A stretch of DNA of 64,000 nucleotides from Pachysolen tannophilus NRRL Y-2460 (taxonomy: Eukaryota). The DNA is taken from the NCBI GenBank assembly GCA_001661245.1, contig KV454017.1, positions 837,903 through 901,902 of the forward strand, read 5' to 3'. The position numbers were made by a program, and so were the translations under genes. Of this stretch, positions 1 through 64,000 are shown piece by piece (within the stretch, counting starts at the first letter, position 1; every line of letters starts with the position of its first letter). The notes under the pieces are model-generated. The model searched no databases and was not told where the DNA came from. It saw only the letters and a program-made list of their open reading frames with translations.

Positions 1-1838
1 GAATGGGTATATATCATGTCAACAATGTTTTCACTAAGAGGATCTCTATTTTTATCCAACCATCCTTCAATGTTATATTCAACTTCACCAGCATAATGTT
101 TTATTATAAAACCATTACGTTGTCTATTTGGACGATATTTTAATTTTGTCTTATCTATTCCCTTTTCTCTAATTTCTAAATTTGCATTTAATTTTTCGAA
201 AAAACTATGATCTGAAGATTTTGGTACAATACATTCTTCATCTAAAATTGGTAATATACCTATTTTTTTCTTTGATTTCAATTCGATTAATTCAATTGTT
301 GGTTTCAAATCATTACCAAAATCTATGAACTTCCAGTTAATGTTTTCTTTAAGATATTCATTTTGTTCTAGGACAAACATATGATGGTTAAAAAATTGTT
401 GTAATTTTTCATTGGTATAGTTAATACAAAGTTGTTCAAATGAATTTTTATCAAAGATTTCAAAACCTGCTATATCTAATATACCAATAAAATTATCGTT
501 TAAATTTTTTTCTAAATTTTCCAGTATAAAACTTTGATTTATTTTATCAACAACGTATTTAAATATTTTTTCATACAAACATTTTGATAAAGCATCAATT
601 ATAAATTTTGATTGTTTAGATGTCTTTTGCTGTACAACATATTCTTTACCTGCTTTAACTTTTGGTTTCAAAAAAGAATTTTTAAACAGTTGTTCATCGC
701 TAATTCCAAGTAATTCACATAATTTACCAATTGGAGATGAATCTAAAAGAATTGCTTGTTTATCATCGTTAAAATTTTTGAATTCAATATTACCTAGCAA
801 TAATATTATAGCAAGAATTTTAAATATATTTGCCATTTCAATTGTTGAAAAGTTAATTGTTTTTAAAGCTTTAACCAAATTTTTGAATTCTTTTTTATCA
901 TCAACTCCTGGGATTTGAGAATTTGAATTTTTCAAATAATTATAATGTTTAACAGATCTTGTTAATTGCAAAGCAGCCATTTCTCCATCACTTAATCCAT
1001 TAAGCAATTGATAAAAAATGTGATAATTTCTTTCATTTGAATTTTGATGTACTGCTCTTGATTTCTCTAATAAGTACCATTCAATGTTTGCACCAGTTAA
1101 ATTTTTAGTATTTGGATTAATTGATAATTTAATGAATTTACCAAATCTTGAAGAATTGTTATTTTTAACAGTTTGAGAATTACCAAAAGATTCTAATATA
1201 GGGTTTGCTTCTAATATTTTTTCATCAAAATTGAAATTAGTATTAGATTTAGAATTAGAATTTTGAGAAGAAGTAGAAGATATTACTGTTGTAATGTACT
1301 GAATTATTTTTTTAGTATTTTCTGTCTTACCAGCACCACTTTCTCCTGTTACCAATATACTTTGATTTTTCTTATCTTTTATCAATTGTTGTAATGCCTT
1401 TTCTGCTATACCAAAAATATGTGGTTTTTGAATTTTATCATCATTTCCCAGAGCGCTATTACTATTATAAAGTTCAACAAAATCTCTATTATAAATATTG
1501 ATATCTTGGTAAGGATTGATAGCAACCAAGAATAATCCAGAATATGTATAAATTAAATTATCCATGTATCTCAATTTCAAATTATATAATACTGAAGGCT
1601 CATTTAAATAAGTTAATGAAGCCATATCATCACATTTATCAAATTTTGGAGGATTCACTTTTTCCAAAAAATCTTTGTTTTCAATCTTATCCACAGCGGC
1701 ATCTTCACATCTAACTTTAACCTGATTTTGTTTTAATTCTTCAACAATATAACCTTTTATAAAAATCTTTTCCTTATCAGGTAACCATACCCAAGTCTGA
1801 GATGCAAAATTGACTTCATCCTGGGTTTCAGAAGTCAT
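1..1838 (-). CDS. MYO1: Type II myosin heavy chain, 5' part (runs off the window start; not in ORF track)
   Basis: Manual translation from ATG 1838 gives MTSETQDEVNFASQTWVWLPDKEKIFIKGYIVEE, then VNPPKFDKCDDMASLTYLNEPSV, P-loop VTGESGAGKTE, ESFGNSQTVKNNNSSRFG and GILDIAGFEIF. The N-terminal SH3-like region and NPPKFDK are typical of myosin II. Confidence 0.92.
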   Translation of the reverse strand, partial: MTSETQDEVNFASQTWVWLPDKEKIFIKGYIVEELKQNQVKVRCEDAAVDKIENKDFLEKVNPPKFDKCDDMASLTYLNEPSVLYNLKLRYMDNLIYTYSGLFLVAINPYQDINIYNRDFVELYNSNSALGNDDKIQKPHIFGIAEKALQQLIKDKKNQSILVTGESGAGKTENTKKIIQYITTVISSTSSQNSNSKSNTNFNFDEKILEANPILESFGNSQTVKNNNSSRFGKFIKLSINPNTKNLTGANIEWYLLEKSRAVHQNSNERNYHIFYQLLNGLSDGEMAALQLTRSVKHYNYLKNSNSQIPGVDDKKEFKNLVKALKTINFSTIEMANIFKILAIILLLGNIEFKNFNDDKQAILLDSSPIGKLCELLGISDEQLFKNSFLKPKVKAGKEYVVQQKTSKQSKFIIDALSKCLYEKIFKYVVDKINQSFILENLEKNLNDNFIGILDIAGFEIFDKNSFEQLCINYTNEKLQQFFNHHMFVLEQNEYLKENINWKFIDFGNDLKPTIELIELKSKKKIGILPILDEECIVPKSSDHSFFEKLNANLEIREKGIDKTKLKYRPNRQRNGFIIKHYAGEVEYNIEGWLDKNRDPLSENIVDMIYTH

Positions 1839-2002
1839 CTTTGCCAAAATAGAAAAAAAAAAGAAGAAATGTCAATTAACTCCTTATCGTTTCTTTAATA
1901 ATTAATTAATATAACCTACAATTTGGAACTATGATTTCTTTGTGGATAGCTACAGCTCTTTTATACTGGACCATACTGTTTACGTCCCCAGCTATTGTTT
2001 TT

Positions 2003-2028
2003 TTGTTTACAAGTTTCCTTTTCGGGTA
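2003..2028 (-). promoter_or_regulatory. Composite Mcm1-Fkh (CLB2-cluster) element upstream of MYO1
   Basis: Minus strand reads TACCCGAAAAGGAAA-CTT-GTAAACAA: CC-N6-GG followed by a forkhead site. A second GTAAACA lies at 1977-1983. Confidence 0.7.
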
Positions 2029-3080
2029 TTAAAGATGTATTACACTACAAACTGAAATTATTTATTAATTTATTGCCCCAAGAGAAAAGGTAACTAGTTG
2101 ACCAAAGGAAAGATTAGAAAGTTTGAGAAAGAAAGTTCAAAAGAGAATAGGTGTTTGTTGTCCTGATAGAGAAAATCAGTTATTTATTTTGATATTGATA
2201 CTCTTGTTTGAATATATATTAGTTGGTAGAAAAGAAAGAGAATTAAAAAAGTAAATCAAAGTGTTGTCTACCTCATTAGGCGATTTGGTGTTTGCGTACA
2301 CTACTATTCATTGGTTAACTATAAATTGTTAATGTTAAAGATAGACAAATAAGGTACTAATGGTGTAAGAATCCAAGAATTAAGCCAACCAGCAAGCCAG
2401 AAAGCAATAGAAAAACAAAAAAAAATCTAACTTTAAGAGTTTTCTTGAGATTGTAATTTTGGCAAAATGTTATTGGTTGATTATTTATATAAAATGGTGA
2501 ACGTCAAATGTACTAAAATTAATAATGAAATAAAAATAAAAATTGCAATAATAAATAAAACTTGTAAATAATATAATAATAAAAATAAAAATAAAAAAAA
2601 AAAAAAAAAACAAGTTGTTCAAGTCTACTCTTCTTAAAATTTGATTTTACAAAACAGAATATATGACATTTGAGAGTTTAAAAGGAATAGTAGGAATAAA
2701 AGCTCTTTTTTTCTTCAAAATAGCAAATAAAAAAAAATAAAAATAAAAATAAAAATAAAATAAAATAAAATTGAAAAAAATAAAAAAAAATTTGTGTTTT
2801 CTTTTTAAAAAACTAAGAGCATTCATAGAATTCTTTCTTTCTTTCTTTCTTTTTTTCTTTATTTCACTCTAATGTCTATGAATTATCTGTTGGAAAACTA
2901 AAATAAAATATTAAAAAAGATAAAACCAAAACCAAAAAAAATTCTCTTTTCTCTTTTTTATTATTTTTCAAATTTCAATAACAAACTTTTTTTTTTTTTT
3001 TCACTTCCTTTAAATTTATTTTATTTTACTTTTCTTTTTTCTTTATTTTTATTTTTATTCCATCTCTTTTTATTATATAT

Positions 3081-3678
3081 TTAAGCTGATTCTGGGAACA
3101 ACTCTTCTTTCAAATCAACACCCAACTCTTCTCTAACATCTTTTAATTCTTCCAAGTATGCCTCATACTGCTCACTGTTTTCAACCTTATGTTTTAAACC
3201 TTCAAAAACTCTAACTGCAGTAGCATAGTCGTTAACTCTTCTACAAGCTCTCAAGGCTTTTTCAATAACAGCTGGTGATGGAACCAAATCGTATGAAAAA
3301 CAATTGTTTAAAACACGCTACAATGAAAAAAAAAAAAAAAAAAATAAAATTGAAAAACGTTAGTAAAGAAATCAAATAAAAAAATTACATTATAACCACT
3401 TTCTCTCACTCTCACTCTGTGTGTGAGTTTGTATATTTTTTATTATTATTATTATTATTACTTACCTGAACTTCAAATAAATCATATGCCTCTTCAAATT
3501 CTTTTTCGTATCTTGTAGTGAATTCTTCAAAAGTCTCTTCATGATGATCTGAATAATTTCTTCTAATAATAGAGTTATTCAAATTTAACAATTTAGCTTG
3601 ATTATAAGCTGTAATTCTTAAAGTCGATGGAGTACGAACTGAATTTCTAATAACTGAACGAATTGAATTTGCAAACAT
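3081..3678 (-). CDS. COX6: Cytochrome c oxidase subunit VI (COX5A family); 2 exons, 3678-3466 and 3317-3081, 149 aa
   Basis: Splicing joins EETFEEFTTRYEKEFEEAYDLFEVQ to RVLNNCFSYDLVPSPAVIEKALRACRRVND in frame. The N-terminus is an Arg/Ser-rich mitochondrial presequence. Confidence 0.95.
3318..3465 (-). other. Spliceosomal intron of COX6 (148 nt, phase 0)
   Basis: Donor GTAAGT at 3465, branchpoint TACTAAC at 3365-3359, poly-T tract, acceptor TAG at 3320-3318. Confidence 0.93.
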
Positions 3679-4065
3679 CTTTTATCTCTCTTATTAAATG
3701 ACAAGCTAATATTATATACTAAACTATTATATACGGTTGTACTAATAAGTTATTTTATTTTTATATTTATATATTGTTTATTTCAAATATATAATGGGTC
3801 TATCTTTTTATAAAAATGAGTAGATTTTTTAATTTTTTCTTGAATTTTTTTTTTCAGTGCTTTTTCAACTTAATGCTTCAAGAAAAATAGGTATTAAACC
3901 AATACTGTATGGTGGAAAAAAAGGGCAAAAAGAAATTTTTAAAAAAAAACTACTTTTTTTTTGCTAGTAAAATAGTTGAAAAGTTATTTAAAATAAAAAA
4001 AAAAGGAGATTTTTTTTTTTTGCAGACAGAGGAAACAAAATTACACTTTTTGAAAATCTTTTTTG

Positions 4066-4073
4066 TTATTGGC
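4066..4073 (+). promoter_or_regulatory. Candidate CCAAT box (Hap2/3/4/5) upstream of COX6
   Basis: TTATTGGC lies about 390 nt upstream of the COX6 ATG. COX6 is a known HAP-complex target in S. cerevisiae. The motif is short, so support is weak. Confidence 0.35.
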
Positions 4074-4341
4074 TGAAATGGTGTCCGCTACGAAGTTTTT
4101 ATAAAGTGCTGCAAAGTTTTATAAAATGCGTATAAAGTGCTACGTAACCTGCGTTTAAAAGATATTTATTTTGTCCAGCTGCGCAGTTGCGCAGTTGCGC
4201 TGTATTGTGCGGTTATGCAATTGTGCACTACTAAAACAATAAAAATTTAATTATTTTATTGATTGATTTGTTCACCAGTACTTAACAAATACTATACTAA
4301 CTAAATATATTGTTTATCTTTCTATATTGTTACGTAATAAT

Positions 4342-7311
4342 CTAACTAACTAATTTTTCAGATTTTTTTTTTTCTTTTTTTTTCTCTTTCATCATTTGAT
4401 ATTCAATACTCCAAAATCCCTTTTCATTTCTTTTTAATTCTAATAATTTTTCATTCCATTTCTCTGGAAATGAACTATTATTATTATTTTCTAAAGTTGA
4501 ATTGAGAATAATAGCTGTAGTAGTTAAAACTTTATCGATACTTGAAGAAGAAGAAGAAGAAGTACATGTATTTTCATTTACTTGTGAGATTTGAGGTGTA
4601 AATTTTTGTAAATATTGATTAATGCCCCATATTAATTGATCTGTAGTGTTTAATGTGCTGAAATTGTTATCATCAAGGCTTTCCAATATTGAATTGACAA
4701 ATGTTATAATGATTTGAGATCCAATTGTAGTCTTTCTTTGTAAATGTACTTCTTTGGAAATCATATTATGTAAAATTTTAATTTTTTCAAAATCAGGAAT
4801 ATTATTAGATTGTAATATTCCTAGTAAATAACCTCTCATTAAACTATTAGAATAATTATTTTTTTGGAAAAAAATTAATGCTTTATCAGATGACCATTGT
4901 GTATATTTTTTCATTAAATAAATTTCTGATTTTGAAATTATTAATTTATGAATATCTTGATTTTCAAAATTTAAATTATTAAGAAATGAAAAAAATTGTT
5001 TAAAATTAAAATCTGTTATATTTTCAATTTTTTCTAATTTATTAAAAATAATTTGTTGTATTAAATTTTGAAATTGTTCAATCTTGTCATTAATTAATTC
5101 TTTTTCAATATTTGAAATTATATAATTTAAAAAAATTAATAATTTTTCAAATTCTAATAATGAAAGATTTTTACCAAATGTTTTCAAATTTCGAAATTGA
5201 TAATCTAAATCTTGAATTAAAATTCTTTGAAATAAATTTAAATTAAAATCTAAATTAATAATTTTTTTATTCATAATTTGATAATTAATATAATTTAAAT
5301 AATAAAGATTAATATATTTTAATTTAGAAAATCTAATAAAATTCGCTTCAAAACAATTTTTATTATATTTTAAATCAATCTTATATTTTTCTTTTAATAT
5401 AAATTCATCATCTGTTAAAATTTCATCTATAATCTCTTTTAAAAATAAATATTTTTCCTTATTATAATAAGGATTTTGATTAATCACTCTAATTAAATTA
5501 ATTATTTTTTTAAAACAAATCCCATATGGATTTTGCTTATCTTTAATAAAATCTAAACAAATATTAAAACTTAATTTCTTTAAAACTTTATTAATATATT
5601 CTGGATCTTTTAATTTTAAATAACTCTCTTTGAAAAATGAAACTTGTGTTTGACCATGTTCATTTTTAAATAAATAATATAAACAATTTGCCATAACATC
5701 AGATGAAATTTTTTTATTTTCAATAAATTGCATAAGTTGTCTCACATTATCTTCAGATTTAAACAATTTCTTATATTTCATAATATTATTAACAATTATC
5801 TCAATAATTTCATTATCTTTTAATTCACAATTACCAACATTTTTAGAATATAAATCCCAAAGATATAAAGAATCTTTATTCGAATACAATAATTTCCCAA
5901 GAAATATAAAATCATGTTCATTCAATTTAAATTTAAAATTATTCAACAATTTTATGAAAAATTCATCTAAATTCTTATTGTAAATCTTGACATCTTCATT
6001 GGAATAATTTTCTTTTGAATTGATTGGGTATAAATTGGTTAAGATTCTACTCAACACACCTGGTGTCTTAATAAAATCTTCATCATTGGCTAAATGTGAA
6101 ACAATAAGATCTCGTGATTTACAGAAAAATTGGTTTAAGTTTAAATCTTGGAGATAAAGTTGTTGAAGAAATTTTAATTGAATATCCAACATTTTTAATT
6201 TGATTGATATAGGTAATGACACTAGAGCGGAATCATATATTTCCATCACTGATCTTTGCATCTCTTCATTCAAGTCTTCAATATCTCTATATCTCTGAAT
6301 TAAAAGTGGTGTATTATTATCTTCATCATTTCGTAAATAAGTATTGTCTAAAAAACTTCCAGCTTTCATATTAATCAACATACTTTTAACGAAAAGAGCT
6401 CTTTTATTAGATTCATTATAAATTTTGAATGCTAATTCATTTAACAATTGCTTTCTTAAAGAAGTTATTGAATGATCATGAAATTTGAACAAAAAATTAT
6501 CAAATCCAATTTCTAAATCATTAATTTCTTTTAAATAACCATAAACATCATCAATGACAATATCAAAAGTCTTCAACATTGTCAATCTATTTTCGAGTAA
6601 GATTATGCATGCATTTTCGTAATATTTATTGAATAACAAGCACTTCAATAATTTTCTTAATTGTGGTTCGGAAACATTATATCTAATTCTCATATAAAGT
6701 TTTAAATAATTATCTGGCCTTATCTTTGTTATTGTTGGTTTGAAATTTGTCAATATTTGTAATCGGAGATGAGAATCATAAGTATTACTGATCCTTTTCA
6801 CCAATTCAAACGGTAGTACTAATGACGATCTTAACAAATAGTTGCTATATGATTTACTGTTAATATTGTATAATTCTTCATTGTTGTGTATATAACTTTG
6901 ATTAATGACAATTAAACTTTTGATATTTTTATTATCTTCATTAGCAGTAGGAGTATTGTGGGGGTAGATCAATTCTTCAATTCTATCCAAAGTATTCGCT
7001 ATAATTGTTTCCGTTAATGAAGCCTGTCTATATTTCTGCTGACGGTAATCATCTGTGTTGGAATCCATTGGGTTGGAATCCACTGGGTGATTTCGATTTC
7101 GACTTCGATGGCGGTATGAAGTAACAGAAGGAGATGCAGATGCAGATGCAGATGTGATGAAAAAATCATTGTTATTATCAACTTTGAAAGTTTCGGAAGA
7201 ACTGACGGAATGCTGATGACGTGATGGTAGCGTTGATCTAAGTCTGGAAAAAATATAATGGCTCCAAACTCTCGAATTCTGATAAAATAATTTTGGTGAT
7301 CTTTTTAACAT
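4342..7311 (-). CDS. Uncharacterised 989-aa protein, probably mitochondrial (possible helical-repeat RNA factor)
   Basis: Long intact ORF. The N-terminus is basic and Ser-rich with no acidic residues (MLKRSPKLFYQNSRVWSHYIFSRLRS). The body is rich in N/K/I/L/F, with no recognised catalytic motif. Confidence 0.6.
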   Translation of the reverse strand: MLKRSPKLFYQNSRVWSHYIFSRLRSTLPSRHQHSVSSSETFKVDNNNDFFITSASASASPSVTSYRHRSRNRNHPVDSNPMDSNTDDYRQQKYRQASLTETIIANTLDRIEELIYPHNTPTANEDNKNIKSLIVINQSYIHNNEELYNINSKSYSNYLLRSSLVLPFELVKRISNTYDSHLRLQILTNFKPTITKIRPDNYLKLYMRIRYNVSEPQLRKLLKCLLFNKYYENACIILLENRLTMLKTFDIVIDDVYGYLKEINDLEIGFDNFLFKFHDHSITSLRKQLLNELAFKIYNESNKRALFVKSMLINMKAGSFLDNTYLRNDEDNNTPLLIQRYRDIEDLNEEMQRSVMEIYDSALVSLPISIKLKMLDIQLKFLQQLYLQDLNLNQFFCKSRDLIVSHLANDEDFIKTPGVLSRILTNLYPINSKENYSNEDVKIYNKNLDEFFIKLLNNFKFKLNEHDFIFLGKLLYSNKDSLYLWDLYSKNVGNCELKDNEIIEIIVNNIMKYKKLFKSEDNVRQLMQFIENKKISSDVMANCLYYLFKNEHGQTQVSFFKESYLKLKDPEYINKVLKKLSFNICLDFIKDKQNPYGICFKKIINLIRVINQNPYYNKEKYLFLKEIIDEILTDDEFILKEKYKIDLKYNKNCFEANFIRFSKLKYINLYYLNYINYQIMNKKIINLDFNLNLFQRILIQDLDYQFRNLKTFGKNLSLLEFEKLLIFLNYIISNIEKELINDKIEQFQNLIQQIIFNKLEKIENITDFNFKQFFSFLNNLNFENQDIHKLIISKSEIYLMKKYTQWSSDKALIFFQKNNYSNSLMRGYLLGILQSNNIPDFEKIKILHNMISKEVHLQRKTTIGSQIIITFVNSILESLDDNNFSTLNTTDQLIWGINQYLQKFTPQISQVNENTCTSSSSSSSIDKVLTTTAIILNSTLENNNNSSFPEKWNEKLLELKRNEKGFWSIEYQMMKEKKKEKKKSEKLVS

Positions 7312-7812
7312 TCTTGAAATAAGGATCTGAACATTGACAAAACCAAAATGGAATAAATAAGTAATAAATAAGTAATAAATAAAATAAATAAATAAATAGA
7401 ATAAATAAATAAATAAATAGGAATAAATATATGATGGACCAACTATTCGGTATGTATCAATTGACCATTTGTGTGTGTGTGGATAACATAAGATATTATA
7501 CTTATCTTTAAAATGATATTGGTATCAAATAAATAAAATAATAAAATAAAATAAAAAAAACATACAAAATTACTACAACTCTTTTAAAATGCTATACCAT
7601 TGAATCAAACTGATAATTAATCCAATAGATTGAATTAATTTAATCAATCAGATGATGGTGATAACTATTATATTAGTTATTAAGTGATTTTGTATATTAA
7701 ATTATAACTATTAAAAAATTAAGATAAATATATATTTAAATTATATAATTATATAAATATATATAAATTTCAAGGGCTGTCAAAAAAATGTTTAAAAACA
7801 GGGTAACCCAAC

Positions 7813-10140
7813 TCAATGCTCAGCTTTTTTTATAGTGTCAATTTTTTGTCTCAAGGCTTCTTCGTTCAATTCAATCCATTTCAAGCTTTCTAAATGAGAA
7901 TTTAACAATTGTAAGATATCTTCCAATGGGTTATTATCAATGTCAATGTCCTGGCCATCTTTAGAGTTTTTATTATTAACAGCTTTACGTCCATTGAGTT
8001 GTTGAGTTTCTTTAATCATTGTTTTATTGAAAGTGCTGCTTACAACATTGATTTCATTTATCAATGAATTTAAATTTATCCCCAAACTATCTATAGTTTC
8101 ATCTAATACCATGGCAGTATGGTATGATTTTTCTCTTAATTGATCATTGGATAATAATTGGTCATCATCTTCATTATCATCCCCCAATTTTGCATTTGAT
8201 GGCGAAGCTATTGATGATAACAATTTTTCTGCTTGTGATTCATAATTTTTCAATAAAGAATCCAATTCTTCCTGTTGGTTTTCAATGTACAATAATGATT
8301 GATCAATCTTAGATTGTGTTTGATCTGCTAATATAGTATCTGAATATAACTGTCCAATTCTTTCCGCAGACAAGACTAAAGTTTGATCCCATTGACTAAC
8401 TTTTGAAGTATATGAATCAAATATAGAAGTTGCTGAAGATAATTGATTTGTCCATCTTGTAATTAAATCTTCTAAAGTTTTATTTTTAATCGACATTTCA
8501 GCAGGTTTTATTTCTTCTGGTTTAATATTAGCTGAGGCAGAAACAGATGGAATTGTTGATGTAGTGCTAGTAGTGGTTGAAGGTTTATCATTTTCATTTT
8601 TCGTAGATGCCGAAAATGAAACTGTTTTCTTGGTATCATCATCTTTTTTCTCGGTATTAGTGCCAAATGAAAATCCTGAGGGTTTTGATTCTTCTTTTTT
8701 CTCGGTAGTAGTTCCAAAAGAAAATCCTGAAGGTTTTGAATCTTCTTTTTTCTCAGTAGTAGTGCCAAATGAAAATCCAGAAGGTTTTGAATCTTCTTTT
8801 TTCTCGGTGCTAGTTCCAAATGAAAATCCAGAAGGTTTTGAATCTTCTTTCTTCTCGGTGCTAGTTCCAAATGAAAAACCTGAAGGTTTTGAGTCTTCTT
8901 TTTTCTCAGTGGTAGTTCCAAATGAAAATCCAGAAGGTTTTGAATCTTCTTTTTTCTCGGTGCTAGTTCCAAATGAAAATCCAGAAGGTTTTGAATCTTC
9001 TTTCTTCTCGGTGCTAGTTCCAAATGAAAAACCTGAAGGTTTTGCATCTTCTTTCTTTTCAGTAGTTGTTCCAAAAGAAAATCCTGAAGGTTTTGATTCT
9101 TCTTTCTTTTCAGTACTAGTTCCAAAAGAAAAACCTGAAGGTTTTGCTTCTTCTTTTTTCTCGGTACTAGTTCCAAATGAAAATCCAGAAGGTTTTGAAT
9201 CTTGTTTCTTTTCGGTACTGGCTCCAAATGAAAATCCGGAAGGTTTCGAGTCTTCTTTCTTTTCCGTACTGGTTCCAAATGAAAATCCAGAAGGTTTACT
9301 GTCTTTCTTAGGTTCTTCCTTCTTTGTACCTGCTGAAAATCCAAATAACGAGTTAGCATTGGTATTTGCCAGAGACGAAGAACTGTTAAGACTAAGATCA
9401 GACGGTGCTGGTGCCGATGTGGAGTTTGAATTTCCAGATAAAAATGTTTTCGGAGCTTCTTGTTTCCCCTCTGATCCTTGCAGAAACCCAAATAAAGGTT
9501 TATCAGAGGATGCGGTACTGCTGATGCTGCCTGTTCCAGTTCCAGTTCCTGTTCCTGTGCCACTGGAAGCAAAGAAACTTGTTGCATTGGTATTGGTAGC
9601 TCCATTTGAAGAAGTACCAAAACCAAAAGTTTTCGGAGGCCCCTCATTTGTATTCAGCAATGATGTATTTGATGTATTTGCCTTAGGGGTTAGAAATGAT
9701 TTTTGACCCAAGCCACTTAAAGAACTGGTATTAGGAGTAGTATTTTCCGTTGATTTAAACGCATTGGCGCCAAATGCATTGTTTCCCGTGTTAGTTCCTT
9801 GAGCATTACCGCCAAACGAACTACCAAATGTACCAAACGTTCCAAACAGTCCACTATTGTTATTATTATTACTTGTTGATCCTGATCCAAACGAGAACCC
9901 AGATCCACTACCGCTATTACCTGTAGAGTTTGCATTTTGAGTACCTAAATTTTGAGTAACTGAATTGGCGTTACCACTAGTATTGGCGTTGTTATTACTA
10001 CTACCAAACGCTGGAGAAGGCGTTGTTGAACTATTTGAAGATCCAAACCCACCGAAACCAGTAACAGTACTATTATTATCTTTTTTATCTGAAGAAATTC
10101 CGCCACTATTGGCGGAATTTCCAAAATTGAAAAGTGACAT
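7813..10140 (-). CDS. NSP1: FG-repeat nucleoporin Nsp1 (likely start at MSLFNFG, ATG 10140)
   Basis: N-terminal FG region, central KPSGFSFG repeats, and C-terminal coiled coil (NKTLEDLITRWTNQL, VSQWDQTLV, LLNSHLESLKWIE). Confidence 0.95.
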   Translation of the reverse strand: MSLFNFGNSANSGGISSDKKDNNSTVTGFGGFGSSNSSTTPSPAFGSSNNNANTSGNANSVTQNLGTQNANSTGNSGSGSGFSFGSGSTSNNNNNSGLFGTFGTFGSSFGGNAQGTNTGNNAFGANAFKSTENTTPNTSSLSGLGQKSFLTPKANTSNTSLLNTNEGPPKTFGFGTSSNGATNTNATSFFASSGTGTGTGTGTGSISSTASSDKPLFGFLQGSEGKQEAPKTFLSGNSNSTSAPAPSDLSLNSSSSLANTNANSLFGFSAGTKKEEPKKDSKPSGFSFGTSTEKKEDSKPSGFSFGASTEKKQDSKPSGFSFGTSTEKKEEAKPSGFSFGTSTEKKEESKPSGFSFGTTTEKKEDAKPSGFSFGTSTEKKEDSKPSGFSFGTSTEKKEDSKPSGFSFGTTTEKKEDSKPSGFSFGTSTEKKEDSKPSGFSFGTSTEKKEDSKPSGFSFGTTTEKKEDSKPSGFSFGTTTEKKEESKPSGFSFGTNTEKKDDDTKKTVSFSASTKNENDKPSTTTSTTSTIPSVSASANIKPEEIKPAEMSIKNKTLEDLITRWTNQLSSATSIFDSYTSKVSQWDQTLVLSAERIGQLYSDTILADQTQSKIDQSLLYIENQQEELDSLLKNYESQAEKLLSSIASPSNAKLGDDNEDDDQLLSNDQLREKSYHTAMVLDETIDSLGINLNSLINEINVVSSTFNKTMIKETQQLNGRKAVNNKNSKDGQDIDIDNNPLEDILQLLNSHLESLKWIELNEEALRQKIDTIKKAEH
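8645..9305 (-). repeat. Coding tandem repeat: 13 copies of a 51-bp unit (KKEDSKPSGFSFGTSTE)
   Basis: 13 KPSGFSFG units counted in the translation, with near-identical DNA units. Confidence 0.9.
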
Positions 10141-10312
10141 TGATTTATAGATTGATGATTTAATAAACAATCAAACAATCTAATTTAATAAATTATAAAT
10201 ACAATACAATAATATAAAACTACAAACAAAACTCATAAAAAAGAGAGGTTTCAAGAAAAGAAAGTTAAAAAAAAAAAACTTTCTTTTTTTTTGGAAGTTT
10301 TAGTTTGCAAAT

Positions 10313-10420
10313 GCACGACCTCTGCACGACCTGTTATGACTTGACACACGACTTGACACACAATTTGACACATGACTTTGCACAAGATTTTGCACGACTT
10401 TGTTTACAATTTGTTTCGAC
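10313..10420. repeat. Degenerate 11-12-bp tandem array (CACGACTTGACA-like) in the NSP1-GPM1 divergent promoter
   Basis: gcacgacctct gcacgacctgt tatgacttgaca cacgacttgaca cacaatttgaca catgactttgca caagattttgca cgacttt. Confidence 0.7.
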
Positions 10421-10766
10421 TTTTTTTTTAACAATTTGTGATTCCGAATTTGTATTCTTGAGTCATACATACACTACTTTGCTTATAAGTAAATTTTTTT
10501 TTTTTTTTTTTTTCTTTTTTTTTTTTTTCAGTTTCTCTCCTGAGAGCCGCCCGGAGTCAACTGATGATGAGCAGCACAGCGCACCACCATATTGTCAACC
10601 TAATTTCGGTAACAATATTAATATATATATATATAAAGGTATAATTTTATTAATTTATTTTAAAAGTTTATAAATTAATATAATAATTTTTTTCTTTTTA
10701 ACAATTAATTGAATTAATTGAATTGATTGTTTACTTTTTTTTCAAACTTTATTTTATTAAAAAAAA

Positions 10767-11519
10767 ATGGTTCATAAATTAATTTTACTTAGACATGGTC
10801 AATCTGACTGGAATGAAAAAAATTTATTTACTGGTTGGGTTGATGTGAAATTATCTAAAAAGGGTGAAGAAGAAGCTGCAAATGGTGGTAAATTATTAAA
10901 AGAATCTGGTTTAAAACCTGATATTTTATATACTTCAAAATTAACAAGAGCAATTGAGACTGCAAATATTGCTTTAAATGAAGCTGATAGATTATTTATC
11001 CCTGTTGTTAGGTCGTGGAGATTAAACGAAAGACATTATGGTGCTTTACAAGGTAAGGATAAAGCAGAAACATTAGCTCAATATGGTCAAGAACAATTTA
11101 TGACTTGGAGAAGATCTTATGATGTTCCACCTCCACCTATTGAAGATCATTCCAAATTTTCTCAATTTGGTGATGAAAGATATAGTGATATTGCACCAGA
11201 AGCATTACCAAAAACTGAATCTTTAGCATTAGTTATTGATAGATTATTACCATTTTGGCAAGATGTTATTGCTAAAGATTTATTAGATGGTAAAACAGTT
11301 TTAATTGCTGCTCATGGTAATTCTTTAAGAGGTTTGGTTAAACATTTGGATAATATCTCAGATAAAGATATTTCAGCATTAAACATTCCAACTGGTATTC
11401 CCCTTGTTTACGAATTAGATGATAATTTAAAACCAATTAAACCTTCTTATTATTTGGATCCAGAAGCTGCAGCTGCAGGTGCCGCCGCTGTTGCTGCTCA
11501 AGGTCAAAAGAAGAAATAG
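10767..11519 (+). CDS. GPM1: 2,3-BPG-dependent phosphoglycerate mutase
   Basis: [10 protein letters not shown] catalytic His motif, [34 protein letters not shown]. Confidence 0.97.
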
Positions 11520-12266
11520 ATTAATACAATTAATTAACAATTTTATATAAGTACGTACGTTTTATATCTAACCTTTTTTTTTGGTTTTGTTTAGTTTTTA
11601 ATTATTATTTCTCTCTTTTGTTTAAATATATATCTGCCAAACTAACGGTTATATATATATAAATATATATTATAAATTAAATTAAATTAAATTAAAAGAA
11701 GGGTTCATTCACCCTTCTTTTAATTTTTTTCTTTTTTTACGTTTTTGCGCTTTTAATTTTGATAAGGAAAATATATTATTATTATTTATTTTAAAAAAAA
11801 AACTTATCCTTTAAAAATTGATTAAGTTGATTCAAGTGGCTGCTAAACATAATAATTGGAACAAAGCCTAATTCAATTAATATTAATATCAAATAAAATA
11901 AAGCGCTTTAAAAGTAATTTATAAAAAATTATTAAGAATAAAAAAAAAATTTTTTGTTTAAAAGAAAAAAAAAAAAAGACTAAAATAATTATTGCCTCGA
12001 TTGATTTAAAACAAAAAATTGATCCCTCTCCTTTCTTTTATAATTGATATATCATAATTATATGATTTTTATATATTTATATATATTTAATTAAAAGATC
12101 GCAAATCAAAAGAAAGAGATTAAAATTGTTAGAAGCTTGGATTTTTATATTAATTTTGATTGAATTATTTGTGAAAAAGGTATAAATAAGGTACCTTTTT
12201 ATCAATTTTAATTTAATTTAATTTAATTTATTTTATTTTTTTTTTTATCTTTATTTTGTCCAAATC

Positions 12267-14030
12267 ATGTCGGAAGTTAAAAATGTTGATGTTATTACAA
12301 GAGCTAAATTGACTTTAACAAAATATCAAACTTTGAATAATCTTTCATTAGCATCATTATCCAATCAATATAATGAAAATTCTGCTTATTTTACAAGAAC
12401 TTTATTATGGAAATCATTATTATTATTTGATAGATCAACATTTGATCATTCAATCCTTGATAATTTAAGTTTAAATTTACGTATATTAAAACAAAGAAGA
12501 AAATTATTTGATAATTATTTAAATAAAGAATTTATAATACCTTGGAATCAATTATCAAAAGATTCAAGATTTTATAGAAATATGGGATTTAATGATGGAC
12601 AAGATATAACTACAATATATAGGCCAAATAGAGAAACAGTTTTAAATGATCCTTTATCTGCAAATCATCCTGAAAAATTACAAAATGATAAAGATACTTT
12701 AGAAACAATAATTAGAGATGTTGAAAGATTATTCCCACAATTAAAAAATTTATTTATAAATAATTTTGAAAATAAAGTAAAAATAATAGAAATTTTATTT
12801 GTATGGTATAAATTAAATAATAAAGATTATAAACAAGGAATGCATGAAATTCTTGGTTTAATTTTTAAATCAATGATTGAAGAATGTATATCACCAATGA
12901 GAAAAGAAGAATTTTCAAAAGATGATTTAATGCTGGATATTTTTAATTTATATGATCTGAATTATTTACAAAGTGATTGTTTTTCAATTTTTCAATTAAT
13001 AATTTCAAAAGCATATACAAATTATTATGATGAAACATTATTATTACAAGAATCAATTAAATTTAATTTAAAATTACATGAATTAGATAAATTTTTATAT
13101 CATATTTTAATTACTAAATTAAAAATTGATTCTTCAATTTGGTTAATTAGATATTTTAGATTATTATTATTAAGAGAATTAGGTTTAGAAGAAGGTGTAA
13201 TAATATGGGATAAATTAATTGCATTTGGTTCATTAAAATCTTCAAAATTAAAAGAACCTTTTGATATGACTTTATTATTACAATATATTATTATGATTTT
13301 ATTATGGAAATTGAAAAAACAAATATTAGAATCTGATTATGGAGAATCAATGTATTTATTACTTCATTATCCAACTGATGTATCCCATAGTAATACTAAT
13401 GTTAAAATGTCAAAGAAAAAAGAACCATGGTTTCAAGTTGAAAAAATTAAAATTGATGGAGAATCATTAATTCAAGATAGTATATTCATGTTTAATTCTT
13501 CTTCAAATTTACCTGAAGTTAGCAAAATCTTGATTCATAAATATGATAGCACAACTAGTAGTAGTAACAATAATACATCAAGAAAGGGACTTAGTTTTGA
13601 TTCCAAAAAAAAGAAACGTTTAAGTATGAATGGTGGTAACCTTAATGGGAACCCAATTACTAACGGATCGGCAGCTGCATTTATAAATAATACTGCAAAT
13701 GAGAACCTGAACGGAAATGAAAATAAAAACGGAAATGGTAATAATAATAATAAGGGTAATGGTAACGGTAATGGAAATAAGGGGTTCAACGGTAATGGCA
13801 ATGGCAATGGTAATGGTTACAATTACAACCATAGTCATCGCTCCGGTAGCGGTGACGACGGTAATACCAATGCAGGCACAAATTTCAACGCATTGGAAAA
13901 CCCAACGGAGAATATAAACCTCAACAACGTTGCTCCAAAAGCTTCCAGTGGTCCTGCTGACTTTGATAAGACAAGATTAGAGATGAGATTGAAAAAAAGG
14001 GTTAGTGCGATTATGAACAAAAATAAGTAG
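12267..14030 (+). CDS. GYP6: TBC-domain Rab GTPase-activating protein (Gyp6-like)
   Basis: TBC motifs IIRDVERLFP (Arg finger) and YKQGMHEIL (Gln finger), plus WLIRYFRLLLLRE. Lies near NSP1 and MHP1, as GYP6 does in S. cerevisiae. Confidence 0.75.
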   Translation: MSEVKNVDVITRAKLTLTKYQTLNNLSLASLSNQYNENSAYFTRTLLWKSLLLFDRSTFDHSILDNLSLNLRILKQRRKLFDNYLNKEFIIPWNQLSKDSRFYRNMGFNDGQDITTIYRPNRETVLNDPLSANHPEKLQNDKDTLETIIRDVERLFPQLKNLFINNFENKVKIIEILFVWYKLNNKDYKQGMHEILGLIFKSMIEECISPMRKEEFSKDDLMLDIFNLYDLNYLQSDCFSIFQLIISKAYTNYYDETLLLQESIKFNLKLHELDKFLYHILITKLKIDSSIWLIRYFRLLLLRELGLEEGVIIWDKLIAFGSLKSSKLKEPFDMTLLLQYIIMILLWKLKKQILESDYGESMYLLLHYPTDVSHSNTNVKMSKKKEPWFQVEKIKIDGESLIQDSIFMFNSSSNLPEVSKILIHKYDSTTSSSNNNTSRKGLSFDSKKKKRLSMNGGNLNGNPITNGSAAAFINNTANENLNGNENKNGNGNNNNKGNGNGNGNKGFNGNGNGNGNGYNYNHSHRSGSGDDGNTNAGTNFNALENPTENINLNNVAPKASSGPADFDKTRLEMRLKKRVSAIMNKNK

Positions 14031-14318
14031 ATATTTAAAAGTATGGAAACCCTTAATTTCAATACCTTCAAGTTATTAGTTATATACGATATATAGATAT
14101 ATATATATAGATATATGAGTGTGAGTGTATGTATATCTTTGTGTGTTTTTTTGTGTTTATGTGTTTTTAATATAATATATAATTCACAGATAAAAAATTG
14201 AAAGAATTTAAAAAAAAAATTTAAAAGAGTAAAGAAAAGAAAAGAAAAGAGGAAAATAATAATGTGTAATATTGGAGTAAATTGATGATAGAGATTGATA
14301 AATTAGGTTGTAAGTAAA

Positions 14319-16823
14319 ATGTCATCATGGCCAAGTAAGAAAGGTTTAGGGGTTCAACTAAGTTATGGTGTTGATGGTAGTGCTTTATACCTTCCTCGCG
14401 TTAATCAAGAGTATCCATTTATATTTGCTAAAGAAAGAAATTTAGGAGTGAATTTACACAAGGTTGAATACTCTACTGAGAAGTTGAACATAGATACAAA
14501 GTTGCATAATAATTATGATAACGTTAGTGGTAGAAATTATGGTAAGAATGAGGAAAAAATATTTGGTAATGAGGATGAGTTGTATATATCTGAGGAGTTG
14601 TTGAAATTTTTCAATAAGGAATCAAGTCAATTTTTATCCAATTTAATTTACGATCCAAATATTGATGGTTTAATGAAAATCAGTCTAGTAAAAATCAAAA
14701 AATTTGATACTTCTCAAGCAGTTATTGGATATTCTTCTGGTATAACTGGTAATATTCTGAATGTTTCGGTATTGACAAATAAGAAAACGAAAATAGTTGA
14801 TAAGACTACTAATAAAGTATATGAGATTTTAAAACCAGAATTTTTAAAACCTTTCCAAATAGATGTCATTTCAACTATAAAACAAATTGAATTTTCTAGA
14901 AATTATTACGAAGAAGAATTGCTGTGTCCCTATATGGCCATAAGAACTAACGACACTGTTTATATTTTAAAAATTTTCTTAAAAAATAAAAAAGATGAAG
15001 TCAATTTAGAATTAATTGGTGATCTTTCAAGTGATTCGTTTCATAATGAAATATTTGCAGATTTGGAATTTAATCCTTGGGATTTTACACAATTTGGTAT
15101 AATTGATATCAGAGGAAATTTTGGCATTTATAATATCAGGGAAAGAAATTTGGCAACATTGGTAAAGCTGAAAATTTCAGATGATGAAACTACTACATCT
15201 ATATATAACCCAGAAGAATTGTCAAATTTTAAAAAAATTAAATGGAGTTATGATTTGAATTCGATTTTCTTGATGGATAGATCATCGATTTATAGCTATA
15301 ATTTGAAAGATTTCACAATGATAAATTTAATCAGTGCAAATACCTGGTCAAAACTTTTAGATTTTGTTAATATCAACGATAAACTTTCAATATTATTGAC
15401 TTCAAAAGAAATCATAGTTGTAGATTTATCGGTATTAAATAAGGCACAAAGATTGATGTCTTGGAAACATTTTTTGAATGATAAAGATCCATCTTTAAAA
15501 ATTTCAATTTTGCAATTCAATAAGCAGCCTGATGATTTCTTAGTAATGATTTATTCCCAAACTCACTCATTAGTTTACTGCATAAAATTTGGTTTTAGAG
15601 ATGGTTTCATAAAATGTTTAAATGATCCTTTCCCAATAATATTAAATAACCAAGATGGTAGTCCTTTACAAAGTATTTTAACGGTGCCAATAGACTCTGT
15701 CGATGATGATATCCAGTTTTGCCTGTTATTCGAAATGAGCACAGATTTGGAAATTTTTGTGTCTATATATTCCACTATATCCAATGGTTCAATTTTGAGT
15801 ACTAATGAGAGAATAATTGAAAAAGAAGAAGAGGAGATTAAAAGATCCATTTCCCCAATAACAGTAGAAGCAGGTAACGTCAATAATAATAGTATCGTTT
15901 CTGGTGAAAATAGTTATTTGAGAATTAGTAAGACACAGTTGAAAGCTTTGTATTCTAAGTTAACTGAAAACGATGATATTTCTAGGAACTCCGACGACAC
16001 AACGGAAGAAGAAGAACAACAACAAGAACAAGATGAAGAAGAAGGCACTTCAAAGATTCAAAAATATGCCTTCAATATTAGTTCAACTTTGAATAATATA
16101 ATTCAAAGCGAGGATGAAGAAACTCCTTTCAAAACTTTGTTTGAGATAAGCGATGAATTTCCAACCAATTTAAGAGACTTTCCTGAACTAGATTCCATGA
16201 TTGAACAATTAATTGATCATTTCAAAGATTTGAGTTTTTACAATATTGATGATCTTAGGATACCCAATTTAATATCTGATGTTGATGGACAATATTCCAT
16301 TGCTAATATATTTAATTTTTTACTAAAGATATGGAAAGGTTCTAGTGTTGATGTTTCCGATAGTGATTTAAGAAAAATTGGAAAAATTTCACAATTTTTA
16401 GGATCTTCATTAGTGATATTTGGTAAGAAATCAAATGATTTTCTTCATCAGAAACAAATAAATACCCTATCACAGAAGTTACCAAAAGAGCTATCTAGGA
16501 TGGTTGATGATTGGGGAAGTGAATATACAACCGATGACCTCGAGAATAGCCTTGATGATAATACGCAGAGAAGTAGCATTTATACTTCTTCGACGCTACC
16601 ATCAGTTAAAGTGGCAGGGAGGGCTAGAACTAATACAGTTGGTCAAAAATCTTCATTGATAGGAGGAGTTTATAGTCAGCTACTGTCATCGCAGCTGTCA
16701 GATAATGACGGATCCCAAAGGGTTGTATCTACGCAAATTGAAAGGGGTAATTTCGCTGATAGAAACAAGAGAACCGTTTTAAATAAAAAGAAGAAGAAGA
16801 AGAAGAAGGGTGGTTTTGCTTAG
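14319..16823 (+). CDS. RRN6: RNA polymerase I core factor subunit Rrn6
   Basis: N-terminal WPSKKGLGVQLSYG, beta-propeller-like ADLEFNPWDFTQFGIIDIRGNF, LMSWKHFLNDKDPSLK, and C-terminal SQ-rich tail ending KKKKKKGGFA. Confidence 0.8.
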   Translation: MSSWPSKKGLGVQLSYGVDGSALYLPRVNQEYPFIFAKERNLGVNLHKVEYSTEKLNIDTKLHNNYDNVSGRNYGKNEEKIFGNEDELYISEELLKFFNKESSQFLSNLIYDPNIDGLMKISLVKIKKFDTSQAVIGYSSGITGNILNVSVLTNKKTKIVDKTTNKVYEILKPEFLKPFQIDVISTIKQIEFSRNYYEEELLCPYMAIRTNDTVYILKIFLKNKKDEVNLELIGDLSSDSFHNEIFADLEFNPWDFTQFGIIDIRGNFGIYNIRERNLATLVKLKISDDETTTSIYNPEELSNFKKIKWSYDLNSIFLMDRSSIYSYNLKDFTMINLISANTWSKLLDFVNINDKLSILLTSKEIIVVDLSVLNKAQRLMSWKHFLNDKDPSLKISILQFNKQPDDFLVMIYSQTHSLVYCIKFGFRDGFIKCLNDPFPIILNNQDGSPLQSILTVPIDSVDDDIQFCLLFEMSTDLEIFVSIYSTISNGSILSTNERIIEKEEEEIKRSISPITVEAGNVNNNSIVSGENSYLRISKTQLKALYSKLTENDDISRNSDDTTEEEEQQQEQDEEEGTSKIQKYAFNISSTLNNIIQSEDEETPFKTLFEISDEFPTNLRDFPELDSMIEQLIDHFKDLSFYNIDDLRIPNLISDVDGQYSIANIFNFLLKIWKGSSVDVSDSDLRKIGKISQFLGSSLVIFGKKSNDFLHQKQINTLSQKLPKELSRMVDDWGSEYTTDDLENSLDDNTQRSSIYTSSTLPSVKVAGRARTNTVGQKSSLIGGVYSQLLSSQLSDNDGSQRVVSTQIERGNFADRNKRTVLNKKKKKKKKGGFA

Positions 16824-17042
16824 TTTTGCATAGTTTTGCTTGTTCCATATTATTTGCGAGTCTGGTATATGTATTTTTATTCTATTTCCATAACAGCTAC
16901 TAGATACTTCTATCTATATAAATGTATAATAGTTATACCATACTTAATTCATAAAACTAAAAAATCAAAAACATTTTCTAAATCCTCTGTATCCATAATT
17001 CGTAATCTATAGTTGCACATTAATTTCAAGTTTCCTTTTGAA

Positions 17043-19877
17043 TCAATCGGAAAAAATTAAGATGTCTATAATTTCATTTCTTCTCTTTTTTAAGTTCCTA
17101 GCTCTTGAATCCAATACCATCTTCTTTCTCGAAATTTTCATTGGCAATGATATCAAAATTTCTTTGAACTTTTCCAAGATTAAACTCCTGGTGAACTTGT
17201 TATCAACACTATCACCACCGCAATTTAAATAGCAAACTTTCAAAAAATTACATAAAAATATCAAAACATTTGCTCTAAGACCTGGTAATAACTCTGAAAG
17301 ATGTAATACGATATCTTCTTTTGACTTGAACATCCTGAAACTCCCATTGACATTGTCATTGCTGTCATTCGAGAGTTTCTGATTTCCCTTTGAATAGTAG
17401 CTATTAATTAACTCAATAGCAATATCAGGAGGAACAACACCACCTTCGAGGTTATTAAGTAAAATTAACAATATTTTGGAAACCGCACGAGTGGCGCTAT
17501 GCTTATAAGCCAAATTCTCTATGTCTAAACGTTTAATATCTAAATCTGCATTTGCATCAATATCGCTCATTATTTCAATTTCCAATTCAGTTAATTTGTA
17601 GAATTCTGCCTTTTCGAAATCAAACATCTCATCATAGCTGTTACCACTTAAAAAATCAACCAATTGATATATTTGTTTTGGTATTCCACCAAAAGTGGTA
17701 GTAGCCGAGGAGACAGAAAGTTTTTTAACATCAGAAGATGGAGCAGAAGTTTCAACATCGGTTGAATTGGAATCAGTAATATCTAAAGTATTACTATCAA
17801 CTGTCTTCAACAGTTCGTTAAGCAAATCTAATGATTTACCAAAATAAGTATCTCGGGCAGTGAACTTATAACTGATAAAGAAATCTTGAGCATTATGAAC
17901 TCTTAAGATTGAAGTATGACTAAATGATGGTAATCCTATGGGTAAAGTAGCTCTTATGGTAATCGTCAGAGATTCTCCAATTGGAAGATCCCCATTTTTT
18001 GGATCCAATTCTAAAATGTGAAAAAATTCATTTTCATATTTTGCAAAAGGTTGTTCATTAAGGTCAATTAACTCCCAGGATAATTTAGTATCACCATTAT
18101 TTTTCAAAACTGTTGTTAGCTCTGTAGGTGCTAAGATTGGCACTTCAGTTGCCTCAAGATCCAAATCAGAGATTTCGACAGTAGGTCTCGAATCATTTTC
18201 CAATTTATCAGTTTCTTTGAAATATTTAGACATTATTTCTGATCTTTTTTCGTAATCTATCAACGGTATTTGAGATAACTTAAAATCTGCAACCACTGGT
18301 TTGTGATCTGAAGAATTGAAATCCATGATACTATTATAATTTGTCTGGTCTAATTTCTCATGATCCGTATATAAGATTCTATCTGTATATGCTGGGCTTC
18401 TTGTAAGGTCATAATCCAAAGATTTGAATTTGTAAGTTGGCTTAAATTTTATTGGACCTTCTTTAAAATCTAAGAAAATTTTACCTCCTTGTTTTTCTTG
18501 GGAAAGACCATCAAATTTCAACATTTTATCAATACCTTCATCGTTATTATCTAAATATTCATCAATTGTTGTTCTTTCTAAGAAAATTCTATAATTTAAA
18601 TCTCCACAAACAAAAATAATACTATCTGTAGTATCTTTAGAAGAATCTTTAACATCTGATTCTTGAACGTTTAATTTTTCCTTTTCAGTATTGTTTGAAG
18701 ATGAAGTTGGAGCAGTTTTCTTTTGATCAACGATTTGAAACATTTCATCATCATTTTCCTCTGGATCCAGTAAATTCATGGAATAAAGTAAACTATTAAT
18801 ATTTTCATTATCTTGATTTTCATATAAAGTTTCATAGACATATTCTTCATTGTATGATTCAATCCATTTTTCATTAGCCAATTTTCCTCTTCCATCAATT
18901 TTCAATTTTTTCTCAATATCAAATAATTCATTTCTTCTATGAATTAATACATCTTTACTCAGTCCAGAAGCTAAATGACAATTCAAAAATTGTATCAGTA
19001 AACCTTTTGTATTTGATAAATCATCTGATCCAATTTTAAAATCTATTGAAATTGAGCCTTTATTAGCCCATACTCCTAATAAACCTGTTCCGAGGGATTT
19101 CGTATTTATATGACCAATTTGTTTTGAATATTTTTGCTTCAGTAAGACAATTGATGTTAAACCTAATAATCTATTTGTCTTTATAGATATAAAAGAATCA
19201 TCATTATCAGATTTGGTAGTTTTATTTAAAATTGAAAGTAAAATTGTTACCCAACCTTTAACTCTTTCTGGAGAAGAATGAAGATTTGTAGCAGTTAATG
19301 GTACAGTTTCTTGGAAACAGAAAAAATATAAATCTGCAAAACTTCCATCTTCTAAAATTAAAAGCTTTCCAAATTCTTCATCTGAATTTTCATATATAGG
19401 TTTACCAAATAAATTCCAAGTTACCAGTCTTAATATTAAATCACCTGGAATAATAAATCCATCTTTATTTTCTGATAACCTTCGGGATAATGAAGAACTT
19501 GAATTATTTATTTGTTCATCTACTTCCCCAACATTTTCATCTTGATAATTTGCAGTATTACCACTATTAAGTCTTCTCTCATTTATCATCTTTAACCCAT
19601 TATCCCATTGCATCTTGAAAAATTTTAATTCATTAACTCTATCTCTACCCAATACCCCAACCAAATTATCGTTTAAATATACTTGATACTTCCCACTAGA
19701 ATTCCTAACTTCTAATTTATCCTTAATAGATAATTTCTTCAAATCCTGTTGAGATAACGGTAATTCATTATTTAATTGAATGGCAAACCTCGGTACATCT
19801 CCAGGATCCTCACTGGAATTTTCACTGGAATCTGCCGGAAAGTAGTACAACGTCCTTTGGTCTGTCTTCAACAACAT
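17043..19877 (-). CDS. OCRL/INPP5B-type inositol polyphosphate 5-phosphatase with ASH and RhoGAP-like domains (first ATG 19877)
   Basis: 5-phosphatase motifs VTWN, FQE, NKGSI, NCHLA, GDLNYRI, PAYTDRIL and SSDHKPV. These are followed by LENDSRPTVEIS (ASH entry) and IPKQIYQLVDFL (start of the RhoGAP-like domain). Confidence 0.82.
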   Translation of the reverse strand: MLLKTDQRTLYYFPADSSENSSEDPGDVPRFAIQLNNELPLSQQDLKKLSIKDKLEVRNSSGKYQVYLNDNLVGVLGRDRVNELKFFKMQWDNGLKMINERRLNSGNTANYQDENVGEVDEQINNSSSSLSRRLSENKDGFIIPGDLILRLVTWNLFGKPIYENSDEEFGKLLILEDGSFADLYFFCFQETVPLTATNLHSSPERVKGWVTILLSILNKTTKSDNDDSFISIKTNRLLGLTSIVLLKQKYSKQIGHINTKSLGTGLLGVWANKGSISIDFKIGSDDLSNTKGLLIQFLNCHLASGLSKDVLIHRRNELFDIEKKLKIDGRGKLANEKWIESYNEEYVYETLYENQDNENINSLLYSMNLLDPEENDDEMFQIVDQKKTAPTSSSNNTEKEKLNVQESDVKDSSKDTTDSIIFVCGDLNYRIFLERTTIDEYLDNNDEGIDKMLKFDGLSQEKQGGKIFLDFKEGPIKFKPTYKFKSLDYDLTRSPAYTDRILYTDHEKLDQTNYNSIMDFNSSDHKPVVADFKLSQIPLIDYEKRSEIMSKYFKETDKLENDSRPTVEISDLDLEATEVPILAPTELTTVLKNNGDTKLSWELIDLNEQPFAKYENEFFHILELDPKNGDLPIGESLTITIRATLPIGLPSFSHTSILRVHNAQDFFISYKFTARDTYFGKSLDLLNELLKTVDSNTLDITDSNSTDVETSAPSSDVKKLSVSSATTTFGGIPKQIYQLVDFLSGNSYDEMFDFEKAEFYKLTELEIEIMSDIDANADLDIKRLDIENLAYKHSATRAVSKILLILLNNLEGGVVPPDIAIELINSYYSKGNQKLSNDSNDNVNGSFRMFKSKEDIVLHLSELLPGLRANVLIFLCNFLKVCYLNCGGDSVDNKFTRSLILEKFKEILISLPMKISRKKMVLDSRARNLKKRRNEIIDILIFSD

Positions 19878-21116
19878 TTTTCTTTCCAAAAAAGAAAAAA
19901 AAAGACCTATCTACTTCTAACTCCAAGAACAAAGAACTTCAATCTCAGAAAAAATAAAATACAAAAAAAAAAAAAAAAAAAAATTTGAATTAAAATTTTA
20001 ATCAACTTGCAATTTGAATTGTTTAATACCAATATCAAAACCCATTATTAGATTTCATACATACATACATACTTACATACATATTTTCTCTAGCATGCAA
20101 TTTCTATTGTATAATCTCAAGCCGGAAAAAATAAGAAAAAATAAAAAAAAGAAAACTTCCTAAATGGGACATTCTGGTATAACCATGCACGTCTATTGGG
20201 AAATGTTTTTTTTTAAAAACCAATAGTAGTGCTCCAAACGACACTTTTCCCGATCGGTAGTTTTCCCCCCAAAATAGCAAAATGGTAATTTGACTATTTG
20301 CGCACTGGGGAAAAGAGCGGACATAAAGAAAGAAAAAGAAGAAGAAGAGCTAACCCTTTTTGTAGGTTGAATAAACTGTAAATAGTATTTTTTTTGCGAG
20401 AAATAATCTTGTTTAAATCAAATTAATGTATATGATAATTTTTTAAAATAGGTATATCTCAGCAACATTTTTTTCTATGAATGATCAATCAACCAACTTA
20501 TTTATTAATTCAGTGAATTGTACTTTTAAATCTTTAGTACCGCTTCTGTTCCCCGGAAATCAAATTTTTCATATAAATGTGCACGCAGGAGAAAAATTAA
20601 AAAAAAAAGTAAGATGACATTTTCTATTGTAACCTGAAAGAATAATACCGTATCTTCTTTACTGGGCCGATTAGGAAAAAAGGTATATATTCAATCTCAG
20701 GTTTTATTAAAAGTCATTTAATGTAGAGACTTGGTTCTTTATAAAGTGTTAGAACCGATAGTAAGAAATTAAGAAGTTTTTCGGCTTTTTTTTTTCTGCT
20801 TTTTTCATTATATAATTTAAAATTGAATAATACCAATTTTACATCGCTATTCCCCACGCATTTCTCAAAGTTTTAAGTTATAAAATAATTTTTCCTTATA
20901 ATTTTTTTTAATCGTTTCATTTATTACCTTAAAAGCTGAAATATATTACCTAATAGCATAGAAACTTATCATTTATCACATCTTTTTTTTTATATATATA
21001 TTTTTTTTTTTTTTTATATTTTTTGCTTTTTTGGTTGTTCTTCCTTTTATTATTATTATTATTATTATTGACTGGCTTTTTGTCTTTTTATTAATCGAAA
21101 GCAAAAAATACTTATA

Positions 21117-24100
21117 ATGACAAATAATCATATTGAAGATGATAGTTTACATGAACTAAGACAAAGACTACAGAAAGAAGCATCGAGGTTTTATAAAGGT
21201 GTTACTAATGGGGACGTTGATTGGTTATTACGAGGCGATAATGTGAATGCTAATATCGATGGTAGTCCATTGGCTGATCCACCTGCTTTGAATCCAGATA
21301 TAGAAAAAAAATCTACACCAACTGTTGCTAGTGATGATTCTCAAGTTTTACTACGAGGAGAAAATATTGATTCTCGTATATGTAGGAAAGATAGTAATGG
21401 ATTGAGAAGAACTAAAACCATAGACGGGAATCCAATACATAAAACTTTCACCAATAATTCGGTATTGTCTAATGATTCGAGTAATGTGCTTACAAGACCA
21501 AGGTCATATAGTACGAGTGCTGGTGCTTTTGGAAAGAAACCTAGTGATAGTGGGTCCAGTAGTAGTGGTAGTGGTGGTGGTGGTGGGTTCTTTAAGAAAC
21601 TATTAGGAAGAAAAAAAGTTGATCCGGTAGCAACTGGTTCATTATCACCAAAAATGGGACCAAGATCATCTTCCCCAAATGGTTCGCCAAGGCAAATGTC
21701 GGTCTCAGATGAGACTTCTTCTTATGATCCGAAATTAGAAGAATATTTAAAATATTATAAAAAAAAACAATCGTTAGTTGCTTGTTATGATAATAATAGA
21801 AAATCAATGAGTAAAAAAACTTCCATAAAGACTTCAGATGCTCCAGTGAAATATGATGCCGCTGGACAACCAATTCCACCTCATCCAGATGTTGCACCTT
21901 TACCTCCTGCTATAGTGAACCATAGTCCTATCACGGAAACACGTACAAGTCCGGTAGAAAGTACAATATCAATGTCCTCAAGGTTTAACATATTAAGAAG
22001 GCATCATACAAATAGTGAGACTATGGAGGATTTAAATAGATCACCATCAAATACAGACCTTGATGAAGATTATGTCACTCATATTTCAAATAGTAACATT
22101 TCACACAAGTCGGAAAGAATACCACAAATAACTGTATTACAGCAAATGCAACCATTGAGAAAAGTTGCATTTGCAGCAGATGTATTTGTTCATGATCCTC
22201 CTCAACAAATTCCTTCAAGAAATCCAAGAAAGGGTAATGTTGAGATTGAAAAAGATGGTACTATTAAAATCCATCCTTTAAAAGAAAATGAAAAGAAACA
22301 AGACAGTGGTGGTGGTCTTGTTGTCGGTGGTACCGGCCTGTTAAGAATCTTATCGAATGAAGAGCAAGCATTGTTGAAGAAACAAGCTGACTCACAAGCT
22401 GCAGCATCTGCAGCGATGGATAGAGCCGCAAATGGTACTGAAGATAGTGCAGACACTAGATTTACCGATGTTACTGTCCAAATTGATAAACCTATGGTTT
22501 CTAGGCATAAATTATATGATGAAAATGGTCATTATATAATGGATAAGCCTGCTGTTAAATTGCAATTAGATGAACTTTATACAAGGTGTTGTCATCTTAG
22601 AGAAATCTTACCGATTCCTGCTGTATTGAAACAAATTCCACCACATACTACGGATCCTTTGATGATTTTACGTTTAAGAAATCCAAGACCTTCCTTAATC
22701 GAAGTATTGGCATTTTCTGATTTTGTAAGAATTGCTCCGATTATTTGCGTATCGTTGGATGGTGTAAGTTTATCTTTAGAAATGTTTCGTATTATTCTTG
22801 GTGCAATGGTCTATAAAAGACATTTGGAAAAACTTTCGTTGAGAAATACTCCAATAGATGCCGAAGGTTGGAAGGTTTTATGTTGGTTCTTATCCATTAA
22901 TAAGAGGTTAAGGAGAATTGATATCACCCAATGTCCTGCAGTGGTGGTGAATACTCAAAAGCTAAGAAAATCTTCTAAAAGCCAGGATAAACTGAAAAGA
23001 ATGGTTTGTAACCTAAATAATAGATCAGATATGGATTGGGATTTAATGGCAGCTACTTTGGTGACAAGAGGTGGTATCGAGGATATTATTTTGACTGGTT
23101 GTAAAATTCCATCTTTTCTGACTTTTAAAAATTTTATGGAACAAGCCGTTTCCATCAGTACAATGAAGTTAGGTTTGGCATATAATTCTTTAACTTTGAA
23201 GCAATTGGAAGTTATTGCAAAATGGATGGAGAGAAATGCTAATACTGCATTTGGTTTGGATATCGGTTATAACGATTTATCATTTAAGGATGCTTTAGTT
23301 CCTTTCATAAAGTACGCTACAGAGAATGTCGAAAAATCTTGTTTGAAATTTCTATCTTTAAGTTCAACTAATTTATATGATAATGATGATTTCAGAACAT
23401 TGATTGTCAAATTATCAAGTTTAAAAGAATTGAAGTTTTTGGATTTATCTAATAATAAGAGATTATTTCCTTCAGTCAATGAGCATTTAGCTACATATTT
23501 GCCTTTGTTTCCTAGTTTGTCTCGACTTCATTTGGACTCGAACGATTTGGATTCAAAATCAATAGTCACTTTTGCTGAGATGATGACTTTATGCAGTAAA
23601 TTATGCTATTTTTCAATTGCAGGAAATCATCTTGACACAGCTGCAAGTATGGCATTAGTTGCTGCTTTGAGAACTTCAACCACGATTTTCACATTGGATC
23701 TAGACTATTTTGAGATGCCAACGAAATTAAGAGAGAAAATTGGATTATATACAATGAGAAATATGGAACAAATTTTGTATGGTAAAAATAAAGATATTGG
23801 TCTTAGTACTCTGATTATCCCCAAGAAATGTGCAATCATGAAGACTAGTTTAACTGATAGATTGTTAAAACTTCTTCATGATAAGAAAGAATTAGATCCC
23901 GGAGATGAAGAGGCCCAAAGTGTAATTGTTGAGGCCAGAGAACTAAAGAAAAAAATTAATGAGACAATGAATGAACTATTTAAACTTCAAATAAACAACA
24001 AATTGAATCTTGAAGGGAAAGAAACTTTAATTAGACTTTGTTACATTGATAGTTCTTTAGAAAAGGGGTTAAGTTTAATTAATTCCAAATTAGCTTATCA

Positions 24101-24893
24101 GACTCTGAAGCTTACTGATTACAACACCAGCGAGATTTTATCCGAAAGAAAACCTTGTAATTATGATAAAAATAATGCTGATGGACTTCAGCATGATGAT
24201 CACGGTGAAGTTGAAATTAAAGATGACGATAAATCAATTGTTGGAAGGAGTTCTTCAAGGACATCTTTGGTTGGAGCTGATAAAGGAGAAGGATCTGTTT
24301 TGAAGTTTTCTCAAATGATCTCACCAAGTGATAGGAATGTGCTTAATGATAGTGATAGCGATCTTTCTGGTGATTTGATTGAGAAACTTTTACTTAACCC
24401 AACAGATCTAGCATTAATCACACAAGTTTTAACAACTTTGAAGGCAAGAGGTTTAAAAATAGAAGATATTTATTCCAAGGGTAATTTTCTTAAAAATGAA
24501 TTGTTACAAGATGAGAAAACAGCATTAGGTCTTGAAGCTTTAAAAAACGAGATTAATAATATCAAAACAGATTTATCTAAAGATGGTAGTAACAAGGGGA
24601 GTACCGATGACAAAAATGATAACATGAACAACTATAAGAAAAGGGAAACATCAATATCATCTGCAGAAAGTGCATCATTCACTTCGACCTTAATTGAAGC
24701 TAACACAGAATCCAACAAGCATATTGCAGTCGAAAGAGATGACAGTGTTAGTAGTTCATCAAGCAGTAACAGCTATGATAATCGTGATAAAGAGGTTGAT
24801 GAAGAGGTTCATGCAATTAGCAGAACTTATGATAGTTTACTAAAAGACTTGGCTAAAAAGTCTGCTATAAATTATAATACAACAACACCATGA
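21117..24893 (+). CDS. MHP1: MAP-homologous LRR (RNI-like) protein Mhp1
   Basis: LRKVAFAADVFVHDPPQQIPSRNPRKGNVE, LYTRCCHLREILPIP and multiple LxLxxNxL repeats. Synteny with NSP1 and GYP6. Confidence 0.8.
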   Translation: MTNNHIEDDSLHELRQRLQKEASRFYKGVTNGDVDWLLRGDNVNANIDGSPLADPPALNPDIEKKSTPTVASDDSQVLLRGENIDSRICRKDSNGLRRTKTIDGNPIHKTFTNNSVLSNDSSNVLTRPRSYSTSAGAFGKKPSDSGSSSSGSGGGGGFFKKLLGRKKVDPVATGSLSPKMGPRSSSPNGSPRQMSVSDETSSYDPKLEEYLKYYKKKQSLVACYDNNRKSMSKKTSIKTSDAPVKYDAAGQPIPPHPDVAPLPPAIVNHSPITETRTSPVESTISMSSRFNILRRHHTNSETMEDLNRSPSNTDLDEDYVTHISNSNISHKSERIPQITVLQQMQPLRKVAFAADVFVHDPPQQIPSRNPRKGNVEIEKDGTIKIHPLKENEKKQDSGGGLVVGGTGLLRILSNEEQALLKKQADSQAAASAAMDRAANGTEDSADTRFTDVTVQIDKPMVSRHKLYDENGHYIMDKPAVKLQLDELYTRCCHLREILPIPAVLKQIPPHTTDPLMILRLRNPRPSLIEVLAFSDFVRIAPIICVSLDGVSLSLEMFRIILGAMVYKRHLEKLSLRNTPIDAEGWKVLCWFLSINKRLRRIDITQCPAVVVNTQKLRKSSKSQDKLKRMVCNLNNRSDMDWDLMAATLVTRGGIEDIILTGCKIPSFLTFKNFMEQAVSISTMKLGLAYNSLTLKQLEVIAKWMERNANTAFGLDIGYNDLSFKDALVPFIKYATENVEKSCLKFLSLSSTNLYDNDDFRTLIVKLSSLKELKFLDLSNNKRLFPSVNEHLATYLPLFPSLSRLHLDSNDLDSKSIVTFAEMMTLCSKLCYFSIAGNHLDTAASMALVAALRTSTTIFTLDLDYFEMPTKLREKIGLYTMRNMEQILYGKNKDIGLSTLIIPKKCAIMKTSLTDRLLKLLHDKKELDPGDEEAQSVIVEARELKKKINETMNELFKLQINNKLNLEGKETLIRLCYIDSSLEKGLSLINSKLAYQTLKLTDYNTSEILSERKPCNYDKNNADGLQHDDHGEVEIKDDDKSIVGRSSSRTSLVGADKGEGSVLKFSQMISPSDRNVLNDSDSDLSGDLIEKLLLNPTDLALITQVLTTLKARGLKIEDIYSKGNFLKNELLQDEKTALGLEALKNEINNIKTDLSKDGSNKGSTDDKNDNMNNYKKRETSISSAESASFTSTLIEANTESNKHIAVERDDSVSSSSSSNSYDNRDKEVDEEVHAISRTYDSLLKDLAKKSAINYNTTTP

Positions 24894-25235
24894 ATCATCT
24901 TTCAATTTCATTCTTTAACTATTTTTTTTTTTATTTTTTTTTATTTTTATTTCTTTTTATCTTTTTAAGGGTTTTTCGTTTTTTGTTTTGGGTGGTTTAC
25001 AGCATCTTTGAGGTCATTAGATATGTGTTATTTCATCTTATCTTTTGATATTATTACAATTATTATTTGTGTCTGAGTGAACAAAACATGGTTTCCATTG
25101 TTTAATGTTTATATGAAAAAAAAAAAAAGAAATATATATATATATGTATATATATATGTGTAGCTGAGTGCATTTGTTTAGAATAATTAATTGTTAATTA
25201 ATAGTCTTTTGAATATCATTAAAGTTTTAGTAAAA

Positions 25236-25979
25236 TTAGATAGGTGGCATCTGAGTCTTGAAAGTATTTACACTTTTCCGTTCACCGTTATTCGTTGTAT
25301 CCTTTGCTGCTTCTAATAAGATAATGGGGTTCCCATTAGCTCTTCCAATCAATACTTTCGGCACTTTTAATCTCCCATTTTTCTCATCAAAGTCATCATC
25401 ATCTTCTTCATCTGCATCTGCATCTGCATCTGCCTCTGTCTCATGGGTATCGTCATCTAATTTCGTACTATCTTCTCCGGGTACTTTACCAAATCTCTCA
25501 ACAATTCTATCTCCTAATTTCTCAAATAAGAGATTGTGCAATTCATGTGGATTGTGTATTACTCTTGTATCTGGTTTTTGTTCTTCTGTGGATATCCATC
25601 CTGATGGAGGAGAAGGTGGTGGAGATATAACATATTTTGTACCTGAACTTGGCAATTTTAGTAAAAATTCTTTTGTTGAAATGGAATTATCCCTAACGGA
25701 AAATGAAACATTAAACTGTAAGCTTTTCAATATTTCATATAAAGTCTTTGAAGATTCTCTATTTTCAAAAATCATCAAGATTCTATTAAATTTGGGTAAT
25801 TTTATAAATTTAATAATCTCATCAGATGGAGTATTTCGCTTAACTTCACCAAATAATAACTCAATAATAGATTCATCTTCTAATTCCTCTGCAGTGAAAT
25901 CTGTTAAAATAAGAGTATTTGTCGGTGTCTCTTCTATCTCTTCTTTCTCTTCTTCAGAAGTCTTCGAATGATCTCCCAT
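25236..25979 (-). CDS. RCN1: Calcipressin / regulator of calcineurin
   Basis: N-terminal RRM-like TNTLILT...LPKFNRILMIF, SP motif ISPPPSPPSGW, and C-terminal KTQMPP. Confidence 0.8.
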   Translation of the reverse strand: MGDHSKTSEEEKEEIEETPTNTLILTDFTAEELEDESIIELLFGEVKRNTPSDEIIKFIKLPKFNRILMIFENRESSKTLYEILKSLQFNVSFSVRDNSISTKEFLLKLPSSGTKYVISPPPSPPSGWISTEEQKPDTRVIHNPHELHNLLFEKLGDRIVERFGKVPGEDSTKLDDDTHETEADADADADEEDDDDFDEKNGRLKVPKVLIGRANGNPIILLEAAKDTTNNGERKSVNTFKTQMPPI

Positions 25980-26314
25980 CTTTTATCTTTTAATAAAACT
26001 TATATATGATTTCTACAAGGTTAATATATCATTTAGAAGCCTTAAATTATATACAACAATTCATCAATCATTACCCTTTTTGACCTATTTAATATTTAGG
26101 TGAACGTCTGTCTTTATAATTGCAAATAGTTCAATAGTGAAATAGAGCAATAGGTTTAAACCTACTATAAAAGAGATAGATTGAGTTTTTATTGATTAGC
26201 TTAAGATTTAGATGCAAATTATATAGTAACAAAGATGTTATAAAACAAAGAAAAGACAAAGTAATAATAATAATAATAATAAAATAAAAAAAAAAAGAGT
26301 CTATTTTTATATAA

Positions 26315-27580
26315 TTATTTCTTTGATTTTTTAGTTTTCTTTACAACTTTCCTATCATCATCATCATTATCATGATGATCATCAATGTTTCTTTTCTTAT
26401 TATTTTGAACTTTTTTCAATTTTTTACTCAAGATCTTATTAACTGATTCAGGTTCTGTGGCCAATTCTAATAAACCTTTTTCGAAATTTGTCAATTTAAT
26501 ACCTTGAGGAATTTCAATATTTGATGGTAAATCAATAGTTGAAGATACATTTTCTTGTTCTTGTTTTTTATTATGCTTCTTCTTTTCTTCTTCTTCTTCT
26601 TCTTCTTTAATTATATCTTCTTCAGAGTAAATTTTTTCCAAGTAATATAATGGTAATGATGGAGAATCCAGGGATTTTAATTGGACTGATCTAATTTTAT
26701 TATTATTATTTGAAATTGAAGTTATTTGAAATTGTTTAATTATTGTTTGAATATTTTCAATCAATTGATTATTTTTAAAAGTATTATCACCAATTTTTAA
26801 ACTAATATTGACACCAACTGGTAATGTATAAAAAACAGAATTTATAGCTTTAATAATTGAATTTGTTAAAGTCTTTATAGATAATTTGTTTGTATGATTA
26901 CTATTTGGTATAACTTTTATAGGTAATGGGAATTTAGATGAAGTTTCATAAAAAATTTTACCCAAAAGTTTTGGTAATGTTGTAATTAACCCATCATCTG
27001 ATAAAAATAAATCATATTCACTTAAAAGTTTCCTCTTAGCTTCATATGGTTTATATTCACCTTTTAATTCTTTTGCTGTAATAATTTTAGATAAATTTGG
27101 AATATTAGATTCTTCAATTTCATTTAATAATTTCTCATCAACTATATTATCTCTAACAAAGACACAAATCTTCAAATTTTCATCTCCATATATCTTATGA
27201 GGAACCTGAATCAGTTTAGGTTTAGATAAAGGCTTATCATTCATGAATTTTGTAGTTGTTATTTGTAAGAAATAATTAATCAAATCATCATCAAAAAGTA
27301 AAGATTTCTTTTCAACTTCATTCCTCAGTTTCTTCTCATTCAAAAATTTCCCCAAAGCATTAAGTGCCTTATCAATAGTCTCAAATGGTATAAGCACATC
27401 ATCTTTAGAATCACCATTCTCGGTTTTATCATCACTATCATCTTTCACCCCATGTTCTAAATTTTTACCTTTGGATTTACCTTTGAAATTAGCATTAGTA
27501 CCACTTTTCTTTGGTGGCCTACCCCTTTTAGCTGGAACACCAACTTTAGTAGCAGACACTTCAGAAGCCTTCTTTACCAT
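26315..27580 (-). CDS. CIC1: Ribosomal-L1-domain nucleolar protein Cic1/Nsa3
   Basis: ICVFVRD, ELKGEYKPYEAKRKLLSEYDLFLSDD, LPKLLGKIFY and LKSLDSPSLPLY. Confidence 0.82.
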   Translation of the reverse strand: MVKKASEVSATKVGVPAKRGRPPKKSGTNANFKGKSKGKNLEHGVKDDSDDKTENGDSKDDVLIPFETIDKALNALGKFLNEKKLRNEVEKKSLLFDDDLINYFLQITTTKFMNDKPLSKPKLIQVPHKIYGDENLKICVFVRDNIVDEKLLNEIEESNIPNLSKIITAKELKGEYKPYEAKRKLLSEYDLFLSDDGLITTLPKLLGKIFYETSSKFPLPIKVIPNSNHTNKLSIKTLTNSIIKAINSVFYTLPVGVNISLKIGDNTFKNNQLIENIQTIIKQFQITSISNNNNKIRSVQLKSLDSPSLPLYYLEKIYSEEDIIKEEEEEEEKKKHNKKQEQENVSSTIDLPSNIEIPQGIKLTNFEKGLLELATEPESVNKILSKKLKKVQNNKKRNIDDHHDNDDDDRKVVKKTKKSKK

Positions 27581-27684
27581 TATCTCTCAAGAAAAAAAAC
27601 CACCTTCTATAGATCAAGAAAATTTCTATCCCAATTATTAAAAATGAATTTTATTCAATAATACCTTCTTTAAAATTAAAAAAG

Positions 27685-27695
27685 TGAAAAATTTT
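27685..27695. promoter_or_regulatory. RRPE element in the CIC1/ELF1 divergent promoter; PAC-like GATGAG on the minus strand near 27887-27892
   Basis: TGAAAAATTTT lies about 105 nt upstream of CIC1, a ribosome-biogenesis gene. Confidence 0.55.
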
Positions 27696-27892
27696 TTTAG
27701 TTAAAATTAAAAGAGAAAAGAAAATAAAGAAAGAAAAAAAATTATGTAAGCAGAGGGTAACGAAGAAACCAACAATTCAATAATAAATTAAACGTTTAAA
27801 TCAATAATATTTAATCATAAATTAAATTCAAATAAATTAAATTCAAATAAGAGAAAAGGTATTGTGATATTGTGATATCTTATCATCTCATC

Positions 27893-28312
27893 ATGGTAAG
27901 TTGATTTATTTTTTTGATTTGTGGTTATGGTATTTATTACTAACATGTTGTATAATAACAAAAAATTTTTTTTTTTTCGATTTAGGGTAAAAGAAAGAAG
28001 AGTACTAGAAAGCCAGTTAAAAAGGTGAAGGAAGTTTTAGAAACTCAATTTAGTTGTTTATTTTGTAATCATGAGAAATCTGTTGTTTGTACTTTGGATA
28101 AGAAGAATAGTGTTGGTTCATTACATTGTAAGATTTGTGGTCAAAATTTCCAAACTCCAATAAATACTTTATCACAACCTGTGGATATTTATAGTGATTG
28201 GGTTGATGCTTGTGAAGCAGTTGCAGAGGAAATTGAAAGAGAAGGAGCAAATGCTGATGATTTTGAAGTGAAGGACGGTTATGATGATGAGGATGAAGAT
28301 GAAGATTACTGA
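27893..28312 (+). CDS. ELF1: Transcription elongation factor Elf1; exon 1 is the ATG only (27893-27895), exon 2 is 27986-28312; 109 aa
   Basis: Spliced product [34 protein letters not shown]...CKICGQNF...[14 protein letters not shown], a C4 zinc ribbon. Confidence 0.95.
27896..27985 (+). other. Spliceosomal intron of ELF1 (90 nt)
   Basis: ATG|GTAAGT donor, TACTAAC at 27938-27944, acceptor TTTAG at 27981-27985. Splicing restores the conserved MGKRKK start. Confidence 0.93.
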
Positions 28313-30150
28313 TGGTTAAAAAAAAAAAAAAAAAGTTTTCCAATTGATTGTACATTAAAATGGAGATTCCTTTTCTTCCCGCATTATTAAATATATATAT
28401 TTATATATATATATAATAGCCTTTTCCAAGAAAAGTGGAATAAAGTTGGACTAATCCATAAGGTTTATTTTAGTCATATATCATTCTCACACAAAGTTAA
28501 TATTGTGTGTGTGTTTTTTTTTTTTTAGAACAGAAAAAAAAAAATAGCATATATTGTGCTTACATCAAAAGATGCTGGGACTTCAATAATCGATTATTTT
28601 TTCTGTAAAAATTCATCAAATAAAAAAAGTATTGGTAAATTTTATACCTCGGAGTAAATCTTTTTTTATGTAGGGTATATCTTGAGAAACAAAATGTACT
28701 TTAAATAAATGAATGTCGAGCATTGACTCATTCCAACCTAACTCGCATATCTTGGCTGAATATCTTTGAAAACCCATGTTTAAATTGAAGAATAACAGGA
28801 TAACACTATGAGTCTATTTTTTTTCAGAAAAGACACTAAAAGTTGAGACACACACTCGACCATAAAAACGAAAACTTGATTCTTATTTACTCTTATTATT
28901 CTATATTTTTTTAAGCGTTTCTTTTTTGAAAAAGGACTCTACAATGCTAGATTAAAAAATTTGGTTTAGTTTAGGTTAACCATTTAGAAACTTTTGGTAC
29001 TTTTAATCACCATTTGATAAGGCTGTTCTTCTTCTTATATTGACCAAAAAATATGCAATTGCCAACTTTAATTATCTTTTTTTTGGCTCATCTGCATTAC
29101 GGTATTAATCATTGATATCAATAATACCGACTAAGATGATTCTTTTCAGTTCAAGATATTCATTTACTTTTAAAACTTGTTGAACCTGTTTCAGTGAATA
29201 AACAAAAAAAATCATTCAATCTTCTTTGGGAGGTAACGTTTTTTCCAACTTCCAATAACACTCATTGAACCAAAAACCTACTAATCATTGAATACACACA
29301 GATTTCAATACTTATTCTACTCCTAAAATTGGTGTAATAATAATTTTTTTCTAATGAACGATATTAACAAGATACCACCTAGGTCATTGTATCAGTATAA
29401 AAATATAAAATTTTTTCTCTGAATTGTAATTCATACAATTTTAACAATTACAATTGAAAAGTTTTATGTCTTATGCGTGTTATAACCAAATATATACTAA
29501 CTACAAATTGTAAAAACCTATAATATTTTCAACCAGGGCTCACTTGTTAATGGTGGAAACCACTTTAAGAGCAAATAATCAATCCAATATCAATTCTCAG
29601 CAAAGGAAATCACATTTGAAAACTGAAAGAGATAGATATAAGAAGTAGAAGTTTATTGAAACATGTAAGCCGCATCTCACATTAAAAGAGTAATTATCAT
29701 GCAGAAATCTAGCAGGACTTTTTTTTTTTGTTTGGCTTGGTGAGTATCTATTTTTAAAACAGTTATTCTGTCTTAATTAGTGAAGAGTCTACTGGTACTT
29801 CTAAGCTTTACCTATTGCTAGAGAAAAAAAAAAAAAAATAGCAAAAAGTCAATATTTCAATTACGTATTAAGTGAATGAGTGAAATATTTTAAACAAAGT
29901 TAGACGTAGCATCGCTGTAACAGCAGACCTAAAACATTAGAAAAAGAAAACTAAAAAAAACTAGGATAAATAAAAAAGGCAAACAAACCGAATCCAAGAG
30001 AGAAATCACCCATGGTCATTTGAATAGATAATATTAAGTAATAAATATTAATTGAATTGATTTTATAACTTTTTGTATGTATGTTTTGTATGCATATGTA
30101 TTATCTTAGCAAAAAAGTAAGTAAAAAAAATTTTTTTATTTTATTTTATT

Positions 30151-30185
30151 TTTTTCAATTTTTCAATTTTTCAGAAAATTTTCAT
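30151..30185. promoter_or_regulatory. Clustered RRPE-like elements upstream of BUD22
   Basis: tttttcaatttttcaatttttcagaaaattttca contains repeated AA(A)TTTTCA 70-100 nt upstream of the ATG of a ribosome-biogenesis gene. Confidence 0.5.
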
Positions 30186-30254
30186 AGAGATTGATATAAT
30201 GATAAATTAATTATCAAGTTGGTTTTATTCAAGTGAAGTTTGAAGGTTAAGGAA

Positions 30255-31877
30255 ATGAGTAGCAAGAAGGATAATATTTTGTGGAAGCTTGATTTGTTGG
30301 AAGTTAATTTTCTTCAAGCAAAGCCAAGGTTGTTGAGAACAAAGACTTTACTCAATTCAAAGAAGAGAAATCATATAAAGTTATTAACTTTAAGTAAAGA
30401 AGATGCTTTAAGATTAATAGATGATTTGAAATTACAGTTGACTGAAAGAAAGTTTCATGGTGCTTTGATAAAACTTGAACGTTGTATAGGGAAGATTGTG
30501 AAATCTGAAATAAACAAGTTGACTTTAAAATTGAAAAATTCAAATATGAAAAATAGAGATCTGATGGTAAAAGAATTAGAATTATATCAAAATAAATTAG
30601 ATCTTGATATTATAACACATTCAAAACTTATAAAAATATCCTTGCCAATTTTTTTCAAACAAAAAAAGGTAGATTTTGAAAAAGAACAAATACCAAGATA
30701 TTTACCTAATTGGTATATAACATCAGTGAAAGATGTAAATCATAAGTATAACCCTAAATGTCAATTTAAGACAAATCCACCAGAATTAAATAATTTGATT
30801 TCTAAAATTATGAATCATAAAGAAATAAAGGAATTGAATAGTTTAATCGAGTTGAGTTTGAAGATCATATTAGGACCTGTTCCTAAAGATAAGAAAGGTA
30901 ATGATGTATCATCTGCTGAATTGGAGAAATATGAAGATCAGGATAATCAAGAAAATGACTTTGACGATGACGAAGAACAAGACGACAGCGACGACGAAGA
31001 TGATGATGACGAGGAGGAAAGTATGCTGTCCGGAGCAGAAGATGGGAATCCAGAAGAAGATATTGATTTGGAAGCATATGATGGAATGTTAGTTGCTACT
31101 TCTGATGAAGAAGATGTGACTGATTTTAAACCTGATAACAATATTAATTATAATGAGGTTACCGATGAAGAACCAGATGATTTAGAAGATGATTTAAACT
31201 ATGTAGATATCTCTCAAGACGAAAGTGGGAATGAAAATTCAAATTCAATAAAAGATATTTCAAACAAAGATGATTATTATGACAAAATTAAACAAGAAAA
31301 GAAAAAATTAGAAAATGATGATTTTTTCAAATTTGATCAAGAAGATAAAGAAACTACTACTAGTAGTACTAGTAAGAAGGAGAAAAAATTAAAACTTCCT
31401 GCTTTAGCTTCAGGGTATTATTCAGGAGCAGAATCAGATCTGTCAGATATAGATAATGATCATGTTGTTAAATCCGTTACTGAAACTAGGAAAAACAGAA
31501 GAGGTCAAAGAGCAAGAAGAAAGATTTGGGAACAAAAATATGGGAAAAATGCAAAACATATTCAAAAAGAGATTGAAAAAACTCAATCAGAAAGAGAAAT
31601 AAGACAAAAAGAATATGAGGAAAGATGTCGTAAGAGAGAAGAAAAAAGGAAGAAATTAATAGAAGAAGGTGGAACAGGTGCAAATCAAGTTCCAGTTTCC
31701 AAAATTAGATTAAATGTGAATGATAAAAGAAACTCTACATCAATTGTTCTGTCTCGTACTGTTAATACTGAAGATAAAGAATCTAAATCATTACATCCTT
31801 CTTGGGAAGCTAAGAAGAAACAACAACAAGAATTGAGTCAAGTTAAATTTCAAGGGAAAAAAATTACTTTTGATTAA
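30255..31877 (+). CDS. BUD22: Bud22 / SRFBP1-family ribosome biogenesis protein (first ATG 30255)
   Basis: LPALASGYYSG, KNRRGQRARRKIWEQKYG, LHPSWEAKKK and FQGKKITFD. Confidence 0.9.
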   Translation: MSSKKDNILWKLDLLEVNFLQAKPRLLRTKTLLNSKKRNHIKLLTLSKEDALRLIDDLKLQLTERKFHGALIKLERCIGKIVKSEINKLTLKLKNSNMKNRDLMVKELELYQNKLDLDIITHSKLIKISLPIFFKQKKVDFEKEQIPRYLPNWYITSVKDVNHKYNPKCQFKTNPPELNNLISKIMNHKEIKELNSLIELSLKIILGPVPKDKKGNDVSSAELEKYEDQDNQENDFDDDEEQDDSDDEDDDDEEESMLSGAEDGNPEEDIDLEAYDGMLVATSDEEDVTDFKPDNNINYNEVTDEEPDDLEDDLNYVDISQDESGNENSNSIKDISNKDDYYDKIKQEKKKLENDDFFKFDQEDKETTTSSTSKKEKKLKLPALASGYYSGAESDLSDIDNDHVVKSVTETRKNRRGQRARRKIWEQKYGKNAKHIQKEIEKTQSEREIRQKEYEERCRKREEKRKKLIEEGGTGANQVPVSKIRLNVNDKRNSTSIVLSRTVNTEDKESKSLHPSWEAKKKQQQELSQVKFQGKKITFD

Positions 31878-31937
31878 TCTATATACATATACAAGAAATT
31901 TATTAGTCAAATATTTTTTTTTTTTTTTTTTTTTTTT

Positions 31938-33023
31938 TTAATAAAATCCATATTTTTTCATTCTATTTTCTCTTTTTCTTTTACTTTGTTCAGAAATCCA
32001 CCATCCATAATAAATACCCAGTACCGAACCACCTAAATGAGCGGCATAGTCAAAAGATCCCCATCTAAAGAGACAACCACATAAATTCCAACCCATTGAT
32101 GCTAAGAAAGCTATCCAAGCTCCACCTGGTATAGGTAAAAAAAATAATAAAATTTGTGATTTTGGGAATAAATAAGCAAAACAACCAAATAAACCAAATA
32201 ATGCACCTGAAGCACCTAAACTTGCAAATTTAGGAATTCTTGCTAATATTGGGAACAGTAATGAAGCTAATGAACTTAATACTGCACAATTAAGGTACAT
32301 TGTTGTAAAATTTGAGCTACCTACAACAGATACTAAAGAACCTAAAGAATATAAACACATCATATTCATTGCAATATGCCAAAATTCTTGATGAGAAAAA
32401 GCACTTCCAATCATTGAACTCATAGAATACATTGAATTTTTTTCTAATAAGAAATAACGATTTGTAAATTTCCAAAATGCAGGTAATCTCCACAGACCAA
32501 ATACAGCCAAATTAATTGCAATAATTGTATATATTAATTGATTTGGATGTCTATTAAAATATTTCATTGGTGTATATTGGAAAATATATGGCATTGAATA
32601 AGTTGTAATCACACAAAAAATTAAGGTAAAAATTGAAGCTTTACGTAAAAGTAATCTATCATAATTTCCACCACCACTACTACTACCACTACCACTACCA
32701 TAATATGAATTTGAAAAACGATTATTATTAATGTTTCCAAACCATTTTAAATTTTTTAAATTTATGAAAAAAGTATTATTATTATTATATTTCTTAATTA
32801 AATTTAAATTAAAAAATGAAATTTTTAAAGGTAAAAATTGAGATTTTAATAATAAATTTGATGAAATATTTGTAAAACGAATACCATTATTTAATATAAA
32901 AGGTCCAATACCAAAATTTTTAACAATTGAATTTTGAAATATCAATTTTTTAGGATTTATAACTTTGGCGTTAACGTTTCCTAAAAAGAAATTTTTATTC
33001 AAGATTATCTTACTCATGATCAT
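31938..33023 (-). CDS. PCP1: Mitochondrial rhomboid protease (start uncertain: ATG 33023 or 33017)
   Basis: SAFSHQEFWHIAMNM, catalytic SLGASGA and DYAAHLGG, with a basic presequence. Confidence 0.9.
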   Translation of the reverse strand: MIMSKIILNKNFFLGNVNAKVINPKKLIFQNSIVKNFGIGPFILNNGIRFTNISSNLLLKSQFLPLKISFFNLNLIKKYNNNNTFFINLKNLKWFGNINNNRFSNSYYGSGSGSSSGGGNYDRLLLRKASIFTLIFCVITTYSMPYIFQYTPMKYFNRHPNQLIYTIIAINLAVFGLWRLPAFWKFTNRYFLLEKNSMYSMSSMIGSAFSHQEFWHIAMNMMCLYSLGSLVSVVGSSNFTTMYLNCAVLSSLASLLFPILARIPKFASLGASGALFGLFGCFAYLFPKSQILLFFLPIPGGAWIAFLASMGWNLCGCLFRWGSFDYAAHLGGSVLGIYYGWWISEQSKRKRENRMKKYGFY

Positions 33024-33214
33024 CAATATACATGTGAATGATGATTTTTTAAAAAATCGAATCAATTGGTGTATATATTTAAGTTCATATATGAAAGAAA
33101 AGCAAAACCCATTAGTTTTATAATAGACAAAAAAAAGAGCTAATCATATTTGAGTGTACACGACGTTTTTTTGGTTTTTGGTTTAAAAAAAAATAAAAAA
33201 AAAATTAAATAAAG

Positions 33215-33286
33215 CTCCGCGACGGGGAATTGAACCCCGGTCTACCACGCGACAAGCGGTAATTCTAGCCACTAAACTATCACGGA
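33215..33286 (-). tRNA. tRNA-Asp (anticodon GTC), 72 nt, no intron
   Basis: TCCGTGATAGTTTAGTGGCTAGAATTACCGCTTGTCGCGTGGTAGACCGGGGTTCAATTCCCCGTCGCGGAG folds as a cloverleaf with A and B boxes. Oligo-T lies downstream. Confidence 0.97.
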
Positions 33287-33862
33287 TTGCTTCAGAGACA
33301 CCGCAACTCAAACCTTGTTTGACCTACAGAAATTGTTTAAAGAAAAAAAAAATGTAAACAACAACAATTTAAAATTTTTTTTTAACTAACATCTCTCATA
33401 CAAAAGTCTTACATTACATAAAAAAACAGTAAATAAAAAAAAAATTTTTTTGTAAGAGATGGAAGCACTTTTTCTAACATTTAATATTACAAAATGATAC
33501 TTGTAAATCCTGTTTTCTCTCTTTACAAATTTGAATCATTGATTAAATTTTTCAAATTTCAAATTTTAAATCATAAATTCTGGATCAAAAAACCTCTCTT
33601 CAGAATATAACAAGAAACATATCATCTACACATACAATATTTCTATTTTGTCTTTTGTTTCTTTCTCTCGTCGTGTCAATAAACAAACATTTGATTGAGA
33701 ATTTGAACCATATCAAAACATAATATTATTTAACAAGTATAAACATAAACATAAACATAAACATAAACACAAATTACAAAAAAAAAAAGAATATTTAAAA
33801 AGGTAAACAACTGTTCATAAAGATTGTTTAATAGATTCAAGGGAATTTCAATCTTTATAAAG

Positions 33863-36684
33863 ATGGAGAATAAAGAATATCTTCAACCTGGTAAGTTCAA
33901 TTGAATAAAAATTATGGTAGCTTGGATTTTAATTGTACTAACCGAGTTTATTAGATTTTGATGCAAAGACATTAAAAGTTGCTCAGTTAAGAAATATATT
34001 ACTTGAATATGATGTTGAATATCCATCTTCAGCCAAAAAACTGGAATTGGTTAAAATATTCAATAATAGTATTAAACCCAAAGCATCACAATTGTTGAAA
34101 AATTATCAAGATATTATTAGTAATTCAAATGGTATTATCAGCGGTAAAATTGAAAATGATGAACAAAAACCGTTACAGAGTGGTACTGAAGAAGATGATG
34201 AGGTTTGGGATATTATTGATGACCAAAAACTGGAACCAAAAGTATTGGAACCAAGGAAAAATTTTACAACTCAAGAAAATGATAAAGTGTCATCACTGAT
34301 TGAAAAGACTTCTTCTATTAAAGATTCAAAAATTATTCAAAATGATGAATCGCTGCAACCAGTCTTGGTAAAGAAAACACATAAAAAGATAATTCCTAAA
34401 AAACGTTCTAATGAAAATGACAATGAAGAAAATTTTAGTCCTAGAAAAATTTCCAAGAAATCAGAAGAATCTCCAAAACTGGTGAAAGTTCCAACTTCTA
34501 GTGTTCCACATAAAAAAGAATCTTCTAATAAGGAAAAATCAGTTATCACTGCTACTGCTGCTGCAGAACAACAGAATCATACAAAGTCTAAGAACCATGT
34601 AATTGAAAAATCCCCTAAAAAAGATGAAAAAATTTTAATTGACAACAATAATGATTTGAAAAATAAGAAATCTTCTACAGCTAGAAAATTGCGTTCTGAT
34701 GATTCAAAAATTAAAAAATCTTCAAAAGGTGAAAAATCAAATAAATTACAAAAATCTGTCAAGTCTGAATTCATTAAACAACAAAAGAAAGAGGAGAAAC
34801 AAAAGAATGAAAAGAAAAATGCACTTCTTCATAATCTGGAATCTTCAAAACCTTCAGTATGGAACTCTTTTTTCTCTCCTGCTAAATCTCCTGCTAAATC
34901 TCCAGATGTATCTAATAGTGAATTTTTCACTCCAAATGGTTCTAATATTGGTACACCAAAAAAGAATACAGAAACTAATGGTAGAAGTGTTATGCCTAAT
35001 TTTTCCAGCTTAACACCATCATTTGCAAAGACTTTGGGTGTTAAAATTGTCAATTCGACTCCATTTTCTTCTTCTAACAAATCACGTAGAGGCCCGGAAA
35101 AGGAAATTAATACTGATACTGTTGAAACAAAAAATGACAATGACCAAAAAGAAAGCAAACTTCATTATCCAAATATAGAAGATGAAGAAGAAATCTTGGA
35201 AAAATTACAAGAAGAAACATCAATTCGTAACAAAGAAGCTCAGATTGATGCCAAAGAAGCTTTAAGTAGCTTGGAAGATTATAAAGACCAGTTAGAAAAT
35301 ATTAATGAAAATGGAAGTAACAAAATTCTTCATGTATTGAAAACTTTATTTTTATGTTTTTCATCTACAATTTTACTCACAATAGTAATTATGCTTACTA
35401 TTTCTTCTGTATCTTGGTACGCTGATCAGAGGAAAAATGTAGGATATTGTGGTAATGAAGTTCTTGTGAACTCTATGAAGTACTCTAAATTATCAGAATA
35501 TGAAGAACTTCTGCCATACGTTCAGTCATATGAAAAATTTTTGATTAAACATTTTAGACCAAACTGCAGACCATGTCCTGAACATGGTAAATGTTATCCA
35601 TATTTATCATTATATTGTGACGAAGATTATGTAATGGTTACACCATGGTACACTTTTGGAGGCTTGTATTTTGGAGGCTCTCAATGTGTTAAAGATTCTC
35701 AGAAAGAAGAAGCTGTTGACGAAATGATTTCATACGCTTTAGATATTTTGAGAGCAAAAAATGCAGAGAACTGTGGTAAAGATTATATAGGTTTCACAAC
35801 AGAAGAGATGTATGAAATATTGAAAGAAACTCGACAACCATGGTTAAGTGTTGAAGAATTTGATGAATTATGGGAAAAGGTTGTTGAAGATTTAGCTAGT
35901 GAGCCAGAAATTACTGTAAGGCAGGTTTTTTTTCCAACAAACAAAATAGAAAAGTGAAAATCATCTAAATCGAATAAAGATACAATTTTATTTATTATTC
36001 ACTTTTTTAATGTGATTGAATTGTGATATTTTTTTGATTTAGATTTTTTTTCCTTTTCATTGTTTTAACTGAAGAAGCATAATATTTACTAACATCAAAA
36101 AAAAATTTTTTTATTTATAGTTTCAACTCGATAATAACGCTCAGCAAAGAAAAATATCAAAATCAAGTTTTGAGCAGCATGCTGAGCCGGCAACTGAAAA
36201 CTTCCAAAACCAAATTATTCGGTCGTCATCAAAGTCGAAGTACAGTTTCAGATGTAAGTTACAGGAACATGTCTATAACAGATTGGCCTATCTTAAGTAC
36301 CCATTTTATGGAATAATGATTCTTGTATTATTTTATTGTTTTGCCAAATATCAGTATAATCAATATATGCAAGAAAAAATCAAAGTTAATTCTTTGTACA
36401 AATTAATAATAAAGAGGTTGAGAAAGCAAATTCAAATATATAAGAATGATACCACTGGGAAAGAAAGAGAATTTATGGTAATGATTCAAATAAGAGATAT
36501 GTTACTCGAAAATGATAGTCAGAAGACGAGGGACAGAATATGGACAAAAATTAGGAACAAAGTTGATCTAAACTCTAATATTGAACAGAGAATCAATGAA
36601 GTGGACGGAGAGCTTGTGAGAACATGGAGATGGATAGGTATAAATAATGACGATGACGAATTAATACAAGAAGCTAAATATTGA
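33863..36684 (+). CDS. SRC1: LEM/HEH inner nuclear membrane protein Src1/Heh1; exons 33863-33890, 33955-35924 (or 35915) and 36121-36684
   Basis: Spliced N-terminus MENKEYLQPDFDAKTLKVAQLRNILLEYDVEYPSSAKKxELVKIF (HEH domain). Then a TM helix, VGYCG, CRPCPEHGKC, EPEITVRQ, a second TM, and the MAN1/MSC C-terminus ending EVDGELVRTWRW. Confidence 0.9.
33891..33954 (+). other. SRC1 intron 1 (64 nt, phase 1)
   Basis: GTAAGT at 33891, TACTAAC at 33936-33942, TAG at 33952-33954. The frame is restored. Confidence 0.92.
35916..36120 (+). other. SRC1 intron 2, with candidate donors at 35916 (GTAAGG), 35921 (GCAGGT) and 35925 (GTTTTT)
   Basis: TACTAAC at 36087-36093 and TAG at 36118-36120. Phase-0 joining links the 636-aa ORF to the 133-aa ORF through an open frame. 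Confidence 0.8.
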
Positions 36685-37102
36685 TTTGTTCATAATAAAA
36701 ACTTTGTATCTTTTCATTTTGTTTTTCAATTATTTTAATACTTTTTTTGTTAATTAAATGTAACAATTTCCGAATATAAACATACAAATATAAACATACA
36801 AACTGTTCTTTTTAATGTACTGTATATTCAATTCCAAAAAGTTCATTTATCCATCTTCAAGCTGAATTTATTTGTATTTGTTTCGATCAAATACGTTGAA
36901 CTCAATAAATGTTAAGCTGATTAAAAAGATTAAATTTTTAAATTTTATAAATTTTTTAAAAAAAATTTTTTTTGTTTCTCTTTTTCGCTCTCCTAACTAA
37001 TCTTGATAAATTTAATAATTTTTGATTTTAACATTATAAAGCTGTTGAAACTAATTAATTACATTTATTACCATCAAGATACTTGTATCTAGTAAATTGG
37101 AA

Positions 37103-38164
37103 ATGGCATCAATATCGTCTTCGTCTTCTTCTTCTTCTTCTTCTATATGGAGAGTGCCTGAACCGATCAAGCTGGTTTTTGACACTTTCCCATTGAAGAC
37201 ATATTCGCTGAATAAGAAATCAGATTTGACTTTATTTCCCCAAAATACAACAAACAAGTTTGAATTGATTAAAAAAGATCAAGATCAAAGTCAATTTTCT
37301 AGTCAAGGAAATTTCCAACTTGGTGTTTATAATGTTTCAAAATATGTTAAGGATCCAAATGTGTTGATACCAACAGATCCGATTTGTTTATCCACGCTAC
37401 TTATAATAAATTTAAGAAATGGGTTATTATTGCCCAAAGTGAAGTTTCCCGAGGGTGACAATGGGAACATCAAGAATAACAACTTTATAACAATATTATC
37501 GTACCATGCATCTTATGATGGTGAATTGCCACTTTTAATTGAAGATAATAGTGGTAAAAATCTTCAAAAATCAATTAAATCCACTAGTTTAATAAACGAT
37601 TTAAATTTGACAAGGTGTACAGATAATAAAGAATTTTTCAAATGTCAAGTTGTTGATTCTATATTATATGATTGTTGGGTAATAACTGTATTGTATGAAT
37701 TATCTGATTTACAAAAATTAAAGATTTATACAGATTTATTAAATGATAAAGAAAATTCTATGGTATTAGATACTTTAACTTTAAACGATTTACTCGCTTC
37801 CACTTTAATAACAAGATTTTCCTTTAACATTAGAAACGAGAATCTTGCATCTTATTGGTCAAACAATAATTTGATTAAAAATCTTGTATATCGAAGATCA
37901 CTTTTACTGAAAATTGAAATGGAAAAAAATTCAATTTTTCGCAAGACTTTAGAAATTTTGGAAATTTTTGAACAAGAATTAGCTAAATCAAATTTTTTCT
38001 TAGAAGAAAATAATAAAGAATTACCAAGTATATTAGATTGTAAAATTGCTGGTTTAGTCTATTGTATTTTACAATGGTGTGAAGGAAGCAAACTTTATGC
38101 AATGATTAACACTTTACCCAATCTCAAATCCCATTGTTATAGATGTATAGATAAATGTATATAA
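37103..38164 (+). CDS. SAM35: SAM complex subunit Sam35 (metaxin-like; first ATG 37103)
   Basis: WRVPEPIKLVFDTFPLKTY, LGVYNV, PTDPICL and ASYDGELPLLIED. Adjacent to STE12 as in S. cerevisiae. Confidence 0.82.
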   Translation: MASISSSSSSSSSSIWRVPEPIKLVFDTFPLKTYSLNKKSDLTLFPQNTTNKFELIKKDQDQSQFSSQGNFQLGVYNVSKYVKDPNVLIPTDPICLSTLLIINLRNGLLLPKVKFPEGDNGNIKNNNFITILSYHASYDGELPLLIEDNSGKNLQKSIKSTSLINDLNLTRCTDNKEFFKCQVVDSILYDCWVITVLYELSDLQKLKIYTDLLNDKENSMVLDTLTLNDLLASTLITRFSFNIRNENLASYWSNNNLIKNLVYRRSLLLKIEMEKNSIFRKTLEILEIFEQELAKSNFFLEENNKELPSILDCKIAGLVYCILQWCEGSKLYAMINTLPNLKSHCYRCIDKCI

Positions 38165-38231
38165 AAAAGAATAAACGGATTCTAGAACTTGTTTGCCCTT
38201 ATCTTACTTATACTACTAACCAAAATCGAAT

Positions 38232-38811
38232 TGAAACACTCTTTCCAAACTCTTTGGTTTCATACAAAAATATAAAGTCAATAATTTATATATTGGTATT
38301 ATTTATGGGCACAAAAAAAAAATTTAAGCCGCACATATTATACATACACACATACAAATTCCCATGTTTTACTTTTAACGTATGAACATGAAACAAGTAA
38401 CAGCTTGATAGAGGAAAGAGGTTTAAAAGACAATAGATTGATAGATTGATAGATTGATAGATAGATAGATAGATAAATAGATAAAGATTAATTATATTTT
38501 CTGAAACAAGATATACAATAGAAGAAGAAGTAAAACGGGGGAAGGAGAAAAAGGGTTTTTTTCATTTTGAGGTACTTTAGGTACTTTAGAATTGTTTTTT
38601 TTTCAAATCGGTGAACTTAACTTTTACTACTTGTTTTTTTTATTATCTTATCCTATAGTACCACATTTTTTTTTTACCTAAAACTGTCCAAAAATGTGCC
38701 TCATTTACATACATTGTAAATAAAAACAGTAAATACATTGGGGACTTAACTTTACTTGTTTTTTTCTTTTTTCTTTTTTTTTAATATATTTATCTATACC
38801 TTGATGTTTCA
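38232..38811. promoter_or_regulatory. Cluster of pheromone response elements (TGAAACA) upstream of STE12
   Basis: Perfect TGAAACA at 38232, 38389 and 38502 (+), and at 38805-38811 (-). Confidence 0.65.
38433..38487 (+). repeat. GATT/GATA microsatellite
   Basis: atagattgatagattgatagattgatagatagatagatagataaatagataaagat. Confidence 0.8.
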
Positions 38812-39323
38812 TAATTTTTTCATTGAAAAACCATCATTAATTGATTCTTGCGGATGATTATATTATTATCATCTTTGAAAAAATTGTATTAGGATCTTAC
38901 ATTTTGAAACCTTTAATATATATTCTCTTGAAACCCAAACCCAAACCCAAATAATTTTTTTTTTTATTTTGGCTTTTTTTGGCTTTTTGTTTTTTTTTGT
39001 TTTTGGCTTTTTTGTTGCAACAAGAAGTATATTATTAAACAATATTAACTTTGTTATTTTCAAGTATTTTACTAGATAATCATCAAGTTAATTCTATCAT
39101 TCATTCATTCGTTTTACTTTAATACCGATATTTCTTCAATTCGTTTCAATTTTTCATTACCATTTCAATATTGACTTTTTCTTTGTTGAAATTTTTTTTA
39201 TTATTATTATTCATATTTCCATTGTTGTTTATCCATTAGAAATTATAACGCTTTGAATTTCCATTATTTATTTTCTTTTTAGTTTGTTTTGTTTGGTTTG
39301 TTTGGTTTAATGGATAGTCGAAA

Positions 39324-41507
39324 ATGCCCTATACCACGTCTATAGTGACGAACAATTCTGTTCCTCCTCCTCCAGCTGAATCGGTGGAAGAATCATTAAG
39401 GTTAATTGATGATTTAAAATTTTTTTTAGCTACAGCGCCTGCTAATTGGCAAGAAAATCAAATAATTAGAAGATATTATTTAAATAATCAAGAAGGTTTT
39501 ATAAGTTGTATTTTTTGGAAAAATATTTATTATATAACAGGAACTGATATTGTACGTGCTATTTCATATAAATTTAAACATTTTGGTAGAGAACTTTCAG
39601 ATCAAAAAAAATTTGAAGAAGGTGTATTTAGTGATTTAAGAAGTTTAAAATGTGGTACAGATGCTGTATTAGAAATGCCAAAATCAGATTTTTTAAAATT
39701 TTTACATAAAAATTCATGTTTAAGAACTCAAAAGAAACAAAAAGTATTTTTTTGGTTTAGTGTTCCACATGATAAATTATTTAGTGATGCTTTAGAAAGA
39801 GATTTGAAAAAAGAATTAAGTAATCAAAATGCAACTACAAGACCTATGCATGAACCACTGTTATCGTTTAAATATGATCAAAGTAAACCATTATATGATC
39901 AATTATTAAATCATTTGAATTCGAAAAAGAAACAAGTTGAAGATCTCGATTCAGATGCTACTAATATTTTAACTGCCAGTGATGTAGCTTATGGAGATGA
40001 TAATAATAATATAGATATGGATAAGACTTTAAGTACTGTGATTGAAAATTCCAATAATGAAAACGATGTAGAAGCACAGTATTTAATAGATTCCGAAGTA
40101 GATGAGAAATCAAGTCCTTTATTTGTGTCTGAAAAGCTTCCGGGCACTGGTGTTAGTGTCACAACAGCGGCAGCAGCAGCAGCAGCAGTAGCAGCAGCTA
40201 CTGCTGCTGCAAGTGCAGGAGATGATGTACTGGACACTATAAATGCTGATGATGATCATATAGGAGAAAATGCTAGAAGATCTGGATCAATAAAATCAGA
40301 TTATGAAGATGATGATTTCCCCTTGGATTATTTTCAAGCTGCTGATGATTACCTTATAGAGACTAATGATGGTATACCTGGTGATTTCTTAGATCCTTCG
40401 ATCTTCTTTAATGATGCTCTGCTGCATCATCAACAACAACAACAACAGCTTCTTATTGATCAATCTGAAAAATATGTTCAACCTTCATCTATAACGAATT
40501 ACCCCCAATTTCCACCAACAACAGCCGGACAACAATTTTTCAAAACAACAAATTCACCTATTCAACTGCAACTGCAGTTTTACCAGCTTCAGCAGCAGCA
40601 ATTGCAGTTGCAACAACAACAACAACAACAACTGCTGCTGCAACTGCAACTGCTGCAACAACATCAACAACAACAACAACTGCTGCTACAACTACAACTG
40701 CAGCAGCAGCAGCAGCTGCTGCTGCTGCCTTATGATTATTTAAGCCCGGGCATATACGACGACCCTTTAGCGATACAACAGTTTCCATCATACCATGAAT
40801 TCTCAGCAACAGGACCTCAAATACCGCCACCAATATCACACTCAACTTTGGATCCATATATCTCATATGCTTCGCAATACCCTACAATACCGTCATCGCA
40901 ACAATTGTTATACTCTTATTATGAGCAACAACTGCAACAAGTACAACTGTTTTCTCCTGCAAATGTACAATTTTTAAGAAGTTTTGCTTCATCTCTGGTT
41001 CATCCAACTTCTGCGAATTCTTCGAATTTCCCACACCTGTCCAATCCTCCTCCTAAATCTGCAAGATTAATTCAACAACATCATAAAAATATGCTTTGGA
41101 AAAGACAACTGCTGTTAAATCAAAAGAATGGGAGTACAAACTTAAATGGAGACACTAATTCTAAGATAACCAAGCCAAATGGGTTGAAGAGACAAGTTTA
41201 CAAAAACACGGCTTTACAAAAATTACATTTACAAGATAATACTGATACTACAACCAACATTTCTAATATCGATGAAAACAGTACCAGCAGTGCTCCTAAC
41301 GACACCAATAATACCACTATTAATTCTATTACAAATACTACAAATACTACTACCACCGGGAATGGCAATAGCACCAGCACTTCCACCATTTCTACAGATT
41401 CAGAATCTCAGTTACAAAGACCGCAGGACTCGGTTAGAAAACCAAAGATCAAAATAGAACAACAGCCGGATTTAAATGACTATTTAGTAAATACTGGAGA
41501 TAGTTGA
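39324..41507 (+). CDS. STE12: STE-domain transcription factor Ste12/Cph1
   Basis: LKFFLATAPANWQENQIIRRYYL, KKFEEGVFSDLRSLKCG, CLRTQKKQKVFFWFSVPHDKLFSDALERDLKKE and DDFPLDYF. No C-terminal C2H2 fingers. Confidence 0.96.
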   Translation: MPYTTSIVTNNSVPPPPAESVEESLRLIDDLKFFLATAPANWQENQIIRRYYLNNQEGFISCIFWKNIYYITGTDIVRAISYKFKHFGRELSDQKKFEEGVFSDLRSLKCGTDAVLEMPKSDFLKFLHKNSCLRTQKKQKVFFWFSVPHDKLFSDALERDLKKELSNQNATTRPMHEPLLSFKYDQSKPLYDQLLNHLNSKKKQVEDLDSDATNILTASDVAYGDDNNNIDMDKTLSTVIENSNNENDVEAQYLIDSEVDEKSSPLFVSEKLPGTGVSVTTAAAAAAAVAAATAAASAGDDVLDTINADDDHIGENARRSGSIKSDYEDDDFPLDYFQAADDYLIETNDGIPGDFLDPSIFFNDALLHHQQQQQQLLIDQSEKYVQPSSITNYPQFPPTTAGQQFFKTTNSPIQLQLQFYQLQQQQLQLQQQQQQQLLLQLQLLQQHQQQQQLLLQLQLQQQQQLLLLPYDYLSPGIYDDPLAIQQFPSYHEFSATGPQIPPPISHSTLDPYISYASQYPTIPSSQQLLYSYYEQQLQQVQLFSPANVQFLRSFASSLVHPTSANSSNFPHLSNPPPKSARLIQQHHKNMLWKRQLLLNQKNGSTNLNGDTNSKITKPNGLKRQVYKNTALQKLHLQDNTDTTTNISNIDENSTSSAPNDTNNTTINSITNTTNTTTTGNGNSTSTSTISTDSESQLQRPQDSVRKPKIKIEQQPDLNDYLVNTGDS

Positions 41508-42547
41508 CTAAATATCAAATCTACTATATTTCATACATTATAATTTATAATACCTAATAATTTTTATTTTTTTTTATTTTTTATTTTGTTTCCTCCCCCA
41601 TTTCATATCATATCATTTCTATTCTATTCTATTCTATTCTAGGCATATGTTTTTTTTTTTTATTACTCTTATCTTTTCCATGTTTCTTTTAAATACTTTG
41701 GACGGTGTTACCTATTTTTCTTCTACTATAAAGCAGCAGTTTAATAATGATGTACGATTTTCAGAAAAAAACCACACACAATACATAAAAACACATAAAG
41801 TCGTGGATAGACTCAATTTTGTTTTTTTTGGGAGATACGGCCCTAACGGGTAGTGTTTATGTAATAGATTTTAGAATTTCATGGAACCTAAAGGAACTTA
41901 AAAGAATTTAAAGAATTAAAAGAAAAAAATGAATTTGTTAATTGATAATTTTGACAGAATCCAATATCTATGGTGTTAATGACACGTAACTAAGCTAAGA
42001 TGTTATGAGCGCGCACACAAGCGCGCGCCCTTAAACGATATCCCAACAGCGTTTATTAATCTTTGTTTTAACCGCTGTTAAAACTTCTCTCTTTTGATGT
42101 ACAAAAAAGTATACTAGTTATATTCTATATACTTTATTTGAATTAACAATAATTATTATATTAAATAACAAATTAAAAAATAGAAATAGAAATAGAAATA
42201 ACAGAAAAAGAATTAGGATTAATTAAAAAAAAATAAAAAAAAACTTTAAAAGCAAAAGAGAAAGAGAGAAACAAGGGAAAGAAAGGGAAAGAAGAGAAAG
42301 GAAAAAAAAAAAAAAAGGAAAAAGCAAAATTGAATTTAATTTATTATTAACCGCTGAAGGCAAGAAGGTTAGGTGGAGATCAGTTATTAATATTAAATAA
42401 ATTAAATTAAATTAAATTCAAATTTTTTAAAAATATTCTTTCTTATTTCATCTCTTTTCTTATCACAATAAGAAGAAGAAGAAGAGGAAGAAGAATAGAA
42501 AAAAGGAAGGTTCAGAGTTTGATCAAATCATAATTCAAGTCATTTTT

Positions 42548-42600
<53 letters not shown>

Positions 42601-43200
42601 NNNNNNNNNNNNNNNNNNNNNNNNNNNNNNNNNNNNNNNNNNNNNNNNNNNNNNNNNNNNNNNNNNNNNNNNNNNNNNNNNNNNNNNNNNNNNNNNNNNN
42701 NNNNNNNNNNNNNNNNNNNNNNNNNNNNNNNNNNNNNNNNNNNNNNNNNNNNNNNNNNNNNNNNNNNNNNNNNNNNNNNNNNNNNNNNNNNNNNNNNNNN
42801 NNNNNNNNNNNNNNNNNNNNNNNNNNNNNNNNNNNNNNNNNNNNNNNNNNNNNNNNNNNNNNNNNNNNNNNNNNNNNNNNNNNNNNNNNNNNNNNNNNNN
42901 NNNNNNNNNNNNNNNNNNNNNNNNNNNNNNNNNNNNNNNNNNNNNNNNNNNNNNNNNNNNNNNNNNNNNNNNNNNNNNNNNNNNNNNNNNNNNNNNNNNN
43001 NNNNNNNNNNNNNNNNNNNNNNNNNNNNNNNNNNNNNNNNNNNNNNNNNNNNNNNNNNNNNNNNNNNNNNNNNNNNNNNNNNNNNNNNNNNNNNNNNNNN
43101 NNNNNNNNNNNNNNNNNNNNNNNNNNNNNNNNNNNNNNNNNNNNNNNNNNNNNNNNNNNNNNNNNNNNNNNNNNNNNNNNNNNNNNNNNNNNNNNNNNNN
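42601..43200. other. Assembly gap (600 N), preceded by a long poly-T run
   Basis: Run of N characters seen directly. Confidence 1.
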
Positions 43201-43712
43201 TTTTGGCGCTGATTCTCTTGTGTTGAGTTTTCATAATTGGTAATTGGTTCTTTTTTTTTTTTTTCTTTTTTGTTTGTTATTATTTTTGTTTTAAGTCATT
43301 ATCGGATTTGACTGAGTTGGTTAACTATCATTTTGCTTTGGGAGTTTCACGTTTGGTTTTAATTTGTTTAAAGGCTCATTCATCCGTATTATCACATATT
43401 ATTATTAGATATATTTGATTTCATTTCAAGTTTTATGAAGGTTTAATTCAAAGTTTTGTGTTTTCAGTTTAGGAGTGGTATATATCATCAGCACATTTGT
43501 TAATTGTTGCATTCATTTTTTTTTTTTTTTTTTATTTTTTTTTCGTTTCAAGCAAAAACTTCGGTTCATATATTTGTTTCATTATCTATCTTTGCAATTC
43601 ATTCTAAATCATAGTTTTTGTGCTCATTTTTGCTAATTTTTTTTTTTTTTGTTGTTGTCTGTTTCTTTTATTTTTATTTTTTTTTTTTTTTTTTTTTTTT
43701 CCTGTTTTTGAA

Positions 43713-46517
43713 ATGTCGATCGACTATGATAATTATAATAATGGCGGTCTATTGGCGGATCGCTATTTGAAAGTTGAAGACATCAGCGAAGGTTCGTATG
43801 GTATTGTTTCCTTGGCTAAGGATACTAAATCTAATGATAGATTAGTCGCCGTTAAATATATTACACAATTTGTCAGAAACAACGACAAAAATGATGACCG
43901 TCCAAATGGATATGAAAACCATGATAATGGTAAAATTGAAGCTAATTTTCTCAGGAATGAAAATGGTAATGTTGATTGTGATGGTTTAGAAGGGAAATCA
44001 AATATCAATCGTGAAAAAAAGAAAAAAATTGACAAGACAGTTATCTTGGAAGAAGCTAAACAAGAAATTGATATCTTGCATAAATTAAACTCTCATCCAC
44101 ATATCACTACATTGTACGATTCATTTGATACATATTTGATTTTAGAATATTGTTCAAGAGGTGACATGTATGAAATTATAAGAAGTCATTCAGGTCCTAC
44201 ATCCACAAGTGATGTAATTGATGTTATGTCACAGTTAATTGATGCTGTTCAGTATGCTCATAGTTTGGGTATCTATCATCGTGATATTAAACCAGAAAAT
44301 ATTTTAGTTTCTGAAGATTGGTCAGTAAAATTAACAGATTGGGGATTAGCTACTACTGAAAAAATTTGTACCGATTTTGATGTAGGTAGTGAACGTTATA
44401 TGGCTCCAGAATTATTTGACCATAAAAATACAGATTCTTATGATGCTGAAAAATGTGACATCTGGTCATTGGGTATTTGTCTTTTAAATATTGTCTTTGG
44501 TAAAAATCCTTTTACCGTTGCTAATCCTTCCGATAAAGTGTTTGTTAATTTTGCTGCCAATAGAGAAACTTTATTTGATATATTTCCAACCATGTCATAT
44601 GAATTATTTGGTGTCTTGAGATCAGCATTAACATTTGATCCAAGTAATAGAAATTTAGACACAATTAAACATGAATTGTCAACTGTTAAACATTTAACTC
44701 TTGATTATGACTTGGAACCACTGCTCTCAGATAATGATTCGTCTACAACTACAGGTGATATTCAAGTAACAAGAGAACATGAAAGATCAAAATCTATTCC
44801 TGCTATTTCTTCACCAGAAAGAAAATTGATTCATGGTAATAGGAAACCATTGGCTATTCCAATCACTCATATTGCTTATAACCATTATAATGGTAATAAT
44901 AATCATAACACCAAGAAATCCAATAACTTTGATGGTAATTACCACCGTCAAGATTACTTTACACCAAAGACGGGTAATAATAAATATTGGGATAGAATCG
45001 ATAAAACACGTAAAGACCTTAAGAACATTAGAACCCCAAGATTCAGTTACAAGAGAAATGTTAACAATAACAACAATAACAATATTAATAATAATAAGAA
45101 TAACAATAATGGCAACAATCATAACCAAGCTCGTGTTTGGCGTAAAAGCAAGAGCTTTAAGAGACCAAACGCAAATAACAATCGTCACATTATTACTGAA
45201 AATGTTATTAATATTAATAATATTGATCATTCAAAAGAAGCAAATAGCAATTCGAAACACAGAGGTTCATTTAACTCGTTTTCTTCGGGTACCAGTAAAT
45301 ATGTACCTCCAAGTTTAAGATCTCCACATTTATATCCTACTGCACTGGATTCTCTTCTGAATGATTCAGCACAAGAATTAATGCAGAGAGGAGAAGTCGT
45401 GGTAGATGAAGATGTTATTGACGATGAGGATTTTGATGATGATTTATTCATGTTAGAAGAACATAGAGACGTTGATCAATTTTCAAAGGACTTGGAGGCA
45501 TTAAATTTAAAAGATTCAAATGTAAATGGTGATAATAATAAATCATTCAACAATTACTTTAACAAGAAAAATTCGCATCAATATCTGAAACCACCAATTT
45601 TCGATAATCCGGCATTACTTAGTTCTTCTTCAACCAAGACTAATGGTTCTGTAGATATTAAAAACACTCCAAGAGGTTTATCCAAACCCTTGAGTGTTAA
45701 TAATATATCAGCCAATTCTTCAAGACCATCAACTGCTAATAGAGTTCATAACTTTTTAAGTCATGGTAATGCAACATCAGAAATCAATCCTGTCATTACA
45801 CAGGAACAACCATTTTTGGTACCAACTATCAGCAATAAGTCAATAGGTACAACAGGCTCACCAGAATCTACTCCGGTAATGTCAACTTCTGTTGATAATA
45901 AGAAAGGTGTTTATGTTCCACCACATCATCGTCGTAAGAGTCATTCTGCTGTTGTTGGTGTTAACAATCAAAATAATAATAACAATTCTGGTTTTGTTAA
46001 AAGAAATATGAACAGATTTGGATTTTCCAATGCGCATAATAACACTCATATAAATCATTCACAGATCCTGAAAAAGAGAGAAATGAAGCCGGGTATAGAA
46101 CATGTTTCGTCATCTGTTCCAACTATTACTACTAATTGGTTTAAATTTTCTAACAATAATAATAATAATAGTAATAATGATAATCAAAATAAACATCATC
46201 TCATTGGTAAGATTAATGAAAGTCACGATAAAAATTTTGACGAGGAGTTTGATATCAATGATATGTATCATACTTTTTCTAAGATGAGTACGAAAAGTAG
46301 TGATAAGACTGTTTTCGATAACAACGCTAATAGTCAAGGTCCTAGAAATTCTAAAAATAAGTATTTGGGTGTGGTTGTTACTTCTTCTTCGTCAAGTGGT
46401 AGTGCTTCAGATGATGGGTTGCGTAATTTTGATGCTGATAGTAATACTTTGAAAGATGGTGATTATGTCAAATTTTCATCTCGTGTTCTTGATTCTGGCA
46501 TTAAAGATATCAGTTGA
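43713..46517 (+). CDS. KSP1: Ser/Thr kinase Ksp1 (first ATG 43713, MSIDYDNY)
   Basis: ISEGSYGIV, VAVK, HRDIKPEN, DWG in place of DFG, GSERYMAPE and DIWSLG, followed by a long Asn-rich tail. Synteny with SAM35, STE12 and LRP1. Confidence 0.85.
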   Translation: MSIDYDNYNNGGLLADRYLKVEDISEGSYGIVSLAKDTKSNDRLVAVKYITQFVRNNDKNDDRPNGYENHDNGKIEANFLRNENGNVDCDGLEGKSNINREKKKKIDKTVILEEAKQEIDILHKLNSHPHITTLYDSFDTYLILEYCSRGDMYEIIRSHSGPTSTSDVIDVMSQLIDAVQYAHSLGIYHRDIKPENILVSEDWSVKLTDWGLATTEKICTDFDVGSERYMAPELFDHKNTDSYDAEKCDIWSLGICLLNIVFGKNPFTVANPSDKVFVNFAANRETLFDIFPTMSYELFGVLRSALTFDPSNRNLDTIKHELSTVKHLTLDYDLEPLLSDNDSSTTTGDIQVTREHERSKSIPAISSPERKLIHGNRKPLAIPITHIAYNHYNGNNNHNTKKSNNFDGNYHRQDYFTPKTGNNKYWDRIDKTRKDLKNIRTPRFSYKRNVNNNNNNNINNNKNNNNGNNHNQARVWRKSKSFKRPNANNNRHIITENVININNIDHSKEANSNSKHRGSFNSFSSGTSKYVPPSLRSPHLYPTALDSLLNDSAQELMQRGEVVVDEDVIDDEDFDDDLFMLEEHRDVDQFSKDLEALNLKDSNVNGDNNKSFNNYFNKKNSHQYLKPPIFDNPALLSSSSTKTNGSVDIKNTPRGLSKPLSVNNISANSSRPSTANRVHNFLSHGNATSEINPVITQEQPFLVPTISNKSIGTTGSPESTPVMSTSVDNKKGVYVPPHHRRKSHSAVVGVNNQNNNNNSGFVKRNMNRFGFSNAHNNTHINHSQILKKREMKPGIEHVSSSVPTITTNWFKFSNNNNNNSNNDNQNKHHLIGKINESHDKNFDEEFDINDMYHTFSKMSTKSSDKTVFDNNANSQGPRNSKNKYLGVVVTSSSSSGSASDDGLRNFDADSNTLKDGDYVKFSSRVLDSGIKDIS

Positions 46518-46797
46518 AAATTTTATAAGAGAATCTTCTGAGATTTCTATTTAGTATTTGTTTTTTATATGGTTTGATTAAAAAGTAAATTACAAATAAA
46601 AAATTTTATTTTTAAAAAAACAAAATGATAATTTAATAATCTATATTATTTATTATTATACTATATATGTTATGTTGTGGAAGGACAATTAATTAATTTA
46701 TTATTCTTTTTTGTATCATTTTTGAAGAAAAGCTATATTTATTAATTTTGAAAAATAATCATCAGTTTAATTTTAGAAATCAAAATTTAAAAAATTA

Positions 46798-47949
46798 TTA
46801 TATAAATTTATAGCTGGAAATTAACCAAATTACTGCAATTAATATTAACAAGATACGCCCTGTTTTCTCAACACTATGGATTGGATTATTGGTAACTTCA
46901 TCACTTGAATCGAATTTTACATCGATTTCATGTTTTTTTATTTTCAAGTCATCTTCTTCAACGGTAACAAAAGTTTTATTTACATAGTTACCGTTTTCAT
47001 CATGGTTTGCAATATATAAGATATCTTCATCTGGTTCATCTATTACGACTTTTTGAACATTACCAAAGAAATCTGTAATCAATACATTAGATAAATCTCT
47101 TTTAAATAAATCTTTCCTTACCCCTGCATGTGAATGAATATTTTCAAAAGTATAACTATCAATCAAATCTTGAATTGTCTTATTTGAATTTTTATCAATA
47201 TTTTCCAAAAAATCCAAATTGAAATAAGTAAATCTATCAATCACTGCGACTCCTATTTCAATATCTGAATGATGAGAATATGAGCTTTCATTTAATCTTG
47301 AAGATCCAACAGCTAAAATATTTGGTGAATAAAATTTAGTATACATAGTATTAGCCTGACAAGTATCTATCATGAAAAAAATTTCATTATAACGTTTCTT
47401 TTCATACATTTGTTCAAAAGCATCTGCTAAATCATAAGAACTAATTTCTTCAGCATCTTGGAATTTTAAAAATTCATCCCCTCCATGACCAGTCATATAT
47501 ATGAAAATATTTGATCTTTCATCAGTTAAAAGTCTCTTGGAACTAGGTTGCTCTGGACCCCATCTATCAGTTAACAATCGAATAAAGTTTTCCACAGTAA
47601 CTTCATAACCTCTATAATCAACTTCTATATTATCACCATATAAATCTATTGCTCTATCAGCATTATTGAAAACTGATCCAGGAAATGCATTTCTTGGATT
47701 ACAAGCAATATCATCAGCCAACATCAATATAATCTGTGAATCTGGTATACCTAATTTCTTCACAGTCCTATACATACTTAAAACATTTGCCATATGACGG
47801 TAATTAAACCAAAATCTTGAAGTTGATATTAAAACTGCCCAGTTGTTTGTATGACGTGAATCATCATTACTTTCAATTAACTGTTCTTGAGACACCACAA
47901 ACGTAGCTAATACCAAAACAACATATATTATCACCCCACCAAGATTCAT
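46798..47949 (-). CDS. GPI8: GPI transamidase catalytic subunit
   Basis: Signal peptide, HTNNWAVLISTSRFWFNYRHMAN, catalytic TGHGG and IDTCQA, and a C-terminal TM helix. Confidence 0.97.
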   Translation of the reverse strand: MNLGGVIIYVVLVLATFVVSQEQLIESNDDSRHTNNWAVLISTSRFWFNYRHMANVLSMYRTVKKLGIPDSQIILMLADDIACNPRNAFPGSVFNNADRAIDLYGDNIEVDYRGYEVTVENFIRLLTDRWGPEQPSSKRLLTDERSNIFIYMTGHGGDEFLKFQDAEEISSYDLADAFEQMYEKKRYNEIFFMIDTCQANTMYTKFYSPNILAVGSSRLNESSYSHHSDIEIGVAVIDRFTYFNLDFLENIDKNSNKTIQDLIDSYTFENIHSHAGVRKDLFKRDLSNVLITDFFGNVQKVVIDEPDEDILYIANHDENGNYVNKTFVTVEEDDLKIKKHEIDVKFDSSDEVTNNPIHSVEKTGRILLILIAVIWLISSYKFI

Positions 47950-48139
47950 TCTTTCAACAATATAATAATTAATAATATTTCCTCCTTGTATCTTTATTTA
48001 ATCAATTTGTAATAAAATAAAATAAATAAAAAATTATAAATAAAACAAATTTTAGGAAATTTATTATAATTTTTAAAATTTTTATAATTTAATAATTTTA
48101 TTATAAGAATCTTGCAAAGACATTGAGAGAAATCTATAG

Positions 48140-50077
48140 ATGATTAATCTCTTTACGAAATCAATAGCAGGTAATCGATTATTAAGAAGTTATTCTAGGA
48201 ATTTATTTACTACAAGTGTAAGATTAGAGCAACAAATAACATCCAATGTTAAAAGGATTGAACCTGTTCATAAACTTATTCATAAACCTGTTCATTTAAG
48301 ACCGTATCAACATGATTGTATAGAAGCTTGTTTAAAAGCTTTAAATAATAATGTCAAGAGAATAGTGGTCAGTATAGCTACTGGAGGAGGTAAGACTGTT
48401 ATTTTTTCCAATTTAATACCAAAGATTAAACCAAATACCACAACTAGTCGAGGGAATAAAGTATTGATATTGGTACATAGAAGAGAACTAGCTGCACAAG
48501 CTGCAAATACAATAAACAGGTTTTTACCTAATTATTCTGTTGAAATTGATATGGGGGATATGAAAGCAAGTCAAAATGCTGATATTACAATTGCTTCAGT
48601 TCAGACTTTGAATAGTCTTGAATGTAAAAGATTATTTAATTATAACCCAAATGATTATAAAGCGATTATAGTTGATGAATGTCATCATGCAGTTTCCAAG
48701 ACTTATATGAATATATTTGATTATTTCAATTATAAAGACTCTGGAATACCTATTATTGGATTTTCTGCAACTGTTCAACGTCATGATAAGATTCCATTAG
48801 GTAAAATTTTTGAAAAAGTGGTTTTCAATAAAGATTTATTAGATATGATTACTGAAAATTGGTTATGTGATGTTTCAATTACTCCTGTATATGGTTCTTT
48901 AAAATTAAATTGTGTCGAAATAACTAAAAGTGGTGATTATGATATTGGTAGTTTAGCAAAATATGTAAATACAAATATCATTAATGAATTGGTTTTAAAA
49001 ACATACCTTGATCGACGTATAAAAGATGGATTTAAATCATCATTGTTTTTTTGTGTAAATATCGAACACGTTAAAGAATTGTCCGATTTATTTAGGCAAA
49101 ATGGTGTAAATTGTCAATATGTTACTGGAACTAGCTCAAAGCAAGAAAGGCAAGCTATAATAGATGATTTTAAAAATGGTAAAATTGATGTGTTGATGAA
49201 TTGTGGGATATTTACCGAAGGTACAGATATTCCAAATATTGATTCTATATTTATTGTTAGACCAACAAAATCTAGACCCTTATTGATTCAAATGATTGGA
49301 AGAGGCTTAAGATTACATGATACAAAGCAGAAATGTCATATAATAGATTTTGTTGATTCTGGTGATACAGGTATAGAACTTTCGCCAACTTTAAATGGTC
49401 AAATTCCTAAAAAAGGAACTGCACTATTTCCACAAAATAATACAAGAAATGAATCAGGAATTCAGGAGATTGAAAGTGTGGAACAAGTTCAATATATCAC
49501 TTATGATAGCATTCATCAGTATTTGGAAAATGTAAAACCAAAAAAACATGATGATTTCGTTTCTTTCTTGAAAGATGAATTACCTTGGGTAAGAATTGGA
49601 CGAAAATCATGGGTATTGGAATTAAACTTTACTGATTTTTTAAGAGTCGATTTGGAATCCACAGGGCTTTATCATCTTAAGAAATATAAAAATGTCGGCA
49701 AGATAATAAAGATAAAACCAATTTTAGTGTGTAAATCTAAAGATTTAAATGAAATTTTTGCTGAATCTAAATTATACATTGAAAATAATGGTATCAATTT
49801 ATATAAACTTTTAATGAGAGATAAAGCTCTATTATTAACCAAGAAACAACAAGATTTCTTGAATAAAAAATTAATAGACGTTGCTTCAAGATCACCAAAA
49901 ATCGATCTAGATAATTTTCAAAAAATTTTGAACAAAATTCTTCCAGAAATGAGAAGGTATGAAGCAACAGATTTAATTTTTGGCTTTATTGTTGGAGGAA
50001 GATATTGTCTAGAGGAATTTATTAAAAACAGAATTCTCATTAAAAAGAATGTAGATAAAAATAATTTATTGCTGTAG
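48140..50077 (+). CDS. IRC3: Mitochondrial SF2 DNA helicase Irc3
   Basis: Presequence, LRPYQ, ATGGGKT, VDECHH, GFSAT, FTEGTDIPNID and QMIGRGLR. Confidence 0.9.
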   Translation: MINLFTKSIAGNRLLRSYSRNLFTTSVRLEQQITSNVKRIEPVHKLIHKPVHLRPYQHDCIEACLKALNNNVKRIVVSIATGGGKTVIFSNLIPKIKPNTTTSRGNKVLILVHRRELAAQAANTINRFLPNYSVEIDMGDMKASQNADITIASVQTLNSLECKRLFNYNPNDYKAIIVDECHHAVSKTYMNIFDYFNYKDSGIPIIGFSATVQRHDKIPLGKIFEKVVFNKDLLDMITENWLCDVSITPVYGSLKLNCVEITKSGDYDIGSLAKYVNTNIINELVLKTYLDRRIKDGFKSSLFFCVNIEHVKELSDLFRQNGVNCQYVTGTSSKQERQAIIDDFKNGKIDVLMNCGIFTEGTDIPNIDSIFIVRPTKSRPLLIQMIGRGLRLHDTKQKCHIIDFVDSGDTGIELSPTLNGQIPKKGTALFPQNNTRNESGIQEIESVEQVQYITYDSIHQYLENVKPKKHDDFVSFLKDELPWVRIGRKSWVLELNFTDFLRVDLESTGLYHLKKYKNVGKIIKIKPILVCKSKDLNEIFAESKLYIENNGINLYKLLMRDKALLLTKKQQDFLNKKLIDVASRSPKIDLDNFQKILNKILPEMRRYEATDLIFGFIVGGRYCLEEFIKNRILIKKNVDKNNLLL

Positions 50078-50162
50078 AAATTTTAGGAATTAAATTATGA
50101 TGAATTTTATAGATTTTTTTCAAACATATAAACCCAATTAATAAATAACTATAAAGAATTCA

Positions 50163-51827
50163 CTAATCCTTATCCACTTCTAGTAATATAGATGCATTAT
50201 TTAGTCCTGCATCTTGTATAGTTTCATCCAATTTTTTAATCAAGTTTGTTCGTTGACTTGTCAAAGTGAAAATTTTACTATCTTTAACTAGATCATTTTT
50301 AATGTATTCATAAATAACACGTACTTTATCCATCCTTTTGAACCTGCGTACAATTCTTTTACCATCTCCAGTACGAATCTGAATCCTTGTTGTCGTATCC
50401 AGGTTATTATCTGGTTCTTCATGAGCTACAGGTAAGATAGTTGCAAACACTTCATCATCTGTTAATTCTTCTACTGGTTTCTGTTTCTTGTCAATAAGAG
50501 ATTTCAGTTCATCTTTTGATATTTCAATTACTTCACTATCATCTTCGTCATCGTTGAAAGCATTGTTATTATTTTTATTTGTATCATCTTCATCACTCAT
50601 TTCTTCAAATCTATCAGAATAATCTTCATCTTCAGTATCCAAAGAAATAGGGTTATTATAGCTGGATTCTTCAACAACTCCTTCTTTAATTTCTTCATCT
50701 TTACCTAATGACAGTCTTATAGCTAAATCTAATTGTTGTTCTTCTGATAAAGTTGAAGGATTTACTTTTGTCTTATGAGATACTATAGGGTTCACATGAC
50801 CGGCTTCTAATGAAAATCTTCCTAAGAAATCAACCACATCTTCTATCCATTCTTTTACATTAGGTACTGTACTCCACATTTTCAATCTTTCTCCTGTCTT
50901 TGGATCTAATACTGCAATATGAGGATATTCTGTGAAAGGGTAAAAATTTTTATATTCCATTCCTAATTGTGAATCATGATGATATTGTAAAAAGATGAAA
51001 TTTTCTGTAACTATATTCTTAATTTCTGAATTTTTCCAAAAATCTCTATTAAGCATTTGACATAAGAAATTTGAATTATCTTGAATGTTAATTAATATCC
51101 ATTTTTTTTGAACTCTTCCAATATTTTTAGCAGTATTTAAATCGACTTTCTCAATAATATCCCAAGGAGGACTAAACAATTCCGCCAACCGCCGTTGATG
51201 AGGAGTTTGTCTTCTGGAAGATGATCTTGTACTTACAGAAGAAGATTGTCTTATTTCTCCATCGCTTCCCAATGCCAAGTCGTAATCATCCTCGGGATCA
51301 TCTTCTTCTTCTGCGCTATTACCTGAACCCCCACTACTAAACCTTTGATTAAAAATTCCAGCTTGTCCACTTCCAAAAAGCATCTCCTGGATAGGAGGCG
51401 GTTGTGAAATATTGTGCTGACTTAACATTGGGTGGAAAAAAGCGCCACTACCGTCATCAACAAGTCTTTCGTAAGTAGCACCAATTGGAGCTCTCACTTC
51501 ATCCTGATTATTATTATTATTATAATTGTTATTATTATTCGTATTGATATTTTCATATTCGTTGCTTTCACCATTCTGATATGCATCGTTTTGTAATCTT
51601 TGAGCAAGCCCTTCGTCATCTTCAACTGGAATGTGTGATTCAACATAATCGCTATTGCCGCCATTGCCGCCATCGCTGCCACCATTATGAATTGGCCCGC
51701 CATTCTCTAAAAACAATGTAATGGCGGTTTCAACATCACCACCAGCAACTTCTAAAAAATTTTTAGCAGAATCCACATCTGTTGTATTCGTAACTGCAAG
51801 AAAAGTATCAATTGACTCCGAATCCAT
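50163..51827 (-). CDS. UBX5: UBA-UAS-UIM-UBX Cdc48 cofactor
   Basis: N-terminal UBA-like domain, RLAELFSPPW, KWILINIQ...CQMLNRDFW (UAS), SEEQQLDLAIRLSL (UIM) and TRIQIRTGDGKRIVRRF (UBX). Confidence 0.9.
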   Translation of the reverse strand: MDSESIDTFLAVTNTTDVDSAKNFLEVAGGDVETAITLFLENGGPIHNGGSDGGNGGNSDYVESHIPVEDDEGLAQRLQNDAYQNGESNEYENINTNNNNNYNNNNNQDEVRAPIGATYERLVDDGSGAFFHPMLSQHNISQPPPIQEMLFGSGQAGIFNQRFSSGGSGNSAEEEDDPEDDYDLALGSDGEIRQSSSVSTRSSSRRQTPHQRRLAELFSPPWDIIEKVDLNTAKNIGRVQKKWILINIQDNSNFLCQMLNRDFWKNSEIKNIVTENFIFLQYHHDSQLGMEYKNFYPFTEYPHIAVLDPKTGERLKMWSTVPNVKEWIEDVVDFLGRFSLEAGHVNPIVSHKTKVNPSTLSEEQQLDLAIRLSLGKDEEIKEGVVEESSYNNPISLDTEDEDYSDRFEEMSDEDDTNKNNNNAFNDDEDDSEVIEISKDELKSLIDKKQKPVEELTDDEVFATILPVAHEEPDNNLDTTTRIQIRTGDGKRIVRRFKRMDKVRVIYEYIKNDLVKDSKIFTLTSQRTNLIKKLDETIQDAGLNNASILLEVDKD

Positions 51828-52103
51828 CTTTCTTCTTATTTCCCAACGCTTCCTTAAGATTCCTTATTATTCCTTGTGATTTCCAACTATATATTATTTC
51901 TTATTGATTGTTCTTCAGAATCGCCACTAGTTGTTTAAATTTTTAAATTTTTAAAAATTTTATTACATTTATTATTACATTTAGGTAAAATAAGAAAATT
52001 GGTTTAATACAAAATACAATGAAAAAACGATAATACAATAAAAACGATGATGATTAGATTATATTACATAGAAGTATATAGAAACTAGTTGCAATGGATT
52101 TTT

Positions 52104-52794
52104 TTATTCTCTATTTCTTTCGGAGGAATAAAATTGGTGAGGGAAAATCATTTGTTCTACAGTTTTCTTTCTGTGATCATTTTCATCTTCTTCCTCTGTA
52201 TCTGTTACATTACTGCTAATACTTTCTTTTTGTAATTTTTCCTTAGTGGGTGTATAGTATCTCTTATACCTTGTCTTCTTGCCTTCGGTGTCTCTTTTTG
52301 CAATTAAATCTTTGATGCTGTTTCGTCCAACTACCAGAGGCAGCGTTTCTGGTGGATTCAACCTTACCGATCCTGATAATGTCTTATTTTTTTTCTTGCC
52401 TTCTGGGTTGTTGGTTTCATTGTTCCTACCTGATGCGAGTGAAGCTGAAGAGTGTGAATTGTAGTCATTATGAGATGGTGGTAGTAACTGCAGAGGAGGC
52501 GGCGGCGGTGGTGGCAGTGGCAGTGGCAGATGCAGATGTGGCAGATGTGGCAGTTGCAGTTGCAGTTGCAGCGGCAGAGGCAGTGGTGGCAGTGGCTGCA
52601 GTAACGGCAAGGAGGACATCATGAATTGCGGTGGCACTAAAAACATTCCTGGAGGAGGTGGGAAAAAGGGAAATGGATGTTGTTGATCTCCTTGATTTGG
52701 ATTTTGTTGAAAGAATTGAGGTGGCGGCGGTGGGAAAGGCAGACCCACAAAGGGTTGGAAACTTTGATTTGGATTTTGTTGTTGCTGCTGTTGT

Positions 52795-52847
<53 letters not shown>

Positions 52848-54242
52848 TTGCAGCAGTTGCAGCAGCTGCTGATGCTGCTGTTGTTGTTGTATAAACTGTT
52901 GCGTTATGAAATCCTGTTGTCTCTTTGCTTCTTCTTCTTCTTCTCTTTTTCTCTTTAATTTTTCATTTTCCAATTTTTCTTTCAATTGTTTCTGTTTTTT
53001 CAATTCTTTATCTTTACGTTTTTGAATTGTATACTTTCTATATTCTTTATCTTCATTTTTTTTCCAATATTCAAATAATGCCAAATCTGATTCTATTTCT
53101 TTTGAAGATAATCCATTAACATAAGAAATTTCTTTAACCAAAGGTTCTAAAGATTCTTTAAAAATATCTTGTTTTTGAAGTATACTATTTTTTAAAAGTT
53201 TTTTAAATCTATTTTCAACTTCAATAGAGATTTCATTTTCAGCTTCTTTATTATATAATGAATGATTTTTTCTTAATGATTTTCTATATTGTAATTGATT
53301 TGATCTTAAAATTTGATTCTTATTTGTTCCATTAAATTCATTTTCAATTTGAAATTTTTCTTTATATAAAGAATTAATTATTTTTTGTTTCCCATCAGAT
53401 TGATTTTTTAAAAATTGTTTCCAAATAATATTTCTATTATTTTCTGTATCTTTTTCAATCATTTCTGCTTGGTAATTATATCTATTTTTAATAATTTGTA
53501 AATTTTTTTCAAAAGGTTTTAATAATTGATTAAACAGTTCATTATACATTGGAATTTCTAATTTTGTAGGTTGTAAAGGAGGAGATGGTGGTGGAGATAA
53601 ATTTTCTAAATCTTCACCAGTTATAGAATTTAATCTTCTCTTTTTATTAATCAACTTATGATAATAATGAGGTAATTCTGTACTATAGACTTCATCAATA
53701 TAAGGTCTTTGTAATGCTATTGAATCTTCAAATTTCGTAAAATTTTTATTAATTGTCTTTGTTGTTGAATTAACAATTGAAATTAATTCATCAATTCTTG
53801 TAATTCTTGAATTTGCAAATTCCAGTGATAAATCTTTATAATCACTTGATAATTTAGCTTCTAATTTATTTATCTCTGAAATATCTTCAAGTTTATTTAT
53901 TTTTTTATTTATTAAATCACAATCTTCAATACTAAGAAATTTAGAATCATCCAATGATATTTGTAAATTTTCCTTTTCTTTTTCTTCAAGTTTCAATTGC
54001 AGCTCTTGTTTTAATTCTAATTCTAATTCCAACTCTAATTCAAGATCATCATCATAATCATCAGTATGACCATCAACTTCAGTTTTAGTACCCACATTTA
54101 CAACTTTCTTATTTTTAGTACCATTATCAGTATTAAAAGATTCCATAGTATTTGAAAATGATTTCCCAGAATCTTTTCTTTCAAACTCTGAAGCATCTGA
54201 TCCATCCAGTATCAAGTCTCCAACAAACCCAGAATCACTCAT
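52104..54242 (-). CDS. Coiled-coil protein, possibly Dep1/Sds3 family (Rpd3L HDAC subunit), with Q- and P-rich tracts; first ATG 54242
   Basis: RYNYQAEMIEKDTENNRNIIWKQFLKNQSDGKQKIINSLYKEKFQIENEF and VNGLSSKEIESDLALF resemble the Sds3-like domain pattern. Recognised by eye only. Confidence 0.45.
52775..52890 (-). repeat. Coding polyglutamine (CAA/CAG) repeat
   Basis: (tgttgc)n on the + strand corresponds to alternating CAA-CAG codons. Confidence 0.9.
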
Positions 54243-54289
54243 CACTCTTGAGAAACTCGAAAGAATGTCTAGAAATGAAAATAAAATTT

Positions 54290-54320
<31 letters not shown>

Positions 54321-56200
54321 CAATCTTAGATTTATCGGTATAAAAGATCTTGTTTCCAACTAAATGCACAACTCACGCACAGTAAAATAAAAAAAAGAAA
54401 GAAAAAAAAAAAGAAAAAAAATTGAAATTGAACTGCTTGAAACCACTAAAAAAGACAAAGAATAAAAATAATAGCGGAATTAAAAGGTCCAATTAAGAAA
54501 GAGACTTAAAACTTCTGTATAAGATTAAATAAAACCCAAGTCTTTTAATCTATTAAAATTGTAATATTATTCAAGTATTTTTCTAATTGAAAATTGGTAA
54601 AACTAATAATAAGTAGATTAATTTTAAAAAAATATTTTGGGAAATTGGTAGTTGGGGATATTAATATTCCAGTTATCTTGATACAAAGCGGGAAAAGAAA
54701 ATCCCCCAAAAAAGAAAAAATATTATTATTATCTTTTGGAAACTGATGAAAGATTTAAATATTCTAGGATTACTGATTGAAAAAAGAAAGAATAATTGGA
54801 ATGAATCAAAGAAAGTTATTGCTAGAAAGTATTAAATAAACTGGTTTCTTATTGTTCTATTTGAACGCATGATAAGATTTACAGTGAGGAATGTACCCAT
54901 ATTTACTTAAATGTTGGTTTTACTGTTTTTTGTTAAATGATTTAAAATCATCATTTCTATTGTTATTGTTGACTTAATCATTCTTTGTAGGAGAGGGACA
55001 AATCCTTTTTCTGTAAATCTCAAATTATGGATAAGTCAGTATTCTAATTTAGTAGGTTGAGAGGTTTTCTTAGTTTTCATTTTGCGTATATTGCTACTCT
55101 GAACTAAAATAATGCACATTGGTTCTTTTTCATCGATAGATGAAAAAATTATTATCATAAAATTACAAGAAAAGAAAGATAAATGAATTAGTTTTGATAG
55201 TTATAGATTGTTGAGAATATATCTATTTATTATCTTGTCATGTATTAGTTATCAATAATTATGACTTTTTAGCCTTCTGATACTATTTTTTAAAAAATAA
55301 TTATTAATTGCACACACACGCATTATAAAACCTTAAATATATATATAAAAAAATAAAAGCAAAACAACTTTTTTTTTATTTTCTTTTTTTCACCCCAATG
55401 GAATGAATATAAAAAAATTAATCCAAAGTCATTATAACTACCAACCCTAATAGTTTCAATATATACAAACTCAATAAATCTTTCTTTTTGGTTTGTTTTG
55501 CATTTTTTCACTTTATAAAAAATAAAATGTATGTGGATATGTGTATATGTGTGCGGCTTAAAAAGTATAAAGAACAAAAAAAAAAAGTTTTTCGAATTTT
55601 GCCTTGAGTTGCATAGAAGAAGAAATTAAATTAAGTACATTAAACAGAAACAATTGAATGTAGAGAACTGTTACAAATAAGAAAGAAAACAGCAGCAGTT
55701 TCAAATTAAAAATTAAAAATTTCAAATCTCAGATTACAAAACTTATTCCCACTTTTACCAAACACAAAAAAATTTTTTTAAAGGAAGGAAGGAAGGAACA
55801 AAGGTTCTAAAAAAATTTTTTAAAAGTAATTTTCATCATCATCATCATCATCATCATTATTATTATTATTATTATTATTATTCCTTGTTTCTTTTTTAAA
55901 AGAAAAACATACATGTCGTGTGCATGAACTCAATCTTTAACCGTTTAAACTTTCTTCTTTTCTTTTTCTGTTTTTTTCTTTTCTCTTTTCATTAAATCCC
56001 CCCAAAACAACAGTAGTGCGTGATAAATCAAACAAATATTTAAAATATAAAAATATTGTTAGGTCGTGTGTATTTTAACCAAAAGTTTTAATTTTTTTTT
56101 ACATGCGGTACGAAATAGTAAGTACTAAATGAAAAAAAAAAAGAAGAAAAAAAATGTACTTTATTATATATATATATATATATATAGTATAGATAAGGTG

Positions 56201-56701
56201 ATGGAGAATATACTGAATGTAAAAAGTTTTGTGGCCCAGCTTGATGGTTCATTAGATGAGCTTGAACCGCTTGTGTTGGAGCTTTGCTCAAAGCCTTTGA
56301 ATGAGAGGTTAAGAAGTTTGGATAGATTAGAAAGAATAAAATTAACAAATAATTATTCTTATATACTTTCTTCATTAGTTTTCTCTTATTTGAAAACTTT
56401 AGGAATAGATACTGATAAGCATGAAATTATGGCTGAGTTAAATAGAGTCCAATCTTATATGAAAAGATTGAAAACGTTACAACTGGAACAAAAAAGGAAA
56501 CAACAAGAATTAAAAGAAAATAATGAATCAGCAAAAAAATTTATAAAGACACAATTATCCGGGAATTCAATAGTGGTGACGGGGAAACAAGAACCTGCCA
56601 TAAGTAAAGTATCTTTTGAAGGAAAACATACTAGATTTAATGAAAATGAAATTGAAAATGAAGAACCAGATTCAAAGAAAAGAAAAAAAATAAATAAATA
56701 A
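56201..56701 (+). CDS. LRP1: Exosome cofactor Lrp1/Rrp47 (C1D family; likely start ATG 56201)
   Basis: ERIKLTNNYSYILSSLVFSYLKTLGI, HEIMAELNRVQSYMKR and EPAISKVSFEGKHTRF. Confidence 0.88.
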   Translation: MENILNVKSFVAQLDGSLDELEPLVLELCSKPLNERLRSLDRLERIKLTNNYSYILSSLVFSYLKTLGIDTDKHEIMAELNRVQSYMKRLKTLQLEQKRKQQELKENNESAKKFIKTQLSGNSIVVTGKQEPAISKVSFEGKHTRFNENEIENEEPDSKKRKKINK

Positions 56702-57040
56702 ATAATTAAAATTTGTTTACGATGAAATTATCTTTTATTCTTTTTTAAATCATTATAATATTTTCTACAAGTATATTTATAGTAATGACAAATTATTTTA
56801 AGTTAATGACAAAAAAAAAAAAAAATAGAAATAATGCAATTCTAAATAGCTAAAAGAGAAGAAAGAAAAAAAAAAGAAAATTTTATCATTTTCTTTTTTC
56901 TTTTTTCTTTTTTTCAAAAAAAAAAAAAGTAAAATGATATATATAAAAAAACAATCATGAAGATAAATAACAGAATAAATGCAAAAAACAGCAATTGATG
57001 AAAAAAAAGTAAAAAAATAAAAGCATTCCATTCGTTTTCC

Positions 57041-58555
57041 TTATCGATGTAAAATATTTGTATCGTTGATTCTTTTAATCAAACTATCTATTTTTTCAAA
57101 ATTTGAATCTTTAAGAGCAAATGATCTATGTTTTGTTGAATTAATATGTTGATCAAACCCATCAAATTTAACACGACAATTTTCACAATAACCAGATTTA
57201 TCAGCTTTAATAAAATTTTGTTTTTTCTCTTTTTCCTTTTCTAATTTTTGTTTTTTCAAATGATGATCATCTTTAATAGATTTGGTTAAAGAATGACCAT
57301 CTGTAGTAGTTTTAGTAATTTTTTTATTTAATGATTTTAAAGCTTTTGAATAAACTTCAGCTTTTGTAGGAGCTAAACCATTATTACCAAATTCTTGTTG
57401 TGATTGTTGGGCAAAATTTGTATTACTGATTGCTGCTGATAAATTTGTTGATTGATTATTAATCCCTGAAGCTTGAATTTCAAAAAATTTACCGTTTTGA
57501 TTTGATAAGGGATAATATTGATGATTATGATTATTATGATTATTATTATGATTATTATTAGTCAAATATGTTTGTGATTCCATGCGATTTAAAATAGGCT
57601 GTTGTTGCATAATTTTTTGTTCTAGGTCTTGAGCAGATGGTTGATTTATTATTTCCAGATCTATAATTTCTTGTACATCATTTTTTTTAATAATTTTCTC
57701 CTTTGAAGTAGAATCAGTACTTTTTAATTCTAATTCAGCAGCTGATTGTGATGATGACATTGTTGAATTTGAATAGAAAGAATCATCAATCTCATCTGAA
57801 TCCAAACAATCAAAAGCTCTTTTTTTAGGTATAATTTTTGCTGAAGCTTTAACCAATTTTTTTCTATAATTTTTATTTTGATCTAAAAATTGTTTTCTTT
57901 GAAGTTGTCTTTTCAAACTATCATTTGAAGGATCCTCAATAAATGGAGATCTCCCATTTGTTGAAGCATATAATTGAGGGAAAACAGCATCTTCATCGTT
58001 AAGTTTAGTAGACCATTCTCTAACTGCAGTTGGTCTATGAACTTGCTGAATATCATAACAGAAAAAATAAATTCCTTTAAAATAATGGAAATCATCACGT
58101 TTTGCTGAAGGATCTCTATCTATTGGACCATATAATTTCTCTTCTTTTAATAATAAAGATAAATCTTGTTGTTGTCTATTATTTGTTGTTCTTAAAGGTG
58201 AACCACCTAAATTTTTTAAAAACCTAAAAACTTTTTCATATGACCAAACTTTTAAATCATTTCTTCTAGCAATATTGAAAACGTCATTAGGTCTATAATC
58301 TGCACTTTTCTTATATGGAACTCTTGATACTATTATGGTCACATCATTATCGAAAAAAGGTGTTACTTTAGCGCCAACATTACTAAAAGCCAGTGTTGCC
58401 CTTTCTGTTTCCAATCTTTCTAATATACTACTATCACCACCATGGAAATATATGACACTCTCCTTCATGATCTTCTTCCACGAATCTTGCCATTGCTTAA
58501 ACTTATCACCAGTTAACCTCTCCAATTGACCATTATTGTTATTATTATTATTATT

Positions 58556-58588
<33 letters not shown>

Positions 58589-58711
58589 AAACGACCTGTG
58601 TGATATTGAAACATGTTGCTGTCTCTTGAACCCCAACGAGCCATTATTATTGGTGACATTCGTCTGGTCCCTTAACGGGATCCTTGAAGATGAAACACTG
58701 TTGCTTTCCAT
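57041..58711 (-). CDS. DBF4: Cdc7 kinase regulatory subunit Dbf4
   Basis: Motif N (FFDNDVTIIVSR, KVWSYEKVFRFL), motif M (YFKGIYFFCYDIQQVHRPTAVREW, GRSPFI) and motif C zinc finger (GYCENCRVKF...H...H). Confidence 0.93.
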
Positions 58712-59446
58712 TATATTAAGTTTTTTTGCACCACACAGATCCTCCTAGTATTGATAAAACATACAATTGAAATAATAAATCTATCTATCAATATTATATA
58801 TAGAAGAAAACCTAAAAACCTACTCTTGCTCTCTTTATTTCCTTCTTTCTTTCTCTCACTGTTTTCTTTTTTCTTTTAAATTTTTTTTTTTCCTTTGGTT
58901 TTTGATTTTATATCTAACCAATTTTTCTCTAAACACTATCTTCTACTCACCTATATAGATTCCACTCTCTTACCTTCTCTGCTTATTCTTATAATTTTGA
59001 TACCTCTCTCTTTTTTAGATGGTGTTAATAATAATAATTAGACGCGCTCAGAAAAAAATCAAAACAGTCAACAGAGAGACAGACGAAACCGGAAAAAAAA
59101 AGAAAAAAAGAAAAAATTCCCCAAACCATTTACCGTGTCAATAAGTGTAACAGAAAGAAAAGAAATCTGTCATCGGAACTGCTTCCTGATTTGGACATTT
59201 ATAGTTTTTCAAACACGACCTTAAAGACGTTTAAAAAATATGGTGTGGGGTGTAAATTTAGAGTGGTGTAGGACTTTGTTCTGCAAGGAGGAAAAGACCA
59301 AAAAAAATTAAAAAAAACAGAAAAAAAAGTAAAAAAAGGAGGAGCAAGGGCTGGAAGGGTATTTATTTTACAGGAGGATATCATATATAGTAATAATAAT
59401 ACCGGTATTTTGAATAGCGGTTAATGGTTTACATGGCAACGGTAAA

Positions 59447-59989
59447 ATGTTGAGGTCGAGGAATATAACACAAATACTCTTGGAGTCGATTCAGCCTATT
59501 TCAGGTTTAGCGCCTTTATCGGCATCACTTTTATCTGTTAACGGGCAGCCATTATGTTCTGTATTTAGCAAAGAATATGATAATAATGTTTCTAATAAGG
59601 AACAAGACGAGTTATCATCGTTTGATCCAATGGATAATTTGAATATATATTCTTTGATAGCGGTGAATAAGTTTAGAGAATGTACGGTTGATGATGGGAA
59701 TAAAGATGGTTGGATGATTGTGCAATTGGATAATGGGTATTATTTAGCTTTAAAAAAATTGAAATTGTTACTGTCACTGTCACTGTCAGTGACACTGGCG
59801 CTGTCGCAATCACTGTCGCTGAGTCTGCTGCTGGAGTCGGTAGGAAAGGAAGATGATGATTCACCTTTGATACTAATGTTGGTTTGTGATGATGGGTTTC
59901 CAAAGAAAATAAGCAAGTTGAAATTAGATAGAGTATCCGAGGTTTTAGAAAAAGGATTGAAAGGTTATAAGGCCAATAGTGATAATTAA
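59447..59989 (+). CDS. Roadblock-fold protein, probably EGO complex subunit Slm4/Ego3
   Basis: MLRSRNITQILLESIQP, LSASLLSVNGQPL, DNLNIYSLIA and C-terminal LKLDRVSEVLEKGLKGY resemble Slm4/Ego3. Confidence 0.55.
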   Translation: MLRSRNITQILLESIQPISGLAPLSASLLSVNGQPLCSVFSKEYDNNVSNKEQDELSSFDPMDNLNIYSLIAVNKFRECTVDDGNKDGWMIVQLDNGYYLALKKLKLLLSLSLSVTLALSQSLSLSLLLESVGKEDDDSPLILMLVCDDGFPKKISKLKLDRVSEVLEKGLKGYKANSDN

Positions 59990-60587
59990 GTTTATAATTT
60001 ATTAGATTAAAATTGAATTTTACTACATTTTTATTTGACCAAATGACGATTTATTCCAAAAATAAAAAAAGAATATTACCAATAAGTGAAGATAAGAATA
60101 GAAAAAATAAAGATAAAAAAAATAAAAAAAAAAAGTGAAATATTAAAAGCCGAACAAAAAGTCGAGCTATTTTTTCAGCTTGACAGGACAATTAAAAAGA
60201 TAAAAATAAAAACGTATATATGGATATTATATAAAAAGATAATAATAAAAATAATAGTAATTATAATAATAAAAATAAGATAAAAAAAAAAATTAAAACA
60301 AGCTTAGTTGACCCAAAATAATAAAAATGAACTAATAATCATGAATAATAAAAATAAAATTAAAATAAAAAAAAAAAACGCAAACGCAAACGCAAACATG
60401 AGGGAACAGAATCCTTTAAACACAAATCTAATACAACATTAATTAGTTTCGCACTTCTCAAACCAAGCTTATTAAATTAAGAAAAAGTACAAAGAATTTT
60501 TTCTCTTTTATTTTTTTTTTTTTTTTATTTATTTAGTTGTTTTGTTTCAGAAACAAAAAAAAAAATTTTTATTTTTTTCACCCTTCC

Positions 60588-61304
60588 TCACTTGCTGTCC
60601 TCGTTAGATGATAACTCCTCATCTTCATCTTCATCATCGTTTTCTTCAACGTCGTCCATTATGCTATCGTCATCATCAAAACTTTCATCTTCTTCTGAAT
60701 CGTACCAAAAATCATCATCAACAGTTTCTTCTTCTTCTTCTGGTCTTGATGATGAATAAGCTGAATCACCAGCAGTTGGCATCACAAAATCTTTTGGTAT
60801 ATCTTGTTTTGATCTATCAACTTCTTGTTTAACCCTTTGTTTGTATTTTTCTGGATTTTTCCTCCAATCCACTGCAGCATCAACATTTGCCGGAGATGAA
60901 ATATTTGGATCTTCTAATAATGAAACTATTGATATCAATACTGATTCAACAGTTTGAGCAGGAGACCATGTTTCCGAGTCTGGTTCTTCTGAGGTAGGGT
61001 CGCCGCCCTGATGTAAAATAGAAATGCAAAGTCTCCCATCTCTATAAACATTTGGATGATATATTGGAGGTGTAAATCTAAAAGTTGGAGGAGAAAAGGG
61101 GAAATCCGATGGGAATTTCATCTGTGCTTTAAAATAACCGCCATTATAAACTGATTCTTCATTTAAAACCATAACGCCAACGTTCCATAAAAAAATATTA
61201 TCATTTTCTAATTCAATATGAAATGATGGAACTCCTTTCTTAGGGTCCGTTAGTTCACGAAATTGCCGCAATAAAAGCGAAGCTGCTGCTGTAGAAGATG
61301 ACAT
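60588..61304 (-). CDS. CDC34: Ubiquitin-conjugating enzyme Cdc34
   Basis: IYHPNVYRDGRLCISILH (catalytic Cys), acidic loop, TWSPAQTVESVLISIVSLL and an acidic tail. Confidence 0.95.
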   Translation of the reverse strand: MSSSTAAASLLLRQFRELTDPKKGVPSFHIELENDNIFLWNVGVMVLNEESVYNGGYFKAQMKFPSDFPFSPPTFRFTPPIYHPNVYRDGRLCISILHQGGDPTSEEPDSETWSPAQTVESVLISIVSLLEDPNISSPANVDAAVDWRKNPEKYKQRVKQEVDRSKQDIPKDFVMPTAGDSAYSSSRPEEEEETVDDDFWYDSEEDESFDDDDSIMDDVEENDDEDEDEELSSNEDSK

Positions 61305-61395
61305 AATTTATAATTTAAAACTTTGATTTTCTTTTGTTTTTGTCTTTTTCCTTTTTTCTCTCTCTCTCTCTCTCTCTCTATTTATTACTAATGAC

Positions 61396-61673
61396 CTGAA
61401 AAGCAGCTCCATATAATAATACAGTTAGTATTCTAGGGAACAACAAAATAATAATAAAAAAAAAATTAAAAAATTAAAAATAAAAATAAAAATTTTGACT
61501 GCTAAAAGACTTTATTTTATTGTATGTATGTACCTTTTTTCTTTTCCTTGGTATATGAAGAGTAAATATTTTTTTTTACTGCTAACTTTAAAGAAATAAA
61601 ACCTTTAATAAATAAAAACTCCAACAAACAATATAAATATAATTATAAATAATTTATTATAGATGAAACTTAC
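61396..61673 (-). other. Predicted 5'-UTR intron of CDC34 (278 nt)
   Basis: Minus strand has GTAAGT at 61673, TACTAAC at 61430-61424, and a TTTTCAG acceptor ending at 61396, 91 nt upstream of the ATG. Confidence 0.7.
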
Positions 61674-61789
61674 AGCTTTATTTTCTATTATTAATATATT
61701 TTCAAGTTATATATTTTTTAAATAAATAAAATAGTAATAAAATTAACCGCTATTTGGTTTTCTTTCAAAAATGGAATACCAAATTATTA

Positions 61790-61830
<41 letters not shown>

Positions 61831-62504
61831 TAGTCGTATTTTTTTTCTTTTTTTTACTGCTTTTGAACTTCACCCACCTCTCCTGTTGTATGTGTTTTGT
61901 AATCGTGAGCTCCCGCCCAACATAGGTCCCTACTTGTATTTCTAACACTACTTTTGTTTTTTTGTTTTGTTTTCTTTGTGTTTATTCCTCATTTCATTCC
62001 CCTTTGCGACAAATTTGAAAAGAAAAAAAAAAAGGGAACACTACGCACTACTTTTTTAATTATTTTTTTTATTTTATTGTTCGGATTTCAAGGGTTTCTT
62101 TTTTTTTTTTTTTTTTTTTCTTGTGCAATCAATTACTAGGACAAATCACAGAAATAGTGGGAAATCGTAAAAAAAAAAAAATGGTGGTCGGAGCAAGACG
62201 GGGGACGGGGCATGATTATGTGGGGCATAAATTTTGTGAAACAAAAATAGACGTTTTACTTTTAGGGGCTGTAAGCTGTCCTGTGTTCTTCTTTTTTTGT
62301 TTTTTCTTTTTCTTCCAGAACAATAGGGGTGTTATGTCCTGCATATTTTTCGTTAACAATTTTAAGCTTAACTTTATAACGAGCTAAAATTGATGAGCAA
62401 AACCGGACATAAATATGATCTAGGTACGAAATATATATATATGTATTTCTTATAACAAAAAAGAATTGAAAAATTTTTATATTATTAATTAAAATTCGGT
62501 TATC

Positions 62505-63515
62505 ATGTTCACACCAGTGGAAACTTCTATTGGGGCCTTGTTGATCCAGTTTGCAACAACGTCTTATATGTTACAAGTTGGAAGACTGGTTGGGTTTTCA
62601 TCTATACTATACAACTCTATTACTAAACCAAATGTTTATGATTTGTCAATACTGATTGGTCTACTCAGTTCTGCATATATTGTTAAATTAATTTTCCCAG
62701 AATTTATACCTTTATATAACCAATATATTAATATCAAATGGTATATAGTTAGTGGATTATTAGTTGGTATTGGAACTCAATTTGGTTGTGGATGTACTTC
62801 TGGTCATGTAATTGCAGGTTTAAGTAGATTAAGAAAGAGAAGTATTATTGCTACAATTTTTCTTTTTGCAACTGCAATGTTAGTTGTAAATTATTTTAAA
62901 TTAGGTGAAAATTGTTATAATCTTGGTAAATTAGATTATTGTATTAAATATGATAAATTTTTCATAAAATTTTATAAAAATCGAAAAATTTTAGTTGAAT
63001 TATTAATGAGTTCTTTCTTATTGACTTATTTTATTTTACCATTTATTACAAAGAAATTGAATAAATTTGGTAATGGTGGTTTGATAAATAAATTTTTAAT
63101 AATTATCAATGGACTTTATAGTGGATGTTTATTTGGTCTTGGATTAGCTATATCTGGAATGTCATCTCCTTCAAAGACAATAGGTTTTTTAGCAATTTTC
63201 CAACAAAAAAAATTTGACCCATCATTATCGTTAATTATATTGTTTACAGTAATTCCAAATTATTTTGTTTGGAAATTCAAAATTTTTAACAAAAATAATA
63301 AACCAATTTTAAATCAATCATTTTCCTTAAATAAATCAAATCAAATACCTAAAAAATTCATATTGGGAAATATATTATTCGGTTTAGGTTGGGGTATAAT
63401 GGGTATATGTCCAGGACCTGGATTAATGGGGGTTATATTCAATGGTAATAACGGTTTAGCATGGTTTATCAATTTTATATTAGGTTATTTCTTTGCTAAA
63501 TGTATCTGTATTTAA
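62505..63515 (+). CDS. YeeE/YedE-family sulfur-compound (thiosulfate) transporter-like membrane protein
   Basis: MFTPVETSIGALL, GLLVGIGTQFGCGCTSGH, FGLGLAISGM, FDPSL and GNILFGLGWGIMGICPGPG, with multiple TM helices. Confidence 0.85.
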   Translation: MFTPVETSIGALLIQFATTSYMLQVGRLVGFSSILYNSITKPNVYDLSILIGLLSSAYIVKLIFPEFIPLYNQYINIKWYIVSGLLVGIGTQFGCGCTSGHVIAGLSRLRKRSIIATIFLFATAMLVVNYFKLGENCYNLGKLDYCIKYDKFFIKFYKNRKILVELLMSSFLLTYFILPFITKKLNKFGNGGLINKFLIIINGLYSGCLFGLGLAISGMSSPSKTIGFLAIFQQKKFDPSLSLIILFTVIPNYFVWKFKIFNKNNKPILNQSFSLNKSNQIPKKFILGNILFGLGWGIMGICPGPGLMGVIFNGNNGLAWFINFILGYFFAKCICI

Positions 63516-63709
63516 AAGAAAAGAAAAAAATAAATAAGTTATTATCATTCAGTTTTATAAGCAAGTTGCTCAGTGTATATGTAGTAGCTATTTATTGACA
63601 AAAAAATTCATTTTTAAAAATGAATAAAGAAAGAAAAAAAATAAAAGAAAATAAAAAAAAAATAAAAGAAAGAGAATAAATAAATAATCAGAGTAAAACT
63701 TGTATCTTC

Positions 63710-64000
63710 TTAAGCAGTTTCAAAAATTAAACTTCTAACTTGATACATTTCATTGGATTCTTCAATATCTTCCCAATTTCCAATATAATCATCTTTACCT
63801 CTGACAATTCCAGGTAAAGTTTTACCTCTAGAATACCTTTTCCAAATTTTTTTCGCTTCTTCATCTGTACCCAAATCTCTCATTGTGAATTCAACTTTAT
63901 TTGCTTTTAAAATGGTGATAAGCCTGTTCGTTCTTGTGGCAATCTGGAAACCACCAGCTAACGAAGTATATAAATATACTGGTTCATCCTCATAAGTTAG
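63710..64000 (-). CDS. 3' end of an SH3BGR/glutaredoxin-like (thioredoxin-fold) protein; 5' part lies outside the window
   Basis: Manual translation: LTYEDEPVYLYTSLAGGFQIATRTNRLITILKANKVEFTMRDLGTDEEAKKIWKRYSRGKTLPGIVRGKDDYIGNWEDIEESNEMYQVRSLIFETA*. Confidence 0.7.
   Translation of the reverse strand, partial: LTYEDEPVYLYTSLAGGFQIATRTNRLITILKANKVEFTMRDLGTDEEAKKIWKRYSRGKTLPGIVRGKDDYIGNWEDIEESNEMYQVRSLIFETA

Follow-up and report, generated by a model that had tools for sequence, protein, structure and literature searches.

Which amino acid does CTG specify at this locus? The initial annotation of the 64-kb window, by which we mean the whole stretch of DNA analyzed here, pointed to two CTG codons at conserved alanine positions, one in Ste12 and one in the HeH domain of Src1. 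It proposed that CUG is read throughout as alanine and that the accompanying ORF translations are wrong at every CTG. Our analysis leads to the same answer: the window is nuclear DNA of Pachysolen tannophilus NRRL Y-2460, in which CUG is almost certainly decoded as alanine, through an alanine tRNA with a mutated anticodon, so that its 123 CTG codons stand for alanine. Of the 29 coding stretches counted, 20 contain such codons, which account for 19% of the alanine codons there (123/650); an ORF track made with the standard or bacterial table gives leucine in place of alanine at all of them. The inference is thus supported as correct, and it has been known since 2016, so that it is no new discovery. 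From our side it rests on species identity, the public annotation of CTG as alanine, and statistics of alignment columns, and the tRNA and peptide evidence is that of the literature.

Window ORFs match public P. tannophilus proteins

The Src1/Heh gene (33863..36684, + strand) encodes a Man1/Src1 protein with Pfam HeH (E = 1.3e-15) and MSC domains. By comparison with the public model, its exons span 33863-~33889, 33954-35915, and 36121-36681 plus the stop codon, and each of its seven CTG codons lies in exon 2. In a BLASTP alignment with PACTADRAFT_35670 of P. tannophilus NRRL Y-2460 (P0125), the Src1 ORF showed 647 identities over 656 positions. The nine mismatches consist of the seven CTG positions, at which the deposited protein has alanine, and two residues at a splice junction. 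The ORF of an inositol-polyphosphate 5-phosphatase-like protein (17046..19877, − strand; 944 codons, seven of them CTG; Pfam Exo_endo_phos2) was likewise identical to public protein P0129 save for alanine at its CTG codons.

We also performed exact look-ups of five window ORFs in the public collection. Four were present, all on one contig, when translated with NCBI translation table 26 (named “Pachysolen tannophilus nuclei: CTG=A”), and none of the same five was present when translated with table 1, in which CTG is leucine; the alanine in these entries follows from the code that the depositors chose and cannot count as an independent line of evidence. The protein matches place the window in the alanine clade of Pachysolen, Nakazawaea, and Peterozyma, and the annotated use of CUG-Ala in the window holds both for the public proteins, which equal the window ORFs with alanine at each CTG, and for the column test described below.

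Published tRNA and peptide data

Mühlhausen et al. 2016 (PMC4937558) describe a P. tannophilus tRNA-CAG with G3:U70, A73, and no long variable arm, and report this single alanine-type tRNA-CAG for Pachysolen. In the same paper, LC-MS/MS data for strain NRRL Y-2460 gave full support to 907 CUG positions, of which 97.2% were alanine. Nakazawaea and Peterozyma are placed in the same CUG-Ala clade as Pachysolen (PMC5951914). Among the 907 positions, 8 showed alanine plus another residue and 18 showed another residue only (PMC4937558). Such positions could reflect ambiguous decoding, in which CTG would be read mainly as alanine and, to a smaller but appreciable extent, as another residue, and at a low level this would lie beyond what any DNA window could exclude. 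However, the unambiguous codon AUG gave similar numbers of deviations, from which CUG decoding was concluded to be unambiguous (PMC4937558), and we regard an ambiguous reading as very improbable.

The Ste12 and Src1 sites argue against leucine

Inspection of the window sequence showed that both annotated CTG codons have the position and frame that had been claimed for them. The codon at 39858-39860 (+) is codon 179 of the Ste12 ORF (39324..41507, + strand; 727 codons; Pfam STE, E = 8.8e-56), in the context H-E-P-[CTG]-L-S-F. The codon at 34041-34043 (+) is in frame with the ORF 33942..35957, in the context P-S-S-A-K-K-[CTG]-E-L-V of the HeH domain, and corresponds to alanine in public protein P0125.

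Among 120 homologues, the column of Ste12 codon 179 holds alanine in 111, serine in 9, and leucine in none; the serine-bearing homologues include some of the nearest matches (Wickerhamomyces, Ogataea). Judged from this alignment, the column rules out leucine but cannot on its own tell alanine from serine. The motif had been given as EPALSF in S. cerevisiae. Its alanine is confirmed: the motif is GPALSF in P0077, the sole record under the name S. cerevisiae, and EPALSF in S. mikatae (P0055).

For the HeH domain, two protein searches yielded as their sole non-self homologues three proteins, with glycine, serine, and alanine at the CTG column. A full-length Src1 query, swamped by low-complexity words, gave three matches, and a query of residues 1-60 gave two. 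Against the PDB, the one match of the HeH region, with an unrelated protein, was no better than chance (E = 1.5). The statement that fungal HeH domains commonly read SAKKA therefore met a weak test, with alanine in one of three homologues, a small residue in all three, and leucine in none. As evidence for CUG-Ala, then, the two sites count against leucine, but because serine occurs in both columns in some relatives they cannot alone separate alanine from serine.

CTG columns fit alanine better than leucine or serine

The initial annotation had called for a tabulation of orthologue residues at CTG columns. We ran a column-likelihood test on the six alignable CTG columns, those occupied in 60% or more of the homologues, a set whose power against serine is modest. 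The scores were +1.7 bits for alanine, −3.1 for valine, −4.2 for threonine, −4.4 for serine, and −17.2 for leucine, so that alanine ranks first. As a control, the test returned the right residue for 35 of 36 other codons (those with at least six columns). The one failure was the serine codon TCC (n = 6), which was called alanine.

Resampling rejected leucine and disfavored serine. The observed alanine-minus-leucine margin was reached in 0 of 20,000 draws of six true leucine columns, and the alanine-minus-serine margin by 4.3% of true serine sets and 71% of true alanine sets. Leucine is the most frequent residue in none of the six CTG columns compared to 50 of 102 columns of standard leucine codons, and a hydrophobic residue is most frequent in two of the six compared to 83 of the 102. 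Thus, CTG was found neither mainly at leucine or hydrophobic columns, as under the standard code, nor mainly at serine columns, as under the CUG-Ser code (NCBI table 12). These comparisons, drawn from alignments, show that the CTG columns fit alanine better than either leucine or serine, with a modest preference over serine.

Serine would be the reading if the window followed the code of the Candida (Ser1) or the Saccharomycopsis/Ascoidea (Ser2) clade. Both annotated columns tolerate it (9 of 120 homologues for Ste12, 1 of 3 for HeH), it is the most frequent residue in one of the six CTG columns, it is the most frequent in phosphatase column 294 (36 of 149 homologues), and the miscalled TCC shows that a true serine codon can score as alanine. 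Even so, its total lies 6.1 bits under that of alanine, few true serine sets attain such a margin, and the peptides published for P. tannophilus, with their 97.2% alanine (PMC4937558), contradict it; we find a serine code scarcely credible. The column of phosphatase codon 246, a CTG (19140..19142, − strand), holds 70 valines, 41 alanines, 16 isoleucines, 7 cysteines, 4 serines, and 2 leucines among 149 homologues, and 13 alanines and 9 valines in the top 30.

Pairwise alignments to S. cerevisiae PDB chains, covering the L1-domain protein, Sam35, Dbf4, Rrn6, and Lrp1, gave 12 aligned CTG columns with the residues D, L, N, R, A, V, R, L, R, R, E, and N, that is, alanine once and leucine twice. 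Codon 36 of Sam35 (37208..37210, +) lies opposite alanine of S. cerevisiae Sam35 (PDB 7btw_B), and leucine is found opposite codon 123 of the L1-domain protein and opposite codon 147 of Rrn6 (14757..14759, +), the latter running counter to alanine. On these alignments the CTG columns are mostly variable and polar, and alanine is not singled out by them alone. The three CTG codons of a myosin motor domain fell at gaps or variable columns in its PDB alignment, the rhomboid (Pcp1) and Slm4 ORFs had no PDB match, and CTG is absent from two short conserved genes, Cox6 and Elf1, and from a fragment resembling glutaredoxin, so that these provide no column. The standard code, under which CTG is leucine and the two annotated sites are ordinary alanine-to-leucine substitutions, can draw on the two leucines among these 12 columns and on phosphatase column 151, which is hydrophobic (leucine in 13 of 149 homologues), but the likelihood scores, the resampling, the absence of leucine from the 120 Ste12 homologues, the lack of table 1 translations in the public collection, and the alanine-mass peptides published at CTG for NRRL Y-2460 (PMC4937558) leave it practically untenable.

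CTG codons cluster in repeat-like tracts

Of the 123 CTG codons in the window, 54 have a second CTG no more than five codons away. They fall into three repeat-like tracts, with Q/A runs in Ste12, both P/A and Q/A runs in an ORF of 712 codons, and (CTGTCA)n in Slm4. The Ste12 ORF holds 25 CTG codons, 21 of which are within five codons of another, in Q-rich tracts. If this pattern held genome-wide, much of the re-population of the captured codon might have come about by slippage and expansion of microsatellites that contain CTG and not by point substitutions at alanine sites, an idea that we consider doubtful. Neither “repeat” nor “low complexity” occurs as a term in the main text of Mühlhausen et al. 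2016 (PMC4937558).

Proposed basis of CUG-Ala decoding

Taken together, the matches, the columns, and the literature favor the alanine reading, for which the following mechanism is proposed. An alanine tRNA would have had its anticodon mutated to CAG and become the sole CUG-reading tRNA of P. tannophilus, the ancestral Leu-tRNA(CAG) presumably being missing. Alanyl-tRNA synthetase recognizes the acceptor-stem elements G3:U70 and A73, and because it ignores the anticodon, the tRNA-CAG would still be charged with alanine. With an alanine tRNA as the only reader of CUG, all 123 CTG codons would therefore specify alanine (NCBI table 26). ARAGORN identified tRNA-Asp(GTC) as the sole tRNA gene in the 64-kb window. 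The practical value of the result is that homology, domain, and structure work on the P. tannophilus genome needs NCBI table 26; biologically, it holds nothing beyond the 2016 and 2018 papers.

Comparison with known codes

The code inferred here is identical in organism, codon, and amino acid to the Pachysolen tannophilus nuclear code (table 26) and is the published case itself. It resembles the CUG-Ser1 code of Candida and Debaryomyces (table 12), a neighboring budding-yeast clade in which CUG was likewise captured by a non-leucine tRNA-CAG (PMC5951914). The two differ in that the amino acid there is serine and the tRNA serine derived, and the CTG columns of the window fit serine worse than alanine. 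The CUG-Ser2 clade, with the stochastic decoding of Ascoidea and Saccharomycopsis, is comparable as a third independent reassignment of CUG in yeasts (PMC5951914, PMC6041473). Those yeasts may retain competing serine and leucine tRNA-CAG genes, in contrast to Pachysolen, for which a single alanine-type tRNA-CAG is reported (PMC4937558).

Alanine decoding of CTG in the window

We conclude with high confidence that CUG is decoded as alanine in this stretch, as the initial annotation had held, on the combined basis of public proteins that identify the window as P. tannophilus and carry Ala at CTG positions, an alignment column test, and the literature. The ORF for an inositol-polyphosphate 5-phosphatase-like protein (944 codons, 17046..19877, -) was compared with a 944-residue library protein, and the sole differences were Ala residues at its 7 CTG positions. 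In exact look-ups in the public protein collection, four of five window ORFs (phosphatase, Rrn6, Bud22, and Sam35) were found when translated with NCBI table 26, in which CTG is Ala, versus none of the five when translated with the standard code, table 1. The Src1 ORF (33942..35957, +), in which Pfam places an HeH domain at E 1.3e-15 and a Man1-Src1 C-terminal domain at E 3.9e-45, showed 647/656 BLASTP identities to PACTADRAFT_35670, a hypothetical protein of P. tannophilus NRRL Y-2460. Of the nine mismatches, seven were CTG codons masked in the query, for each of which the deposited protein has Ala; the other two residues sit at an intron removed in the public model.

The 29 coding stretches (14,892 codons) contain 123 CTG codons, distributed over 20 of them, and 527 GCN codons, so that CTG makes up 19% of their alanine codons. 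The G+C content of the window, 23-32%, does not conflict with P. tannophilus being an AT-rich yeast. Clustering of the CTG codons is strong: 54 of the 123 have another CTG within 5 codons, in low-complexity tracts of Q/A, P/A, and A/S. Clusters were located in Ste12 codons 415-468 (40566-40727, +), in a 712-codon ORF at 52107-54242 (52491-52601 and 52851-52865, -), and in Slm4 codons 109-129 (59771-59833, +), where the tract is based on the repeat (CTGTCA), and a single GCG Ala codon stands between two of the CTGs. Translation by table 26 turns all of these tracts into ordinary Ala-rich stretches.

Residues favored at CTG columns

The initial annotation had proposed tabulating CTG columns against homologues. 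Using alignments of Ste12 residues 1-230 and of the phosphatase with 149 homologues, we scored each codon by per-amino-acid log-odds over those of its columns that were at least 60% occupied. As a control, the standard residue was recovered for 35 of the 36 non-CTG codons with at least 6 columns (the failure was TCC, called Ala) and for 49 of all 58 non-CTG codons. For CTG, with 6 usable columns, Ala scored best (+1.7 bits), followed by Val (-3.1), Thr (-4.2), Ser (-4.4), and Leu (-17.2). When sets of 6 columns were resampled, 4.3% of those from true Ser codons attained the observed Ala-minus-Ser margin, and 0 of 20,000 from true Leu codons attained the Ala-minus-Leu margin; true Ala codons attained these margins in 71-73% of sets. 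Leu was the most frequent residue in 50/102 columns of standard Leu codons versus 0/6 CTG columns.

CTG codons lie mostly at variable positions, so that, of the further claim that CTG occupies conserved alanine positions, the alignments at hand show a single window CTG at a strongly conserved Ala. At 12 CTG columns, S. cerevisiae PDB chains carry D, L, N, R, A, V, R, L, R, R, E, and N, with Ala once (Sam35 codon 36) and Leu twice (Rrn6 codon 147 and codon 123 of an L1-domain protein); 4 other CTG codons of the PDB-compared proteins are opposite gaps or in tails outside the alignment. Myosin has three CTG codons, which meet either gaps or columns where animal myosins carry E, D, L, T, or K, and phosphatase columns 294, 306, and 637 are chiefly S/T, E/D, and E/Q, respectively, among the 149 homologues.

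The Ste12 and Src1 sites

Both CTG codons cited initially are in frame. The first (39858-39860, HEP-CTG-LSF) is codon 179 of the 727-codon Ste12 ORF (39324-41507, +; Pfam STE domain E 8.8e-56). A search with the Ste12 N terminus, CTG masked as X, gave 2083 protein matches; in the 120 listed and aligned, the codon-179 column held 111 Ala, 9 Ser, and no Leu, with neighboring Pro in 120 and Glu in 115. Wickerhamomyces and Ogataea are among the nine Ser-bearing sequences, and both are among the closest of the matches listed. Judged from this alignment, the site rules out Leu and by itself cannot tell Ala from Ser. Of the EPALSF motif ascribed to S. cerevisiae, the Ala was borne out: the record of that name has GPALSF, and S. 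mikatae Ste12 has EPALSF. The Ste12 translation was absent from the public protein collection by exact look-up under both tables, and no match listed exceeded 77% identity. From these searches, the public P. tannophilus Ste12 gene model seems to be missing or different. Sam35 and Ste12 adjoin on one strand (37103-41507, +). A protein from another yeast (P0017, 830 aa) has SAM35 and STE Pfam domains together; it is probably a fused gene model, and suggests that the Sam35-Ste12 adjacency is conserved.

The second codon (34041-34043, PSSAKK-CTG-ELV) lies in the Src1 HeH domain. Homologue searches for this site yielded few matches (3 and 2), and the CTG column was G, S, and A in three non-self homologues, so the claim that fungal HeH domains commonly read SAKKA was weakly tested. 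By comparison with the public protein, the first exon of Src1 is short (MENKEYLQP), and a 5′ intron of ~64 bases separates it from the exon with the HeH domain (33863-33953, +). The public model splices 35915 to 36121 (35892-35957 and 36121-36684, +); without that splice, the ORF runs on as ...EPEIT-VRQVFFPTNKIEK up to the stop. Two homologues (P0126 and P0127) finish or run on with EPE(V/I)x-VRQV, resembling the unspliced reading. This contrast may reflect alternative 3′ intron use, or unspliced models in other species. In S. cerevisiae, the 3′ intron of SRC1 is used alternatively.

Other ORFs in the window

CTG was present in none of the small conserved ORFs outside the 150-codon list, which were named by eye: a Cox6-like ORF in two pieces with an intron-sized gap between them (3084-3317 and 3415-3681, -), an Elf1-like zinc-ribbon ORF (27986-28309, +), and part of a glutaredoxin-like ORF where the window ends (63713-64000, -). 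A 645-codon helicase ORF (ResIII and Helicase_C; 48140-50077, +) has CTG as its last codon before the stop.

Comparison with known CUG-Ala yeasts

No tRNA-CAG was found in the 64-kb window; its sole tRNA is tRNA-Asp(GTC) (33214-33286, -), which has Src1 on one side and the rhomboid (Pcp1-like) gene on the other. As reported by Mühlhausen et al. 2016 (PMC4937558), the P. tannophilus tRNA-CAG clusters with alanine tRNAs and has G3:U70 and A73 without the long variable arm of Ser/Leu tRNAs. The same report gives 16,824 CUG occurrences affecting 80% of genes and, by LC-MS/MS of NRRL Y-2460, Ala at 97.2% of the 907 CUG positions that were fully supported by fragments. Riley et al. 2016 is the second discovery paper, as cited in PMC5951914. 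Because this is the very organism in which the code was discovered, CUG-Ala decoding here is already known, and the remaining value lies in translating the window with table 26. The claim that Pachysolen shares the code with its relatives is borne out by Krassowski et al. 2018 (PMC5951914), whose "Ala clade" includes Pachysolen, Nakazawaea, and Peterozyma.

What the first reader, a model, noticed from the sequence alone, without database searches (positions are those of the whole stretch)
35916..36316. SRC1 intron 2: overlapping non-canonical 5' splice sites followed by a dual-coding exon segment
Seen: exon 2 ends ACT GTA AGG CAG GTTTTT. Donors at 35916 or 35925 join 36121 in frame, giving the long form with TM2 and the MSC domain. 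A GC donor (AG|GCAGGT at 35921, 4 nt upstream of 35925) shifts into a second frame that stays open for 64 further codons to TAA at 36314-36316 (SFNSIITLSKEKYQNQVLSSM...DWPILSTHFME). The third frame stops within 4 codons. This segment is unusually rich in CGG/CCG/TCG codons. Known: S. cerevisiae SRC1 uses overlapping GCAAGU/GUGAGU donors 4 nt apart to make Src1-S and Src1-L, in a Hub1-dependent way. Inference: the two-isoform switch may be conserved in this distant yeast with different donor sequences, possibly with a third donor and an intron-retained form ending VRQVFFPTNKIEK.
Basis: partly seen in the sequence, partly recalled or inferred. Interest (0 to 1): 0.78.

Follow-up and report, generated by a model that had tools for sequence, protein, structure and literature searches.

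The report
Yeast SRC1 two-isoform splice switch
The nuclear-envelope gene SRC1/HEH1 of the yeast Pachysolen tannophilus carries the same pair of competing splice donors and the same two-frame exon that let other budding yeasts make a long and a short protein from this gene, so it is a further example of a published mechanism, and its RNA has not yet been checked.

Summary
At 35913-35930 the sequence is ACT GTA AGG CAG GTTTTT. Donors at 35916 and 35925 join 36121 in frame. A GC donor at 35921 shifts into a frame that stays open for 64 codons, to TAA at 36314-36316, right at the start of TM2.

The gene is PACTADRAFT_35670 of Pachysolen tannophilus, annotated as the 850-aa long form that uses donor 35916.

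The real donor pair is probably GUAAGG (35916, long form) and GCAGGU five bases downstream (short form). This "+5" layout is published for Y. lipolytica, C. jadinii and C. auris (Hurtig 2020, PMC7491326). A yeast contig from a metagenome (L001) has GUAAG|GCAAGU at the same position in the domain, with an open second frame.

The support is indirect:
- No RNA run was available.
- The open frame alone has an empirical chance of about 5%.
- The short-form tail has no detectable relatives.
- The GC donor differs from the reported invariant GCAAGU at its fourth base.

Verdict: a new member of a known kind, of low interest. I put the chance that the short form is actually made at about 0.65.

The parts
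33863..33890 (+). SRC1/HEH1 exon 1 (ATG plus 9 codons and 1 base)
   Evidence: Read from the sequence. The joined translation equals the annotated protein P0002, apart from CTG read as Ala.
33891..33954 (+). Intron 1: GTAAGT donor, TACTAAC branch point at 33936-33942, AG acceptor
   Evidence: Required to reproduce the N-terminus of P0002.
33955..35915 (+). Exon 2: HeH domain, disordered basic region, TM1 (protein residues 467-495), and the lumenal first half of the MSC domain
   Evidence: Pfam HeH E=1.3e-15. MSC profile positions 1-174, E=9.9e-44. Hydropathy peak of 2.5 at residue 474.
35916..35921 (+). Full-length (long-form) donor GUAAGG. Its sixth base, G, is the first base of the GC donor.
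   Evidence: The annotated 850-aa model uses it. Four other candidate introns in the window all begin GTAAGT. L001 has the same GUAAGG.
35921..35926 (+). Candidate truncating (short-form) donor GCAGGU, 5 nt downstream of the long-form donor. The exon would then end at 35920.
   Evidence: Frame arithmetic. L001 has GCAAGU at the same offset, and intron positions +1 to +14 match at 13 of 14. The +5 GcAaGU layout is published. Use of the site is not shown.
35925..35930 (+). It occupies the position of the Saccharomycetaceae long-form donor GUGAGU but is not a plausible donor here. It begins a run of 8 U.
   Evidence: Sequence. Positional homology is inferred from the read-through peptides xRQVS and the published /GCAA/GUGAGU.
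35916..36120 (+). Intron 2 (205 nt as the long-form intron), with in-frame TGA at 35955-35957, branch point TACTAAC at 36087-36093, and a run of A at 36097-36105
   Evidence: All four DNA runs carry the intron. One sample has an extra A behind 36096.
36121..36316 (+). Dual-frame part of exon 3. The long frame starts at 36121. The short frame starts at 36122 and has 64 codons plus TAA at 36314-36316.
   Evidence: protein P0041. Long-frame codon usage is atypical. No Pfam family was found for the short frame.
36317..36684 (+). Rest of exon 3, coding in the long frame only: TM2 (protein residues about 724-738) and the second half of the MSC domain, with stop at 36682-36684
   Evidence: MSC profile positions 174-336, E=4.6e-36. 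Hydropathy. The +1 frame has 14 stops here.

Best explanation
This is the SRC1/HEH1 orthologue of Pachysolen tannophilus. It encodes an inner-nuclear-membrane protein with an HeH domain and an MSC domain.

Its second intron carries two competing 5' splice sites in the '+5' layout, ACU|GUAAG|GCAGGU.
- The consensus-like GUAAGG at 35916 is the main donor. It gives the 850-aa long form, with TM2 and the C-terminal part of the MSC domain. In S. cerevisiae that domain recruits Chm7/ESCRT.
- The weak GC donor at 35921 leaves 5 more bases in the mRNA, so exon 3 is read one base out of register. This gives a 729-aa short form. It shares the first 663 residues with the long form, then has a 66-residue basic, Ser/Thr-rich tail that ends where TM2 would begin.

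What is shown here: the gene's identity, the exon structure of the long form, the frame arithmetic, and the presence of the same donor layout in one relative's DNA.

What is inferred: that the GC donor is used, that the short protein accumulates, that it acts like S. cerevisiae Heh1-S as a modulator of the long form, and any dependence on Hub1.
For: 1. Identity. HeH and MSC domains are split by the intron at MSC profile position 174. The gene matches PACTADRAFT_35670 (850 aa) at 100%, which is the product of donor 35916.
2. Published precedent. By RNA-seq, alternative 5' sites of SRC1 that put the downstream exon in two frames are conserved across Saccharomycotina. The truncating site lies at +5 in Y. 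lipolytica, C. jadinii and C. auris, and at -4 in Saccharomycetaceae and C. albicans (PMC7491326, section 11 read in full).
3. Metagenome yeast contig L001 (GC 37%, 34% identity in the MSC half).
   - It has ATT|GTAAG|GCAAGT at the same MSC profile position 174.
   - Intron bases +1 to +14 match at 13 of 14. Bases +15 to +74 match at 17 of 60 without gaps.
   - Matching at least 7 of 8 at +7 to +14 has a chance of about 0.0013, computed post hoc.
   - Its second frame is open for 37 codons.
4. The long-form donor deviates from the local consensus only at +6. It reads GUAAGG, while four other candidate introns read GTAAGT. That G is the first base of the GC donor.
5. Read-through peptides. In 35 of 35 relatives whose junction is visible, EPE(I/V)x is followed by xRQ, and in 30 of 35 by RQV. 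This is what the nucleotides AG|GCAR|GU encode, and Pachysolen reads VRQV.
6. The second frame is open for 64 codons (empirical chance 4.7%). It stops at long-form residue 728, where TM2 begins.
7. Long-frame codon usage in the shared segment is atypical: GC3 is in the top 2.6% and the codon score in the lowest 5.2%. This is expected if synonymous sites are constrained by a second frame.
Against: - No RNA evidence was obtained. No RNA run was listed, and the four holder runs are DNA contigs that carry the intron.
- The GC donor is GCAGGU. Hurtig et al. report the truncating site as 'always GcAaGU'. In S. cerevisiae almost any change in the 16-nt donor segment abolished alternative splicing (PMC12830679, section 7).
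- The tail shows no sequence conservation.
  - A search of 1.84 billion representatives found no related protein. The single hit, P0001 (E=6e-4), is an unrelated tandem-repeat protein.
  - The word-based search found none.
  - The Pachysolen and L001 tails do not align (E=12). The long frame over the same bases does align (E=0.002).
  - This contrasts with published statements that the tail is conserved.
- The short frame's codon usage looks like any off-frame stretch: score -1.356 against a mean of -1.36 for open +1 windows.
- Openness alone is only p of about 0.05, and in L001 a run of at least 36 open codons has p of about 0.19.
Confidence: 0.65

Rival explanations
1. Constitutive splicing only. 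GUAAGG at 35916 is the sole donor and only the long form is made. GCAGGU is a decayed relic of the ancestral GC donor, and the second frame is open by chance or by recent loss.
For: The only public gene model is the long form. The GC donor carries a base (G at +4) not reported in any species of the 2020 survey. The open frame has about a 5% chance. The tail has no detectable relatives and has off-frame codon usage.
Against: The +5 motif is kept at 13 of 14 bases against a relative with only 34% protein identity. The stop falls exactly at TM2. The published survey reported loss of SRC1 alternative splicing only where duplicate genes replaced it: O. polymorpha, named in the text, and a second case given only in the section heading. 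The word-based search found no second Pachysolen homologue, but it returned only 2 hits among 344 candidates, so this is weak evidence.
Confidence: 0.23
2. The truncated protein comes from intron retention, not from the GC donor. Unspliced mRNA would give a 676-aa protein that ends 13 codons into the intron.
For: The frame arithmetic holds. Intron-retained coding forms of SRC1 exist in the Zygosaccharomyces/Torulaspora clade. Many database ORFs are read-through forms.
Against: The retained tail is short and not conserved. L001 stops after 5 codons. In the clade where retention is coding, all intron stops were lost, whereas here a TGA lies at 35955-35957. Retention also would not explain the open second frame in exon 3.
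Confidence: 0.08
3. cerevisiae-like reading. GCAGGU (35921) and GUUUUU (35925), 4 nt apart, are the competing pair, and 35925 is a working third donor that gives the long form plus VRQ.
For: Donor 35925 joins in frame. It sits where Saccharomycetaceae have their long-form donor GUGAGU, which is inferred from the xRQVS read-through peptides and the published motif.
Against: GUUUUU lacks A3 and G5. L001 has GUUUUA at the same position. The annotated protein lacks VRQ. A consensus-like GUAAGG lies 9 nt upstream.
Confidence: 0.03

Closest known systems
[quoted passage not shown] 2020, RNA 26:1464, PMC7491326)
   Same: The long-form donor comes first and a GC donor lies 5 nt downstream. [quoted passage not shown] Both sites depart from the consensus.
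   Different: Pachysolen is not among the species in that paper (0 mentions). Its GC donor is GCAGGU, not GCAAGU. No RNA evidence is available here. Supplemental Fig. 7 of the paper, which aligns both frames, could not be read.
S. cerevisiae SRC1/HEH1 /GCAA/GUGAGU switch (Heh1-L and Heh1-S; Hub1, Snu66, Prp5, U5/U6 decoding; PMC12830679; Capella et al. 2020 preprint, 10.1101/2020.06.25.171694)
   Same: A GC donor makes the short form. The short form reads the next exon in the +1 register, lacks TM2 and the C-terminal MSC part, and has a unique tail of 49 residues in S. cerevisiae against 66 here. The intron is at the same place after EPEIT.
   Different: In S. cerevisiae the GC donor lies 4 nt upstream of the long-form donor GUGAGU. 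Here it lies 5 nt downstream of GUAAGG. The published reason for GC in S. cerevisiae, avoiding a UAA in the long mRNA, does not apply in this layout. Dependence on Hub1 was not tested here.
Ogataea polymorpha: two unspliced genes, one full-length and one truncated (Hurtig 2020)
   Same: It belongs to a related lineage of non-Saccharomycetaceae yeasts (recalled taxonomy). It has the same two protein products.
   Different: Pachysolen keeps a single spliced gene. Whether it also has a truncated paralogue could not be checked, because no genome is held.
Zygosaccharomyces/Torulaspora clade SRC1 with a coding retained intron (Hurtig 2020)
   Same: Relatives such as P0007 and P0009 read xRQVS... through the intron into the long frame.
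   Different: In Pachysolen the intron has an in-frame TGA after 13 codons.

Membership tests
Src1/Heh1/Lem2/MAN1 inner-nuclear-membrane proteins (HeH-MSC) | N-terminal HeH/LEM-like domain | tested here: met
   PF12949, E=1.3e-15, residues 3-37 of exon 2.
Src1/Heh1/Lem2/MAN1 inner-nuclear-membrane proteins (HeH-MSC) | Man1-Src1p C-terminal (MSC) domain | tested here: met
   PF09402 profile positions 1-174 in exon 2 (E=9.9e-44) and 174-336 in exon 3 (E=4.6e-36).
Src1/Heh1/Lem2/MAN1 inner-nuclear-membrane proteins (HeH-MSC) | Two membrane spans flanking a lumenal domain | tested here: met
   Kyte-Doolittle peaks at residue 474 (2.5 over 19 residues) and residue 724 (2.05 over 15 residues; 1.53 over 19). 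The next best peak elsewhere is 0.53 to 0.82. This is hydropathy only. No topology predictor was run.
SRC1-type two-isoform switch by competing 5' splice sites (Hurtig 2020; Mishra laboratory papers) | Intron at the orthologous position inside the MSC domain | tested here: met
   The junction is at MSC profile position 174 in Pachysolen and in L001. EPEIT-type peptides end the exon in 35 relatives.
SRC1-type two-isoform switch by competing 5' splice sites (Hurtig 2020; Mishra laboratory papers) | Two candidate donors offset by +5 or -4, so that the next exon is read in two frames | tested here: met
   GUAAGG at 35916 and GCAGGU at 35921, an offset of +5.
SRC1-type two-isoform switch by competing 5' splice sites (Hurtig 2020; Mishra laboratory papers) | The truncating donor is GcAaGU | tested here: not met
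   Here it is GCAGGU, so 5 of 6 bases agree. L001 has GCAAGU. The paper says 'always GcAaGU' for the species it examined.
SRC1-type two-isoform switch by competing 5' splice sites (Hurtig 2020; Mishra laboratory papers) | The second frame of the downstream exon is open and stops before TM2 | tested here: met
   64 open codons. The stop falls at long-form residue 728, where TM2 begins. The empirical chance of the open run is 4.7%.
SRC1-type two-isoform switch by competing 5' splice sites (Hurtig 2020; Mishra laboratory papers) | The amino-acid sequence of the short-form tail is conserved | tested here: not met
   No relatives were found. The tail does not align with the L001 tail (E=12). Only one relative's DNA was available, and the published alignments could not be read.
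SRC1-type two-isoform switch by competing 5' splice sites (Hurtig 2020; Mishra laboratory papers) | Both junctions present in RNA | not testable with these tools
   No RNA run was listed. The four runs that were laid are DNA contigs without a splice joint.
SRC1-type two-isoform switch by competing 5' splice sites (Hurtig 2020; Mishra laboratory papers) | Use of the GC donor depends on Hub1 bound to Snu66/Prp5 | not testable with these tools
   No genome is held for this window, and no experiment was possible.

The most novel reading that the evidence does not exclude
The truncating GC donor may be the fixed point of this ancient switch, with the full-length donor being the one that moved.

In every relative seen, the bases after EPEIT plus one codon encode RQ(V), which corresponds to AG|GCAR|GU.
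- Species with V at the preceding codon (Pachysolen; L001; Wickerhamomyces pijperi, P0038; P0039) would splice the long form at GUAAGG, 5 nt upstream of the GC donor. P0033 also has V there but continues RQVS, so its layout is unclear.
- Most other species (W, M or Y at that codon, followed in most by VS) would splice it at GUGAGU, 4 nt downstream. This adds three residues (xRQ) to their long form.

Pachysolen would then also be the first natural case in which the GC donor works as GCAGGU. That would mean A at +4 is not obligatory in the +5 layout.
Probability: 0.4. Interest if true: 0.35.

Novelty: new member of a known kind. Interest (0 to 1): 0.25.

Why it matters
SRC1/HEH1 is the textbook case of functional alternative splicing in budding yeast. 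It is also the model for how closely spaced 5' splice sites compete.

A further lineage, which reads CUG as alanine, keeps the ancestral +5 layout with a one-base variant of the GC donor. This offers a natural test of which donor bases matter outside S. cerevisiae. It also suggests that public annotation of this gene, which gives the long form only, is incomplete.

It does not open a new question. The conservation of this switch across Saccharomycotina was published in 2020.

Tried and rejected
- RNA evidence. The look-up of sequencing runs listed no RNA holder. The four runs listed (one study, two samples) are contigs that carry the whole intron, with no splice joint. They only confirm the DNA sequence and show a one-base A indel behind 36096.
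- Whole genome. None is held, so HUB1, SNU66, a truncated paralogue and a genome-wide donor consensus could not be examined.
- Tail homologues. The word search among longer proteins found none. The exhaustive HMMER search found one hit at E=6e-4, an unrelated tandem-repeat protein. The 'near' length class was not searched with the word tool.
- Annotated short isoforms in relatives. None of the 38 homologues of P0003 carries a short-frame tail. The shorter ones are read-through ORFs ending soon after xRQVS.
- Supplemental Fig. 7 of Hurtig 2020 (alignment of both frames) is not held. Fig. S6E of Capella 2020 was not seen, because bioRxiv supplements are closed.
- Earlier scan notes. Nothing relevant was found.
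- Rfam scan of 33000-37500. It found only tRNA-Asp and one sub-threshold snoRNA match. There is no RNA gene in intron 2.
- Fold of 35890-36140. The z-score is -2.1, driven by pairing of the U-run with the A-run. I do not treat this as evidence.
- Literature. A search for 'Pachysolen tannophilus' with 'alternative splicing' held 4 papers, 3 of which were listed. By title and abstract, none is about SRC1.
Full report
**What is there.** The window has 27.8% G+C. The protein search identifies the gene as PACTADRAFT_35670 of Pachysolen tannophilus NRRL Y-2460. It is 850 aa, 100% identical, and deposited with CTG read as alanine.

The gene has three exons:
- Exon 1: 33863-33890.
- Intron 1: 33891-33954, with GTAAGT donor, TACTAAC branch point and AG acceptor.
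- Exon 2: 33955-35915.
- Intron 2: 35916-36120, with GTAAGG donor, TACTAAC at 36087 and AG at 36119-36120.
- Exon 3: 36121-36684.

Pfam finds an HeH domain and an MSC domain. Intron 2 splits the MSC domain at profile position 174. Hydropathy gives TM1 at residues 467-495 and a second peak at about residues 724-738. This is an SRC1/HEH1/Lem2-type inner-nuclear-membrane protein.

**Check of the observation.**
- The exon 2 boundary reads ACT GTA AGG CAG GTTTTT.
- Donors at 35916 and 35925 are in frame with 36121, giving 850 and 853 aa.
- A GC donor at 35921 gives a 729-aa product whose last 64 codons run in the +1 register to TAA at 36314-36316.
- The third register stops at codon indices 3 and 4.
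- Intron retention gives 676 aa.
- The stop of the second frame lies at long-form residue 728, exactly where TM2 starts.
- Under this yeast's code, two tail residues are Ala.

**Is it more than chance?** Taken alone, only weakly.
- In 23 curated ORFs of the window, 4.7% of positions (655 of 14,018) are followed by at least 64 open codons in the +1 frame. 17 of 1,026 stop-to-stop runs are that long.
- The uncurated figure was 8.4%. Nine of 32 ORFs were dropped: six across an N-run and three shadow ORFs.
- The long-frame codons of the shared segment are unusual but not extreme. GC3 is 0.385 against 0.193 (top 2.6% of 12,761 windows), the codon score is in the lowest 5.2%, and CpG is in the top 7.5%.
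- The second frame has ordinary off-frame codon usage.

**What it most likely is.** The literature settles the frame of reference.

In S. cerevisiae, HEH1/SRC1 has /GCAA/GUGAGU. The downstream GU site gives Heh1-L and the regulated upstream GC site gives Heh1-S (PMC12830679, introduction and section 7 read). Heh1-S has 49 unique C-terminal residues that are needed to restrain Chm7 recruitment by Heh1-L (preprint 10.1101/2020.06.25.171694, abstract and section 10 read).

Hurtig et al. 2020 (PMC7491326; SRC1 passages and section 11 read) showed by RNA-seq that this switch is conserved across Saccharomycotina.
- In Y. lipolytica, C. jadinii and C. auris the truncating site lies 5 nt downstream of the full-length site.
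- The GcAaGU motif moves with it.
- Saccharomycetaceae and C. albicans changed to -4.
- O. polymorpha replaced the gene by two unspliced genes.

Pachysolen is not mentioned in that paper.

Read against this, the Pachysolen sequence ACU|GUAAG|GCAGGU is the +5 layout. The consensus-like GUAAGG is the full-length donor, which is the one used by the public model. The GC donor lies 5 nt further on.

**Comparative evidence gathered here.** A scan of metagenome contigs with an alignment of the lumenal MSC half returned 15 loci.

L001 is one of them. It has 37% G+C, lies on a 160-kb contig, and is 34% identical.
- It has ATT|GTAAG|GCAAGTTTTA at the same MSC profile position.
- It has a TACTAAC branch point, and its second frame is open for 37 codons.
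- Intron bases +1 to +14 agree with Pachysolen at 13 of 14. The next 60 bases agree at 17 of 60.
- The chance of at least 7 of 8 matches at +7 to +14 is about 0.0013, computed post hoc.

The other 14 loci have higher G+C (42-64%; all but L009/L010 at least 51%) and look like filamentous fungi. They have a single GTAAGT donor or no intron.

Four other candidate introns in the window all start GTAAGT. The G at +6 of the SRC1 donor is therefore the local exception, and it supplies the first base of the GC donor (the introns were not validated by RNA).

Of 38 homologues of a related ORF, 35 show the junction. All 35 continue xRQ after EPE(I/V)x, and 30 continue RQV. The residue x is W in 26, M in 5, V in 3 and Y in 1. 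RQVS is what AGG CAA GTG AGT encodes, and Pachysolen and L001 read VRQV. I did not see the DNA of these proteins, so this step is inference from the peptides and the published motif.

This suggests that the GC donor sits at one fixed place and phase. It also suggests that the full-length donor is what differs between the two layouts: GUAAGG upstream, or GUGAGU downstream, which adds xRQ to the long protein.

**Evidence against.**
- No RNA data could be obtained. No RNA holder was listed, and the four holder runs are DNA.
- The GC donor has G at +4, where the survey found A in all species. In S. cerevisiae nearly any change in the donor segment collapses the balance, although that result is for the -4 layout.
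- The tail has no detectable relatives.
- The tail does not align with the L001 tail (E=12), while the long frame over the same bases aligns weakly (E=0.002). This sits uneasily with published statements that the tail is conserved. I could not read those alignments.
- The L001 tail is 37 residues and the Pachysolen tail is 66, so tail length is not conserved either.

**Mechanism, with steps marked.**
- Shown: the gene's identity, the long-form exon structure, the frame arithmetic, and the conserved donor layout in one relative's DNA.
- Inferred, at about 0.65: a minority of spliceosomes cleave after 35920 at the GC donor. The mRNA keeps GUAAG, exon 3 is read one base out of register, and the result is a one-span protein. 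That protein would have the HeH domain, TM1, the lumenal domain and a basic Ser/Thr-rich tail (pI 10.1, no hydrophobic stretch). It would lack TM2 and the C-terminal part of the MSC domain.
- Inferred by analogy with S. cerevisiae: the short form would pair with the long form through the lumenal domain and temper ESCRT recruitment. Use of the GC donor may need Hub1. Neither point was tested here.

**Rivals.** Long form only, with a relic motif (0.23). A truncated product by intron retention (0.08).

**Novelty.** The phenomenon, including the +5 layout, is in print. Pachysolen is a new member, with a one-base variant of the GC donor. A search of the paper library for 'Pachysolen tannophilus' with 'alternative splicing' held 4 papers. 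The 3 listed are not about SRC1, judged from titles and abstract starts. Interest is low.

Noticed in passing
window 35926-35933 and 36097-36105: A run of 8 U directly after the GC donor is complementary to a run of 9 A just downstream of the branch point. The minimum-energy fold pairs them (z = -2.1; 5 of 200 shuffles fold as well). One of the two DNA samples has an extra A behind 36096. This could be a donor-to-branch 'zipper', or the U-run could be a binding site that helps a weak donor. It could equally be only low-complexity pairing.
   Followed up: partly
window 36254-36259: A perfect GTAAGT lies inside the dual-frame part of exon 3 (GAT GTA AGT in the short frame). No TACTAAC follows it within the gene, so it is probably not a donor.
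   Followed up: no
window 42431-43295: An N-run (assembly gap) flanked by long poly-T/poly-A tracts creates six spurious ORFs of at least 200 codons. They must be excluded from any ORF statistics.
   Followed up: no
window 33214-33286 (-): A tRNA-Asp (GTC) gene lies about 580 bp upstream of the SRC1 start codon.
   Followed up: no
window 27896-27985 (+), 61673-61407 (-), 3465-3318 (-): Three further candidate introns have GTAAGT donors and TACTAAC branch points. With SRC1 intron 1, they suggest a GUAAGU donor consensus in this yeast. They were not checked against gene models.
   Followed up: partly
L002-L015 (metagenome loci): These are SRC1/MAN1-type genes on contigs with higher G+C (42-64%). 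Twelve have a single GTAAGT donor near the equivalent point of the MSC domain, and two have no intron there (L008, L015). The alternative 3' sites reported for A. fumigatus were not looked for.
   Followed up: no
P0038 (Wickerhamomyces pijperi, 1010 aa) and P0039 (773 aa): Both read EPEIT-VRQV... straight through what should be the intron. P0038 continues in frame into the long-form sequence, so either its intron lacks stops or the annotation missed the intron.
   Followed up: no
L001 1573-1640: The L001 ORF has no ATG before its HeH domain and starts inside ...LLTFLGFDPSTLKV. This suggests the same short first exon and first intron as in Pachysolen.
   Followed up: no
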